64,000 bases of DNA from Actinomycetota bacterium (GTDB lineage Bacteria; Actinomycetota; Acidimicrobiia; Acidimicrobiales; VFJN01). Below, piece after piece: positions 1-64,000 of this stretch (position 1 is the stretch's first letter; each line of letters begins with the position of its first letter). The position numbers and the translations under genes are program-made. The stretch covers positions 27,379 through 91,378 of the forward strand of contig JBKPAA010000019.1 of the NCBI GenBank assembly GCA_046726215.1, read 5' to 3'. The notes under the pieces were generated by a model. It saw only the letters and a list, made by a program, of their open reading frames with translations, did no database searches and was not told the origin of the DNA.

Positions 1-9
1 GCGTCATAG

Positions 10-21
10 CCCGGAAAATCT

Positions 22-25
<4 letters not shown>
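10..25. repeat. Right arm of a REP-like palindrome (CCCGGAAAATCTTCAA), cut by the window edge
   Basis: The same 16-mer occurs at 53728-53743. It is AT-rich for this genome and supplies the TGA stop (22-24) of the YyaL-like gene. Confidence 0.7.
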
Positions 26-2145
<2,120 letters not shown>

Positions 2146-2218
2146 GGTAGGGGGATGGGAGGCGCGCCCGAACGCCTACCTCCCGGGTAATTGGGACCCG
2201 CGCTCCGGGGCGTGGACC

Positions 2219-2656
2219 ATGGAGGGCATGAACCCAGACGAGGCCACCGCCTTCCTGCGCTCTGCGATCCCGCTGTGCGACACGCTCGACATGCGGGCCG
2301 CAGCCGCCGGGCCCGACGAGGTGCGAGTGGAGATCGACTGGGCTCCGGGGCTGTGCACCGGCAACGGCGTGCTGCACGGAGGGGTGGTCATGGCGCTGGC
2401 GGACTCGGCCGGCGGCGCCTGCACCTACTTCAACCTGCCCGAGGGCGCCACCGGCACCACGACCATCGAGTCGAAGACCAACTTCCTGGGCGCCGTGCGC
2501 GAGGGCGTGGCCGTCGCCAGCGCCCGCCCCCTGCACGTGGGCAGGACGACGATCGTGATCGAGACGGTGGTCATCGACGGGCGCGACCGGCCGGTGGCCA
2601 AGGTGACGCAGACCCAGCTGGTGCTCCGCTCGCCCGGCGCCGCCCCCTCCCCCTAG
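2219..2656 (+). CDS. PaaI-family hotdog thioesterase (possible DHNA-CoA thioesterase, given the men cluster nearby)
   Basis: GVLHGGVVMALAD, TTIESKTNFL, HVGRTT and AKVTQTQ motifs. Confidence 0.88.
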   Translation: MEGMNPDEATAFLRSAIPLCDTLDMRAAAAGPDEVRVEIDWAPGLCTGNGVLHGGVVMALADSAGGACTYFNLPEGATGTTTIESKTNFLGAVREGVAVASARPLHVGRTTIVIETVVIDGRDRPVAKVTQTQLVLRSPGAAPSP

Positions 2657-2726
2657 CGTTCGGGCCCATGAGTGAGCGTCCGTCGAGGGTGGCGGGGAAA
2701 CAACGAGAGAGCGAATCCGGGTAGCA

Positions 2727-3488
2727 ATGGAGATCAGCCTCAAAGGGAAGGTGGCGCTCGTCACCGGGGCCAGCCGGGGGATCGGCAAGGCGATCGCGAC
2801 CGGCTACGCAGACGCCGGGGCAGCGGTGATGCTGTCGTCACGCAAGCAGGAGGCCCTGGAGGTGGCGGCCGCCGAGATACCCGACTCGGCCAGCGGGGTG
2901 GCTGTGTTCGCGGCCAATGCCGGCGAGCCCGACCAGATCGCCGCCTGCGTCGCCGCAACCATGCAGCGGTTCGGCGCCATCGACATCCTGGTCAACAACG
3001 CCGCCACCAACCCCTACATGGGCCGGACCGTCGACATCGACCTGCCCCGCTTCGACAAGACGTGGCAGGTCAACTACCGCGGCCCGGTCGTGTGGGTGCA
3101 GGAGGCCTGGAAGGCATCGATGGCCGACCGGGGCGGGGTCGTCCTGAACATCGCCTCGGTGGGCGGCCTGTCCGTCGAGCCGGCCATCGGCCACTACAAC
3201 GTGACCAAGGCGGCCCTGATCCACCTGACCCGCACGCTCGCACAGGACCTGGCCCCCGGCGTGCGGGTGAATGCCATCGCCCCGGGGCTGGTGAAGACCG
3301 ACTTCGCCCGTGCGCTGTGGGAGCCGGCCGAGGAGCAGGTCGCGGCCCGGATGCCGCTCGGGCGCCTGGGCGACCCGGTGGACATCGCGAACGCAGCGTT
3401 GTTCCTGGCCAGCGACCTGGCGTCCTGGATCACCGGCCAGACACTGGTGGTCGACGGCGGGGCGCTGGTGGGCTCGCGGCGGCTGTAG
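2727..3488 (+). CDS. Short-chain dehydrogenase/reductase
   Basis: TGASRGIG, NNAA, YNVTK catalytic motif, VRVNAIAPG. Confidence 0.93.
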   Translation: MEISLKGKVALVTGASRGIGKAIATGYADAGAAVMLSSRKQEALEVAAAEIPDSASGVAVFAANAGEPDQIAACVAATMQRFGAIDILVNNAATNPYMGRTVDIDLPRFDKTWQVNYRGPVVWVQEAWKASMADRGGVVLNIASVGGLSVEPAIGHYNVTKAALIHLTRTLAQDLAPGVRVNAIAPGLVKTDFARALWEPAEEQVAARMPLGRLGDPVDIANAALFLASDLASWITGQTLVVDGGALVGSRRL

Positions 3489-3500
3489 CGCGTTCGCCAC

Positions 3501-3552
3501 CGTTTTCTTCGCGGGATCGGCCGCCGGAGCGACCAGCCCCGCGGAGAAAACG
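3501..3552. terminator. Imperfect 15-bp inverted repeat between convergent genes (REP-like or bidirectional terminator)
   Basis: CGTTTTCTTCGCGGG ... CCCGCGGAGAAAACG, 1 mismatch. Confidence 0.6.
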
Positions 3553-3564
3553 CGTGGTGCGGGG

Positions 3565-4638
<1,074 letters not shown>

Positions 4639-4683
4639 GGTGGTGGAGGTTACGGGGCGCCGCGGCGATCTACGGTCGATGGC

Positions 4684-5675
<992 letters not shown>

Positions 5676-5679
<4 letters not shown>

Positions 5680-6548
5680 CGACCACCGAGGCAGCCGCGC
5701 CGTCCGCGCCCACGACCCGGAGTCCGTGGTTCGTCCACTCGTGGACGCCGATGAGCTGGCGCGCGTTCGCCGCCCTGCTCGGCCGCGACCTCGTCGTGCT
5801 CCGCAAGGACCTGCCCGCCTTCGTCGCCCGCACCGTGATGCAGCCGGTGCTGCTCATGTTCGTGTTCACCTACGTGTTCCCCAAGATCGGCCAGGGAGTG
5901 GGCAGTGCCGGCGGGGCCTCGGCCGAGGGCGCGTTCAGCACACTGCTGGTGGGGGGCGTGGTGGCCAGCGCCATGATCTTCCAGGGGATCCAGGCGGTGG
6001 CGCTGCCCATGGTGCAGGACTTCGGCTTCACCCGCGAGATCGAGGACAGGGTTCTGGCCCCGATCCCGGTCGAGGGGGTGGCGCTCGAGAAGGTGACCTC
6101 GGGTGCGATCCAGGGCCTGCTGGCCGCCCTGGTGGTCCTGCCCCTCGCCTACGTCATCCCGGCCACCGACGTGCACCTCGACGTCAACTGGCCCGTGACC
6201 CTGACCTTCCTGCCGCTCGCGGCGGTGCTGGGCGCGTCGCTGGGGCTCACCGTCGGCACCCGGGTAGAGCCGCGCCAGGTGCCCCTCGTCTTCAGCCTGC
6301 TCGTGCTGCCCATGACCTTCCTGGGTGCGGTGTACTACCCGTGGCAGGGACTCGAACCCCTCCCCGTGTTGCGCTGGGCCGTGCTGGTGAACCCGCTCGT
6401 CTACCTGTCCGAGGGCGTGCGCATCGGTTTGACCAGCGGCACGATCCCGCACATGAACGGCGTCGTCGTCTATCTCGCTTGCCTCGGCTTCACGGCCGTG
6501 CTCCTGCGAGTGGGGATCAAGGGGTTCCGCCGGCGGGTGCTCACCTGA
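5676..6548 (+). CDS. ABC-2 type permease
   Basis: Six hydrophobic segments, NPLVYLSEG motif, ATGA overlap with the ATPase gene. Confidence 0.9.
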
Positions 6549-7450
6549 TGGCGAGCGTCGCCACCCCGGCCGGCTGGCGGGTCTGGGTCGCCGGCGCGCG
6601 GCCCCGGACCCTTCCGGCTGCCGTGGTGCCGGTGTTGGTGGGGACGGCCTGTGCCGCCGGCCGGGCGGACGTCGTGGCGTGGCGGGCGGTGGCCGCGGGC
6701 GTGGTGGCGCTGGCCCTGCAGGTGGGGACCAACTACGCCAACGACTACAGCGACGGCGTGCGGGGGACCGACCGGGACGACCGGAGGGTCGGGCCCCTCC
6801 GGCTGGTGGGCTCCGGGTTGCGGACGCCCGGGGCCGTCAAGCGGGCGGCGCTGGCGTCGTTCCTGGTCGCCGGCGTGGCGGGGTTGGCCCTGGCCATCGC
6901 GGTCGGCTGGGAGCTGTTGGTGGTCGGGGCGCTGGCCATCGCCGCCGGCTGGTTCTACACGGGCGGCCCCCGCCCGTACGGCTACCTGGGGCTCGGCGAG
7001 CTGTTCGTGTTCGTGTTCTTCGGGGTGGTGGCGACGACCGGCTCCGCCTACGTGCAGGAGGAACGCCTGTCGGGCCTCGCCCTGGCGGCGAGCGTGCCCG
7101 TCGGCCTGCTGGCGACGGCGCTGCTGGTCGTGAACAACCTGCGCGACATCCCCGGCGACAGCGCCGCCGGCAAGCGCACGCTGGCGGTGCGCCTCGGCGA
7201 CCGGCGCACGCGGTGGCTCTACGTGGCGCTGCTGGTGGGCGCGGTAGTCATGGTCCCCGTGGTGGCGGCCGTGGGGGACCGGGCCGGGGCCGCCCTGGCC
7301 CTGGCGGCCGTGCCGCTGGCCCGGCGCCCGGTGACCACCGTGCTGGGTGGCGCCCGTGGCGGCGAACTCATCCCGGTGCTGGGTGATACGGGGCGGGTCC
7401 AGCTCGCGTTCGGCGCCCTGCTGGCGCTCGGCCTCTGGCTGACGGCCTGA
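6548..7450 (+). CDS. menA: 1,4-dihydroxy-2-naphthoate polyprenyltransferase
   Basis: ARPRTLPAA, NYANDYSDG, YGYLGLGE and NNLRDIPGD..GKRTLAV motifs. Confidence 0.95.
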   Translation: MASVATPAGWRVWVAGARPRTLPAAVVPVLVGTACAAGRADVVAWRAVAAGVVALALQVGTNYANDYSDGVRGTDRDDRRVGPLRLVGSGLRTPGAVKRAALASFLVAGVAGLALAIAVGWELLVVGALAIAAGWFYTGGPRPYGYLGLGELFVFVFFGVVATTGSAYVQEERLSGLALAASVPVGLLATALLVVNNLRDIPGDSAAGKRTLAVRLGDRRTRWLYVALLVGAVVMVPVVAAVGDRAGAALALAAVPLARRPVTTVLGGARGGELIPVLGDTGRVQLAFGALLALGLWLTA

Positions 7451-7475
7451 CCGGGGCCCGGCGGCGCCCGTGGGC

Positions 7476-7518
7476 GCCCGGGGGGCCCGCGGGTGCCCGG
7501 GGGTCCCGCGGGTGCCCG
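7476..7518. repeat. 19-bp tandem repeat (x2 plus a partial copy)
   Basis: GCCCGGGGGGCCCGCGGGT / GCCCGGGGGTCCCGCGGGT / GCCCG, abutting the 97-bp element. Confidence 0.7.
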
Positions 7519-7613
7519 AGGCAATATGGTCCGCCCCGGGGTTCTCGAGGCAACGGGCACCGGCCCCCGGACCCCGGTGCCTCGTCCTGTCGTCGCCGGA
7601 CCGTATTGCCTCG
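7517..7613 (+). repeat. 97-bp nested-palindrome element (MITE/REPIN-like), copy 1
   Basis: 16-bp terminal IR CGAGGCAATATGGTCC/GGACCGTATTGCCTCG, internal CGAGGC pair, central CCGGCCCCCGG. Confidence 0.85.
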
Positions 7614-7621
7614 CGTTTGGG

Positions 7622-8398
7622 TTACTCGCCCGCCATCTCTGCCAGCCACGGCTCGACCAGCTCCAGGAACCGCGCCGGCTGTTCCAGATGGGCGCTGTGC
7701 CCGGCGCCGGGGACCAGCGCCGTGCGGGCGTTGCCTCCGATGGCCACCGCCGTCCGCCGAGCGATGTCGGCGTACCGTTCGTCGTCCTCGCCGGCCATGA
7801 CGAGGACCGGGATGTCGATGCCCGGCAGCGCCGACCACAGCGGGGCCTGGGAACCGGTCCCCGCGAGCTCCAGGCTCCGGGCGAGCGCCTCGGCGGTGTT
7901 GCCCCGACGCTGGTCCTCGAATCGGGCGCCCCCGGGGAGCCCGGCGAACATCGGCTGGTCGAGCCACCAGCCGACGAACCAGTCCACGCCCTCCACCCGA
8001 ATGCGCTCGGCGAGCGCTTCGTCGCGTAGCCGGCGCTCGGCCCGCTCGGCGTCGTCCTCGATGCCCGGCGTCCCGCCCACGAGGACCAGACCCCGCACCG
8101 CCTCGGGAGCCTCCGTGGCCACGTGCAGGGCCATGCGGGCGCCCATCGAGTAGCCCAGGAGGATCGCCGGGCCGGCGGCCTCGGCCACCAGTCGGCCCGT
8201 GGTCGGGAGGTCGGCGGCGATGCCGGCCGAGCCACCGTGCCCCGGAAGGTCCAGGCGCACGACCTCGTGGTGGGCGCCGAGCGCCGTCGCCACGGGCCCC
8301 CAGCAGCGGCAGGTCTGCCCGAAGCCGTGCAGCAACGCGACCCGGGGGCCGGACCCGTCGCATTCGTCATGTAGCGGCACGGCGGGGAATGCTTGCAT
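7622..8398 (-). CDS. menH: Alpha/beta hydrolase, SHCHC synthase
   Basis: LHGFGQ, DLPGHG, GYSMGAR nucleophile motif, GHSAHLEQP; next to menD; start uncertain (8398 or 8380). Confidence 0.85.
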   Translation of the reverse strand: MQAFPAVPLHDECDGSGPRVALLHGFGQTCRCWGPVATALGAHHEVVRLDLPGHGGSAGIAADLPTTGRLVAEAAGPAILLGYSMGARMALHVATEAPEAVRGLVLVGGTPGIEDDAERAERRLRDEALAERIRVEGVDWFVGWWLDQPMFAGLPGGARFEDQRRGNTAEALARSLELAGTGSQAPLWSALPGIDIPVLVMAGEDDERYADIARRTAVAIGGNARTALVPGAGHSAHLEQPARFLELVEPWLAEMAGE

Positions 8399-8489
8399 GT
8401 CGCATGGCCGTTCCTCTCGGGGGGCTGCGCCCCCGTGCCCCATCGTCGCCCGGCTCCCTGGCGGTCGCTCGGTCGACCGGTCATGAGCT

Positions 8490-10229
8490 GTGCTCATGAC
8501 CGTCGCCCAGCCCCGCTCGCCCGCCGACGTGCAGGCCGCGTTCGCCGCCACGCTGGTCGACGAGTGGGTTCGGTGCGGGGTCCGGCACGCTGTCGTGTGC
8601 CCGGGCTCGCGCTCGACCCCGCTCGCGCTGGCCCTGTCCGAGCGGCCGCAGGTCGCCCTCCAGGTCCACCACGACGAGCGCTCGGGAGGGTTCCTCGCGC
8701 TGGGACTCGGGCTCGCCACCGGGCAACCGGCGGTCGTGCTGACCACCAGCGGCACCGCCGCCGCCGAGCTGCACGCCGCCGTGGTGGAGGCCGACCTGGC
8801 CGGCGTCCCGCTCCTGGCCTGTACCGCCGACCGCCCCCCGGAGCTCCGGGACGTGGGTGCCCCCCAGGCCATCGACCAGGTGCACCTGTTCGGCCGGGCC
8901 GTCCGGTGGTTCGGCGATCCCGGCGTGCCCGACGTCGCGTCGGCGCCCCGGTGGCGCGCCTTCGCCGGGCGGGCTCACGCCGCGACTGTTGGCGGCCGCC
9001 CCGGCCCCGTGCACCTCAACCTGCCGTTCCGGGAGCCGCTGGTGGGCACCGCCGGCTGGTCACCGCCCGGACGCGGCGACCGCCCGTGGGTGGCGACGTC
9101 GGCGGTGGACGGGGCGCCGACGATCGGGGCCGACCCGCCGGCGGAGTTGCAAGAGCTCGCCGGCCGGCGCGGCGTCATCGTGGCGGGGGCGGCGCCCATC
9201 GACGGTCCGGCCCTCCATCGCCTGGCGGAGGCCATGGGGTGGCCGGTGCTGGCGGAGCCGCGCTCGCCGGCGTGGATCCCGGCGGCCACCGGCGTCGTGC
9301 ACCTCGACGCCGTCCTCCGCTCGCCACGCGCCGCCGAAGGGCTGCGGCCCGAGGCGATCCTGCGGGTCGGGGCGCCGGGTGCGTCGCGGGTCGTCAACGA
9401 ATGGCTGGCGGCATCCGGGGCCGACGAGGTCGTCGTGGGTGCGCCCGGATGGTCCGACCCGGCGGCGACGGCGACGGCCGTGATCGACGGACCGCCCGCC
9501 GCCGTGCTGGCGTCGCTCGGGGCTGCGGATCTCCGGCCGGCCCCCGGCGCGTGGCTGGAACGGTGGCGGGCGGCATCGGATGCCGCCGGCTCCGCCGTGG
9601 TCGCAGCCCTGGCGCAGCTACCGGCCCCGAACGAGCCGGCGATCGCGCGCGCGAGCGTTGCGGCCCTGCCCGAGGGCGCCCGGCTGGTGGTGGCGTCCTC
9701 GATGCCCATCCGTGACGTCGAGCGCTACGCCGCGCCGCGGGCCGGCGTGACCGTGCTGGCCAACCGGGGCGCCAACGGCATCGACGGCACCGTGGCCACC
9801 GCGGTCGGCGTCGCGGTGGGATCGGCCGCGCCGACCGCCCTCCTCATCGGCGACATCGCCTTCCTGCACGACAGCAACGGGCTGCTGGGCGCCGCCGGGC
9901 GGGGGATAGACCTGGTATGCGTCGTGGTCGACAACGACGGGGGCGGCATCTTCTCGTTCCTGCCCCAGGCCCGGGAGTTGCCGACCGAGCGGTTCGAGAC
10001 CCTGTTCGGCACCCCCCACGGCCTCGACCTGGTGGCGCTGGCGGCGGCCTACGGCGTCGACGCCCGGGCGCTCGATCCGGACGACGGGATCGACGCCGCC
10101 GTGGGTGAGGCCGTCGCCAAGGGTGGCGTCCACGTCCTCGTCACCCGCACCGATCGGGCCGCCAACGTCGATGCCCACGGCCGGATCGACGCGGCGGTGG
10201 CCGCCGCGGTCGACGCCACCCTGTGCTGA
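8490..10229 (+). CDS. menD: SEPHCHC synthase
   Basis: CPGSRSTPL, DERS, TTSGTA, ADRPPEL, NRGANGIDG, GDIAFLHD and NDGGGIF motifs. Confidence 0.96.
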   Translation: MLMTVAQPRSPADVQAAFAATLVDEWVRCGVRHAVVCPGSRSTPLALALSERPQVALQVHHDERSGGFLALGLGLATGQPAVVLTTSGTAAAELHAAVVEADLAGVPLLACTADRPPELRDVGAPQAIDQVHLFGRAVRWFGDPGVPDVASAPRWRAFAGRAHAATVGGRPGPVHLNLPFREPLVGTAGWSPPGRGDRPWVATSAVDGAPTIGADPPAELQELAGRRGVIVAGAAPIDGPALHRLAEAMGWPVLAEPRSPAWIPAATGVVHLDAVLRSPRAAEGLRPEAILRVGAPGASRVVNEWLAASGADEVVVGAPGWSDPAATATAVIDGPPAAVLASLGAADLRPAPGAWLERWRAASDAAGSAVVAALAQLPAPNEPAIARASVAALPEGARLVVASSMPIRDVERYAAPRAGVTVLANRGANGIDGTVATAVGVAVGSAAPTALLIGDIAFLHDSNGLLGAAGRGIDLVCVVVDNDGGGIFSFLPQARELPTERFETLFGTPHGLDLVALAAAYGVDARALDPDDGIDAAVGEAVAKGGVHVLVTRTDRAANVDAHGRIDAAVAAAVDATLC

Positions 10230-10238
10230 GGCAGGCTC

Positions 10239-11477
10239 CTAGGGCCGGACGATCGCCGACAACAGGGCCTGGAGCTTGGACCGGGTCTCGGCCAGCTCGG
10301 TGGCGGGATCGCTGTCGGCGACGATGCCGTTGCCGGCCCAGACCCGCGCCGACGACCCGTCGATCTCGGCGCAGCGGACGGACACGGCCCACGTGCCGTT
10401 GCCGGCGGCGTCGGCCCACCCGGCGGTGCCCGCGTAGCGCCGGCGATCGAAGCCCTCGTGCTCGGCGATCCACGCGACCGCCTCGTCGCGGGGCCAGCCC
10501 GCCACGGCGGGGGTGGGGTGGAGCGCCGCCACCAGTTCCAGGACCGACGGTGCCGGCTGCGACAGGCGTCCCTCGACCATGGTCGCCAGGTGCTGGACGT
10601 TGGCGACCGCGACCACCGATGGCTCCGCCTCGTAGTCGAGGTATGAGCACCACGGCAGCAACGTGTCGTGGACCATGTCGATGGTGATCTGGTGCTCCTG
10701 GCGGTCCTTGGTCGAGGCCAGCAGCGATGCCGCCAGCCGCTGGTCGGTCGTAGGGTCGCCGCCCCGGGGCGCGGTGCCGGCCATGGGATGGGACCGGACG
10801 ATGTCGCCGGCCACCGAGACCAGCAACTCGGGGCTGGCGGCCACGAAACCGTCGACCGAGACGATGTGGCAGCCCGGGTAGGCCGAGCGCAGCCGCTGGA
10901 GAACCGCCAACCGGTCGATGGCCCCGTCGGCCGTGATGTCGATCTGGCGGGCGAGCACGACCTTGTGCAGGTCGTTGCCCGTCATGGCCCCCGTCATGGC
11001 CTTGGTCGCCCCCTCGACGAGGGCGCACCAGTCCTCCGGGTCGCGCTGCGCCGTGACCGTGAACCGCTGGACCGCCGGAAGGTGCTCGGCGTCGGCCTCG
11101 AGGTGCGGCCGGCCGGCGTCGGCAGCGCCTTCGCCGATGGTGGTGAGCCAGCGGGTCCCGTCGTCCGCGCGCCCGGCGACGACGGTCGGGACCATCAGCT
11201 CGCTGGCAGCGCCCGGCGCGAACGGCAACGTCCCGAAGGCCACGGGACCGCAGCCGGGCAGCCTGACCTCGTCGTCGACCTCGATTCCGGCCAGGGCCTC
11301 GGCCACCGACCGGGCGGCTGCCGCCGGATCGCCGCCGGGCCACGGCAGGCGCGCCGCACAGCCCCGGCCCGCCAGCCCGGACCGCCCCCGCTCGAACAGC
11401 ACCCCGTCCGGCCCCGCGAATCGCAGCAGGTCGACGTCGGCGTCGAGCCGGCGGGTGCACGCCCGGAGGGCGGTCAC
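10239..11477 (-). CDS. menF: Isochorismate synthase
   Basis: KVVLAR, ASPELL, AGT, KDRQEH, LHPTPAVAG and AGNGIVADS motifs; GTGA overlap with menG. Confidence 0.9.
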   Translation of the reverse strand: MTALRACTRRLDADVDLLRFAGPDGVLFERGRSGLAGRGCAARLPWPGGDPAAAARSVAEALAGIEVDDEVRLPGCGPVAFGTLPFAPGAASELMVPTVVAGRADDGTRWLTTIGEGAADAGRPHLEADAEHLPAVQRFTVTAQRDPEDWCALVEGATKAMTGAMTGNDLHKVVLARQIDITADGAIDRLAVLQRLRSAYPGCHIVSVDGFVAASPELLVSVAGDIVRSHPMAGTAPRGGDPTTDQRLAASLLASTKDRQEHQITIDMVHDTLLPWCSYLDYEAEPSVVAVANVQHLATMVEGRLSQPAPSVLELVAALHPTPAVAGWPRDEAVAWIAEHEGFDRRRYAGTAGWADAAGNGTWAVSVRCAEIDGSSARVWAGNGIVADSDPATELAETRSKLQALLSAIVRP

Positions 11478-12187
11478 GACTTCCTCGTGGCGAGGATGAG
11501 CTGGGCGATGCCCCGCGAGAGCAGGCGCCGGTCGACATCGACGAAGCCAGCATTGGCGATCATCCGGCGCATGTCGCCGGGCGCCGGCAGGTAGGCGACC
11601 GAGCGGGGCAGGTAGCGGTAGGCCGAGCCGTCGGATAGCAGGCCACCGATGACCGGCACCACCCTGCCGAAGTAGGTCCGGTGCCCCCAGCGCAGGATCC
11701 GGTTGGGTGGGGTCGCCACCTCGAGCAGCGCAATGCGCCCGCCGGGGCGCAGCACCCGAGCCAGCTCGGACAGGAAAGGTCTCAGCGCCACCAGGTTGCG
11801 CAGGGCGAAGCCGCAGGTGACGCCGTCGACCGTCGCCGCCCTCAGGGGCAGGGTCAGCGCGTCGCCCTGGACCAGCGGAGCCTGCGTCCGCGCGGCCGTC
11901 AGCATCCCGTACGACAGGTCGACGCCGAGGGGCACCAGCCCGGCCGACGCCAGCTCGCGGCACAGGTCCCCGGTGCCGCAGGCCAGGTCGACCACCCTCG
12001 CTCCGGGCGGCAGCGCCAGGGACCCAACGGCGCGCCGCCGCCAGCCGACGTCCATGCGGAATGTCATGACGCGGTTGACCAGGTCGTAGCGGGGGGCGAT
12101 GGCGTCGAACATGTCCCGCACCGCCCGCACCTTGTCGGCGCCCTGGGGCAGCGTTTCCGGCATCGCGCTGGCGGCCATCGGCCGCAT
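11474..12187 (-). CDS. menG: Demethylmenaquinone methyltransferase (UbiE/MenG)
   Basis: MFDAIAPRYD, DLACGTGD, GFALRN and AYRYLPRS motifs. Confidence 0.9.
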   Translation of the reverse strand: MRPMAASAMPETLPQGADKVRAVRDMFDAIAPRYDLVNRVMTFRMDVGWRRRAVGSLALPPGARVVDLACGTGDLCRELASAGLVPLGVDLSYGMLTAARTQAPLVQGDALTLPLRAATVDGVTCGFALRNLVALRPFLSELARVLRPGGRIALLEVATPPNRILRWGHRTYFGRVVPVIGGLLSDGSAYRYLPRSVAYLPAPGDMRRMIANAGFVDVDRRLLSRGIAQLILATRKS

Positions 12188-12286
12188 CGTACGGGCGTGC
12201 CTCCGGCGGCCGACAACCGGTCGTCACCGTCCGGGGCTCCGCCCCTCGATCACGTGGCCGCCTGCGGCCGCGCCTACGCTGCCCCC

Positions 12287-13678
12287 GTGGCAAGGGCGCA
12301 TTTCCGGATCTTCGGCATCCCCGTGCGGGTCGAGCCGTTCTTCGTGGTCGTCGCCTTCCTGTTCGGCATCCGCCTCGAGCCGCTGTGGGTGGTGTTCGCC
12401 TTCGCCGTCATCGTGTTCGTCTCGATACTGGTCCATGAGCTGGGCCACGCACTGACCTACCGGCTGCTGGGGCAACGCTCGGCCATCGTGTTGCACGGGT
12501 TCGGTGGCTTTACGGTGCCCACCGGGGGCGGCCGGCGGGTGCTCAACAAGCCGAAGTCGATACTGGTGAGCCTCTCGGGTGCGTTCACGCAGCTGGTGGT
12601 GCTCGGCCTGCCTGCGCACTTCGTGTTCTACAGGACCGACTGGGGACTTCAGCAGCGCATCGACTACGCGTTCGACCAGGGCTTCTTCAGCTGGGCGCCG
12701 GTCCTCTACTACATGCAGTGGGTAAGCATCTGGTGGGCGGTGTTCAACCTGCTGCCGATCCGGCCGCTCGACGGCGGGCACGTGGCCGAGGAGCTGGTCG
12801 GCTTCGAGAACGCGTGCAAGCTCTCGATCGCCGCCGCCATCGTCGCCGGGTTCCTCGCCTACCGGGCGTCGTTCATCGGCCTCTTCGGCCTGCTGTTCTT
12901 CGGCCTGTTCGCCTACATGAACTTCCAGGAGCTGCGCGCCGGCCAGCGCACCGGCGTGTTCGACGTCGATGCCCCGGAGGGCGGCACCCGTTCGGGGGCG
13001 GGCCGCCGCTTCGGCCGCCGTGCGCGCCCGCGGGGGAGCCCCGACCTGCAGGTGGTCAGGCCGCCCGGGTCGGCGCAGCTGCCCGACCTCAGCCCCCGGC
13101 CCTCGACCGCCGAGGCAGAGACCCGCGCGTGGAATGCCCTGCGGGCCGGGGAGGGCGACCGGGCGGCGGCGATCATGCGCCAGGCGGGCGGGGGTGGGAA
13201 CGCGTTCCTGCGGGCGAGCATCGCCCTGTTCACGGGCCCGGTGGAGATGTCCGACGACCTGTTCGAGGCCGCGTACAGCCACGACCCCGGGGGACCGCCC
13301 AACCTGGTGCCCGCCACGCTGCTGGCCGATCGGGGCCGGGCGGTGCCGGTGGCGGCCAGGCTGGTGGCGTCGGGCCGGGCCGGCGTGGAGGCGGCCAGTG
13401 GCCTCCAGACCCACCTGCACTACGCAGAGCGGTTCCGGGCCGCCGCCGAGGTCGGCGAGCAGGTGTTCGCGGCCGGCCCACAGAGCCCGCCGCAGACGGC
13501 CTTCGAGGTGGCGTGCTCGTGGGCGAGGGCGGGCCAGCCCGACGAGGCGCTGCGCTGGGTGGAGGCGGCGGTGGACGCCGGCTTCCACGCCCCGGGGTTG
13601 CTCGACGGTGAGCCGGACCTGGCGAGCGTGCGGGCGCTGCCCGGCTGGGCGGCAGTGCGGTCCCGCCTGTCGGCCTGA
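12287..13678 (+). CDS. Site-2 protease (M50) with a C-terminal TPR-like domain
   Basis: HELGH, FNLLPIRPLDGG, several TM helices; C-terminal ACSWARAG..DEAL..AVDAGF..DPDL helical repeat. Confidence 0.88.
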   Translation: MARAHFRIFGIPVRVEPFFVVVAFLFGIRLEPLWVVFAFAVIVFVSILVHELGHALTYRLLGQRSAIVLHGFGGFTVPTGGGRRVLNKPKSILVSLSGAFTQLVVLGLPAHFVFYRTDWGLQQRIDYAFDQGFFSWAPVLYYMQWVSIWWAVFNLLPIRPLDGGHVAEELVGFENACKLSIAAAIVAGFLAYRASFIGLFGLLFFGLFAYMNFQELRAGQRTGVFDVDAPEGGTRSGAGRRFGRRARPRGSPDLQVVRPPGSAQLPDLSPRPSTAEAETRAWNALRAGEGDRAAAIMRQAGGGGNAFLRASIALFTGPVEMSDDLFEAAYSHDPGGPPNLVPATLLADRGRAVPVAARLVASGRAGVEAASGLQTHLHYAERFRAAAEVGEQVFAAGPQSPPQTAFEVACSWARAGQPDEALRWVEAAVDAGFHAPGLLDGEPDLASVRALPGWAAVRSRLSA

Positions 13679-13694
13679 GTTCCCGCCCCACCGG

Positions 13695-13790
13695 CGAGGC
13701 AATACGGCCCGCCGCACCACTCTCGAGGCAATGAGGACCGGCCCCCGGCTCTGGTTGCCTCCGAGCGTTTCGCCGGGCCCTATTGCCTCG
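13695..13790 (+). repeat. 96-bp nested-palindrome element, copy 2
   Basis: CGAGGCAATACGGCCC ... GGGCCCTATTGCCTCG, internal CTCGAGGCAA, central CCGGCCCCCGG. Confidence 0.85.
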
Positions 13791-13800
13791 GCACCCCCGC

Positions 13801-14259
13801 CTACTCGTAGTAGCGGAACAGGTTCTCGGCCACGCACGCCGGCTTGGCGGCGCCCTCGACCTCGAACGTGAACCTCTCCTTCACCTGCACGCCGCCGGCG
13901 ATCTCGGTGACCTCGAGCAGCTCGATGCCGAGCCGCAGCTTCGAGCCCACGGGGACCGGCGACGGGAACCGCACCCTGTCGCAGCCGTAGTTCACGGCCA
14001 TCTTGATGCCGTCGACCCGCGTCACCTGCGGCGCCAGGCGGGGCCCGAGCGCCAGGGTCAGGTAGCCGTGGGCGATGGGACCCCCGAACGGGCTCTCGCG
14101 ATTGGCGCGCTCGACGTCGACGTGGATCCACTGGTGGTCGCCGGTGGCGTCGGCAAACAGGTTCACCTGCTCCTGCGTGATCTCGACGTAGTCGCTGTAG
14201 CCGAGATGCTGGCCCACGAGGTCCCGCAACCCGGCGATTCCCTGCACGATGGTGGTCAT
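13801..14259 (-). CDS. MaoC-family dehydratase
   Basis: FADATGDHQWIHVD, IAHGYLTL, NYGCDRVRF and KPACVAE motifs. Confidence 0.93.
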   Translation of the reverse strand: MTTIVQGIAGLRDLVGQHLGYSDYVEITQEQVNLFADATGDHQWIHVDVERANRESPFGGPIAHGYLTLALGPRLAPQVTRVDGIKMAVNYGCDRVRFPSPVPVGSKLRLGIELLEVTEIAGGVQVKERFTFEVEGAAKPACVAENLFRYYE

Positions 14260-14269
14260 GGAGGCGATG

Positions 14270-15040
14270 ATGCCCGATTCCCCGAGCGCCGGTGCAGCCG
14301 AGACGTGCGCCGTGGTCCTGGCGGCCGGCGAGGGGGCGAGGCTGCGCCCGCTCACGCGCGTGCTGCCGAAGCCGCTGTGTCCCGTGGACGGGGTGCCGCT
14401 GATCGACCACGCGCTCGACCGGGCCCGCTCCGCCACGGCCGCGATCGCGGTCAACGTTCATCACTCCCGTGAGGCCATCGAGGCTCACCTCGACGGTCGG
14501 GCCCACATCTCGGTCGAGGAGCCGCGGGTCCTCGGCACCGCCGGGGCCCTCGGCCAGCTCCGGCCATGGATCGACGGCCGGGCGACCCTGGTGCTCAATG
14601 GCGACACGTGGTGCCCGGGCTCACTGGCCGCCTTTGTCGCCGGGGCCGACGGCACGCGGGTCCGGCTGGCGCTGGCCGCCCCCGACGATCGTCTGGGACC
14701 CGCGAGCCGAATCGCCGCCGCCCTCGTGCCGTGGCGGGACGTGGCCCAGCTGCCACCGGCGCCGGCGGGGCTCTACGAGGCCTCGTGGAGAGAGCTGGCC
14801 GCCAGGGACGAGATCGACGTCGCCAGCTGGGAGGGACCGTGCCTCGACTGCGGGACACCCGCCCGCTACCTGGCCGCGAACCTCGCCGCCAGTGGTGGCG
14901 CGTCGGTGATCGGCGTCGGGGCCCGGGTGGCCGGCGAGGTCCTGCGCTCGGTGATCTGGCCGGGGACCCGCGTGGGGCCGCGCGAGCGGCTGGTGGACGC
15001 CGTCCGTGCCAGCGACGACGTCACCGTGCTGGTGCGCTGA
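14270..15040 (+). CDS. Nucleotidyltransferase (NDP-sugar synthase/MurU-like)
   Basis: VLAAGEGARLRPLT..PKPL, LGTAGAL, NGD and DCGTP motifs. Confidence 0.88.
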   Translation: MPDSPSAGAAETCAVVLAAGEGARLRPLTRVLPKPLCPVDGVPLIDHALDRARSATAAIAVNVHHSREAIEAHLDGRAHISVEEPRVLGTAGALGQLRPWIDGRATLVLNGDTWCPGSLAAFVAGADGTRVRLALAAPDDRLGPASRIAAALVPWRDVAQLPPAPAGLYEASWRELAARDEIDVASWEGPCLDCGTPARYLAANLAASGGASVIGVGARVAGEVLRSVIWPGTRVGPRERLVDAVRASDDVTVLVR

Positions 15041-15866
15041 CCGGTTTGATCCTCGCCGGCGCGAGCTCGACCATACTGGCCGCTCCGGTCCGAGCGGCCG
15101 TGGGAGCGGGAGACCCGTCCCGGGCCGGGGCCGCGAGCTGGCCGCAGGCGGCGTCGATGTCGATGCCGCGGTTGCGGCGCACGGTGGCGTTGACGCCGAG
15201 GTCCTGTGGCCACCCGCGGAACCGGCGGACACCGGCCGCCGGCGTCCCCCGGGTCGGATAGCCCGGCGTGGGGTCGAGCGGGATGAGGTTGACGTGGCCG
15301 GGCGGTGGCAGCGAACGCGCGAGGTCGGCCAGCTCGCGGGCGTCGATGCGCCGGTCGTTGGTGCCGTCGATCAACGCCCACTCGAAGGACAGGCGACGAT
15401 CCTTGGCCCGGAGGTAGTCGGCGCACGCGGCGACCAGCACGCTGAGCGGGTAGCGCCGGTTGATCGGCACAGCTCGTCGCGCAGGGCGTCGTTGGCGGCG
15501 TGCAACGAGACGGCCAGATTCACCGCCAGGTCCTCGGACGCCAGCTGGCGGATCCCCGGCACCAGGCCCACGGTGGACAACGTCAGGTGCCGGGCCGACA
15601 GGCCGAGCCCGCCGTGCGCCCGCTCGACGGCGGCCCACACCCGGTCATAGTTGGCCAGGGGCTCGCCCATGCCCACGACGTTGCCCAGGCGCCGGCCGTC
15701 GTCGCGCGCGCGGCGGACGGCCCGCACGATCTGCTCGACGATCTCGCTCGGCCGGGGACCCCAGCTGGCGGTAGAGGCCGTCCCACACCTGGGTGACCCG
15801 GTAGCGCGGCCCGTCCGGCAGGAGCCCCGCGAGCGCGTCGCGGTCCACGTCGTAGCGGGTGGGCAC
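15021..15866 (-). pseudogene. rlmN: 23S rRNA/tRNA A2503 C2-methyltransferase pseudogene
   Basis: RlmN segments in three frames ([57 protein letters not shown]); the CxxxCxxC region is missing. Confidence 0.88.
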
Positions 15867-15917
15867 CTTGCCGGGGTACGGCGGTGGGGGGACGGTCGCC
15901 CCGGTACGGTGCCAGGC

Positions 15918-16697
15918 GTGCGCTCGTTCTGGCGGATCATCGATGCGGACGCGGCGAGGCCCCGGGCCGCCGCTGCGCGCCGCACCAGCGCCGCCTCCGC
16001 CCATCCGGAGTACCACCATCGCGACATCCAGGGTGGGGCCATGCGGGCCGCCGTGTTCGGGGTAAGCGACGGCTTGGTCAGCAACATGGGGCTGATACTG
16101 GGCGTGGCCGGGGCCGATCCCCAGCCGGCCGTGGTCCGCCTGGCCGGCTTGGCCGGCCTCGTCGCCGGTGCCATCTCCATGGCGGCCGGTGAGTACAACT
16201 CCATGCGGGTCCAGTCCGAGCTGCTTCTGCGGGAGCTGCGGATCGAGGCCCGCGAGCTGCGCCGCCGCCCCGAGCACGAGACGCGGGAGCTGGCCTACAT
16301 CTACGAGCAGCGCGGCCTCGACCCCGACCAGGCCCGCAACGTGGCCGAGGCCATGATGAGCGACCCCGACAGGGCCCTCGAAGCCCATGCCCGCGAGGAG
16401 CTGGGCATCGATCCCCAGCAGCTCGGCTCGCCGCTGGCGGCGGGGTTTTCCTCGCTCCTGGCGTTCTCCGTCGGCGCCGCCGTCCCGCTGGTTCCCTGGT
16501 TCGTTGGGGCCGGGACCGCCGCCATGGTGGCGTCGCTGGCGCTCGGCGTCGCGGCGGCGGTGGTCGTCGGGTGGCTGGTCGGCCGGTCCACCGAGCGACC
16601 CCTGACCCACGCGATCACCCGCCAGGTGCTCTTCACGGTGGTGCCGGCGCTCATCACGTTCGGCATCGGCAACGCCTTGGGGGTCGGTACCGGCTAG
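15918..16697 (+). CDS. VIT1/CCC1-family transporter
   Basis: [21 protein letters not shown] and HAREELGID motifs; start uncertain. Confidence 0.9.
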
Positions 16698-17608
16698 CCG
16701 ACCGCGCCGGGCACGTCGCCGACGTAGGCGCGGTCGGTGTGGTCGCGGGTGAAGCCCAGGCCGGCGTACAGCCTGTTGGCCGGCTCGTTGCCGGCGTCGA
16801 CGTACAGCATGCCGACCGTCAGCCCCTTGCCGGCCAGGTGCTCGAGCCCCGCCAGGGCCAACGCCCGCCCCAGCCCCCGTCGGTGGATGGCGGGGTCGAC
16901 GGCGATCACATAGATCTCGCCCAGCGGGGGATCGTGGTCGGCGTGCACCTTGGTCCAGCAGAAGCCGGCCAGCCGCCCGTCACGTTCGTGGAGCAGGAAC
17001 CCGGCGGGGTCGAACCACGGCTCCCGCTCGCGGCTGCGCAGGTCCTCCAGGGTCCAGCCCCCCTGTTCGGGATGCCAGTCGAAGGCCCGATTGTTGACCT
17101 CCAGCCACGCCGCCTCGTCGCGGCCCACCTCGAAGGGCCGGGTTTCGAGCGCGTAGGGTTCGCCGACCGGAAGCGGCCGGCGGAGCTGCCACAGGTCGCG
17201 CCCGCGGGCCAGCCCCACGGCCCGGGCGATGCGGTCGTGCGCCGGGGTCGGCTTGTAGACCCACAGGTGGACGTGGCCGCCGCCCTCGGCGCGCACGACG
17301 TCGAGCGCCCCCGACAGCACGGCCGGGCCGATCTCGTCGAGCTGGTCGCGGTACGGGGGATCGACCACCAGCTCCAGCTCCCAGCGCCGCTCGCCCCGGA
17401 TGACGTGGGCGTAGGCCACCGGGTGGTCGTGCCCCGCGGGCCAGGCCAGGAGCCCGGCGAAGTCGTGGCCGCCGCCGACCGCGGCGTCGAGGAAGCGGTG
17501 CTCGTCGAGCGGCCGGTGGCCATCGGCGTGCTCGGCCGCCCGGACCAGGTCACTCACGGCCTCGATGTCGCCGGGGGTGAGCTGTCGCTTGACCTCGAGG
17601 TCCCGCAC
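16694..17608 (-). CDS. mshD: Mycothiol synthase (tandem GNAT)
   Basis: NNRAFDWHPEQGGW, EPWFDPAG, GFCWTKVH, GEIYVIAV and MLYVDAGN motifs. Confidence 0.93.
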   Translation of the reverse strand: MRDLEVKRQLTPGDIEAVSDLVRAAEHADGHRPLDEHRFLDAAVGGGHDFAGLLAWPAGHDHPVAYAHVIRGERRWELELVVDPPYRDQLDEIGPAVLSGALDVVRAEGGGHVHLWVYKPTPAHDRIARAVGLARGRDLWQLRRPLPVGEPYALETRPFEVGRDEAAWLEVNNRAFDWHPEQGGWTLEDLRSREREPWFDPAGFLLHERDGRLAGFCWTKVHADHDPPLGEIYVIAVDPAIHRRGLGRALALAGLEHLAGKGLTVGMLYVDAGNEPANRLYAGLGFTRDHTDRAYVGDVPGAVG

Positions 17609-17618
17609 CCCTTCGACG

Positions 17619-17873
17619 TTAGGTGGCGGACGGCTGGACGAGCTGGGCGCCCTGCACGTGGCGCATGGCTTCGACGTGCTCGGGCTGGGTGGCGCGCCGG
17701 TTGATCTCCTCGGGCGTCAGCTCGGCGACACGCTGCTGGATCCACCAGACGTTGCCGAGCGGGTCGCGCACGCGCCCAACGCGGTCGCCCCAGAAGAGCT
17801 CGGTCATCCGGGTGACGACCGTGGCGCCGGCGGCGAGCGCCTGCCGAAAGATCGCGTCGCCGCGAGCGCCCAC
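17619..17873 (-). pseudogene. C-terminal half of a VOC/glyoxalase (PhnB-like) protein
   Basis: ALAAGATVV..ELFWGDRVGRVRDPLGNVWWIQ; the N-terminal half is absent and the capA stop sits directly upstream. Confidence 0.7.
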
Positions 17874-19123
17874 TAAGGCGCGATCGGCCGCAACCCGTGG
17901 GCCGGGGCGCCCCGCGCGCCGGCGATGGCGGCGGTACGACCCCACGCGGTCTGGAGCCTCGCGCGAAGCCTCGGGTCGGTGGCAGGGTCGGCCAGCGCAT
18001 GCCGGACGTCCAGCACCCGGATCGGTCCGCGGTCGTCGGTGAGCACCGCCGAGAACTCGGCCTTCGTCACGCGCCAACGGCCGTCGGGCCGCTCGGTGAA
18101 CGTGAACCGCACGAGCAGCCCCTCCAGCTTGTCCGGACCCTGCGAACCCTGGTTGGACACCAGGTTGCCCATGCCATACACGACCCACTCGTCGCCGACG
18201 GCCTCGATCGGTTGCACCACGTGGGCGTGGTGGCCGAGCAGCAGGTCGATGTCCGGCGACCGGATGAGCCTCGGGGCCAGGGCCTGCTGCTGCCCGTTGG
18301 GGTCATGGCTGTACTCGTTGCCCCAGTGCAAGGCCACCACGACCACCTCGGCGCCCCGGCGCCGGGCGACGTTGGCGTCGGTGAGGATCCGGCGCTCGTC
18401 GATCGGGTTCGACCTCCACGTCTCGCCGCCGGGGGCCGGAATGCCGTTGAATCCGAAGGTGTAGGACAGCAGCGCCACGGTGACGCCGTCGACATCGAGG
18501 AGCGTCGTCGTGCCGGCCTCCTGTGGCGTCCGGGCCGACCCGGCGTGGCGGATGCCGGCGGCGTCGAGGGCGTCGAGGGTCCGGTTGACGCCCTCGGCAC
18601 CCCGGTCGTAGGTGTGGTTCGAGGCGGTCGTGCACGCGTCGTAGCCGGTGGCCGCCAGGGCGGGCGCGATCTCCGGCGGCACCGAGAAGCTGGGATAGCT
18701 CGAGAACGGGCCGCCGGGCGGAGCGACCGGCGTCTCCAGGTGGCAGATCGCCACGTCGGCGGCGCTCACCACCGGGCGGATGCCTGCGAGCATGGGACCG
18801 AAGTCGTGGGCGCCGGGTCTGCCGGCGGCCGCAGCGTCCGCGCTCGCCTGGTCCCACAGCGCGGTGTGGAGCAGGACGTCGCCCGTGGCCACGAGCGTGA
18901 AGGTGCGAGGGTGCTCGGCCCTATACCTCTCGTTCCCCCGCGTTATTGCGGCCGCATGGCCTTCGAGACGACCGGGGTCGTTGCGGCCGGGCAGCTCTGC
19001 CACGGCCGGCGGGGCTGCGGCGGCGCCGGCCCCGGCGTCCGGCTCCGGCCGGACGCCGCCGAGGGCGACCACGAGCAGTGTCGCGGTCAGCGCCGCGGGC
19101 AGCGCACGTGACCGACCTGCCAT
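17873..19123 (-). CDS. CapA-family (PGA_cap) metallophosphoesterase with an N-terminal signal/anchor
   Basis: TGDVLLH, CHLETP, ASNHTYDRG, LHWGNEY, GHHAHVVQP and YGMGN motifs. Confidence 0.9.
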   Translation of the reverse strand: MAGRSRALPAALTATLLVVALGGVRPEPDAGAGAAAAPPAVAELPGRNDPGRLEGHAAAITRGNERYRAEHPRTFTLVATGDVLLHTALWDQASADAAAAGRPGAHDFGPMLAGIRPVVSAADVAICHLETPVAPPGGPFSSYPSFSVPPEIAPALAATGYDACTTASNHTYDRGAEGVNRTLDALDAAGIRHAGSARTPQEAGTTTLLDVDGVTVALLSYTFGFNGIPAPGGETWRSNPIDERRILTDANVARRRGAEVVVVALHWGNEYSHDPNGQQQALAPRLIRSPDIDLLLGHHAHVVQPIEAVGDEWVVYGMGNLVSNQGSQGPDKLEGLLVRFTFTERPDGRWRVTKAEFSAVLTDDRGPIRVLDVRHALADPATDPRLRARLQTAWGRTAAIAGARGAPAHGLRPIAP

Positions 19124-19208
19124 GGGCGCTGGTGTAGCAGGCCGGGGCCGCTCGGACCGCGATCCTCCCCCGGTAGTGTCCGGATCCGATGAGCGAGGGC
19201 TCGTAGCG

Positions 19209-19868
19209 ATGACCGGCGGTCGACCGCGTAGCCCCAGGGGTCGTGCCCGGGTCGTCGCCGACCGGCTCGCCGAGGAGTACCCGGGGACGGCGACGGACCT
19301 GTGCGCGCTCGACCACTCCAACCCCTACGAGCTGTTGGTGGCGACGATCCTGTCGGCCCAGACCACGGACGAACGGGTCAACATGGTGACCCCGGCCGTG
19401 TTCGCAAAGTATCCGCGGCCCGAGGACCTGGCGGCCGCCGACCCGGCCGAGCTCGAGACGATCATCCAGTCGACCGGGTTCTTCCGCAACAAGACGCGCA
19501 GCCTGATCGGAATGGCGGCGGCCCTGGTGGAGCGATTCGGCGGCGGGGTGCCGCACCGGCTGTCCGACCTGGTCACGCTGCCCGGGGTCGGGCGCAAGAC
19601 GGGCAACGTGGTGCGCAGCGTGGCCCTCGACGAGCCCGGCCTACCGGTGGACACCCACGTGCTCCGGCTGTCGCGCCGGCTCGGGCTGACCGAGCAGACC
19701 GATCCGGTGAAGGTCGAGCTCGAGCTCAACCCCATGGTGCGGGCCGACGAGCGGGGCGCGCTCAGCCTGCGCCTCATCCTGCACGGTCGCCGGGTCTGCA
19801 CGTCGCGCAAACCACACTGCGACGCCTGCGTGCTTGCCGACATCTGCCCGTCTGCGTTCACGTTCTGA
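19209..19868 (+). CDS. nth: Endonuclease III
   Basis: LVATILSAQTTD, HhH LPGVGRKT, VDTHV, C-X6-C-X2-C-X5-C 4Fe-4S motif. Confidence 0.96.
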   Translation: MTGGRPRSPRGRARVVADRLAEEYPGTATDLCALDHSNPYELLVATILSAQTTDERVNMVTPAVFAKYPRPEDLAAADPAELETIIQSTGFFRNKTRSLIGMAAALVERFGGGVPHRLSDLVTLPGVGRKTGNVVRSVALDEPGLPVDTHVLRLSRRLGLTEQTDPVKVELELNPMVRADERGALSLRLILHGRRVCTSRKPHCDACVLADICPSAFTF

Positions 19869-19956
19869 TCCGAGGTCAACGGGTCGTGAACGCATCGCAA
19901 AGAAATGTCGTGCCGTCGCGCACCCTCTGCCACGCCGGGAGCGATAACGTCTGTGA

Positions 19957-20052
19957 AGACCAGGTTCCCGCCACCTGGTTCCAATGCGACGCTGGGATCC
20001 GCCGCCTGGCGTCGCCGCGACGGCGCCCCTCGAGGGGCGCCGTCGCTGTTCC
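19957..20052 (+). ncRNA. Candidate three-hairpin small RNA with C-rich loops (6C-RNA-like architecture)
   Basis: -10-like TAACGT at 19945-19950; hairpins 19958-19980 and 19986-20015 with G.U pairs valid only on the + strand; strong terminal hairpin 20017-20046. Confidence 0.5.
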
Positions 20053-20086
20053 CCCGTCGCTGTTCCCGGCCCCCTCTAGGCGCTCT

Positions 20087-20278
20087 TCAGCGCATCGACC
20101 GCATGACCCGCTCGAGCTGCCGGGCGGCGGTCAGGAGCGACCGCTCGACCTCGTACAGCCCGTCGGCCACGTCGGGCCGCGTGGATCCGCGGTAGCGATC
20201 GCCGACGGCGGTGATGCGGGTCGCCAGGTCTTCCAGGGTGGTCGCCAGGGCCGAGAGCTCGGCGCGATCGGTGTCCAT
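20087..20278 (-). CDS. Small helical hypothetical protein (63 aa)
   Basis: ATG start, genome-typical codon usage, amphipathic helix-turn-helix pattern. Confidence 0.7.
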   Translation of the reverse strand: MDTDRAELSALATTLEDLATRITAVGDRYRGSTRPDVADGLYEVERSLLTAARQLERVMRSMR

Positions 20279-20338
20279 GCTCCGGTTCTACCCGGAACCC
20301 GATGGGGTCGCTCCAGGGACCGCCGCTACCGTTGCTCC

Positions 20339-21646
20339 GTGCTCCGCCGTCTCGACCTGCGTGGATCCGGGATCGCCGACCTGCGCGCCCGGCTGCCGCG
20401 CCCGGCCGTCCACGCCGAGCCTCCGATCGACGAGGTGCGGGCGGTGCTCGCGGAGGTGCGGGACGGAGGCGACGATGCGCTGCGCTCGCTGATCCTGCGG
20501 TTCGATGGGGTGCGCGTCGACGATCTCCGGGTGCCGGCCGCCGACGTCGCGGGGGCGCTCGAACGGGTCCGCCCCGGCCTGAGGGCCGCGCTCGAGGCCG
20601 CCCACGCCAATGTCAGCGCCTATCACGCCGCCCAGCGACGCCCCGAGCTGGTCCACCGCAACGGCGCCATCGAGATCAGGGAACTGGTGCGACCTGTCGA
20701 CCGCGCCGGCTGCTACGTGCCCAGCGCCGCTGCACCCCTGGTCTCCACCGTTCTCATGACGGTGGTGCCCGCCAGGGTGGCGGGCGTGCCAGAGATCGTG
20801 CTGGTCACCGCCCCCGGGCCCGACGGCAGGGTGGACGACGGCATCCTGGCTGCGGCTGCGCTCGCCGGCGCCCACGAGGTGTTCCGGGTGGGCGGGCCGG
20901 CGGCCATCGCCGCGCTCGCCTACGGCACCGAGTCGATCCGCCCGGTCGACGTCGTCGTCGGTCCCGGCAGCGCGCGCGTCGCCCAGGCCAAGCGCGAGGT
21001 CGCCGGCCGCGGGCTGGTGGGCGTCCCCTCGGCGTTCGCCGGGCCGTCCGAGGTGGTGGTGGTGGCCGATGCCTCCACCCCTCCGGAGCACGCGGCCATC
21101 GACGTGCTGGTCCAGGCAGAGCACGGCCCCGACGGGCTGGCCTGGCTCATCTGCTGGGATACAGCGCTGGCCGATGCCGTATGCGCGGCGGTCGACCGGC
21201 TCGTGCCCCGCTCACCCCGGCGCCGCCACCTCGAGGCCACCCTGGCCGAGGGCGGCTACGCGGTGGTCACCGACGGGCCCGAGCAGGCGCTGGCCGTCGC
21301 CAATGCCATCGCCCCCGAGCACCTCGAGCTGCTGGTGGACGACGCGGAGGCGCTGCTGCCCCTGGTGCGGCACGCGGGTGCCGTCTTCTGCGGTCCCTCG
21401 GCCCCGGCATCGATCGGCGATTACGTGGCCGGGGCCAACCACGTGTTGCCCACGTTCGGGTCGGCGCGATTCGCAGGCGCGCTGCGGGTCGACGACTTCT
21501 GCAAGCACGTGCACGCCGTGGTAGTGCCGCCCGAGGGGCTGGCGCAGGTGGCCGCCCACGTCGAGGCCCTCGCCGACTACGAGGGGCTGCCGGCCCATGC
21601 CGAATCGGTGCGGCTGAGGGCCAAAGCGCAGGGGCTGCCGGCATGA
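20339..21646 (+). CDS. hisD: Histidinol dehydrogenase
   Basis: AGPSE, QAEH, APEHLEL, GDY..G.NHVLPT and EGLPAH motifs; leaderless GTG after TACCGT. Confidence 0.95.
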   Translation: MLRRLDLRGSGIADLRARLPRPAVHAEPPIDEVRAVLAEVRDGGDDALRSLILRFDGVRVDDLRVPAADVAGALERVRPGLRAALEAAHANVSAYHAAQRRPELVHRNGAIEIRELVRPVDRAGCYVPSAAAPLVSTVLMTVVPARVAGVPEIVLVTAPGPDGRVDDGILAAAALAGAHEVFRVGGPAAIAALAYGTESIRPVDVVVGPGSARVAQAKREVAGRGLVGVPSAFAGPSEVVVVADASTPPEHAAIDVLVQAEHGPDGLAWLICWDTALADAVCAAVDRLVPRSPRRRHLEATLAEGGYAVVTDGPEQALAVANAIAPEHLELLVDDAEALLPLVRHAGAVFCGPSAPASIGDYVAGANHVLPTFGSARFAGALRVDDFCKHVHAVVVPPEGLAQVAAHVEALADYEGLPAHAESVRLRAKAQGLPA

Positions 21647-22701
21647 CGCTCGCTCCCCGCGACGACTTGGCGTTGGTGGTGGGCTACCACTCGCCCCAGG
21701 TCGACGTGGCGGTCCGCCTCAACACCAACGAGGCGCCGGAGGCCCCGCCGGCGGCGTTCACGCGCCGGCTGGGCGAGGCCCTGGCGACGATCCAGTGGCA
21801 CCGCTATCCCGACCGGTCGTATCGGACGCTGCGGGAGGCGATCGCCAAGCACCACGGGGTGGCGCCGGAGCAGGTGTTCGCCGCCAACGGATCGAACGAG
21901 GTATTCCAGACGCTGTTGCTCACCTACGGCGGACCGGGTCGGCGCGCTGCCGTGTTCGAGCCCACCTACACGCTGCACAGCCACATCGCCCGCATCACCG
22001 GCACCGGCGTCTGCATGGGCGAACGATCGCACGACTTCACGCTCGACCTGGACGAGGTGCACCGGGTCCTGGCCGAGCACCAACCGGAGATCACGTTCCT
22101 GTGCTCGCCCAACAACCCTACGGGGACGCCCGCGCCCGAGGAGACGGTGGCGGCGGTGGCGGACATGGCACCCGGCCTGGTGGTCGTCGACGAGGCGTAC
22201 GGCCAGTTCGCCCCCTGGTCGGCCCTCGGCATGGTCGATGATCGATGGGGGGTCGTCGTAACCCGCACGTTCTCGAAGACATGGTCGATGGCCGGGGCGC
22301 GCCTCGGCTACCTGGTCGGTCCCGCCTGGCTCGTGGCGGAGCTGGACAAGGTGGTGTTGCCCTACCACCTCGACGTGGTCAAGCAGCTGGCGGGGACGCT
22401 GGCGCTGTCGTTCGGGGACGAGATGCGGGCCCGGGTGGCCTCGCTGGTCGAGGAGCGGGGGCGCCTCACCGCCGCCCTGGCCGAGCTCCCGGTGGACGTG
22501 TGGCCGTCGGCCGCCAACTTCGTTCTGTTCCGGCCCCGCGAGCGGGACGGTGCTGCGGTGTGGCGGGCGCTCCTGGACCGCTCGGTGCTGATCCGCAACT
22601 GCGCCGACTGGCCCCGCCTCGACGGATGCCTGCGGGTCACGATCGGGACCCCGGCCGAGGACGATGCCTTCCTCGCCGCCCTGGCGGAGGTCCTGTCATG
22701 A
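21643..22701 (+). CDS. hisC: Histidinol-phosphate aminotransferase
   Basis: RLNTNE, NGSNE, SPNNPTG, DEAY and RTFSK..RLGY motifs. Confidence 0.95.
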   Translation: MTLAPRDDLALVVGYHSPQVDVAVRLNTNEAPEAPPAAFTRRLGEALATIQWHRYPDRSYRTLREAIAKHHGVAPEQVFAANGSNEVFQTLLLTYGGPGRRAAVFEPTYTLHSHIARITGTGVCMGERSHDFTLDLDEVHRVLAEHQPEITFLCSPNNPTGTPAPEETVAAVADMAPGLVVVDEAYGQFAPWSALGMVDDRWGVVVTRTFSKTWSMAGARLGYLVGPAWLVAELDKVVLPYHLDVVKQLAGTLALSFGDEMRARVASLVEERGRLTAALAELPVDVWPSAANFVLFRPRERDGAAVWRALLDRSVLIRNCADWPRLDGCLRVTIGTPAEDDAFLAALAEVLS

Positions 22702-23291
22702 CCCGGTCCGCCCAGCGCCGGCGCACGACCAAGGAGACATCGGTGTCGGTGGTGATCGACCTCGACGGTGCCCAGGGCAAGGTGCACGCCGCGACCGGCC
22801 TGCCGTTCTTCGACCACATGCTCGACCAACTCGGCCGCCACGGCGGCTTCGACCTCGCCGTCGACGCGCAAGGCGACCTGCACGTCGACGGGCACCACAC
22901 GGTCGAGGACGTGGCCATCGTGGTCGGCGAGGCGTTCGGCGAGGCCCTGGGCGACAAGGCGGGGATCCGCCGCTTCGCCAGCGGGCTGTTCCCGCTGGAC
23001 GAGGCCCTCGTCGAGGTGGCGCTCGACGTGTCCGGCCGCGCGTTCGTGGCGTACGACGTGCCGTTCGGCGAGGTCCTGCCGCTCGGCGACCCCGCGTTCA
23101 ACCCCGAGATGGCCGAGCACTTCTGGCGTTCGTTCGCCCACGCGGCCGGGATCACGCTGCACGTCACCCGCAGGGCCGGCCGCAACACGCACCACGTCGT
23201 GGAGGCCACGTTCAAGGGCGTGGCCCGATGCCTCCGCGATGCCGTGCGCCTCGAGGGCGACGCCGTGCCCTCGACGAAGGGCTCTCTTTAG
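22698..23291 (+). CDS. hisB: Imidazoleglycerol-phosphate dehydratase (monofunctional)
   Basis: RTTKET, FFDHML, DGHHTVED, NTHHVVEA.FK and PSTKG motifs. Confidence 0.96.
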   Translation: MTRSAQRRRTTKETSVSVVIDLDGAQGKVHAATGLPFFDHMLDQLGRHGGFDLAVDAQGDLHVDGHHTVEDVAIVVGEAFGEALGDKAGIRRFASGLFPLDEALVEVALDVSGRAFVAYDVPFGEVLPLGDPAFNPEMAEHFWRSFAHAAGITLHVTRRAGRNTHHVVEATFKGVARCLRDAVRLEGDAVPSTKGSL

Positions 23292-23331
23292 GCAGCTGCG
23301 GGGTCATTTGCCGGTGGGCGCCGGCACCCGG

Positions 23332-24213
23332 TCAGCCGGCGAACGCCAGGCAATACACGCCGGGTAGGTCTTCGGCCAGCTTGCGCCAGGTGTCCCCGGC
23401 GTCCTCAGACAGGTAGACCCGGCCATAGCGCTCGCCCACCGCCACCAGGTTCCCGGCCGCAACGAGACCGAAGGTGTCGATGTTGTGCGGGAACGTCGCC
23501 GGCAGGCCGGACTCGCCACCGCAGGGTGCGAGGGGGCGGTCGGGATCGTCGATGGCCCGCCGGTAGACCGCCGCCTCGTGAGTGGCAGGCCCGGTCGAAG
23601 CGCTGACCAGCAGCCAACCCTCGGAGATGGCCACCGCCCGGCAATAGTGGGCGTGCAGCCCCTCGGTGCTCCAGTGCCAGGTGTCGCCGCCGTCGGAGCT
23701 CTGGCCCACGCCGACGGCGGCGGCCACGGCGACGGTGTCGCCCTCGGCCAGGACCTGGTGGTCGTCGGCCTCGGCGGGCACCACCTCGATCCACTGGTCG
23801 GGGTCCCGCCGCCAGACGCCCCCGACGTGCACGCCGGCGAACACCCCGGCGGCGCCCATGGTCAGGGAGCGCAGATCCGGCGGGGCGCCCCACGGCGTGG
23901 TCCAATCCCGGCGGGTCGGGATGGCGTCGAAGGCTCGGTCGACCGCCGGACCGTCGGTGCTGCCGATGAGCACGAGCCGAGCCTCGCTGCTTCCCACCAA
24001 CGCCCGGCCCCCGGCCAGGGCCAGCAGGCAGCGCGGGACCAGGCCGTCGGGCAGCTCCCGCGCCGCCCCGTCGTCCAGCGACACGACCCGCTCGTCGGCG
24101 ATCACCCAGTCGCCGGAGATGCCCGTCACCTCGACCCCGGCCAGGCCCCGCCGCACGACCGTGCCGTCGAGCCCGAGCTCGATCAATCCGTCACCCGTTC
24201 CCACCAGGAGCAT
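23332..24213 (-). CDS. WD40/YVTN/BNR-like beta-propeller protein
   Basis: Asp-box motifs SSDGGDTW and SEDAGDTW; WTTPWGAPP, VHVGG. Confidence 0.78.
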   Translation of the reverse strand: MLLVGTGDGLIELGLDGTVVRRGLAGVEVTGISGDWVIADERVVSLDDGAARELPDGLVPRCLLALAGGRALVGSSEARLVLIGSTDGPAVDRAFDAIPTRRDWTTPWGAPPDLRSLTMGAAGVFAGVHVGGVWRRDPDQWIEVVPAEADDHQVLAEGDTVAVAAAVGVGQSSDGGDTWHWSTEGLHAHYCRAVAISEGWLLVSASTGPATHEAAVYRRAIDDPDRPLAPCGGESGLPATFPHNIDTFGLVAAGNLVAVGERYGRVYLSEDAGDTWRKLAEDLPGVYCLAFAG

Positions 24214-24301
24214 GTGACCAGTGTGGCCGCGCCCACGTGGGCCGCGGTGGCATTGGCCCCGTGGGGCAGGCTGTTCCCATGAGCGGGCGTCCCGGACGGC
24301 A

Positions 24302-24916
24302 ATGAGCGAACGTGACCCGAGCCGCTCGGCCGTCGAGCGCACGGCACCGACGCGACCGGAGTTGTGGCTCTGCCGGCACGGCGAGACCGAGTGGAGCCGT
24401 GATGGCCGCCACACCAGCCGCACCGACCTGCCGCTCACGTCCGAGGGCCTCGACCAGGCCCGGCGGGTCGCGTCGCGCCTGTCCGGGGTGAAGTTCGATC
24501 TGGTGATCACCAGCCCCCTGCGGCGGGCCGCGGACACCGCGGCGCGGGCCGGGTTCCCCGACGCCATCAGGGATCCGACGGCGGCCGAGTGGGACTACGG
24601 CGAATACGAGGGTCGAACCACGGCGGCAATTCGGGAGGAGATCCCCGGCTGGACGGTGTGGACCCACCCGCCGACGGGCGGTGAGACGGCCGAACAGGTG
24701 GGTGCCCGCGCCGACCGGCTCATCGCCCGCGTGTTGAACGAGGCCCCGAACCGCGCATTGCTGTTCTCCCACGCGCATTTCCTGCGGGTGCTCGCGGCCC
24801 GCTGGATCGAACAGCCCGCGACGTCGGGCGTGCACCTGCTGCTCGATACCGGGACCGTATCCGTGCTGGGATGGGAACGCGAGGTCCGCGCGATCAGGCA
24901 ATGGAACACCGGGTGA
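24302..24916 (+). CDS. Histidine phosphatase family protein (Gpm2/Rv3214-like)
   Basis: RHGETEWS, SPLRRA, EWDYGEYEG and SHAHFLR motifs. Confidence 0.92.
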   Translation: MSERDPSRSAVERTAPTRPELWLCRHGETEWSRDGRHTSRTDLPLTSEGLDQARRVASRLSGVKFDLVITSPLRRAADTAARAGFPDAIRDPTAAEWDYGEYEGRTTAAIREEIPGWTVWTHPPTGGETAEQVGARADRLIARVLNEAPNRALLFSHAHFLRVLAARWIEQPATSGVHLLLDTGTVSVLGWEREVRAIRQWNTG

Positions 24917-24990
24917 CGCGCTGGGCGCAGCAATCGTTTCGGAGGCCGGCGCTGCCAACCGTAGGATCGGACGGCAGTGGGTGAGCCGCG

Positions 24991-25614
24991 ATGACCCTCG
25001 TCGCCGTCCTCGACTACGGCATCGGCAACCTCCGTTCGGCGCAGAAGGCCCTCCAGCACGTGGGTGCCGACGCGCGGCTCACGGCCGATCCGGGCCTCGT
25101 GCGGGAGGCGGCGGGGGTGGTTCTCCCGGGTGTCGGCAACTTCGGGCGCTGCATGCAGGCGCTGGAGCAGAGCGGCCTCGACGAGCTGGCGGTCGAGTGC
25201 GCCGGTTCGGGCCGGCCCTTCCTGGGCGTGTGCGTCGGGATGCAGATGCTGTACCGGGGCTCCGAGGAGACACCCGCCGTGCCGGGCCTGGGAGTGCTCC
25301 CCGGGTTCGTGCGCCTGCTTCCCGAGGGCGTGAAGCGCCCGCAGATGCAGTGGAACGTCCTCGACCGGCGGCGCGAGGGCGGGTTGCTGTCCGGGGTTCC
25401 CGACCCGACCTGGGTCTACTTCGTGCACTCGTACGCGGCCGACAACCAGGAGCACGCGGTGGCCACCTGCGACTACGGCGGTCCGGTCGTGGCGGCGATC
25501 GAGTTCGGGGCGCTGTGGGCCACGCAGTTCCACCCCGAGAAGTCGGGGGCAACGGGCATGCGCATCCTCGCCAACTTCGTCGACCGGGCCGCCGAGTCGG
25601 CGGCTGCCGCGTGA
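24991..25614 (+). CDS. hisH: Imidazole glycerol phosphate synthase, glutaminase subunit
   Basis: DYGIGNLRS, LPGVG, GVCVGMQ, YFVHSY and QFHPEKS motifs. Confidence 0.96.
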   Translation: MTLVAVLDYGIGNLRSAQKALQHVGADARLTADPGLVREAAGVVLPGVGNFGRCMQALEQSGLDELAVECAGSGRPFLGVCVGMQMLYRGSEETPAVPGLGVLPGFVRLLPEGVKRPQMQWNVLDRRREGGLLSGVPDPTWVYFVHSYAADNQEHAVATCDYGGPVVAAIEFGALWATQFHPEKSGATGMRILANFVDRAAESAAAA

Positions 25615-25637
25615 GCGGGGGAGCCGGAGCCCACTTG

Positions 25638-26375
25638 ATGGACGTGTACCCGGCCATTGATCTGCGCGACGGGCGGTGTGTGCGGCTGTACCAGGGCGAC
25701 TACGGGCGCCCGACCGTGTACGCCGGCGATCCCGTCGCGCAGGCCCGGGCCTTCGCCGCCGAGGGGGCGCCCTGGCTCCACGTCGTCGACCTCGACGCCG
25801 CTCGGACCGGCGACCCGCGCAACTACGAGCTCGTGGCCGCCGTGGCCGCCGCCGTCGATGTCCCGGTGCAGGTCGGCGGCGGTGTGCGCAACGACGCGGC
25901 GGCCGACGCCTTGCTCGGCCGGGGGGTGCGGCGGGTGGTGGTGGGCACCGCGGCGCTGGAACGGCCGGACTGGGTGCGATCGCTGGCCGGGCGCTACCCG
26001 GGACGGGTGGCGGTCGGGCTCGACGCCCGAGGCCGCGACGTGGCGGTCCGCGGCTGGGTCGAGGGGTCGGGCCACGACCTCGTCGACGTCGCCCGCCGGT
26101 TCGAGGATGCCGGCGTGGCGGCGTTGGTGGTCACCGAGATCGGCCGGGACGGCACGCTGTCCGGCCCGGCGCTGGACCAGCTCGCAGCTGTGCTGGAGGC
26201 AACCGGCGTCGACGTCATCGCGGCCGGGGGCGTGGGGACCCTGGCCGACCTGCGGACCCTGTCCGTGCTCGAGGTCGACGGCCGCCGGTTGGACGGGGCG
26301 ATCGTGGGTCGAGCGCTGTACGAGGGCGCGTTCCGGGTGTCCGACGCCGTCGCCACCGTGGAGCCGCACACGTGA
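25638..26375 (+). CDS. hisA: ProFAR isomerase
   Basis: [34 protein letters not shown] and GRALY motifs. Confidence 0.95.
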
Positions 26376-26788
26376 CGGGACCGCAGACCGATGCCACGGG
26401 TGAGGCGCCGGTGGCCTGGCAGAACCCGCTCGACACGCCCGCGGGCGCCGCCACTCGGTTCGCCGTGGAGGTCGCGGCGTGGGTCGTCATCCCGTGGGCA
26501 GTGGGACGGGCGGCGGGCTGGATGGCGGCGGCCGCAGTCCTGATCGCCATCGTGGCGGCCACGGGCACGTTCAACGCGGCCGGCGACAAGCGGCACGAGG
26601 GGGTCACGGTCCCCGGCCCCGCTCGCCTGGTGTTGGAGGCGGCGCTGGGGATCGGGGCGGTGGTGGCCTGCGGGTATCTGTGGGGGCCACTGGCCGCCGC
26701 GCCGATGGCGCTGCTCGTCGTCGCAGCCGCGATCACGGGCCGGCGGCGCAGCGCGTGGCTGCTGCGTGGGGGAGTGGCCGGTGCGTAG
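26372..26788 (+). CDS. Small membrane protein (YrdB/DUF2568-like)
   Basis: [21 protein letters not shown]; four TM segments; overlaps the hisA stop and the hisF start. Confidence 0.68.
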
Positions 26789-27548
26789 CGTCCGCGTCAT
26801 CCCCTGCCTGGACGTCGACGCCGGCCGGGTCGTCAAGGGCGTCAACTTCCTGGGGTTGCGTGACGCCGGGGACCCGGTCGAGCTGGCCGGCCGGTACGAC
26901 GCCGAGGGCGCCGACGAGCTCGTGTTCCTCGACATCACGGCTTCGGCCGACGCCCGCGACACCATCGTCGACGTCGCCCGGCGCACGGCCGACGAGGTGT
27001 TCATTCCCTTCACCGTGGGGGGAGGCGTGCGCTCGGTCGACGACGCCCGCCGCCTGTTGATGGCCGGCGCCGAGAAGGTGTCGATCAACACCGCCGCCGT
27101 CGAGCGCCCCGATCTGGTGACCGAGCTGGCCGGCGAGTTCGGCGCCCAGTGCGTCGTCGTCGCCATCGACGCCCGCCGAACCGTCGGCGGGGGGACCGGG
27201 TTCGGGGTCACCACCCACGGGGGACGGGCGTCGACCGCGCTCGACGCTGTGGTTTGGGCGCAGGAGGTCGAGTCGCGCGGCGCCGGGGAGATCCTGCTGA
27301 CGTCGATGGACCGCGACGGCACCGGAGAGGGGTTCGACCTCGAGCTGACGCGGGCGGTGTCCGACGCCGTGGGCGTGCCGGTGATCGCCAGCGGTGGGGT
27401 GGGCACGCTGGCGCATCTGGCCGAGGGGATCATCGAGGGCGGCGCCGACGCGGTGTTGGCGGCGTCGATCTTCCACTTCGGCGAGCACACGATCGCCGAG
27501 GCGAAGGACGAGCTCGCCCGCGCCGGCCTGATCGTCAGGCCCGTCTAG
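26781..27548 (+). CDS. hisF: Imidazole glycerol phosphate synthase, cyclase subunit
   Basis: [35 protein letters not shown] and ASIFHF motifs. Confidence 0.97.
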
Positions 27549-27645
27549 CGCCCGGGCCTCCGGGGCGTGCCCGAGCCGGGGTGCGGGCGGGGTTCCGGTC
27601 GGAGGGAGTCGTCGGTCGCCGCCGGCTGCCGCTAGCGTCGTTCGT

Positions 27646-28005
27646 GTGCCGGACCCCGCCACGGTGACCGCCGACGACGGCACCGCCACCGAGAAGCTGC
27701 CGATCAAGATGCTCAACGATCGGGTGCTCGTGCGGATGGCCGGTCCCGAGGGTGAGCGACGGTCGTCGGGCGGGATCCTCATCCCGGCCACCGCCCAGAC
27801 GTCGAAGCGGTTGGCGTGGGCCGAGGTCGTAGCCGCGGGACCCAACGTGCGGGCGATGCAGGCCGGCGACCACGTCCTGTTCGCGCCCGAGGACCGCTAC
27901 GAGGTCGAGGTCCGAGGCGACGACTACGTGATCCTGCGCGAGCGTGACGTCCACGCCGTGGCTTCGACCCGGCTGGGCGAGGCATCGACGGGCCTGTACC
28001 TGTAG
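27646..28005 (+). CDS. groES: GroES-family co-chaperonin (stand-alone)
   Basis: MLNDRVLV, SSGGILIP, AEVVAAGP, GDHVLF and YVILRERDV motifs. Confidence 0.85.
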   Translation: MPDPATVTADDGTATEKLPIKMLNDRVLVRMAGPEGERRSSGGILIPATAQTSKRLAWAEVVAAGPNVRAMQAGDHVLFAPEDRYEVEVRGDDYVILRERDVHAVASTRLGEASTGLYL

Positions 28006-28063
28006 CCGCCCCGGAGGCCTCGGAGCCGCCACGGCTGCACGGCCGTCCGGGGACTGCTACCGA

Positions 28064-29161
28064 TCAGTTGCCCTCGGGATCGGGGGCGCGGACGCTGTCA
28101 AGGTCGTCGAGATCGCGGGCACCGGCATCCCTGAAGCACGAGTCGGTCACCGCCTCCCCGTTCCCGCTGAGGTACTGGATGGTCAGCGCCTCGTAGGTCT
28201 TCGACGGGTCGTCCGGGTCGTGCTTGTTCGCGAAGGTCTCGAGAGCGTCGTGCAGCTTCCGCTGGGTCGCGTCGTCGGAGGCGGCTACGCGACCGGCCAC
28301 CACGTCGACGTTGGCGACGGGCAGACGGAAACGCTCGGCCAACTGCTTGCGCACGAACGACATGTACCCGTCCGTGCGGAACTTCGCGAGCTCGTCGGTC
28401 GGGCAGGCGGAGGCGGCGGCGGTCGTCTCGGCCGCCCGGGCCACGAAGCTGACGAACGCGCCGTGGAAATCGTTCGGCGTGTCGTCCTGTTTGAACGCCG
28501 AATCGTTGGGGGTGGTGTGCTCCAGCGTGGCGTCGCACACATAGAGCCGGCCCATCGCGAAACTGATCGATGTCGAGGGTTCGTCGCCGCCCGACTCGGT
28601 CGTCGTGATCATCCCGTCAGCGCAATAGTCGACCTTGACCGCCAGGCGGGCGGGTCGGTCGCCATCCTGCGGATCGGCCACGCTTGACGTTCCGTTGGTC
28701 GACTGGAAGTCACCGTTGATGATCCAGCCCGACCGGTCCCAGTTCTGCTTGGCCTGCACCGCCACGACGGCCTGGCCGTCGCCGATGTCGATGAGGAAGG
28801 CCTCGGAGGCGGTCCTTGCCTCTTGGCCCTCATAGATCACCGAGCCCCGCGGGGCAGGATCGCTGTGGCCGCCACCGAACCAGTTGGGGAGGTCGACGAT
28901 GCCCCAGTCGATCACGGCGAGTGCGAGGGCGCCGGCGCCGATGACGGCCAGTACCGGAACGATCAGCCCACGACCGGTGAGCCGGCGTAGCCACCCGCTG
29001 GCGTGGGGTTGGTGATCGTGCACCGAGATGGCTCTTCCTCGCTCGGATCCGCCACGCAGTGTGCTGGTTGCGCGCCTTACGTGGCGAAATGCCGCGTTAG
29101 TACGTGAGAGTGCTACCCGTCGCACGGTCCGTTGACACGAACGGCCGTCGAGGGGGTACAC
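28064..29161 (-). CDS. Membrane-anchored acidic hypothetical protein (remote DUF4230-like pattern); real start possibly 29023
   Basis: Long ORF with coding-type codon bias, one N-terminal TM helix and several Cys. Confidence 0.7.
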   Translation of the reverse strand: MYPLDGRSCQRTVRRVALSRTNAAFRHVRRATSTLRGGSERGRAISVHDHQPHASGWLRRLTGRGLIVPVLAVIGAGALALAVIDWGIVDLPNWFGGGHSDPAPRGSVIYEGQEARTASEAFLIDIGDGQAVVAVQAKQNWDRSGWIINGDFQSTNGTSSVADPQDGDRPARLAVKVDYCADGMITTTESGGDEPSTSISFAMGRLYVCDATLEHTTPNDSAFKQDDTPNDFHGAFVSFVARAAETTAAASACPTDELAKFRTDGYMSFVRKQLAERFRLPVANVDVVAGRVAASDDATQRKLHDALETFANKHDPDDPSKTYEALTIQYLSGNGEAVTDSCFRDAGARDLDDLDSVRAPDPEGN

Positions 29162-29194
29162 CTACAGCAGGAGACGACGTAGGAGGGAGCCGCC

Positions 29195-29752
29195 ATGGGA
29201 ATCCTCATCCTGGTGCTGTTCGCACTGGCGGCCCTCGCGTCGGCCAACGGCTGTCAGTCGTCGTCCGACGGCAGCTTCGATTTCGGCACCAGCGAGGGGG
29301 CGGCGAGTACGAGCGACGGGCTGCCGACGTGCGACGGCGTGGTGGTCATCGACGTGGCGGGCGAACCGGTTCGGGTGCCCGGCGACACCGCCCTCTTCTC
29401 CTCGGCCTCACCCACGTGTGGGATGTCGGTGGGGCGCGGTGACGAGGACGCAGTGGTCGTGTTGCAGGACGCGCTCGCGCGGTGCAATCGCGAGAGTGTG
29501 TCGGTCGACGGTGAATACGGGCCTCAGACCGCCGCAGCCGTGATGGACGTGCAGGAACGGGCCGGGATCACCGCGGACGGCGAGTACGGCCCCTCGACGC
29601 TTCAGGTGATGCGCTGGCCGACCACGACGACGTCGGGCGCCCGGACCGACTGTGTCGCCGGCGCCTCGTCCTCGGCGGCCGCGGAGAGCGAGTCCTCGTC
29701 GTCGGCCGGCACGAGCGGGTCGTCGTCCTCGTCGTTGCCGCCGACGGATTGA
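29195..29752 (+). CDS. Secreted or lipoprotein peptidoglycan-binding domain protein
   Basis: Signal peptide ending ..ANGC; PGBD motifs VVVLQDAL, VDGEYGPQT..Q..GITADGEYGPST; Ser-rich tail; SD GGAGG. Confidence 0.82.
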   Translation: MGILILVLFALAALASANGCQSSSDGSFDFGTSEGAASTSDGLPTCDGVVVIDVAGEPVRVPGDTALFSSASPTCGMSVGRGDEDAVVVLQDALARCNRESVSVDGEYGPQTAAAVMDVQERAGITADGEYGPSTLQVMRWPTTTTSGARTDCVAGASSSAAAESESSSSAGTSGSSSSSLPPTD

Positions 29753-29777
29753 TGCAGGTCCGCGATGATGGTGCAGG

Positions 29778-30749
29778 ATGCGACGTGAGGAGAAGCGCCT
29801 GAGGCGCGGCGGTCGCATCAGGACCGCGATCGCCGCCGTGGCGGCCGTGGGCGTCGCCGCCTTGGGCATCGGTTACTGCTCGGATCAGTTCGGCTTCAAC
29901 GAGTCGGAGGAAGGCCGCGGTGTGTCCAGCCGGCTGGTGTTCCCGGCCTCGGAGCTGGAGACGACGCTCGGGCTCATCGCCGTCCAGAACAACGTCGAGC
30001 TGAGGGTCACGCACGACATCGAGGTCTTTGGCCGGACCCAGGACGTCTACACGGACGTCTTCCCCGCTCAGGTGCCGGGCCTGCTGGAGTTCCGGGTCGA
30101 GGACCTGCCCGACGTCGAGGTTTCGGGCGGGGACGAGGTGAAGGTGACCATTCCCCGGGCCAACGTCTTCGTGCAGGAGCGGGTCGAGCAGCTTCGCGAA
30201 CCGGTGACCTTCAAAGTCGAGGACGGACGCGTGACCGAAGCGGGCGGCTTGCCCATCGAGAAGGGGACACGCGTGTTCCTCGAGGACGGCACGTACTCGA
30301 CCGGTGCATTCGTCTTCGATCCCGAGCAGTCGGAGAGCGTCCTCACCAAGGCGGTCGACGGCATGACCCTGGGCCTCACCAACATCAACGTCGGGACGGC
30401 CGAGAACGTCCTCAAGATCGGTCAGCTGGCCACGCTCAACCCCGCCTGCATCAGGCTGGCCGCCGAACGGGTGGGCCTGGAGCAGCTGTTCGCCGCCGGC
30501 ATCCGGGACCACCTGGTGCGGAAGGGGTTCAGCGCCAAGAACGTCGACATCGAGTTCACGGGGAAGTTTCCCGCCTACGATCAGTTTCCCGACGAGACCG
30601 GTGCCACCTTCGACGAGTCCCGGCAAAGCGTGGAGGCCGCACTGGCCGGCGACAACCAGAAGACGATCCAGTTCTCGACCGACTGCGATTCCGACTCGAT
30701 CGCCGAGCCCGACAGCGCGGTGTCCATCACGTCGGTCGGCGCCCCCTGA
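29778..30749 (+). CDS. Membrane-anchored hypothetical protein (DUF4230-like)
   Basis: Basic N-terminus plus a TM helix; EVKVTIPRA and GF..NVDIEF segments. Confidence 0.75.
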
Positions 30750-30796
30750 GCGAATCGCGATTCTGTAGCGCGAAGGCCGGGCCGTACCATGGCCGC

Positions 30797-31225
30797 GTGC
30801 CCGCCACGCCCCCTGCGACGTCGATCGAGGCCACCGACGAGCAGCTGGCGCAGGTGCGGTACGACGCCGACGGGCTGGTACCCGCCATCGTCCAGGACCA
30901 CGCATCGGGCCGGGTGCTGATGATGGCGTGGATGACCGCCGAGACGCTGCGGCTCACGTTGGCCGAGGGGCGTACGGTGTTCTGGAGCCGCAGCCGGCGG
31001 GAGGTGTGGCGCAAGGGCGAGACGTCGGGCGACATCCAGTACGTCCGTTCGGCGCACTACGACTGCGACGGCGATGCGCTGCTGTTCGTCGTGGACCAGC
31101 AGGGCGCCGGCGCCTGCCACACGGGCGAGCACTCGTGCTTTTTCCGCGCGTTCGGGCCCGATGCCGGTGAGGTGGCCGGTCGACCTGCGACCGATCCCGT
31201 CTCCGGACTCGGCCAGGCGTCGTGA
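30797..31225 (+). CDS. hisI: Phosphoribosyl-AMP cyclohydrolase
   Basis: [27 protein letters not shown] and ACHTG..SCF motifs. Confidence 0.96.
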
Positions 31226-32781
31226 TCAACCCGTCCCGCGACCAGTTCCGGTCGCTGGCCCGCACCCACACCGTCATTCCCCTGTGGCGCGAGCTGCTGG
31301 CCGATCTCACGACCCCGGTGGCCGCCTACGCCCGTCTCGTCGGTCGGGGAACCGGGTTCCTGCTCGAATCGGTGGAGCACGGGGAGGCTCGCTGGAGCCG
31401 GTGGTCGTTCATCGGCCGCAACCCACTGGCCACGCTGACGGCCCGGGGATGCGGCGTGGACGTGGCGGGATGGGTGCCTCCTTCGGTCCCCCGCGACCGG
31501 GGGATCCTGGCGGCGCTCGAGGCCCTTCTGGAGGTGTGGCGGGCCCCGTCACTCCCCGATCTGCCGCCCCTCCACGGCGGCGTGCTCGGCTACCTGGGCT
31601 ACGACGTCGTACGCGAGGTCGAGCGCCTGCCCCACGTGCCGCCCGACGACCTGGGCCATGCCGACGCCGTCGTATCGGTCATCGGCCAACTCGCCGCATA
31701 CGACCACTGGCGCCAGCGGGTGGTCCTGATCGACAACGTCGTGGTGACGGATGACGCGACCGATGGGCAGCTCGACGCGCTCTACGACGGCGCGGTCACG
31801 CGCCTCGACGAGCTGGCCGCCGACGGTGCCCGCCCGATCGACGAGCCCCTGGTGGAGCCTCCGGCGCCCGACGACCCGCTGCCCGATGTGCGGTCCACCA
31901 TGGGCACCGACCTGTACGCCCGAGCGGTGGAGGTCGCCCGCGAGCACATACTGGCCGGAGACATCTTCCAGGTCGTCCTGGCACAGCGCTACGACTTCGA
32001 TCTCGACGCCGAGCCGTTCGACGTGTACCGGGTGCTGCGCCAGGTCAACCCGAGCCCCTACATGTACTTCGTGCGCCAGCCCGGGCTCACACTGGTCGGG
32101 GCGTCGCCGGAGCCGATGGTGCGGCTGACCGACGGGCGGGTGATCTCCCGGCCCATCGCCGGCACGCGACGTCGTGGGAGCACCGACGAGGACGATGCCC
32201 GCCTCGCCGCCGAGCTGCGTGAGCACCCCAAGGAGATCGCCGAGCACGTCATGCTCGTCGACCTCGCCCGCAACGACGTCGGGCGGGTGGTGCGGTTCGG
32301 CACCGAACGGGTCGACGAGTACCAGACGCTCGAGCGCTACAGCCATGTCATGCACCTCACGTCGCAGGTGTCGGGCGAGCTGGCCGAGGGCCGCAGCGCC
32401 ATCGACGTGCTGCGGGCCACCTTGCCGGCGGGGACCGTTTCCGGCGCCCCCAAGGTGCGGGCCATGGAGATCATCGATGCGCTCGAGCCCACCAAGCGGG
32501 GGCCGTATGCCGGCGTCGTCGGCTACCTCGACTTCTCCGGCAACATCGACACCGCCATCGCCATCCGCACCATGGTGATCGACGACGACGGCCGGGCGTC
32601 GGTCCAGGCCGGCGCCGGGATCGTCGCCGACTCGGTGCCCGAGCACGAGGACCTCGAGTGCCGCAACAAGGCCCGGGCCCTGCTCGCGGCGGTGCCCGCC
32701 GCACGCCGCATGACCGCCGCCCGCCACGGCCGCTCGGCCGCGGCAACGATGACGGTGCCGACGGGGCCAACGGGCGACTGA
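31222..32781 (+). CDS. trpE: Anthranilate synthase component I
   Basis: [35 protein letters not shown] and GAPKVRAM motifs. Confidence 0.95.
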
Positions 32782-32869
32782 GGCCGCCCCGGTCGCCTCG
32801 GGCCGCCTACCAACCCAGGCCCCGTGCCTGGCTGAACGGGGGTTCGCCCCGCGGTGCCAGACTGGCGCC

Positions 32870-33769
32870 ATGCCCGCCGATCCCGCGATCGACCTGCGCA
32901 CCACCCTGGGGTGGTTCCCCGAGGGGCGTGACTTCGTCCGGGTGGCGGGCCCCGACGCGGTCGGCTACCTCCAGGGCCAGGTGAGCCAGGACATCGAGGC
33001 GCTCGCCGTGGGATCCAGCGCCCGATCGTTCGTGCTCCAGCCGACGGGCAAGGTGGACGCCTGGGTCCGGGTGACGCGTGCCGGGGCCGACGAGCTGGTC
33101 CTCGACGTGGACGATGGCCACGGCGACGCCCTGACCGCCCGGCTCCGGCGGTTCCTGCTGCGCACCAAGGCGGACATCGACCCGCTCGACTGGCGGGCAG
33201 TCGCCGTGCGGGGGCCGGGCGCGGCCGGAGCCGCCCCGACCGTCGCCGCGGAGGACGTGCTGGTGGTGCCGGCCGGTTGGCCGGGCGTCGAGGGGGTGGA
33301 CGTGCTGGGCCCGACGGCCGCGCCGCCGCCGGGCGTGCCCGAGGCCGACGGATCGGCGTTCGCCAGCCTCCGGATCCGCTCGGGCGTGCCCCTGATGGGC
33401 GCCGAGCTGACCGATGGCACGATCCCCCCCGAAGCCGGCCAGTGGGTCATGGACGCCTCGGTCAGCTTCACCAAGGGTTGCTTCACCGGCCAGGAGCTGG
33501 TCGCCCGCATCGACAGTCGCGGCGGGCACGTCCCCCGGCACCTGCGCGGCCTCGTTACCGGTGGCGGCGAGCCCGCACCGGTGGGGGCGCCCGTGGTCGT
33601 CGACGGCTCCGAGGTGGGCAAGGTGACCTCGGCGGCGTCGGCACCGGGCGCCGATCAGGGCGTAGCCCTCGCCTACGTGCGCCGCAGCGTGACGCCACCG
33701 GCCGCCGCCGAGGTGCGCCACGGCGACGGAGAGTTGCCGGTGACCGTCGTCGACCTGCCGATGGCGTGA
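32870..33769 (+). CDS. ygfZ: Folate-binding YgfZ/GcvT-like protein
   Basis: YLQGQVSQD, SFTKGCFTGQELVAR signature. Confidence 0.9.
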   Translation: MPADPAIDLRTTLGWFPEGRDFVRVAGPDAVGYLQGQVSQDIEALAVGSSARSFVLQPTGKVDAWVRVTRAGADELVLDVDDGHGDALTARLRRFLLRTKADIDPLDWRAVAVRGPGAAGAAPTVAAEDVLVVPAGWPGVEGVDVLGPTAAPPPGVPEADGSAFASLRIRSGVPLMGAELTDGTIPPEAGQWVMDASVSFTKGCFTGQELVARIDSRGGHVPRHLRGLVTGGGEPAPVGAPVVVDGSEVGKVTSAASAPGADQGVALAYVRRSVTPPAAAEVRHGDGELPVTVVDLPMA

Positions 33770-33772
33770 CCC

Positions 33773-34318
33773 GTGGCAGCGCCCAGCCACTACGACGTCC
33801 TCGGTGTGCCGGCGAGCGCCACCCAGGCTGAGGTGCGGGCGGCGTACCGGGCGGCCGCCCGCGACCATCATCCCGACGCCGGGGGTGACGCCGGCCGCAT
33901 GCGGGCCCTCAACGTCGCCTGGGCCGTGCTGGGCGACCCGGTCCGCCGGGCCGCCTACGACCGGGCCCTGGCCCGGGGGGACGCCGACGCGCCGTTCGTG
34001 GCGCCGGACGCGGCACGGACGCCCTCCGCCTGGTCGACCGACGGCGACCATTGGCCGATCGACCCCGACGCCCGGCTCACGGCGGAGGAGTGGGCCGACC
34101 TCGCCGACGGTCGGCCAATAGCGCCGACGAAGGCGCTCGCGGGCTGGTGGGCCATCCTGCCGCCAGCGACGTTGCTGTTCGCCGTGGGCCTGTTCGTGGC
34201 GGGCATCTTCTTCACCGCCCCGGCGCTGATGGGGTTCGCCGCCGGGGCGTTCATCATGGCGGGCGGACTGTTCGTGCTCGCCCCCCTGCGGGCAATGACG
34301 CATCGCGAGAAGCAGTGA
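33773..34318 (+). CDS. J-domain (DnaJ-like) membrane protein
   Basis: HYDVLGV, HPD motif, LGDP.RRAAYD; two C-terminal TM helices. Confidence 0.88.
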   Translation: MAAPSHYDVLGVPASATQAEVRAAYRAAARDHHPDAGGDAGRMRALNVAWAVLGDPVRRAAYDRALARGDADAPFVAPDAARTPSAWSTDGDHWPIDPDARLTAEEWADLADGRPIAPTKALAGWWAILPPATLLFAVGLFVAGIFFTAPALMGFAAGAFIMAGGLFVLAPLRAMTHREKQ

Positions 34319-34343
34319 CCTGTCCCGACGAGCACGGGGGAAC

Positions 34344-34440
34344 CGAGGCAATACGGTTCGCGCCGCAGCTCCCGAGGCATGGGGGCCCGGGGGCCGGAGC
34401 GTATGGCCTCGAGAGTGCCGGATCGGACCGGATTGCCTCG
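34344..34440 (-). repeat. 97-bp nested-palindrome element, copy 3 (inverted relative to copies 1 and 2)
   Basis: CGAGGCAATACGGT ... ACCGGATTGCCTCG; the reverse complement contains CTCGAGGC and CCGGCCCCCGG at matching offsets. Confidence 0.85.
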
Positions 34441-34529
34441 GGACCTTCCGCACCGAGCGGCGTTCGTTGCGTCCGCCGCACGCCGGCGGACCACGCCATC
34501 CTGGCCCGCCACGGCTACCGTTCCGCCCC

Positions 34530-34847
34530 ATGCCGGAAGTCGCTTACATCGTCAAGCTCACCGCCGCCGACGGCAAGCGCGATGAGGCCATGGCCGCCCT
34601 GGGCCGCCTCGTGGACGCCGCCGAATCCGAGCCGGGGACGCTCCAGTACGCGCTCTGCGTCGACAGCACCGATCCCGCCACGATCTGGTTCACCGAGTTG
34701 TACGCCGACGAGGCCGCGTTCAACGCCCACGTGTCGAGCCCGGCGATGGCCGAGGTGATGGGCTCCTTGGGTGGCCTGCTCGGCGGGCCGGCCGACATGC
34801 GCCGGGTGGAGATCGTCAAGCGCAAGGGCGACGGCGCTCCCGGGTGA
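34530..34847 (+). CDS. Putative quinol monooxygenase (ABM/YgiN family)
   Basis: EPGTLQY, ELYADEAAFNAH motifs. Confidence 0.85.
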   Translation: MPEVAYIVKLTAADGKRDEAMAALGRLVDAAESEPGTLQYALCVDSTDPATIWFTELYADEAAFNAHVSSPAMAEVMGSLGGLLGGPADMRRVEIVKRKGDGAPG

Positions 34848-34881
34848 CTGGTCTGATGCCGTGATCGACGAGTGACCGGCG

Positions 34882-35712
34882 GTGCCGACCTACCTCGATC
34901 GCATCGTCGCCGCCCACCGGGATGCGGTGCGCGCCGACTCCCGGCCGCTCGACGCGCTGATCGACGAGGCCAAGGCCCAACCGCCGGTGCGGGGGTTCGC
35001 CGCCGCCCTCCGCTCGGTCGACGGCATGGGCATCGTCGCCGAGGTCAAGCGGCGATCGCCGTCCAAGGGCGACCTCGATCCGAGGCTCGACCCCGGCGGG
35101 CTCGCGCGGGCATACGAACGGGGCGGGGCCGCCTGCCTATCCGTGCTCACCGACCGGGAGTTCTTCGGCGGATCGCCCGACGACCTGCGTGATGCTCGCC
35201 GGGCCTCCGCTCTTCCGGTCCTGCGCAAGGACTTCACCGTGGCGGCTGCCGATGTGTGCGACGCGCGGATCATGGGAGCCGACGGCCTGCTCCTCATCGT
35301 TGCGGCCCTCGACGACACCGAGCTGCGCGACTTTCACTCCCTGGCGGGCGAGCTGGAGTTGGACGCGCTGGTGGAGGTCCACGACGAGGCCGAGCTCGAA
35401 CGAGCGGTGGCCGCCGGCGCCCGGCTCGTGGGCGTCAATCAGCGCGACCTCGTGACGTTCGAAGTGGACACGACCCGAGCCGTGCGGGTGGGTCGGGCGC
35501 TGTCCGAGCGCGGCGACGACATCGTGCGGGTGGCCGAGTCTGGCATCCGGGGCCCGGACGACGTGGCCGCGCTCGCCGAGGCGGGGTTCGACGCCGTCCT
35601 GGTGGGGGAGTCGCTGGTGACCTCGGGCGACCCCGCCGGGTCGATCCGTGCCCTGCGGACGGGGGCCGCCCCCCGGCTTTCCCGCTTCGGAGCCGCCGGG
35701 CGGGATGGCTAG
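34882..35712 (+). CDS. trpC: Indole-3-glycerol phosphate synthase
   Basis: [37 protein letters not shown] and AESGI motifs. Confidence 0.96.
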
Positions 35713-35721
35713 CCTGCCAGC

Positions 35722-36393
35722 GTGTTCGTCAAGATCTGCGGCGTCACGAGCGAGGAAGACGCCCTACTCGCCGTGGCGATGGGGGCCGATGCCGTCGGCT
35801 TCATCTTCGCCCCGTCGCCGCGTCAGATCGCACCGCAGAAGGCGGCGGACATCGCCAAGCGCCTGCCGACCGAGATCGTCACGGTGGGGGTGTTCCGGGA
35901 CGAGACCCGGCAACGGGTGGTCGACACCATCCACCAGACGAGGTTGCGGGCGGCCCAGCTCCACGGGCGGGAGACGTCCGGCGACTCGCACTGGATCCGC
36001 CAGCGCGTGCCGCTGGTGATCAAGGCGTTCGCCGGCGGCGATCCCGAGCTCGACGCGGCCGACGACTACGGGGCCGACGCGATCCTCATCGACTCGGCCA
36101 CACCCGGCTCCGGCGACGTGTTCGACTGGTCGCTGGCCGAGGGGGCCCCCTCCAACCGCCGGGTCATCCTGGCGGGGGGGCTCACCCCGGACAACGTGGC
36201 CGACGCTGTGCGCGTGGCCCGGCCGTGGGGCGTGGACGTGGCCAGTGGGGTCGAGTCCGCGCCCGGCCACAAGGACGCCCGGAAGATGCGGGCCTTCATC
36301 GTCGCCGCCAAGGGCGCGGAGCCGCCGCAGGCCACGGCCCAGGGCGATCGCCTGGATCGTCCCTTCGACTGGATGGTCGACGAGACCCAATGA
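35722..36393 (+). CDS. trpF: Phosphoribosylanthranilate isomerase
   Basis: [31 protein letters not shown] and GVDVASGVE motifs. Confidence 0.95.
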
Positions 36394-37595
36394 CCCCCGT
36401 GGGGACGACGTTGATGGGCGACCCCGGGACCCAGGGGCGGTTCGGCGACTTCGGCGGGCTCTACGTGCCCGAGACCCTGGTCCCCGCCTGCCAGGAGCTC
36501 GAGCGGGCCTTCCGCGACGCGTGGGCGGACCCGGGCTTCCGAGGCGAGCTCGACCGCCTGCTGCGCGACTACGCCGGCCGGCCGTCCCTGCTCACCGACT
36601 GCGGCAACCTGTCGGCGGAGCTCGGCGTGCGGGTGCTCCTCAAGCGCGAGGACCTCAACCACACGGGCTCCCACAAGATCAACAACGTCCTCGGCCAGGC
36701 GCTGCTGGCCACGCGCATGGGCAAGACCCGGTTGGTGGCCGAGACCGGGGCCGGACAGCACGGCGTGGCGACCGCCACCGCCGCCGCACTGTTCGGGCTC
36801 GAGTGCACCGTCTACATGGGCGACGTCGACATGGAGCGCCAGGCGCTCAACGTCTTCCGGATGCGGCTGCTGGGGGCCGACGTGCGACCGGCGTCGTCGG
36901 GCAGCCGCACCCTGAAGGACGCCATCAACGAGGCCCTGCGCGACTGGGTGGCAAGTGTCGAGTCGACGCACTACTGCATCGGCTCGGCCATGGGCCCTCA
37001 CCCCTACCCATTCCTGGTCCGTGAGCTGCAGCGGGTGATCGGCGACGAGGCCCGCGACCAGTGCCGGGCCCTGCTGGGGCGGGACCCCGACGTGGTGGTG
37101 GCCTGCGTGGGTGGCGGGTCCAACGCCATCGGCATCTTCTCGGCGTTCGTGGACCTCCCCGGCGTGGAGCTGGTGGGCGCCGAGCCGGCCGGTGGCGCCG
37201 CCGTGGCCAGGGGCGTCCCCGGCGTCGTCCACGGCTCCAAGTCACTGCTCCTACAGGACGAGGAGGGCCAGGTGCTGGAGGCCCAGTCGGTGTCCGCGGG
37301 CCTCGATTACCCGGGGGTCGGGCCCGAGCACGCCTACCTGGCCACCATCGCCCGGGCCCGCTACATCCCGGTGACCGACGCCGAGGTGCTCGACGCCTTC
37401 GCCCTGCTGGCGCGCACCGAGGGCATCATCCCCGCGCTCGAGTCGGCCCACGCGCTGGCCTGGATCGGCCGGGAGCGGGAAAGGCTGACGGGCAAGGTCG
37501 TGCTGGTCAACATGTCCGGCCGCGGGGACAAGGACGTCGAGCAGGTCGCCCGGCTCATGGGCGAAGCCGGCGGGCACGCGGGGTACGGCGGATGA
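36390..37595 (+). CDS. trpB: Tryptophan synthase beta chain
   Basis: [36 protein letters not shown] and SGRGDKD motifs. Confidence 0.97.
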
Positions 37596-38392
37596 CGACC
37601 GACGTGTCGGTGGGCGGCGCCCTCGAGGCGCGGCTGCGGGCGGCCCGCGGCGCGGGGCGCAACCTCCTGGTCCCCTACGTGACGGGCGGTCTGCCGGGAT
37701 GGGAACGCGTCGTCGAGGCCGTCGCCGACGCCGGAGCCGACGCGATCGAGGTGGGCATCCCCTTCTCCGATCCCGTCATGGACGGGCCCACCATCCAGGC
37801 CGCCTCCGAGCGGGCACTGGCGGCCGGTGCCACGCCCCAGGCCATCGTCGACGCCCTTGGGCGGCTCGACGCCGGCGGGGTCCCATCGGTGGTGATGACC
37901 TACTACAACACGGTGCACCGGGCCGGCCACGAGCGGTTCGCCTCGTCGCTGGCGGTCGCCGGGGTGGCTGGTGCCATCGTGCCCGACCTGCCGCTCGAAG
38001 AGGTGGGGGACTGGGCGGCGGTGGCCGACACCACCGGGGTGGAGACGATCCTCCTGGCGGCGCCCACCGCCAGCGACGAGCGCCTGGCGCGGATCTGCGC
38101 GCGGAGCCGCGGCTGGGTTTACGGCGTCGGCCTGCTGGGCGTCACCGGCGAGCGCGAGCGCCTTCAGCGCAGCGCGCTCGACATCGCGGCACGGCTCAAG
38201 GCCGTGACCGACAGGCCGGTGCTGGTCGGTGTGGGGGTGTCCAACCCCGAGCAGGCCGCCGAGGTGGCGGCGGTGGCCGATGGGGTGATCGTCGGGTCGG
38301 CGCTGGTGCGGCGGCTGCTCGACGGTGGAGGCCCAGATGAGGCCGCGGCGTTCGTCCGAGAGCTGCGCACCGGTCTGGACGACGTCGCGTGA
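37592..38392 (+). CDS. trpA: Tryptophan synthase alpha chain
   Basis: [30 protein letters not shown] and GVIVGSA motifs. Confidence 0.96.
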
Positions 38393-39960
38393 GTGAACAC
38401 CCGCCGCCCCCGGCGGGACCGCCGCCGCCACCGGCGGGACCGCCGCCGCCACCCCCGCCCCCGGCCGTTCCGCCGACACCGCCCCCCGCCACCCCTCTGC
38501 CGCCGCCACCCTGGGGCATTCCGCCACTGCCGCCGCAGCGGCGGCGTGGGCGCCGAGTGCGGGCCCTGAGGACCCTCGCCGTCCTCGCTTGTCTCGGCGC
38601 GGCCGGCGGAGCGATCTACCTCGTCACCGACGATGGGTCGCCGTCGCATCCGGACCGCTGGGACCGGCGGTTGGTCGACCTGGTCGCGTTCGTCGAGGAC
38701 GAGCGGGGCCTGCGCTTCGACCATCCGGTGGCGGTGGACTTCCTCACCGCCGACCAGTACTCCGAGCGAACCCGCGTCGCGGAGTCAGACATCACCCACG
38801 AGGAGCGACGGCTCATCGACGAGGGGACCGCACCGCTGCGGGCGCTCGGGCTGCTGCCGGCCGACTTCGACGCGGTGGAGTCGGAGAACGACCTCTCCGA
38901 CACCGCCACGCTCGCCTATTACGACCCGCGCACGGAACGCATCGCCGTGCGAGGCACCGACATGAGTGTCGACCTGCGCGTCACGCTTGCGCACGAGCTC
39001 GTCCACGTGCTCCAGGACCAGCACTTCGATCTCGAGGAGATGCTCGAGGATGGCGACCCCAGCGGCGATCGGCTGTCGGCGTACCTGGCCCTGATCGAGG
39101 GCGACGCCATCCGGATCGAGCAGGCATACGTCCGGTCGCTGACGGCCGAGGAGCGCGACAGCTACTTCGAGGCCAGCGACCGGGCGTCCGGCGTGGTGCA
39201 GGAACAGCTGGACGCCATGCCGGGTGTCATGGTCGCCATGGAGGCCGCCCCCTACGCCCTGGGGCCGTCGCTCGTCGAGCTGATCGCCGCCGACGGCGGC
39301 AACGACGCCGTCGACGAGGCCTTCGGCGACCCTCCGACCACGACCGAGCACATGGTCGATCCCCGGTCGTACTTCGCCGGCGACCCGGCGAGTGACGTGA
39401 CGGCGCCGGTCGTGCCGGACGGCGGTGATCAGCTCGGCGAGACCGACAGCCTCGGGGCGCTCCCCGTCTTCCTCGTGCTCAGCGAGCGCATCGATCCCCT
39501 CACCGCGCTCTCCGCCGCCGACGGGTGGGCCGGCGACGCCTTCGTCGTCTACGACCGGCGGGGGACGACGTGCATGGACTTGGCGGTCCAGGGTGACTCC
39601 GCTCGGGACGGGGAGCAACTGCTCGAGGCGTTCGGGTCGTGGGCGACGGCCGGCCCACCGGGCACCGCCCGGGTACGCGCCGACGGCGACCTGGCGCTCG
39701 TCTCCGCCTGTGACCCAGGGGGCCGGGTCGAACCGACCGCGGCGGCGCTCGACGCCCTGACGCTGCCGGCGGTGCGAACGCAGATCATCGTGGCCGCCGG
39801 CGCCTCCGGCGTCGACCCGGGCGAGGCGTTCGGCGTCGCCGACTGCTTCGTGCGGGCCGTGCCCCTCGACCAACTGGTCGAGGCCAACGAGTCGCCCGAA
39901 CCCCCTGAGGAGGTCATGACCGCCATCGACCGCGCGGTGGCGAGCTGCGGCCTGGCCTGA
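38389..39960 (+). CDS. Membrane-anchored zincin-like metallopeptidase with a Pro-rich N-terminus
   Basis: Poly-Pro leader, TM helix, AYYDP, HELVH..QDQ.F and EGDA third-ligand motif. Confidence 0.8.
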   Translation: MSEHPPPPAGPPPPPAGPPPPPPPPAVPPTPPPATPLPPPPWGIPPLPPQRRRGRRVRALRTLAVLACLGAAGGAIYLVTDDGSPSHPDRWDRRLVDLVAFVEDERGLRFDHPVAVDFLTADQYSERTRVAESDITHEERRLIDEGTAPLRALGLLPADFDAVESENDLSDTATLAYYDPRTERIAVRGTDMSVDLRVTLAHELVHVLQDQHFDLEEMLEDGDPSGDRLSAYLALIEGDAIRIEQAYVRSLTAEERDSYFEASDRASGVVQEQLDAMPGVMVAMEAAPYALGPSLVELIAADGGNDAVDEAFGDPPTTTEHMVDPRSYFAGDPASDVTAPVVPDGGDQLGETDSLGALPVFLVLSERIDPLTALSAADGWAGDAFVVYDRRGTTCMDLAVQGDSARDGEQLLEAFGSWATAGPPGTARVRADGDLALVSACDPGGRVEPTAAALDALTLPAVRTQIIVAAGASGVDPGEAFGVADCFVRAVPLDQLVEANESPEPPEEVMTAIDRAVASCGLA

Positions 39961-39961
39961 A

Positions 39962-40612
39962 TCAGCGGTCGAGGTGGGAGTGGAAGAACTCCAGCGTGCG
40001 GTCCCAGGCCAGCTCGGCGGCCGCCTCGTCGTAGGCCGGCTGGTCCGATTCGAAGAACCAGTGGCCGGTCCCCGGGTAACGGTGGAACGTGACGTCCTTG
40101 TCCAGGACCTCCAGCTCCGACTCCAGCAGCGTGAGCTCGTCGTCGCCGACCCAGGGGTCGGTCTCGGCGAAGTGCCCCAGGAACGCCGAGCGCGCCGGCG
40201 CCATGTCGATGTTCTGTGATCCGTAGAAGACGGCGGTCGCCCCGACCAGGTCGGGCATGCGCCCGGCCAGGTACAACGCCCACGATGCCCCCATCGAGAA
40301 CCCGAGCAGCCCGACCGGCGCGTCGGGCGTGGCCGGCATGTCCCGGAGGGTGACGATGCTGGACCCCACGAGGCGCCGGGTGGCATCCATGTCGGCGCTG
40401 GCGAGGAGCGCCTTGGCCTCGTCGGGATCCCGTGTGGTCTTGCCGCCGTAGAGGTCCGGAGCGAGGGCCACGAACCCGTTGTCGGCCAACCGGTCGCAGA
40501 GGCCCTTGAAGAACGGAGTGAGCCCCCACCAGGCGTGGAGCACGAGTATGCCGGGCCCGGATCCCCCCTCGGGGACGATCACGTAGCCCGTGCCGACCGA
40601 TCGCGAAGCCAC
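39962..40612 (-). CDS. Dienelactone hydrolase family protein
   Basis: LHAWWGL, APDLY, GFSMG and YPGTGHWF motifs. Confidence 0.9.
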   Translation of the reverse strand: MASRSVGTGYVIVPEGGSGPGILVLHAWWGLTPFFKGLCDRLADNGFVALAPDLYGGKTTRDPDEAKALLASADMDATRRLVGSSIVTLRDMPATPDAPVGLLGFSMGASWALYLAGRMPDLVGATAVFYGSQNIDMAPARSAFLGHFAETDPWVGDDELTLLESELEVLDKDVTFHRYPGTGHWFFESDQPAYDEAAAELAWDRTLEFFHSHLDR

Positions 40613-40729
40613 TCGTTCCGACGGTAGCGAGGCGGGCGGGCCGCCCCAACCGGCTCCGCCGTGAGGTGAGGAGACCTTGGGGCGGCCGCCGTGAGGTGCC
40701 GTCTCGCAGCCCCTGTACGCTCGACCGCC

Positions 40730-41062
40730 GTGCCCCCCGGCGAGCGACACGATGGCTGCGTGCTCTGCGCGGCTGAACGGATCACCCCGTGGTACCACGA
40801 GGACGAGGTGTGCTGGATCGCCGACTGCGAGATCTGCGCCACGCCCATGGTGGTCTGGCGCTGGCATGGGGTCGACCCGTCCACCGCCGACCTGCAGCAC
40901 ATGCTCGGGCGGCTGGCGGCCGTGGCGCACGGGGGGTTCGACGGTCACTACGTCGACGACAACATGCGCAACATCCCCGACCACTTCCACGCCCATGCCC
41001 GACCGCAGGGCGGCTTCTTCGGCCACGGCTTTCGCCGCGACCGGACCGGGGAAGCGTCGTGA
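40730..41062 (+). CDS. HIT-like zinc-binding small protein
   Basis: CVLC, CEIC, HFHAHARP histidine triad; leaderless-type GTG after TACGCT. Confidence 0.72.
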   Translation: MPPGERHDGCVLCAAERITPWYHEDEVCWIADCEICATPMVVWRWHGVDPSTADLQHMLGRLAAVAHGGFDGHYVDDNMRNIPDHFHAHARPQGGFFGHGFRRDRTGEAS

Positions 41063-41472
41063 GCGAGGTCGAGGCCGGGGGCCAGGCCTCGGCCGTGAAC
41101 GTCTACGAGGCGCTGGGCGGGCAGCCGTTCTTCGACGACCTCGTCGAGCGGTTCTACCGACGGGTGGCGATGGATCCGCTCCTGCGGCCGCTCTATCCCG
41201 ACGACCTGGGCGGGCCCCAGCGAAACCTGGCCCTGTTCCTGGGCCAGTACTGGGGTGGTCCAACCACCTACTCCGAGGAGCGGGGGCACCCGCGGCTGCG
41301 CATGCGCCACGCGCCCTTCGTCATCGGCGAACCCGAGCGCGACGCCTGGCTGCGCCACATGGGCGCCTCCCTCGACAGCCTGGTGATCGAGCGGGGCGTC
41401 CACCCCGTGGTCGAGGCCCGACTGTTCGACTACTTCGCCATGACCGCCGACGGGATGGTCAACGCGCGCTGA
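41059..41472 (+). CDS. glbO: Group II truncated hemoglobin
   Basis: YEALGG, FY, QYWGGP..YS..RGHPRLRMRH.PF and W motifs. Confidence 0.93.
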   Translation: MSEVEAGGQASAVNVYEALGGQPFFDDLVERFYRRVAMDPLLRPLYPDDLGGPQRNLALFLGQYWGGPTTYSEERGHPRLRMRHAPFVIGEPERDAWLRHMGASLDSLVIERGVHPVVEARLFDYFAMTADGMVNAR

Positions 41473-41517
41473 CGGGCCCGCCGCCCGCCGGCATCCCGCC
41501 GTCGATTCGACGTCGCC

Positions 41518-41568
41518 GACCGGTCAGTGGCCGCGACGCCTGATCAACGCCGTGGCCACTGACCGGTC
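41518..41568. terminator. Perfect 15-bp inverted repeat between convergent genes (REP-like or terminator)
   Basis: GACCGGTCAGTGGCC ... GGCCACTGACCGGTC. Confidence 0.65.
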
Positions 41569-41615
41569 TTTGGGCACGACACCCGTTTCGATGCCGTGGC
41601 CTCGTGAGCGTGTCG

Positions 41616-41846
41616 TCAGGTCGCCCGCTGTGCTGGCCGGGTGACCGGCAGATCCCAGTCGACCGGGCGGCGCCGCCACCGCAGGCTCGGTCGCCGGATC
41701 GACAACCGGAACGATGACACCTTGCTGGCGCGCTCCCGCCGGGCCCGCATCCGAGCCGGCCGCGTCAGCCGGTGGTTCTCGGCTTCGGCCACCAGCGCCT
41801 CGCGGCGCTCACGGCCCATGACCTCGATCGCTCCGAACTGCATCAT
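41616..41846 (-). CDS. Small basic hypothetical protein (76 aa)
   Basis: Strong SD AAAGGAGG upstream of ATG ATG; RERREALVAEAE..R motif typical of small actinobacterial proteins. Confidence 0.65.
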   Translation of the reverse strand: MMQFGAIEVMGRERREALVAEAENHRLTRPARMRARRERASKVSSFRLSIRRPSLRWRRRPVDWDLPVTRPAQRAT

Positions 41847-42056
41847 CGGTCCGCCTCCTTTGCTGCTCGACTCACCGGACCCTTCATGCCGCTCGATCAT
41901 CCGCAATTCCCCGGCGGCGTTTACCGTCAGCTGACACGAAAGCGGTGTGTCATGCGCCGCACGCCCATGACCGCCGGCCCGCCATCGAGCGGCTTCGTAG
42001 GCTCTCGTCCGACCGCCGGCATCGGCGGCCAGCGCGGCACGGCGAGGGAGTCGGAA

Positions 42057-44345
42057 GTGGATCCAGGCGAGTTCAAGGGCAGGATCGGCCGCTACCACTG
42101 GGAGTCCGAGCCGTGGTGGCCGCCCGAGCCCGTGCCCCGGCCCGGCGCCCCCAACGTGCTGGTCGTGCTGCTCGACGACGTGGGATTCGCCCAGCTGGGC
42201 TGCTTCGGGTCGGACATCGCCACGCCCAGCTTCGATCGCCTGGCGGCCGAGGGGCTGCGCTACGCCAACTTCCACACCACGGCGCTGTGCAGCCCGACGC
42301 GTGCCTGCGTGCTCACCGGGCGCAATCACCACACCTGCGGGATGGGTCGGATCATCGAGCTCGCCAGCGGATTCCCGGGCTACGACGTCCGCATCCCCCG
42401 CTCGTGCGGGTTGCTCCCGGAGATGCTCACGCCCCACGGCTACGCCGCCTACGCCGTCGGCAAGTGGCACCTCACGCCCGAGGAGGAGGCCCACCTGGGC
42501 GCCCGCCGCGATCGCTGGCCGCTGGGACGGGGCTTCCAGCGCTTCTATGGGTTCTTCGAGGGCGAGACGCACCAGTTCGTGCCCGCGCTGGTGCACGACA
42601 GCCACTTCGTCGAGCCGCCCCGCAGCTACGAGGACGGCTACCACCTCACCGAGGACCTCGTGGACCGGGCCATCGAGTACCTGGAGGACCTGCGCCACGT
42701 CGACGTGGACAAGCCCTGGCTGCTCTATCTCGCCACCGGCGCCTGCCATTCACCCCACCAGGCGCCCGCGGAGTGGATCGCTCGCTACCGCGGCCGGTTC
42801 GATGCGGGTTGGGACCGGTGGCGGGAGGAGACCCTGCCACGCCAGATCGCCAGCGGGCTCCTGCCCACCCTTACCGCGCTTTCGCCGCGGCCGGACTGGG
42901 TGCCCGCCTGGGATGACCTCTCGCCGGAGGAGCGCCGCGTCTATGCCCGGTACATGGAGGCGTTTGCCGGGATGTTGTCCCACACCGATGCCCAGGTCGG
43001 GCGCCTGGTCGACTGGCTCGAGCGATGCGGCGAGCTGGAGCGCACCCTGGTGCTGGTCCTGTCGGACAACGGGGCGTCGTCCGAGGGAGGCCCGGTGGGA
43101 TCGCTGAACGACGCTCGGGCGTGGAACGTGGTGCCCCGCACGGTGGAGGAGGCGGCGGAACGCCTGGACGAGATCGGCGGCCCCCGCATCCACAACAACT
43201 ACCCGTGGGGATGGACGGTGGCCGGCAACACCCCCTTCCGGCGCTGGAAGCGCGAGACGCACGAAGGGGGCGTCGCCGATCCGCTCATCGTCTGCTGGCC
43301 CGGGGGCATCGGCGCCCGGGGGGAGGTGCGCAGCCAGTACGTGCATGCGATCGACCTCGTCCCCACGATCCTCGAGGTCGTCGGGATCGATCCCCCGGCG
43401 GCGCTGGGCGGCGTGGAACAACGGCCGATCGAGGGGATCAGCTTCGCCTACTCGTTCGCCGACGCCGCGGCCCCCGAGCGGCACGCGACCCAGTACTACG
43501 AGATGTTCGGCTGCCGCGCGCTCTACCACGAGGGCTGGAAGGCGGTGGCCTATCACCCGATCCAGTCCGACAACCCGGGCCTCGACCGGGCCGCCTGGGA
43601 GCTGTACGACCTGCGGGTGGACCCGTCCGAGTGTCACGACCTCGCCGCCGAGCAGCCGGACCGCCTCGAGGCGCTCATCGAGCGGTGGTGGATCGAGGCG
43701 GCCCGCCACCAGGTCCTGCCGCTCGACAACCGACCGTTCTCGGACCTCGTGATGGGCCGGCCGCCGGCGGTGCCGCCCCGGCGGCGCTACGTGTATCGAC
43801 CCGGCCGCGCCCCGGTTCCGGAGACCGTGGCCGTGAACGTGAAGAACAGGCCCCACACGATCAGCGCGCACGTCGAGGTCGACGGGCGGGGGCCGGTCGC
43901 GGGCGTGCTGGCGGTGCAGGGCTCGGTGCTCGGCGGCTGGTCGTTCCACCTCCTGGCCGACGGGCGCCTGTGCTACGTCCACAACCTGGCGGGCTGGCGT
44001 GCCTACCGCGTCGAGGGTGCCGTCGGCGAGCGGCTCGGGCCGGGTGCCCATGTGCTGTCGTTCCGGTTCCTCCCGGGCACGGACGGCGCCACCCACCGGG
44101 GGTCGTTGCTCGTGGACGGCGAGGAGGTCGCAGCCGGCCCGATCGACCGGGCGACCTGGGCCCGGTTCTCGCTCACCGGTGCCGGGCTCACGGTCGGGTG
44201 GGCCAGGGACTTCTCCCCGGCCGACGGCGACTACCGGGGCCCGTTCCGCTTCACCGGCACGCTCTACCGTGTCGAGATCGACGTCGAGGGCGAGGGATTC
44301 ATCGACGCCGAGGCCGAGGCGGCCGACGCCCTCAGGGCCCAGTGA
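42057..44345 (+). CDS. Arylsulfatase (Cys-type) with a C-terminal LamG-like domain
   Basis: LDDVG, CSPTRA formylglycine motif, GKWHL, SDNG and EGGV motifs; SD GGGAG. Confidence 0.93.
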   Translation: MDPGEFKGRIGRYHWESEPWWPPEPVPRPGAPNVLVVLLDDVGFAQLGCFGSDIATPSFDRLAAEGLRYANFHTTALCSPTRACVLTGRNHHTCGMGRIIELASGFPGYDVRIPRSCGLLPEMLTPHGYAAYAVGKWHLTPEEEAHLGARRDRWPLGRGFQRFYGFFEGETHQFVPALVHDSHFVEPPRSYEDGYHLTEDLVDRAIEYLEDLRHVDVDKPWLLYLATGACHSPHQAPAEWIARYRGRFDAGWDRWREETLPRQIASGLLPTLTALSPRPDWVPAWDDLSPEERRVYARYMEAFAGMLSHTDAQVGRLVDWLERCGELERTLVLVLSDNGASSEGGPVGSLNDARAWNVVPRTVEEAAERLDEIGGPRIHNNYPWGWTVAGNTPFRRWKRETHEGGVADPLIVCWPGGIGARGEVRSQYVHAIDLVPTILEVVGIDPPAALGGVEQRPIEGISFAYSFADAAAPERHATQYYEMFGCRALYHEGWKAVAYHPIQSDNPGLDRAAWELYDLRVDPSECHDLAAEQPDRLEALIERWWIEAARHQVLPLDNRPFSDLVMGRPPAVPPRRRYVYRPGRAPVPETVAVNVKNRPHTISAHVEVDGRGPVAGVLAVQGSVLGGWSFHLLADGRLCYVHNLAGWRAYRVEGAVGERLGPGAHVLSFRFLPGTDGATHRGSLLVDGEEVAAGPIDRATWARFSLTGAGLTVGWARDFSPADGDYRGPFRFTGTLYRVEIDVEGEGFIDAEAEAADALRAQ

Positions 44346-44384
44346 GCCGCCCGCGCCCGCGACGGCGTGCGCCCGCCAACCGTT

Positions 44385-44427
44385 CCGGCGCCGATCTCTC
44401 GCGAGTACCGCAAGGAAACGGCGCCGG
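44385..44427. repeat. REP-like palindrome family B, copy 1
   Basis: CCGGCGCCGATCTCTCGCGAGTACCGCAAGGAAACGGCGCCGG; related copy at 58070-58111. Confidence 0.75.
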
Positions 44428-44461
44428 TTCGTGCTCGGGTGCCGCCGCTAGGGTCATCGAC

Positions 44462-44914
44462 ATGGTCAATCCAGGCGACAAGGCCCCCGACTTCGCGCTC
44501 CTCGACCAGGACGGGAACACCGTCAAGCTGGCCGACATGCGGGGCCGCAAGGTCCTCGTGTACTTCTACCCCAAGGCGGACACGCCGGGCTGCACCACGC
44601 AGGCCTGCGGCCTGCGGGACGTGCTGGGCGACATCGGTGACACCGCGGTGGTGGGCATCAGCCCCGACAAGCCCCAGAAGCAGAAGCGCTTCGACGACAA
44701 GTACGGGCTGGGCTTCCCGTTGCTGTCCGACGAGGACCACGCGGTCGCCGACGCCTACGGCGCCTGGGGCGAGCGATCGATGTACGGGCGCAAGTTCATG
44801 GGCATCGTCCGGTCGGCGTTCCTGGTGGACGAGCAGGGCAACCTCGCCGAGGTGTGGCCCAAGATCAGCCCCAAGGACACCCCCACCAAGCTGCTCGGCG
44901 CCCTCGAGGGATAG
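44462..44914 (+). CDS. bcp: Thioredoxin-dependent thiol peroxidase
   Basis: YFYPKADTPGCTTQAC, GISPD and LLSD motifs. Confidence 0.95.
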   Translation: MVNPGDKAPDFALLDQDGNTVKLADMRGRKVLVYFYPKADTPGCTTQACGLRDVLGDIGDTAVVGISPDKPQKQKRFDDKYGLGFPLLSDEDHAVADAYGAWGERSMYGRKFMGIVRSAFLVDEQGNLAEVWPKISPKDTPTKLLGALEG

Positions 44915-44983
44915 GCGCGACGGGCCGATCGCAGGGCGCCCCGCGGGTCGGCATCTCACGGCCCGCGCCGCCGCGGCGTTGAC

Positions 44984-45457
44984 ATGGCGGTGACGCTTCC
45001 CCCGTTCCAATCGCTGCTGGACGCCCACGCCCCAGACCTGCATCGATTCCTGGTCGCCGCTGTCGGCCCGCACGACGGTGACGACCTGTTCCAGGAGACG
45101 GTGATCTCGGCGCTGCGGTCGTACCGGGGCCTGCGTCACGCCGACAACCTGCGCGGCTGGCTGTTCACGATCGCCCACCGGAAGGTCATCGACCAGGCAC
45201 GCAGGCGAGTCCGGCAGGCGGTGCCCGCCGCCGATCCGCCCGAGGCTTCCCACCTGGACGCCGACACGCTCGGCGACGCCGAGTTGTGGGACGCGCTACG
45301 CCAGCTCCCGCCCAAGCAGCGATCGGCCGTCGTGCAGCGCTACCTGCTCGACCGGCCGTACGCGGAGATCGCGGCGGTACTCGGGTCCAGCGAGGACGCG
45401 GCCCGCCAGAACGTACGAGCCGGCCTGCAACGCCTGCGTCAGGAGGTGACGCCATGA
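44984..45457 (+). CDS. ECF RNA polymerase sigma factor
   Basis: DDLFQE, WLFTIAH, LPPKQR, YAEIA..LG region 4 HTH. Confidence 0.9.
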
Positions 45458-46143
45458 ACGCCACTGAGCCCACGAACCCGATGGGCGATGTCCGCCACCG
45501 GTCCAACCACCGGGATCCCGATGCCGCCGGGGGCCTCGCCCTGGGCGAGCGGTTGCGCCGGGCCGCCGACACCGCCGCCACCGCCGACATCACCCGCCTG
45601 GTCGACGCGGCCCTGCGCCGGGCCGACGACGCAGGGCTGGTGGACGTCGGCTGGGTGGTCGAGGACACGCCCGTCGGCCCGCTCACCCTGGCGGCGACGT
45701 CCGCCGGCGTGGTGCGCATTGCGTTCGGCCACGAGGAGCTGGTGCTGGACGAGCTGGCGAGCGGCGTGTCGCCACGTGTCGTCCACCTGCCGGCCCGCCT
45801 CGACGAGGTGCGCCGCGAGCTCGAGGAGTACTTCGCCGGGCGCCGCCGGGCCTTCGACGTGGCGGTCGACCGGCGGCTGTCCCGGGGCTACCGTCGCACC
45901 GTCCTGGAGGCGCTGTCCCGCGAGGTGCCCTACGGCCGGACCGTCAGCTACAAGGAGCTGGCCGAGCGCACCGGCAACCCCAAGGCCAGCCGGGCGGTCG
46001 GCTCGGCCATGGCGACCAACCCGATCCCGATCGTCGTCCCGTGTCATCGGGTGCTGCGCACCGGCGGGGCCCTCGGCGGCTACGGCGGCGGGCTCGACAC
46101 CAAGGTCTGGCTCCTGCGCCACGAGGGCGCGCTGTTGGGCTGA
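45454..46143 (+). CDS. ogt: Methylated-DNA--protein-cysteine methyltransferase
   Basis: [27 protein letters not shown] active site, GGYGGG. Confidence 0.93.
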
Positions 46144-46186
46144 CGGCGCCGCGCCTGCTCCGCGGCCGATCCCGTCGGCGGCCGGG

Positions 46187-46306
46187 TTACCCCCGCGGGG
46201 ACGTCGCGAGGCCCAGCTCGTGCTCCCGGCGGTCGATCGTCCGCCGCCGGTACACGAGCAGGCCTACCACCACCAACGTGGTCAGAACGAGGAGCAGCCT
46301 GCGCAC
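46187..46306 (-). CDS. 39-aa single-TM peptide (below the ORF-track cutoff)
   Basis: MRRLLLVLTTLVVVGLLVYRRRTIDRREHELGLATSPRG; -10-like TAGCCT 6 nt before the GTG. Confidence 0.6.
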   Translation of the reverse strand: MRRLLLVLTTLVVVGLLVYRRRTIDRREHELGLATSPRG

Positions 46307-46335
46307 GGCCACAGGCTAGGCTTATCCGTTCGTCC

Positions 46336-46410
46336 GCGGGCGTAGCCCAACTGGCAGGAGGCACGGGCCTCAAAATCCCGACAGTGTGGGTTCGAATCCC
46401 ACCGCCCGCA
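46336..46410 (+). tRNA. tRNA-Leu (anticodon CAA), short variable arm, CCA not encoded
   Basis: GCGGGCG/CGCCCGC acceptor stem, TGG D-loop, CTCAAAA anticodon loop, GTGGG-TTCGAAT-CCCAC T-arm. Confidence 0.92.
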
Positions 46411-46484
46411 CGAACCACCGCCGCCGGTCGGCAGCACCCCGTTGACCGTGTCGACGGGGGTGGGCGGGGGAAGGGTTGAAGCGT

Positions 46485-47147
46485 ATGGGCGTGGTGTTCG
46501 CCGATCGGCTCGACGCCGGCCGCCGGCTGGCCGAGCAGCTCGCCGACCTCGCCGGCGAGGACACCGTCGTGCTCGGACTCCCCCGCGGGGGTGTGCCGGT
46601 GGCCGCAGAGGTGGCACGGGCGCTGGGTGCGGCACTCGACGTGCTGGTGGTGGGCAAGATCGGGGTGCCCGGGCACGAGGAGCTGGCGCTGGCGGCCGTG
46701 GCCGACGACGGCCAGATCGCCCTCAACCCCGGGGTCATGGCGGCCGTGGGAATGACCGAGGTCGACGTCGAGGTCCTCGCCCGCCGGCACAAGGCGGCGC
46801 TCGCCCACCGTGCCGAGCAGTTCCGCGGTGGGGCGCGGGCGGTGCCGATCGAGGGCCGCACCGCCGTGCTGGTCGACGACGGCATGGCCACCGGGGCGAC
46901 CATGCGAGTGGCGGTCGACGTCGTACGGGGCCGGGGGCCGAAGACCGTGGTGGTGGCCGTCCCGGTGGCGTCGCCGGAGGCCTGCGCCGCAGTGGGTGAG
47001 ACCGCCGATCGCGTGGTGTGCCTGGCGGCGCCGCCGCACTTCCGGGCCGTCGGCACCTGGTACGACGACTTCTCCCAGGTGCCGGACTCGACGGTGCGGG
47101 AGATCCTGGCGGACGTTCCGGCCCGACCCCCACCCGCAGCCTCCTAG
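46485..47147 (+). CDS. Phosphoribosyltransferase-like protein
   Basis: FADRLDAG, LPRGGVPVA, VLVDDGMATGAT and AVG.WY.DF.Q motifs. Confidence 0.92.
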   Translation: MGVVFADRLDAGRRLAEQLADLAGEDTVVLGLPRGGVPVAAEVARALGAALDVLVVGKIGVPGHEELALAAVADDGQIALNPGVMAAVGMTEVDVEVLARRHKAALAHRAEQFRGGARAVPIEGRTAVLVDDGMATGATMRVAVDVVRGRGPKTVVVAVPVASPEACAAVGETADRVVCLAAPPHFRAVGTWYDDFSQVPDSTVREILADVPARPPPAAS

Positions 47148-48979
47148 CGCCGCAGGGCCGACGCCACGCGCGCCACGAGCTGGTCCGCCAGTGCCCGGTC
47201 GAGCGGCACCGGGAGGCCAAGGGACCAGTTGGGGCGTTCGTCGGTCGTGCCCGGCAGGTTGGGGCGGCGGGGCAGCGCCAGGGCGTCCTCCAGCGTGGCG
47301 GCGACCAGGGCGCAGGGCGACGCCGCCAGCCCCCGGTGCATGGCGACGATCACGTCCGCGACGGGCGCATCGACGTCGAGCCCGCTCAGCGCCACCAGCT
47401 TGTCGCGCAGACGGGCATGCGCGGCCTCGTCGGGTTCGACGCCCGCGGCGCGCTGGTCCGCGGCGTCGCGGCCGGACCACACGCCGGCGATCGTGGGCAG
47501 ATCGTGGGTGGTGACCGCCCCCAGCGCCTGGGCGGGGTAGTGCTCGGGCGGAGCATCTTCGAACCACACGAGCCGGTACGAGAGCAGCCCGGCGTCCCGC
47601 AAGCGGTCGCGCACCCCCTCCTCGACCGTGCCCAGGTCCTCCCCAACGACCACGGCCCCGGAGCGCACGCTCTCGACCGCCAGCACCGCCAGCAGCTCGT
47701 CCGCCGGGTAGCGCACGTAGGCGCCGTCGGTCGGCGAGCCGCCCGGCGGCAGACAGAAAAGGCGGAAGAGGCCCATCACGTGGTCGATGCGCAGGCCGCC
47801 ACCGTGGCCCATCGCCGCCCGCAACAGCGACGCCAACGGCTCGTAGGCGACGCCGCGCAGGGCGTGGGGAACGAACGGCGGCAGGCCCCAATCCTGGCCG
47901 CCCCGATTGAACTCGTCGGGCGGGGCCCCCACCCGCACGCCGAGCGCCAGCAGGTCCTGCAGGCACCAGGCGTCGGCGCCGTCCGGGTCGACGCCCAGCG
48001 CCAGGTCGGTGAGCAGCGCCAACGGCCTCTCGGCGCGCCGCAGCTGCTCGTCGACCAGGAACTGCACCCAGGCCCAGAACGCCACCCGGTCGGCGCGCTC
48101 CGCGGCGAACGAGGCCACACCGGTGGCGGACGGGTGCCGATGCCGGGGGGGCCACGAGCGCCAGCCCGACCCGTGGTGCTCCGCCAGCGCACAGAACCGG
48201 GCGTAGGCCTCCAGCTCGTTTCCCATCTGCGTCCGCCACCGCTCGAACCGCAGGTCGGGACCGAGCGAGGCCCACAGGTGGTCGAGTGCCCGCCGCTTGA
48301 GCGCCCACACGGCGTCGCGGTCGACCAGCGGCGCGCCGTTCAGCCGGCGCGCCTCGGAGCCCAGGGCCTCGACGGCGGCGTCGCCCCCGGCGCCGGGGAG
48401 CTCCTCGATGCGTAGCAGCAGGGGGTTGAACCAGCGGCGGCTCGACGGGAAGTAGGGGCTGGGCTCGACCCGCCCGACCGGTTGGGGCGCGTGCATCGGG
48501 CTGACCCCCAACATGCCGGCACCTCGCTCGGCGGACCAGGCCCCGAGCGAGCGCAGGTCCGCCAGGTCGCCGATGCCCCAACTTGCCGCGGAACGGCACG
48601 CGTGAAGCTGGACCGTGAGCAGCCACGATCGCAGCTCGCCCGGCAGGTGGCAGCGGCCGGGCGTCACGATCAGGCGCGTCGCACGGCCGCCGTCCAGGGG
48701 CCGCAGGTCGTGGTAACCGATGGGCAGGTCGGGCGGGAGCGCACCCTCGGCCCGCACCTCGTTGCCGTCCTCCAGCGCCAACTCGCAGGGACCGGACAGG
48801 GGGTCCGCCCGCCCGGCGTGCACTACCCGGACCGTCGGGCCGACCGACGGCGGCACGTCCGCGGCGTCGGCGGACCCCATCGCCGCGCGCAGGGCCGCGA
48901 TGGTTTCCGGGGCGATGGTGTGCCACCGTCCCCAGGCGTCCCAGTAACCGTCGTCGATGCCCCAGGGGTCGGTGGCCAC
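47144..48979 (-). CDS. malQ: 4-alpha-glucanotransferase (GH77)
   Basis: WGIGD, SPY, DLALG, GAPPD.F..GQ.WG, RIDH, GEDLG and TTHD motifs. Confidence 0.94.
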   Translation of the reverse strand: MATDPWGIDDGYWDAWGRWHTIAPETIAALRAAMGSADAADVPPSVGPTVRVVHAGRADPLSGPCELALEDGNEVRAEGALPPDLPIGYHDLRPLDGGRATRLIVTPGRCHLPGELRSWLLTVQLHACRSAASWGIGDLADLRSLGAWSAERGAGMLGVSPMHAPQPVGRVEPSPYFPSSRRWFNPLLLRIEELPGAGGDAAVEALGSEARRLNGAPLVDRDAVWALKRRALDHLWASLGPDLRFERWRTQMGNELEAYARFCALAEHHGSGWRSWPPRHRHPSATGVASFAAERADRVAFWAWVQFLVDEQLRRAERPLALLTDLALGVDPDGADAWCLQDLLALGVRVGAPPDEFNRGGQDWGLPPFVPHALRGVAYEPLASLLRAAMGHGGGLRIDHVMGLFRLFCLPPGGSPTDGAYVRYPADELLAVLAVESVRSGAVVVGEDLGTVEEGVRDRLRDAGLLSYRLVWFEDAPPEHYPAQALGAVTTHDLPTIAGVWSGRDAADQRAAGVEPDEAAHARLRDKLVALSGLDVDAPVADVIVAMHRGLAASPCALVAATLEDALALPRRPNLPGTTDERPNWSLGLPVPLDRALADQLVARVASALRR

Positions 48980-49027
48980 CGGCGCGCACCGTACCGGCCG
49001 CGCGCCGCTGAGCCCTCGGGCCCCGCT

Positions 49028-49915
49028 TCAGGGGCCGACGACGCTCGGTTCCGGCACCCGGGCCCGGGGCTTGCTGTTGACGGCGGCGATCCCGGCAGCC
49101 GTCAATGCGCCGCCGACGAGCAGGCGCGCCTCGAACCGCTCGTTGAGCACGACGATGCCGACGATGACCGCCACGACCGGGATTATGTACGTGACGAGCG
49201 ACGCCTTGGTGGCGCCGATGTCGGCGATGATCCGGTAGCTGAGGACGTAGGCGACGCCTGTGCCCAGGATCCCGAGCAGCAGTATCGACGCCACCCGGGT
49301 GGGTGTGAGCGACACGCCACCGGCCACCGACGTCGCCACCGCAACCGGGAACAACAGCACGGCACCGGTGGCGAGCTGGCCCGTGGCCGCAACGATCGGT
49401 GGATAGGACACGAGGTGGCGGCGCATGTAGACGAAGGCGAGGCCGTACCCGGCGCCGGCAAAGATCGCCGCCAGCGCACCGGCCGTCGACGATCCCTCCA
49501 GGTCGGTCGCACCCAAGCCGGCGGCCACCGCCACGCCGACGACCCCCAGTGCCAGGCCCGCGATCTGGACCGGTCGCAGCCGCTCGCCCAGCCCGATGGC
49601 GGCGAACAGCGCGGTGAACAACGGCGTCGAGGCGTTGAGGACGGCGGTCAGTGCCGACGTGATGTGCTGCTCGCCCCACGCCAGCAGGGTGAACGGGACG
49701 ATGTTGCCGGCGAGGGCCACCAGCGCGTAGTGGCGGAGCGAGGTCCGGTCGAGGGGGATCCGCCGGCCCTGGCTGTGGAGCACCGCGTACAGCACCGCCG
49801 CGCCCAGGGCGATCCGCGCCCACGCCACGGTCGTGGGGGTCAGCCCCTCGCCGGCCACCTTGATGAACAGGAATGACCAGCCCCAGATGAAGGCAAGGAT
49901 GAACAGGCGACGCAC
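49028..49915 (-). CDS. DMT/EamA-family transporter
   Basis: IWGWSFLFIK start, ten TM segments, duplicated EamA pattern. Confidence 0.9.
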   Translation of the reverse strand: MRRLFILAFIWGWSFLFIKVAGEGLTPTTVAWARIALGAAVLYAVLHSQGRRIPLDRTSLRHYALVALAGNIVPFTLLAWGEQHITSALTAVLNASTPLFTALFAAIGLGERLRPVQIAGLALGVVGVAVAAGLGATDLEGSSTAGALAAIFAGAGYGLAFVYMRRHLVSYPPIVAATGQLATGAVLLFPVAVATSVAGGVSLTPTRVASILLLGILGTGVAYVLSYRIIADIGATKASLVTYIIPVVAVIVGIVVLNERFEARLLVGGALTAAGIAAVNSKPRARVPEPSVVGP

Positions 49916-50024
49916 CCACCGCAGTCAACCAGGCCGGGTCCGCGAATCCGCCCGGATTACGCGCGGTGGCCCTCACGCCGCGAGCCGAGCGGGGGCCGCG
50001 GCGTCAGAACATAGACTCGCCCTC

Positions 50025-50321
50025 ATGCCCAAGTCGTTGGTCGAGAGGCGCCTCAGCCAGGTCGCCGGGCGCCTGCAGCAGCTGCGCGCCGAGCTCGAGC
50101 TCTCGGAGGAGCAGCTCGCGCACCTGGCCGATGCCGCCGATGACGCCCGGTTGCGGGCGCTGGTATCGGAGACGCCGGTCGCCGACGTCGACCACCGACA
50201 CGCGGAGCGGCACGCCGAGGCGATGCGCCGGCACCGCGCCGCGGTCTTCGACGAGATCGCCAAGTTGGAGCGCGACCAGGACGAGCTGCTCGACCGGTTG
50301 GTCCACGAATCCAGGCGCTAG
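50025..50321 (+). CDS. Coiled-coil hypothetical protein
   Basis: DDARLRALVSETP motif, heptad pattern, leaderless ATG after TAGACT. Confidence 0.75.
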   Translation: MPKSLVERRLSQVAGRLQQLRAELELSEEQLAHLADAADDARLRALVSETPVADVDHRHAERHAEAMRRHRAAVFDEIAKLERDQDELLDRLVHESRR

Positions 50322-50350
50322 AACACACCGGATCGAAAGAAGGAACGAGC

Positions 50351-50932
50351 TTGGCAACCCGCGTCGTCATCGCTGAGGACGAGGCCATCATCCGCCTCGA
50401 CCTGAAGGAGACCCTCGAGGAGGAGGGCTACGAGGTCGTCGGCGAGACGGGCCGCGGCGACGAGGCGGTCAAGCTGGTCCGTGAGCTGGAGCCCGACCTG
50501 GCGATCCTCGACATCAAGATGCCCGGCCTCGACGGCCTGGCCGCCGCCCGCGAGATCGCCGGCGAGCGCCGGGCCGCCGTGCTGATCCTCACGGCGTTCA
50601 GCCAGCGTGACCTCATCGAGCAGGCGCGCGATGCCGGCGCGCTGGCCTATCTGGTCAAGCCGTTCGAACGCAGCGAGCTGGTGCCGGCGGTCGAGGTGGC
50701 GTTGGGGCGGTTCCGCGAGATCCGGGCACTGGCCGACCAGACCGCCAGCCTCGAGGAGCAGCTCGAGACCCGCAAGGTGGTCGACCGCGCCAAGGGCAAG
50801 CTCATGGATGAGTCCGGCATGGGCGAGAGCGAGGCATTCGGGTTCATCCAGCGCCGGGCGATGTCGGAGCGGGTCACCATGCGGGCCGTCGCCCAGCGGA
50901 TCATCGACGGCGACATCAAGCCGGGGGAGTAG
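50351..50932 (+). CDS. pdtaR: ANTAR-domain response regulator (PdtaR-like)
   Basis: REC domain (AEDE, DIKMP, LTA, KPF) plus ANTAR RKVVDRAKG.LM; SD AAGGA before TTG. Confidence 0.92.
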   Translation: MATRVVIAEDEAIIRLDLKETLEEEGYEVVGETGRGDEAVKLVRELEPDLAILDIKMPGLDGLAAAREIAGERRAAVLILTAFSQRDLIEQARDAGALAYLVKPFERSELVPAVEVALGRFREIRALADQTASLEEQLETRKVVDRAKGKLMDESGMGESEAFGFIQRRAMSERVTMRAVAQRIIDGDIKPGE

Positions 50933-50972
50933 GCCGGGGGCGTGATAACGCAAGAGGTGTACTACTAGGTAC

Positions 50973-53675
50973 GTGGCCGACGACCCCCTCATCCTGATCG
51001 ACGGGAACTCCCTGACCTACCGGGCCTTCTTCGCCCTGCCCACCGACCTGTCGACCGCCTCGGGCCAGGTCACCAACGCGGTGTTCGGGTTCACGTCGAT
51101 GCTCATCAACCTGATGCGCGACCACGGCCACCGGCGCATGGCGGTGGCGTTCGACCGGCCCGAGCCCACCTTCCGCCACGAGCAGGTCGACACCTACAAG
51201 GCCAACCGCCAGGCGGCGCCCGACATCCTGCGGCAGCAGATAGGCCTGGTGCGCCAGGTGGCCGAGACCCTGGGGATCCGGGTGCTCGAGCTGCCGGGCT
51301 ACGAGGCCGACGACATCATCGCCACGCTCGCCACGCAGGGCCGCGACGCCGGGCTGGACGTCATCGTCGTCACCGGCGACCGCGACGTCTACCAGCTCGT
51401 CGAGGACCCGCACGTCAAGGTGCTCTACAACCGGCGCGGGGTGTCGGACTACGTCCTCTACGACGAGGCCGGCATCGAGGAGCGGACGGGCGTGCCGCCG
51501 GCCCTCTACCTGCAGTACGCGGCGCTGCGCGGCGACACCTCCGACAACCTGCCGGGCGTGCCGGGGGTGGGGGAGAAGACCGCCGCCAAGCTGGTCACTA
51601 CCTACGGCAACATCGACGGCATCTTCGAGCACCTCGACGAGCAGACCCCCAAGCTCCGGACCAGCCTGGGTGAGCACGAGGACCAGGTCCGCCAGAACAC
51701 CGAGGTCATGAAGCTGATCTGCGACGCGCCCGTCGGCGTGACCATCGACGAGCTCGATCGCCGCCCGCCGGACGTCGACGAGGTGCGGCGCCTGTTCGAC
51801 TTCCTCGAGTTCCACAGCCTGGGTGAGCGGCTGACCGAGGCGCTGGGGGAGGACCTCGGCGTGGGCCGGCCGCCGGCCGAGGTGCTCGAGGCCGGGGTGA
51901 CGATCCTCGAGACGCCGGCGGACGCGCTCGCGCTGCTCACCCGGCTGCGCCAGGACGCCGCGGGCGCATCGCTGGCCATGGCCGCCGCCTGGCAGGGCAG
52001 CGAGGGTCGCACGCCCCTGCAGGGGCTGGCGATCGTGACCGATCCGACGGCGGGCGAGGTCGCGTGGATCCCGATCGCGCTGCTGACCGACGACGCGGTG
52101 CGCGCCGAGCTCGCTCGACTCGTGGCTCTGCCGGGGGAGGGCGGCCGACCGGTCGCCGCCCACCAGGCGAAGGCGATGATGCGGTCCCTGCTCGACGCCG
52201 GCGTCGACGTGCGCTGCCTGGCCATAGACACCGCCATCGCCGCCTACCTGCTCGATCCCGCCGAGTCGCGCTACCTGCTCGACGAGGTGCTGCGCCGCTA
52301 CGCGTCGGCCGAGCTGCCCGCGGACGGCGCCGCGCCCGAGGGCCAGCTGGACCTGGACGGCTCGACGGTGTCGGCGGCCCAGCGCACCGCTCGCTACGCG
52401 TTGGCCGTCGACCGCCTGGTGGAGCCGCTGACCCAGGCGCTCGATCACCAGGCGCTGCGGGCCCTGAACGACGAGATCGAGGTGCCGCTGGTGCGGGTTC
52501 TGGCGCACATGGAGCACGCCGGCGTGGGTGTCGACGCCGACGAGCTGCGGGCGCTGCGGGACCGGCTGAACGCCGAGGTCGATGAACTGCGGCAGCAGGT
52601 GTTCGACGATGCCGGCACCGAGTTCAACGTGAACTCGACCCCGCAGCTGCGGGAGATCCTGTTCGACAAGCTGGGACTGACGCCGCAGAAGCGCACCAAG
52701 ACCGGGTATTCCACCGATGCGTCGTCGCTGGAGAAGCTGGCGGGGCAGCATCCGATCATCGAGCACCTGTTGGCCTACCGGGAGGTCGAGAAGCTGCGCT
52801 CGACCTACGGCGACGGGCTCCTGGCCGAGGTGGCCGACGACGGGAGGATCCACGCCACGTTCAACCAGACGGTCGCCCGCACCGGCCGGCTGTCGTCGGA
52901 CCAGCCCAACCTCCACAACATTCCCGTGCGCAGCGAGATCGGGCGGGAGTTCCGCAAGGCGTTCGTGCCGGCGCCGGGCTGCGAGCTGTTGGTGGCCGAC
53001 TACAACCAGATCGAGCTGCGCTGCATCGCCCACCTGGCCCAGGACCCGGGGCTGATCGAGAGCTTCCGCTCCGGCCGTGACATCCACACCGAGACGGCCT
53101 CGCGGGTCTTCGGCGTGGAGCCCGGCGCCGTCACCATCGATCAGCGGTCCAAGGCCAAGATGGTGTCCTACGGGCTGGCGTACGGCATGGAGGCCTACGG
53201 GCTGGGGCAGCGCCTCAACATTCCCACCGAGGAGGCGGCGCTGATACTCGCGGCCTACTTCGAGGCGTTCCCCTCGGTGAAGGAGTACATGGAGCGCACC
53301 GTGGCCGAGGCCCGCGAGCGGGGCTACACGGAGACGCTGTTCGGTCGGCGGCGCCAGATCCCCGAGCTGTCGTCGCCCAACTTCCGCATTCGCCAGGCGG
53401 GCGAGCGCCAGGCCATGAACGCTGGGATCCAGGGGCTGGCGGCCGACATCTTCAAGGTGGCGCTGGTGCGCCTCACGTCGGCGCTGGAGGAGTCGCAGAT
53501 GGACAGCCAGCTCATCCTCCAGGTTCACGACGAGGTGCTGCTCGACGTGCCCCCCGCAGAGCACGCCCGGGCCGCCAAGGTGGTGGTCGAGGTGATGACC
53601 GGCGCGGTCGAGCTCAGCGTGCCGCTGGAGGTCAACCTGGCGTTCGGGCCCAGCTGGGCGGACGCCAAGGGGTGA
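50973..53675 (+). CDS. polA: DNA polymerase I
   Basis: 5'-3' exonuclease (DGNSL, EADD, GDTSDN) plus Pol A motifs DYNQIELR, K...YG..YG, QVHDE. Confidence 0.97.
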   Translation: MADDPLILIDGNSLTYRAFFALPTDLSTASGQVTNAVFGFTSMLINLMRDHGHRRMAVAFDRPEPTFRHEQVDTYKANRQAAPDILRQQIGLVRQVAETLGIRVLELPGYEADDIIATLATQGRDAGLDVIVVTGDRDVYQLVEDPHVKVLYNRRGVSDYVLYDEAGIEERTGVPPALYLQYAALRGDTSDNLPGVPGVGEKTAAKLVTTYGNIDGIFEHLDEQTPKLRTSLGEHEDQVRQNTEVMKLICDAPVGVTIDELDRRPPDVDEVRRLFDFLEFHSLGERLTEALGEDLGVGRPPAEVLEAGVTILETPADALALLTRLRQDAAGASLAMAAAWQGSEGRTPLQGLAIVTDPTAGEVAWIPIALLTDDAVRAELARLVALPGEGGRPVAAHQAKAMMRSLLDAGVDVRCLAIDTAIAAYLLDPAESRYLLDEVLRRYASAELPADGAAPEGQLDLDGSTVSAAQRTARYALAVDRLVEPLTQALDHQALRALNDEIEVPLVRVLAHMEHAGVGVDADELRALRDRLNAEVDELRQQVFDDAGTEFNVNSTPQLREILFDKLGLTPQKRTKTGYSTDASSLEKLAGQHPIIEHLLAYREVEKLRSTYGDGLLAEVADDGRIHATFNQTVARTGRLSSDQPNLHNIPVRSEIGREFRKAFVPAPGCELLVADYNQIELRCIAHLAQDPGLIESFRSGRDIHTETASRVFGVEPGAVTIDQRSKAKMVSYGLAYGMEAYGLGQRLNIPTEEAALILAAYFEAFPSVKEYMERTVAEARERGYTETLFGRRRQIPELSSPNFRIRQAGERQAMNAGIQGLAADIFKVALVRLTSALEESQMDSQLILQVHDEVLLDVPPAEHARAAKVVVEVMTGAVELSVPLEVNLAFGPSWADAKG

Positions 53676-54469
53676 GTGGTCGGCGGGCCGACCCGGTCCA
53701 CTCTTTGAAGAAACTGCGGGCTACAGCCCCGGAAAATCTTCAAGGACGTGGGGAGCACTGGTTCGAGCCGGTCGCCGACCACATGGGCGCCGCGTACCTG
53801 CGGTACTCGTTCACCAAGGGCACCGCCCAGGAGATCGGGTTCCTCGTCGATGCCCTCCACCTCCGACCGGGCCAGCGCGTGCTCGACGTCGGTTGTGGAC
53901 CGGGCCGGCACGCCTACGCCCTCGCCGAGCGGGGGATCGAGGTGGTGGGGATCGACATCAGCCAGCGGTTTGTCGAGCTCGCCCGCGACGGCGCCCCGCC
54001 CCTCGCCAGCTTCCAGCGTGCCGACGCCCGGGACCTTCGGTTCGACGCCGAGTTCGACGCCGCCATTTCGCTGTGTCAGGGCGCCTTCGGCCTGGCCGGC
54101 GGGCCGAAGGCGCCGCTCGACGCCGACGGCGACGTGCTCGCCGGCATCGCGCGGTCGCTCCGTCCCGGCGCTGTGGCCGCGGTGACGGCCTTCTCGGCCT
54201 ACTTCCAGGTGCGCTGGCTCGAGGAGACCGACAGCTTCGACGCCGCGGCCGGCGTCAACCACGAGCGCACGGAGGTCCGCGACGAGGACGGGGTGGCCGC
54301 GGCGGCCGACCTGTGGACCAGTTGCTTCACACCGCGGGAGCTCCGCCTCCTGGCCCAGCGCGCCGGGCTCGAAGTGCGGGCGATCTGGTCGGTCGCCCCG
54401 GGCGCCTACGCCGCCGATCGGCCGACAATCGGCTCCCCGGAGTTCCTGCTCGTCGCGGCGCGTTCGTAG
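53672..54469 (+). CDS. Class I SAM-dependent methyltransferase
   Basis: VLDVGCGPGRH, GIDIS, DAR and SLCQGAFG motifs; GTGA overlap with polA. Confidence 0.88.
   Translation: MSGRRADPVHSLKKLRATAPENLQGRGEHWFEPVADHMGAAYLRYSFTKGTAQEIGFLVDALHLRPGQRVLDVGCGPGRHAYALAERGIEVVGIDISQRFVELARDGAPPLASFQRADARDLRFDAEFDAAISLCQGAFGLAGGPKAPLDADGDVLAGIARSLRPGAVAAVTAFSAYFQVRWLEETDSFDAAAGVNHERTEVRDEDGVAAAADLWTSCFTPRELRLLAQRAGLEVRAIWSVAPGAYAADRPTIGSPEFLLVAARS
53705..53743. repeat. 39-bp REP-like palindrome lying in frame in the methyltransferase N-terminus
   Basis: TTGAAGAAACTGCGGGCTACAGCCCCGGAAAATCTTCAA; right arm identical to 10-25. Confidence 0.72.
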
Positions 54470-54593
54470 CGGCCCGCCGGGGGCGGCTGCTACCCTCGCC
54501 CAAACGCGCTGTGCGGCGCGCCCTTGTGGCTGTCCCGTCGCTGGCGGGACCCGCAATCCGTTGTTCCCGACCCCGAAGAAAGCCGACCCGTTC

Positions 54594-56066
54594 GTGTCCG
54601 ACGCCCAAACGACCGATTCCACCGCCCCCGCCGCCACCGCCGACGGCGAGGTCGGCGCAGAGTCGGGATACACCCCGCGCCAGATCGTCGATGACGATCT
54701 CGGCGGCAGCTTCGCCGACGCCATCGACGCCACCCTCGTGTCCGTCGAGGATGGCGCCATGGTCACCGGGACGGTGGTGCGCGTCGACCGCGACGAGGTC
54801 CTTCTCGACATCGGCTTCAAGTCCGAGGGCGTGATCCCGAGCCGCGAGCTGTCGATCCGCAACGACGTCGACCCCAACGAGGTCGTGAAGGTGGGCGACC
54901 AGATCGAGGCCCTGGTGCTCACGAAGGAGGACAAGGACGGCCGGCTGGTCCTGTCCAAGAAGCGGGCCCAGTACGAGCGGGCCTGGGGCGACATCGAGCG
55001 CGTCAAGGAGGACGACGGGGTCGTGTCCGGCCCGGTCATCGAGGTGGTCAAGGGCGGCCTCATCCTGGACATCGGCCTGCGCGGATTCCTCCCCGCGTCG
55101 CTGGTCGAGCTGCGCCGGGTTCGCGACCTGCAGCCCTACGTCGGCAAGTCGCTCGAGGCCAAGATCATCGAGCTCGACAAGAACCGCAACAACGTCGTGC
55201 TGTCCCGCCGGGCCTGGCTCGAGGAGACGCAGCGCGAGCAGCGCGAGGACTTCCTCGCCAATCTGAAGCCCGGCGAGGTGCGCAAGGGCGTCGTGTCGAG
55301 CGTCGTGAACTTCGGCGCCTTCGTCGACCTCGGTGGCATGGACGGCCTCATCCACGTATCCGAGCTGTCGTGGAAGCACGTCGACCACCCGGGCTCCGTC
55401 GTGTCGGTAGGCGACGAGGTCGAGGTCCAGGTGCTCGACGTCGACCTGTCCCGCGAGCGCATCAGTCTGTCGCTCAAGGCCACCCAGCAGGACCCGTGGC
55501 AGGAGTTCGCCACCAGCCACCGCGTCGGCGAGCTGGTCTACGGCCGGGTCACCAAGCTGGTGCCCTTCGGTGCCTTCGTGCAGGTGGGCGACGGCATCGA
55601 GGGCCTGGTGCACATCTCCGAGATGTCCGCGCACCACGTCGACCTGCCCGAGCAGGTGGTCACCCCCGGCGAGGAGCTGTGGGTCAAGATCATCGACCTC
55701 GACCTGCAACGACGTCGGATCAGCCTGTCCATCAAGCAGGCCGCCGAGGGTGGCGTGGTGGCCGCCGAGTACCAGGAGCACTTCGGCGAGCACGCCTACG
55801 ACGACCAGGGCAACTACATCGGCCCCTCGGTCGAGCACTCGCCCGAGGCCGACGAGGCCTGGGCCGAGTACTACGAGCAGAGCCCCGAGGCGGCCGCCGC
55901 TGCGGCGGCCGCCGCTGCGGCGGCCGCGTCGGTTGCCGACGCCGAAGCCGCGTCGGCGGATGACACGGCTGGGGCCGATCCCGGCGCTGTCGATTCCGCC
56001 CCGGTCGAGCCCGCCGGGGGCGAGCCCGGCGCCGACGACGGTGAAGCCGACACGCCTCAGCCCTGA
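54594..56066 (+). CDS. rpsA: 30S ribosomal protein S1
   Basis: Four S1 domains (DIGFKSEG, GFLPAS, GAFVDLGG.DGLIH.SE, EGLVHISE); acidic/Ala tail. Confidence 0.96.
   Translation: MSDAQTTDSTAPAATADGEVGAESGYTPRQIVDDDLGGSFADAIDATLVSVEDGAMVTGTVVRVDRDEVLLDIGFKSEGVIPSRELSIRNDVDPNEVVKVGDQIEALVLTKEDKDGRLVLSKKRAQYERAWGDIERVKEDDGVVSGPVIEVVKGGLILDIGLRGFLPASLVELRRVRDLQPYVGKSLEAKIIELDKNRNNVVLSRRAWLEETQREQREDFLANLKPGEVRKGVVSSVVNFGAFVDLGGMDGLIHVSELSWKHVDHPGSVVSVGDEVEVQVLDVDLSRERISLSLKATQQDPWQEFATSHRVGELVYGRVTKLVPFGAFVQVGDGIEGLVHISEMSAHHVDLPEQVVTPGEELWVKIIDLDLQRRRISLSIKQAAEGGVVAAEYQEHFGEHAYDDQGNYIGPSVEHSPEADEAWAEYYEQSPEAAAAAAAAAAAAASVADAEAASADDTAGADPGAVDSAPVEPAGGEPGADDGEADTPQP
55890..55928 (+). repeat. 15-bp tandem repeat encoding 13 Ala in the S1 tail
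   Basis: GCGGCCGCCGCTGCG x2 plus a partial copy. Confidence 0.75.
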
Positions 56067-56090
56067 ACCGCCCCGGTAGCGTCCGCCGCC

Positions 56091-56699
56091 GTGCTGGTCG
56101 TAGGGCTCACCGGGGGCATCGGGTCGGGGAAGTCGACGGTGTCGGCACTGCTGGCAGCCAAGGGCGCGGTGGTCGTCGATGCCGACGCCATGGTCCGGGA
56201 CCAGCAGCGGCCCGGCACGCCGGTGTTCGATGCGATGGTCGAGCGGTTCGGTCCGAGGATCGTGGCCGCCGACGGCACGCTGGACCGCGCCGCCGCCGCC
56301 GACATCGTGTTTGCCGACCCCCAGGCGCTGTCCGACCTCAACGACATCGTGCACCCGGCGGTGGGAGCGGAGGTCGCCCGGCGGATGGAGGAGCTGTCGG
56401 CCACCGACGCGGTGGTGGTGCTCGACGTGCCGCTGCTGGTGGAGGCGGCGCGCGGCTATCCGCTGGCGGGACTGATCGTCGTCGACGTCGACCCCGACAT
56501 CGCCGTGGAGCGGTTGGTCGTGCAGCGCGGCATGACCGAGGAGGACGCGCGGTCCCGCATGTCGCGCCAGGCGAGCAGGGAAGAGCGCCGGGCGCGGGCC
56601 GACGTCGTGATCGACAACCGCGGCACGCTCGACGACCTGGCCCGCCAGGTCGATGCCGCCTGGGACTGGATCGAGGGGCTGCGGGCCCGAGCGGGCTGA
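56091..56699 (+). CDS. coaE: Dephospho-CoA kinase
   Basis: GLTGGIGSGKST, DAD, LDR, VHP, DVPLL.E and ADVVIDN motifs. Confidence 0.96.
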   Translation: MLVVGLTGGIGSGKSTVSALLAAKGAVVVDADAMVRDQQRPGTPVFDAMVERFGPRIVAADGTLDRAAAADIVFADPQALSDLNDIVHPAVGAEVARRMEELSATDAVVVLDVPLLVEAARGYPLAGLIVVDVDPDIAVERLVVQRGMTEEDARSRMSRQASREERRARADVVIDNRGTLDDLARQVDAAWDWIEGLRARAG

Positions 56700-56792
56700 C
56701 CCCAGGGGCTTGCGTCGGCGCGACATCCGTTCGCCTGCCGATCTCCGGGGCGACACCGGCGCCTCACTGCCGGTTCACGATCGCTCGTTACC

Positions 56793-57671
56793 TTGCGCGC
56801 AGCGATGTCCGACTGGATGCGGTGTCCCGCCAGGCGAACGCTCTACGAGTCGCGCCGAGCGCTACTGGCTGAGTCGTCCTCGGGTCATCGTGCCGACCTG
56901 CGCGTGCGCATCGGCGAGGGCGACCTGCCCGGCCAGGTGGAGCTGGTGTGGCACGGCGTCAACGACCGCGCCAACCTGCGCCACTTCCTGGCATCGCCGG
57001 TGCGCTGGGGGGAGTGCGACGTCCGGCGCGACCGGCGGGGGCGGCTGGCGTTGCGCCACGACGCGTTGGGGGAGGCGGCGGAGCAGGCGTCCGGGGACGG
57101 GCCCGCGCAAGCCCTGATGGCCGAGGAGTTCGTCCGGGCCGCGGTTGCGGTGGGGAAGGGCATCAAGCTCGACATCAAGCAGGCCGACATCCTCGACGAG
57201 GTGCTGGCGCTCGTGGACCGCGTCGGGGTTGGCGAGCGGACCCTCTGGTTCAACGGACGTGTCGACGTGTTGGGCGCCGCCGGCGTCCGGCGCCTGCGGC
57301 GGGCGTGGCCGGCCGCCACCCTGCAGTGCCCGATCGACGCCCTTGCCCCGGCGATGGTGGTGGCCCCCGACCGAGCGCGCGCCGCGCTCGGCGAGATGGC
57401 GTCGTGGGGTGTCGACCGGTTCTCGCTGGCCTGGGGCACGACTCACATGGCGCTGGTGCTCGACCGGCTCGACGAGTGGGGGCACGACGTCAACATCTAC
57501 GCGGTCGAGAACCTCGACGACTTCCTCAGGGCCGTGTTGCTGTTGCCACGCTCGGTGACGGCCGACTTCAACTTCCCCGAGTGGCACTACTTCGGGCGGG
57601 GCGCCGGTCGGGGCGGCCGCTACCACCGCTACCACCTCGACCCGGCACCGGCGGCCGCAGACGTCGCCTGA
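56793..57671 (+). CDS. PLC-like phosphodiesterase TIM-barrel protein resembling FAM151/menorin (DUF2181)
   Basis: WHGVN, ECDV, LRHD, KGIKLDIK, LWFN and FSLAW motifs; start may be 56805. Confidence 0.65.
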   Translation: MRAAMSDWMRCPARRTLYESRRALLAESSSGHRADLRVRIGEGDLPGQVELVWHGVNDRANLRHFLASPVRWGECDVRRDRRGRLALRHDALGEAAEQASGDGPAQALMAEEFVRAAVAVGKGIKLDIKQADILDEVLALVDRVGVGERTLWFNGRVDVLGAAGVRRLRRAWPAATLQCPIDALAPAMVVAPDRARAALGEMASWGVDRFSLAWGTTHMALVLDRLDEWGHDVNIYAVENLDDFLRAVLLLPRSVTADFNFPEWHYFGRGAGRGGRYHRYHLDPAPAAADVA

Positions 57672-57695
57672 GCCGCGGGAGAGCGTGAGGCGGCC

Positions 57696-58346
57696 CTACG
57701 CGCTCAGGCGGAGCCGGTGGAGCCAGGCGCGGGCCCGTGCGAGCACGTCGGGTCGGACACGCGGCTTCGCCGGGGTGGCCGGTGCCGCCCGGGTCGTAGC
57801 CGCTTCGGTCACCCCGTCGACCAGCAGCCCGGCCAGCTCTCCGGCCGCGGCCACCGGCACGCGGACGGCCCCGGTACAGACCTCGTCGCGCCAGGTGCTC
57901 ACCACGAAGGTCCGCCGCTCGGGGTGCCAGGTCGTGCGCAGGTAGGTGCCATCACGGCGGGCGTCCTCGATGAGCACCCGACGCCGGTGCGCCGCTCCAT
58001 CCCCCGTGGTGCGAGTGTGCGCCGATGCCGGGCCAACTGTCGAGCGGCCGACCTCGGGCCAACCGGCAACGGCGCCGATTCGTCGCGAGTACCGCAAGAA
58101 ATTGGCGCCGGAACGATCGGGGGGCGAGAAATTGGCGCCGGAACGTCGCCCCGCAGGGGACGGAGAGCGAGGTCCGGTCGCCGGGTCGGTCGCCGGCGTG
58201 ACCCCTTGGGCTCGACGCGCCGCACCGGCCGGGGGCAGCCCACCGCACCCGCCGGCCGGCACGGCCGGAACCGGCCCGCCTGCCGGCTCGGGAGGCGACA
58301 GCTTCCTCCCGAGCGGGCGCCGAACCGCTCCCGCGCCGGTACTCAT
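57696..58346 (-). CDS. Hypothetical protein: conserved-looking C-terminal domain, repeat-derived N-terminus
   Basis: EDARR..YLRTTWHPE..VVSTWR..CTG..RV domain; the reading frame stays open through the repeats at 58070-58145. Confidence 0.6.
   Translation of the reverse strand: MSTGAGAVRRPLGRKLSPPEPAGGPVPAVPAGGCGGLPPAGAARRAQGVTPATDPATGPRSPSPAGRRSGANFSPPDRSGANFLRYSRRIGAVAGWPEVGRSTVGPASAHTRTTGDGAAHRRRVLIEDARRDGTYLRTTWHPERRTFVVSTWRDEVCTGAVRVPVAAAGELAGLLVDGVTEAATTRAAPATPAKPRVRPDVLARARAWLHRLRLSA
58070..58145. repeat. REP-like palindrome family B, copy 2, with a duplicated right arm
   Basis: CGGCGCCGATTCGTCGCGAGTACCGCAAGAAATTGGCGCCGG; AGAAATTGGCGCCGGAACG repeated at 58097 and 58127. Confidence 0.78.
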
Positions 58347-58395
58347 GGTCGGGCACTTCTGGGCGCGCCGTCGTTGTCATACGACACAGTTCGCG

Positions 58396-58411
58396 TGTGC
58401 CCGCGGTCACA
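58396..58411. promoter_or_regulatory. CRP/Fnr-family binding site
   Basis: TGTGC-CCGCGG-TCACA, 9/10 match to TGTGA-N6-TCACA, directly downstream of a Crp gene. Confidence 0.6.
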
Positions 58412-58433
58412 CTACGGTCGGGGAGCGTGCGGA

Positions 58434-59141
58434 TCAGCCGGCGAAGGTGCGCAGCCCGTCGGCGTCGCAGATGGTGACCGACCGCCGCCCGGTGATGACC
58501 AGCCCGCGGCGGCGCAGCTCGGCCAGGCCCCGCGCCACCGACTCCCGCGAGGCGCCGATCAGCCCCGACAGCTCGTGCTGCGACAGCGCCAGCCCGACCT
58601 GGACACCGCTCTGGCCTGCGTCGCACCGTCCCGGGTCGGCGCGGGCGCCGGTGGCGGCCTCGTCCAGGACCTCGATCAGCACCCGCGCCAGCCGGCGGGT
58701 GGCGTCGTAGGGACCGAATTCCGTCCGGCGCCGGTCGGCCCCCCGCAGCCGGCTGATGACGAGGCGCAGCAGCGCGAGGGTCGAGCGGGGATGCGCCTCG
58801 AGGAACGTCTGCAACTCCCGGGCGGCGATGACGCGGCAGCGTACGGGTTCGAGCGCGATGACGGTCGCCGACCGCCGTTCACCGGGATCGAGCGCTCCCA
58901 TCTCGCCGATCAGGTCTCCCGGACCACGCACGCTCAGCGTGACCTCGTTGCCCTCGGGTGTGCCCGTGAACACCCGCACCCGCCCCTCGAGGACGAGGTA
59001 CGTGGTGTCGTTGTGGTCGCCCTCGAGGATCATCCGCTCGCCCCGCCGGTAGGACCGGGCGCGCCCGATCTCCCCGAGGGCGGTCCGTTCGTCGGCCGCC
59101 AGCGAGCCCAGAAAGCTGCCGACGGCAGGAAGCTCCGCCAC
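58434..59141 (-). CDS. Crp/Fnr-family transcriptional regulator
   Basis: cNMP domain (EGD, GRVRV, GDLIGEM, RSATV) plus HTH LSQHELSGLIGASRESVAR; start uncertain. Confidence 0.92.
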   Translation of the reverse strand: MAELPAVGSFLGSLAADERTALGEIGRARSYRRGERMILEGDHNDTTYLVLEGRVRVFTGTPEGNEVTLSVRGPGDLIGEMGALDPGERRSATVIALEPVRCRVIAARELQTFLEAHPRSTLALLRLVISRLRGADRRRTEFGPYDATRRLARVLIEVLDEAATGARADPGRCDAGQSGVQVGLALSQHELSGLIGASRESVARGLAELRRRGLVITGRRSVTICDADGLRTFAG

Positions 59142-59217
59142 GAGCCCGCAGGTTAACCGCCCTGACCAGGGCATTTCCCGCATTTCTCGCGGACCGCGCC
59201 GGCCCGCAGGCCGGTCA

Positions 59218-59239
59218 TGTCACACCTGGTCGGTAGATT
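59218..59239 (+). promoter_or_regulatory. RecA-NDp/PafBC-type DNA-damage promoter of uvrB
   Basis: TGTCAC-N10-TAGATT, matching the TGTCGG-N10-TANNNT architecture. Confidence 0.55.
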
Positions 59240-59248
59240 CCAACAGCG

Positions 59249-61288
59249 ATGGCCCCGCGCACGTCACCATTCCGCATGGTGTCCGAGTTCGCCCCCGCCG
59301 GCGACCAGCCGGCGGCCGTCGCCGCGCTCAGCGCCGGCATCGGCAACGGCGAGCGCTACCAGACGCTCCTCGGCATCACGGGGTCGGGCAAGAGCGCCAC
59401 CATCGCCTGGACCATCGAACAGGTCCAGAAGCCCACGCTGGTGATCGCCCCCAACAAGTCATTGGCCGCCCAGCTGGCCAACGAGTTCCGCGAGTTCTTC
59501 CCCGACAACCGGGTCGAGTACTTCGTCAGCTACTACGACTACTACCAGCCCGAGGCCTACATCGCCTCCACCGACACCTACATCGAGAAGGACTCGTCGA
59601 TCAACGACGAGATCGACCGGCTGCGCCACTCGGCGACGGCCGCGCTGCTCACCCGCCGCGACGTCATCGTGGTCGCCTCGGTGTCGTGCATCTACGGCCT
59701 GGGCTCACCCGACGAGTACCGCGAGAACGTCCTGTTCCACCTCGTGGGCGACCAGATCGACCAGCGCGCCTTCCTCCGCAAGCTGGTCGACATGCAGTAC
59801 GACCGCAACGACGCCAACCTGACCCGCGGTCGGTTCCGGGTGCGGGGCGACACGATCGAGGTCCATCCCGCGTACGAGGAGACGATCCTCCGCATCGAAC
59901 TGTTCGGCGACGAGATCGAACGGATCGCGGTGGTCGACCCGGTGACGGGCGAGCAGATCCGCACGCTCGAAGACCTGTGGATCTACCCGGCCACGCACTA
60001 TGTCGCCGGCCAGGAGCGCATGAGCCGGGCCATCGAGCGCATCGAGGCCGAGCTGGCCGAGCGCCTGCGCTGGTTCGAGAAGCAGGGCAAGCTGCTCGAG
60101 GCCCAGCGGCTCCGCATGCGCACCCAGTACGACCTCGAGATGATGCAGGAGGTCGGATACTGCAGTGGCATCGAGAACTACTCGGCGCCCATCGACGGCC
60201 GGGGGCCGGGCGAGACCCCCAACACGCTGCTCGACTTCTTCCCCGACGACTATCTGTGCGTCATCGACGAGAGCCACGTGGCCGTGCCCCAGCTCCACGG
60301 CCAGTACGAGGGCGACCGGTCGCGCAAGCTCGAGCTGATCACGCACGGCTTCCGCCTGCCGTCCGCGGCCGACAACCGCCCGCTCAAGTTCGACGAGTTC
60401 ATCGACCGGGTCAACCAGGTGGTCTTCCTCTCTGCCACCCCCGGGGCCTATGAGCTCGAGGTGTCGTCGCAGGTCGTCGAGCAGATCGTGCGGCCCACGG
60501 GCTTGGTTGACCCCGAGGTCATCGTGAAGCCCACCAAGGGTCAGATCGACGACCTCATCGCCGAGATCAACGGCCGCGTCGAGCGCAACCAGCGCGTGCT
60601 GGTCACCACGCTCACCAAGAAGATGGCCGAAGACCTGAGCGACTACCTGCTGGAGCAGGGGCTCCGGGTGCGCTACCTGCACTCCAACATCGACACGATC
60701 GAGCGCATCGAGATCCTGAGGGCGCTGCGGCTGGGCGAGTTCGACGTCCTCGTCGGCATCAACCTGCTGCGCGAGGGTCTCGACCTGCCCGAGGTGTCGC
60801 TGGTGGCCATCCTCGACGCCGACAAGGAGGGCTTCCTCCGCAGCGACACGTCGTTGATCCAAACCATCGGGCGGGCGGCCCGCAACGTCGACGGACAGGT
60901 GATCATGTACGCCGACGCAGTCACCGACTCGATGCGCCGGGCCATCGGCGAGACGCAGCGCCGGCGCCAACTGCAGATCGCGTACAACGCCGAGCATGGC
61001 ATCGAGCCGCAGAGCATCCGCAAGGCCGTCAACGACATCCTCGCCCACCTCCGGCCCGAGGAGGGTGCCCCGGTGCCGGGCGATGGCCGCCGGCGCCGGA
61101 GGGTGCGGGCGGCCGAGCGTCTGCGCACCGAGCTGGCCGACCTGCCGCCCACCGAGCTGGGCCGCCTCATCCAGACCCTGGAGGAGGAGATGCACGAGGC
61201 CGCCGCCGACCTCCGCTTCGAGTACGCCGCCCGGCTACGCGACGAGGTCGGCGAGCTCAAGCGCGAGCTGCGGGAGGCGGGCGTCTGA
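59249..61288 (+). CDS. uvrB: Excinuclease ABC subunit B
   Basis: [41 protein letters not shown] and FEYAA..RD motifs. Confidence 0.98.
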
Positions 61289-61319
61289 ATGATCCCCGGT
61301 TGGGCGACCCGGAACGTGG

Positions 61320-61360
61320 CCCGACGGCTAAGTTCAGGTGACCATCACTTAGACACCGGG
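61320..61360. repeat. AT-rich imperfect palindrome (REP-like)
   Basis: CCCG....CTAAGT ... ACTTAG....CGGG. Confidence 0.4.
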
Positions 61361-61388
61361 TTACGCCGGCCACGGGGGGAGGAGGAGG

Positions 61389-62138
61389 GTGAGCCACGTC
61401 GCATACGACGAGGTGGGCAGGGACTTCGATGCGGTGCGCGACCGCCGACCGGACGCCCAGCGCGTCTGGTGCGAGCGGGTGCGGCAGTACCTGTCGGACC
61501 CACCACCGTTCGCGATGGTCGACGTCGGCTCGGGCACGGGCATCTGGTCGAAGGCGCTGGCAGACAGCTTCGGCGGCCTCGTCTACGCAGTAGAGCCATC
61601 TGCGGGCATGCGCGGCCGCGCCGCCCTCGCCCATCCACACCCACGGGTCGAGTACGTGCCGGGCCGGGCGGAGGCGCTGCCGCTGCCCGACGAGTCGGTC
61701 GGCGCCGCCTGGTTGTCGACGGTCATCCACCAGTTCCCGGACCTCACGGCAGCGGCGCGCGAGCTGCGCCGGGTCATCGAGCCTGCGGGGTGTGTCCTGG
61801 TTCGCAGCGGGTACCCGGGACGGCAGGACGAGATCGAGCTGTTCCAGCTGTTCCCGGGGGCCATGCGCGTGGCCGAGACCTGGCCCCGGCTCGGCCAGGT
61901 CATCACGGCCTTCGAGGACGCCGGTTTCGTCTTCGAGGCGATCGAGCGGGTGAGGGAGCCCACTTTCGACAGCTACGAAGAGATGCTCGAGCTGCTGCCG
62001 GTGATGCGGCGCAGCGACACCGCCCTTGTCGACCTCGACGACGAGGCGTGGAACAAGGGCATCGCCGCCATCGAGCGGGCCCTGGCGGCGGGCGAACGGC
62101 CCTGGGACCTGGGCATGGACCTGCTCGTCATGCGCTGA
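61389..62138 (+). CDS. Class I SAM-dependent methyltransferase
   Basis: [22 protein letters not shown]; strong SD GGAGGAGGAGG. Confidence 0.9.
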
Positions 62139-62167
62139 GGCGTGGCGCGGGCAAGGAGTCCGCCCGA

Positions 62168-62183
62168 TCGAACATGCGTTCCT
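62168..62183. promoter_or_regulatory. LexA (SOS) box upstream of uvrA
   Basis: TCGAAC-ATGC-GTTCCT against the actinobacterial consensus TCGAAC-N4-GTTCGA; -10-like TAGCCT at 62201-62206. Confidence 0.7.
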
Positions 62184-62214
62184 CGCGCCCGCCGGGGCGA
62201 TAGCCTCTGACTTC

Positions 62215-64000
<1,786 letters not shown>

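Follow-up and report, generated by a model that had tools for sequence, protein, structure and literature searches.

A dispersed four-unit palindromic repeat of Acidimicrobiales and an AbiEi-DUF559 gene bracketed by the same repeat

A non-coding repeat of 96-97 bp is scattered in 94 copies over the genome studied here and also brackets a gene of the AbiEi-DUF559 type, and we estimate at roughly 60% the probability that the product of this gene binds, cuts and spreads the repeat. The gene is enclosed by its own subfamily of the repeat, copies of that subfamily are dispersed elsewhere, and their internal spacing is fixed. Orthologous sites are filled in some genomes and unfilled in others, and groups of unlinked copies have spacers in common.

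Three copies lie in the window, by which we mean the whole stretch of 64,000 nucleotides analysed, and the four-unit pattern was found again at the positions given in the original prediction (Table 1), with three matches in the window and none in 100 dinucleotide shuffles. Each copy indeed has four GAGGC units arranged forward-forward-reverse-reverse and 29 nt apart on each side, or 28 on the right of copy 2, the third unit of which is without its terminal C. Copies 1 and 3 measure 97 bp and copy 2 96 bp. Copy 3 is inverted relative to the other two, and its core on the + strand is CCGGGGGCCGG. The core had been described as invariant; it is a near-invariant CCC in subfamily A (96% pairwise identity), but subfamilies B and C have other cores. 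The terminal complementarity that each copy was thought to keep is imperfect, with one G-T pair in copy 1 and one mismatch in copy 2, and across copies it is about what shuffled partners give. Folding of all six strands, two per copy, gave z scores from -4.9 to -6.2. Copies 1 and 2 are flanked by convergent genes, of the UbiA family (6548-7450, +) and alpha/beta-hydrolase type (7622-8398, -) for copy 1, and for peptidase M50 (12254-13678, +) and MaoC (13801-14259, -) for copy 2, and copy 3 by tandem DnaJ-domain (33773-34318, +) and ABM (34530-34847, +) genes. No T-tailed terminator was found at copies 1 and 2, in a test that leaves aside actinobacterial terminators without T tails. No described family had been recognised in the element, and an Rfam scan of the window at the gathering threshold agrees, matching only a tRNA and nothing at the element; a tRNA gene lies at 46336-46410. 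The window also holds a different repeat of about 92-98 bp (8403-8500; G000:C19:35781-35878), located before a thiamine-pyrophosphate-enzyme gene, with 13 matches in the host genome (G000) and dozens in G003, G005 and G008, often in tandem at a 92-bp period.

Table 1. Coordinates of the repeat copies, of related palindromes and of the genes discussed in the text; positions without a genome handle are those of the window
Feature	Position	Strand	Basis
Copy 1, subfamily A, CCC core on +	7517..7613	+	sequence, pattern match, shuffles
Copy 1, unit 1, outer, forward	7517..7533	+	sequence, alignment
Copy 1, left spacer, constant length, changing sequence	7534..7545	.	copy comparison
Copy 1, inner palindrome: unit 2, 3-bp core (7564-7566), unit 3	7546..7584	.	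alignment
Copy 1, right spacer, constant length, changing sequence, not complementary to left spacer	7585..7596	.	
Copy 1, unit 4, outer, reverse	7597..7613	-	sequence, alignment
Copy 2, subfamily A, 96 bp	13695..13790	+	sequence, pattern match
Copy 3, subfamily A, opposite orientation	34344..34440	-	sequence, pattern match
C117 sister-family palindrome, ~50 bp	3501..3552	.	
C118 sister-family palindrome, ~50 bp	44381..44430	.	
C118 sister-family palindrome, second, then partial unit	58070..58114	.	
AbiEi-DUF559 gene with subfamily A copies on both sides; candidate partner of copies 1-3	G000:C15:86931-87959		
AbiEi-DUF559 gene with subfamily B copies on both sides	G000:C65:22070-23050		
Sixth paralog, internally deleted	G000:C33:25098-25388		
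Probable DNA-damage regulon genes with motif	G000:C19:86654, C66:20916, C59:15448, C40:45954, C22:53764, C28:4037, C21:2567, C17:73236		
First-unit tandem arrays	G000:C16:1091-1331, C15:86713-86866, C19:5068-5343, C57:11027-11182; also L276, L277		

The host genome (3.9 Mb in 141 contigs, 71% GC, 82% complete) contains many further copies, as had been anticipated from the three in the window. A regular expression found 71, and 94 full-length copies were obtained after the hits of an nhmmer profile search of the contigs were added. Three subfamilies were distinguished: A, the type of the window, with 55 copies, B with 9, and C with 30 copies that are shorter by one base. Of the A copies, five, on C10 and C93, may belong to a single array that the assembly broke up. 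According to our own gene calls (3709 genes), 86 copies are intergenic, 3 are inside predicted genes and 5 are at contig edges. The intergenic copies lie between tandem (53), convergent (27) or divergent (6) genes, and the 1338 gaps of at least 100 bp in the genome comprise 737 tandem, 157 convergent and 444 divergent ones; convergent gaps are thus enriched in copies (27/86 versus 157/1338) and divergent gaps depleted. Copies are mostly downstream of genes, and the orientation of the core relative to transcription is 16 versus 13. The element has terminal inverted repeats and no coding capacity. Among 61 genomes, the 97-bp pattern is present in 15, including all ten relatives of the genus, and the 96-bp pattern in 19, neither being found in these genomes outside the family of the host; viral contigs gave no match to the element pattern. 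On one side of some elements, the first unit and some flank are amplified in tandem with periods of 29-49 nt (Table 1).

A gene consistently flanked by the element, which the original prediction had proposed to look for, exists outside the window. Two single genes enclosed by neighbouring copies of the same subfamily, on C15 (subfamily A) and C65 (subfamily B), encode proteins that are 57% identical and both match AbiEi_4 and DUF559 above the cut-off, with a name in NCBIfam for neither; from its flanking sequence, the C15 gene is the putative partner of the window's copies. The expectation of a transposase of the RAYT/HUH kind or a nuclease was borne out in its second part, a predicted nuclease. 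For the RAYT/HUH kind, no match to Y1_Tnp or REP_Tyr_transpos (PF01797, NF047646) was found in the 82%-complete genome, and a partner of that kind was rejected, the partner having AbiEi_4 and DUF559 domains. The chance of bracketing is about 5e-4 for one given gene. About 1.7 bracketed genes are expected by chance, and a further one, unrelated to the other two, was observed on C69, between an A and a weak B copy. All five near-full-length paralogs of the genome are bracketed. The repeat ends about 60 bp upstream of the start of the partner gene, and in 9 of 11 genes with a typed core the CCC is on the sense strand on both sides. Next to the partner genes lie acyl-CoA dehydrogenase genes, TauE and a convergent gene that matched no family; no transposase was found between neighbouring copies within 3.5 kb.

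Each of the three other paralogs, C117 (intact), C118 and C123 (both frameshifted), has a palindrome of its own, about 50 bp long, on both sides. These sister families measure 47-50 bp and are dispersed too, with about 51, 42 and 26 copies, respectively, and the C117 and C118 families have members in the window. A sixth paralog, on C33, carries the promoter motif described below, its own palindrome upstream and a collapsed version of that palindrome downstream; three paralog copies are therefore frameshifted or deleted. A further palindrome family of about 47 bp, intermediate between the C117 and C123 types, was observed at G000:C40:25201, C43:21333, C98:22362 and other places, and no cognate gene for it was found in the assembly. 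Likewise, the 82%-complete assembly gave no cognate gene for the 30 copies of subfamily C.

The association was then followed in 160 homologous loci from genomes and metagenomes, in which proteins and loci are labelled Acidimicrobiales; 120 of these are non-redundant and have full flanks. A shared repeat is present on both sides in 96 of the 120, compared with 2 of 300 control genes, and absent in 24; at the acyl-CoA dehydrogenase locus, paralogous ends of the neighbours may contribute to some of the inverted scores. All six loci with at least 78% identity to the C15 protein have the type A repeat, and some relatives have the inner two-unit palindrome alone. Repeat type clusters on the protein tree, with 10 changes versus a shuffled mean of 20.9 and none of 200 shuffles as low (35 rows, selected to have an open frame and a flank of four units); because flanking repeats are inherited with the gene, this clustering taken alone indicates linkage and not recognition. 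A close homolog (E < 1e-80) occurs in 11 of 60 relatives, and all 11 carry the four-unit pattern. The genome G003 (92% complete) has 16 copies and no homolog was found in it, and 18 of the 61 genomes have no homolog at all. The B-type gene and about 20 related loci (L001 etc.) sit between two convergent acyl-CoA dehydrogenase genes, where the flanking repeat changes type in place (A, B, C, D, two-unit). The same upstream neighbour recurs in 21 of 69 homologous loci, which have identities of 47-63% to the query protein, and there are 34 neighbourhood clusters overall. No full-length homolog was found on 72,556 plasmids or 50,697 phages; ten plasmid matches cover the AbiEi half alone. Judged from these loci, the AbiEi-DUF559 gene is mostly resident.

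Upstream of the gene, a TGTCRBA motif is located 19-24 nt before the start codon in 54 of the 120 homologous loci, compared with 44 of the 3709 host genes. Among 20 of these 44 genes, picked by eye and scanned, eight have a role in DNA repair or replication, namely uvrB, lhr, rarA, tag, a gyrB-family gene, a PD-(D/E)XK nuclease, a uvrD-like helicase and radA. The motif also precedes genes without a family match (C47:20638, C47:26606, C108:5314, C120:36451), and an adjacent pair of WYL genes is present on C31. The motif may correspond to that of PafBC/RecA-NDp. PafBC activates repair genes via a RecA-independent promoter motif across actinobacteria (PMC8223512, PMC6789036). The common upstream motif probably marks a DNA-damage regulon, and induction of the partner gene by damage appears rather likely.

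Site histories were read in relatives, where unfilled alleles, which the original prediction had proposed as a check, were seen for all three window copies. The site of copy 1 is filled in one of five relatives, the others holding about 14-73 bp, two of them with another palindrome; that of copy 2 is filled in two of five, with gaps of 1-51 bp in the rest; that of copy 3 is readable in two relatives and empty in both. Ten of 15 loci of G003 map on both sides to G000 and eight of the ten are filled there, so most copies must be old and their spacers drift in place. At one matched site subfamily B stands in place of A in G000, and at one the core is flipped between conserved spacers. Sharing of both spacers across all A copies is weak, with 17 pairs versus a shuffled mean of 10.4 and maximum of 21. 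In G009, seven unlinked loci have shared spacers and six a shared tail of about 34 nt. By our reading, six young loci there sit in remnants of B units, and two young copies start exactly 29 nt after a B unit, inside older B elements. Orthologs of these two in-register sites are plain B in G004 (both sites) and G007 (one site), and one in-register site is unfilled in G007 and G008. This looks like recombination copying at unit boundaries and not like cut-and-paste with duplication, and host recombination alone could suffice for it. The loci L268-L274 of G009, which carry the young element and the tail of about 34 nt, in tandem at a 128-bp period at one site, lie in older elements, the far end of which is reduced to a short palindrome; their sequences suggest a small circular or tandem intermediate.

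Target duplications, sought in two tests, showed no excess in 60 copies at offsets 0-5, nor in 61 copies with 45-nt flanks (6.18 versus 6.12), although old copies could have lost them; one G009/G004 site has a possible short duplication relative to the unfilled allele. The MITE assignment was accordingly rejected, and of the MITE/REPIN-like label given to the element, a dispersed, non-coding, REPIN-like repeat with fixed spacing is what stands. Several other observations concern the sites themselves. In L279 and L270 the element lies in the last codons of an opposite-strand gene relative to the unfilled allele, and the end of this gene appears to have been replaced. Another palindrome family fills, in L047 (G002) and at G000:C120:4738-4837, sites that hold the A element in relatives. 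Shared hotspots were considered for G000 and rejected, as 2 of the 94 copies share their gap with a different repeat family, which does not exceed the background of 5.6%. In contigs of four DNA runs, no joint skipping a copy appeared among the matches listed.

Several of these results would also suit a different role, in which a damage-induced host factor would make use of the dispersed sites in repair, in organising the chromosome or in controlling transcript 3' ends, and the copies would spread passively via host recombination and slippage. The promoter motif in common with uvrB, lhr, rarA, tag, radA and the uvrD-like gene, the recurrent upstream neighbour, the lack of full-length homologs on the plasmids and phages searched, the mappable G003 sites that are filled in G000 too, and the preference for convergent over divergent gaps all agree with it. 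Such a domestication has to be set against several paralogs, each with a different repeat family and three of them broken, the turnover of repeat types at one locus, the genomes without any homolog and a young lineage that invades older elements, and we consider it unlikely. It would be partly compatible with the view of a mobile repeat and its nuclease, as has been argued for REPIN-RAYT (10.1101/2021.07.10.451892).

Comparison of the copies indicates which features of the element are kept. Subfamily A units are 76-87% pairwise identical, the value for outer units being inflated by the way the copies were collected, versus 43-44% for the spacers, and the lengths of spacers and core are identical in 47 of 50 A copies. 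The proposal that structure and spacing are selected, and not sequence, is not supported: the spacing is fixed, but the units are conserved in sequence and pairing is at chance. In 22 aligned copies from four genomes, 86.2% of cells at variable stem positions are paired versus 86.3% after shuffling, and the covariation score is 0.055 versus 0.054; the measure of further pair types alone is high (10/500 shuffles), mostly through G-U. A permutation test on 84 of the 94 copies, with array members and unparsed copies dropped, found a within-subfamily signal for no unit pair other than the outer stem of A, where it was marginal (p = 0.044, in one of six tests). Complementarity of the spacers is below chance (5.29 versus 5.84 of 13). 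Real copies have a folding energy of -59.6 kcal/mol versus -61.2 for two-copy chimeras, worse than all 40 chimera sets. Covariation within a subfamily, which had been suggested as a check on the structure, was thus seen in none of three tests. When subfamilies are pooled, all six unit pairs covary, same-strand pairs included, meaning that the four units change together as one repeated site. Signs of a structured RNA were also missing: no Rfam match, no compensatory covariation and no strand preference. No subfamily A flank column is conserved above about 55%, which leaves no conserved flanking tag of the GTAG type.

The structure of the partner, modelled from 113 sequences (pLDDT 89.6), was compared by Foldseek, on which the fold assignment is based. 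The top matches are AbiEi (6y8q, E 1.8e-5) and Rv2827c (1zel), followed by the Vsr-like 3r3p (I-Bth0305I) and 3hrl, and the protein is thus predicted to be an AbiEi fold plus a Vsr-like nuclease. Residues S206, E209, D241, E252, D254, H259, D268 and R271 are invariant in the 113 sequences; by our own matching, E209, D241, E252, D254, H259 and D268 agree with EDxHD, the motif of Vsr-like homing endonucleases (PMC3239194), and DUF559 has been grouped with Vsr (PMC3424549). AbiEi binds a pair of 23-bp inverted repeats with 3 bp between them, and for Rv2827c the number of bound repeats is four (PMC7319586). In the inner palindrome, each arm has 18 conserved bases and a few semi-conserved ones, with a 3-bp core between the arms; this geometry resembles the AbiEi operator and makes the palindrome a candidate operator-like duplex site; in the four-unit form one more site is added 29 bp outward on each side. 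Binding of the repeat units by the partner protein is regarded as probable.

The same partnership could act on another substrate, a folded single strand or cruciform with required mismatches, as in RAYT-REP, at which the Vsr-like domain would nick at a mismatch. Six stem columns are unpaired in 12-16 of the 22 aligned copies. They vary on both sides, as neutral positions would, and fit don't-care positions of a duplex site, but the bulge of E. coli REPs is required for cleavage (PMC8266576) and Vsr cuts at T:G mismatches (PMC3424549, PMC3239194), so that mismatches at fixed places give the hairpin some standing. The strong folding of both strands and the polarity of the element, seen in its sense-strand CCC, point the same way. 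Opposed to this are the missing compensatory signal, the spacers less complementary than chance, the chimeras that fold better than real copies, and an N-terminal fold belonging to a binder of duplex inverted repeats (PMC7319586). Recognition of the repeat as a hairpin seems quite improbable to us, and recognition as duplex is the form that we would moderately favour.

An ordinary MITE or REP, mobilised by an IS transposase or a RAYT, or else a terminator, with the AbiEi-DUF559 gene incidental in either case, is a very improbable reading of the element and largely refuted by the 96 bracketed homologs, each with its own repeat type, and it is further opposed by the missing Y1_Tnp and REP_Tyr_transpos matches, the lack of a target-duplication excess, of transposases between neighbouring copies and of T-tailed terminators at copies 1 and 2, although the terminal inverted repeats, the position mostly downstream of genes, the one possible duplication and a mobiliser that could be missing from the 82%-complete assembly speak for it.

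On the preferred explanation, DNA damage would lead to synthesis of the partner protein, which would bind the four units as double-stranded operator-like sites; its Vsr-like domain would cut in or near the units, and repair from another copy would plant or replace elements, giving slow spread by cut-and-repair copying. The copies adjoining the gene may also autoregulate it. That the nuclease drives the spread is a step we rate only a little better than even. The system might further be a second, independently evolved replicator of the REP type, in which a damage-triggered AbiEi-Vsr-like fusion copies its operator-derived repeat, an idea that we offer tentatively and hold at slightly under even odds. 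The autoregulatory operator of an antitoxin would here have become a mobile repeat once a Vsr-like nuclease was fused to the AbiEi DNA-binding protein; cutting on damage and repair would copy the repeat, with no target duplication, to new sites or into older repeats with the unit register kept, and each paralog would maintain its own repeat population.

How short palindromic repeats spread in bacteria without RAYTs is an open question, and one whole REP class is without a known transposase in the account given by PMC3733652. The repeat family described here comes with a named, intact candidate enzyme, and a single genome offers several cognate and non-cognate pairs as specificity controls, together with a predicted binding geometry and a predicted inducing signal. 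If the proposal is true, a common actinobacterial gene now labelled antitoxin or repair endonuclease would be re-annotated, many solitary 'AbiEi antitoxin / DUF559' genes of actinobacteria would gain a function and much of the intergenic palindromic DNA of Acidimicrobiia would be accounted for; a nuclease family with members recognising different long sites could also be useful in itself. No description of the repeat or of a DUF559-repeat pairing was found in the literature within reach, which excludes most subscription journals, and in that literature the pairing of a repeat with a partner is in print for an unrelated transposase only.

The known systems are compared here as presented in the sources cited. 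AbiEi/Rv2827c operators of type IV toxin-antitoxin systems (PMC7319586) resemble our system in three ways: the N-terminal two thirds of our protein have the same predicted fold (6y8q, 1zel), inverted repeats separated by 3 bp lie directly upstream of the gene, and four sites have a precedent there. They differ in that our protein carries a fused nuclease domain, and that our repeat is found downstream of the gene as well, and at about 90 sites elsewhere, and stops well upstream of the start instead of covering it. No AbiEii toxin gene (PF08843) adjoins the partner or was found in the genome, and a type IV toxin-antitoxin pair was rejected. In I-Bth0305I (PMC3239194) a Vsr-like catalytic domain with the same residue class likewise stands behind a DNA-binding domain, and this enzyme is a precedent for a Vsr-like fold driving mobility by cut and repair. 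In our case, however, the DNA-binding part is AbiEi in place of NUMOD, what is dispersed is a short repeat without the coding sequence of the enzyme, and the gene is free-standing and intergenic, with no intron or intein, for which reason an intron or intein homing system was rejected. MITEs and mycobacterial MIRUs (40-100 bp, 40-50 copies in an actinobacterial genus; PMC3184786) are also short, non-autonomous, structured and dispersed, but here there are no target-site duplications and no IS partner was found; the comparison with MIRUs is by description only. The closest likeness in behaviour is to REPIN-RAYT systems or REPtrons (PMC8266576, 10.1101/2021.07.10.451892), in which palindromes of about 100 bp, their arms conserved and their spacers variable, likewise occur outside genes in many copies. 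There too, the cognate gene is flanked on both sides by its own repeat, a genome has several such pairs, turnover is slow, inheritance is mostly vertical and plasmids lack the system. In contrast, our partner is of AbiEi fold and Vsr-like where theirs is an HUH tyrosine transposase, the element lacks a conserved GTAG-type tag, its four units with a 29-nt period are none of them palindromes in themselves, and the promoter motif of the gene is in common with DNA-repair genes. With a partner that is not HUH and no tag, the element appears to work like REPIN-RAYT but is no member of that family.
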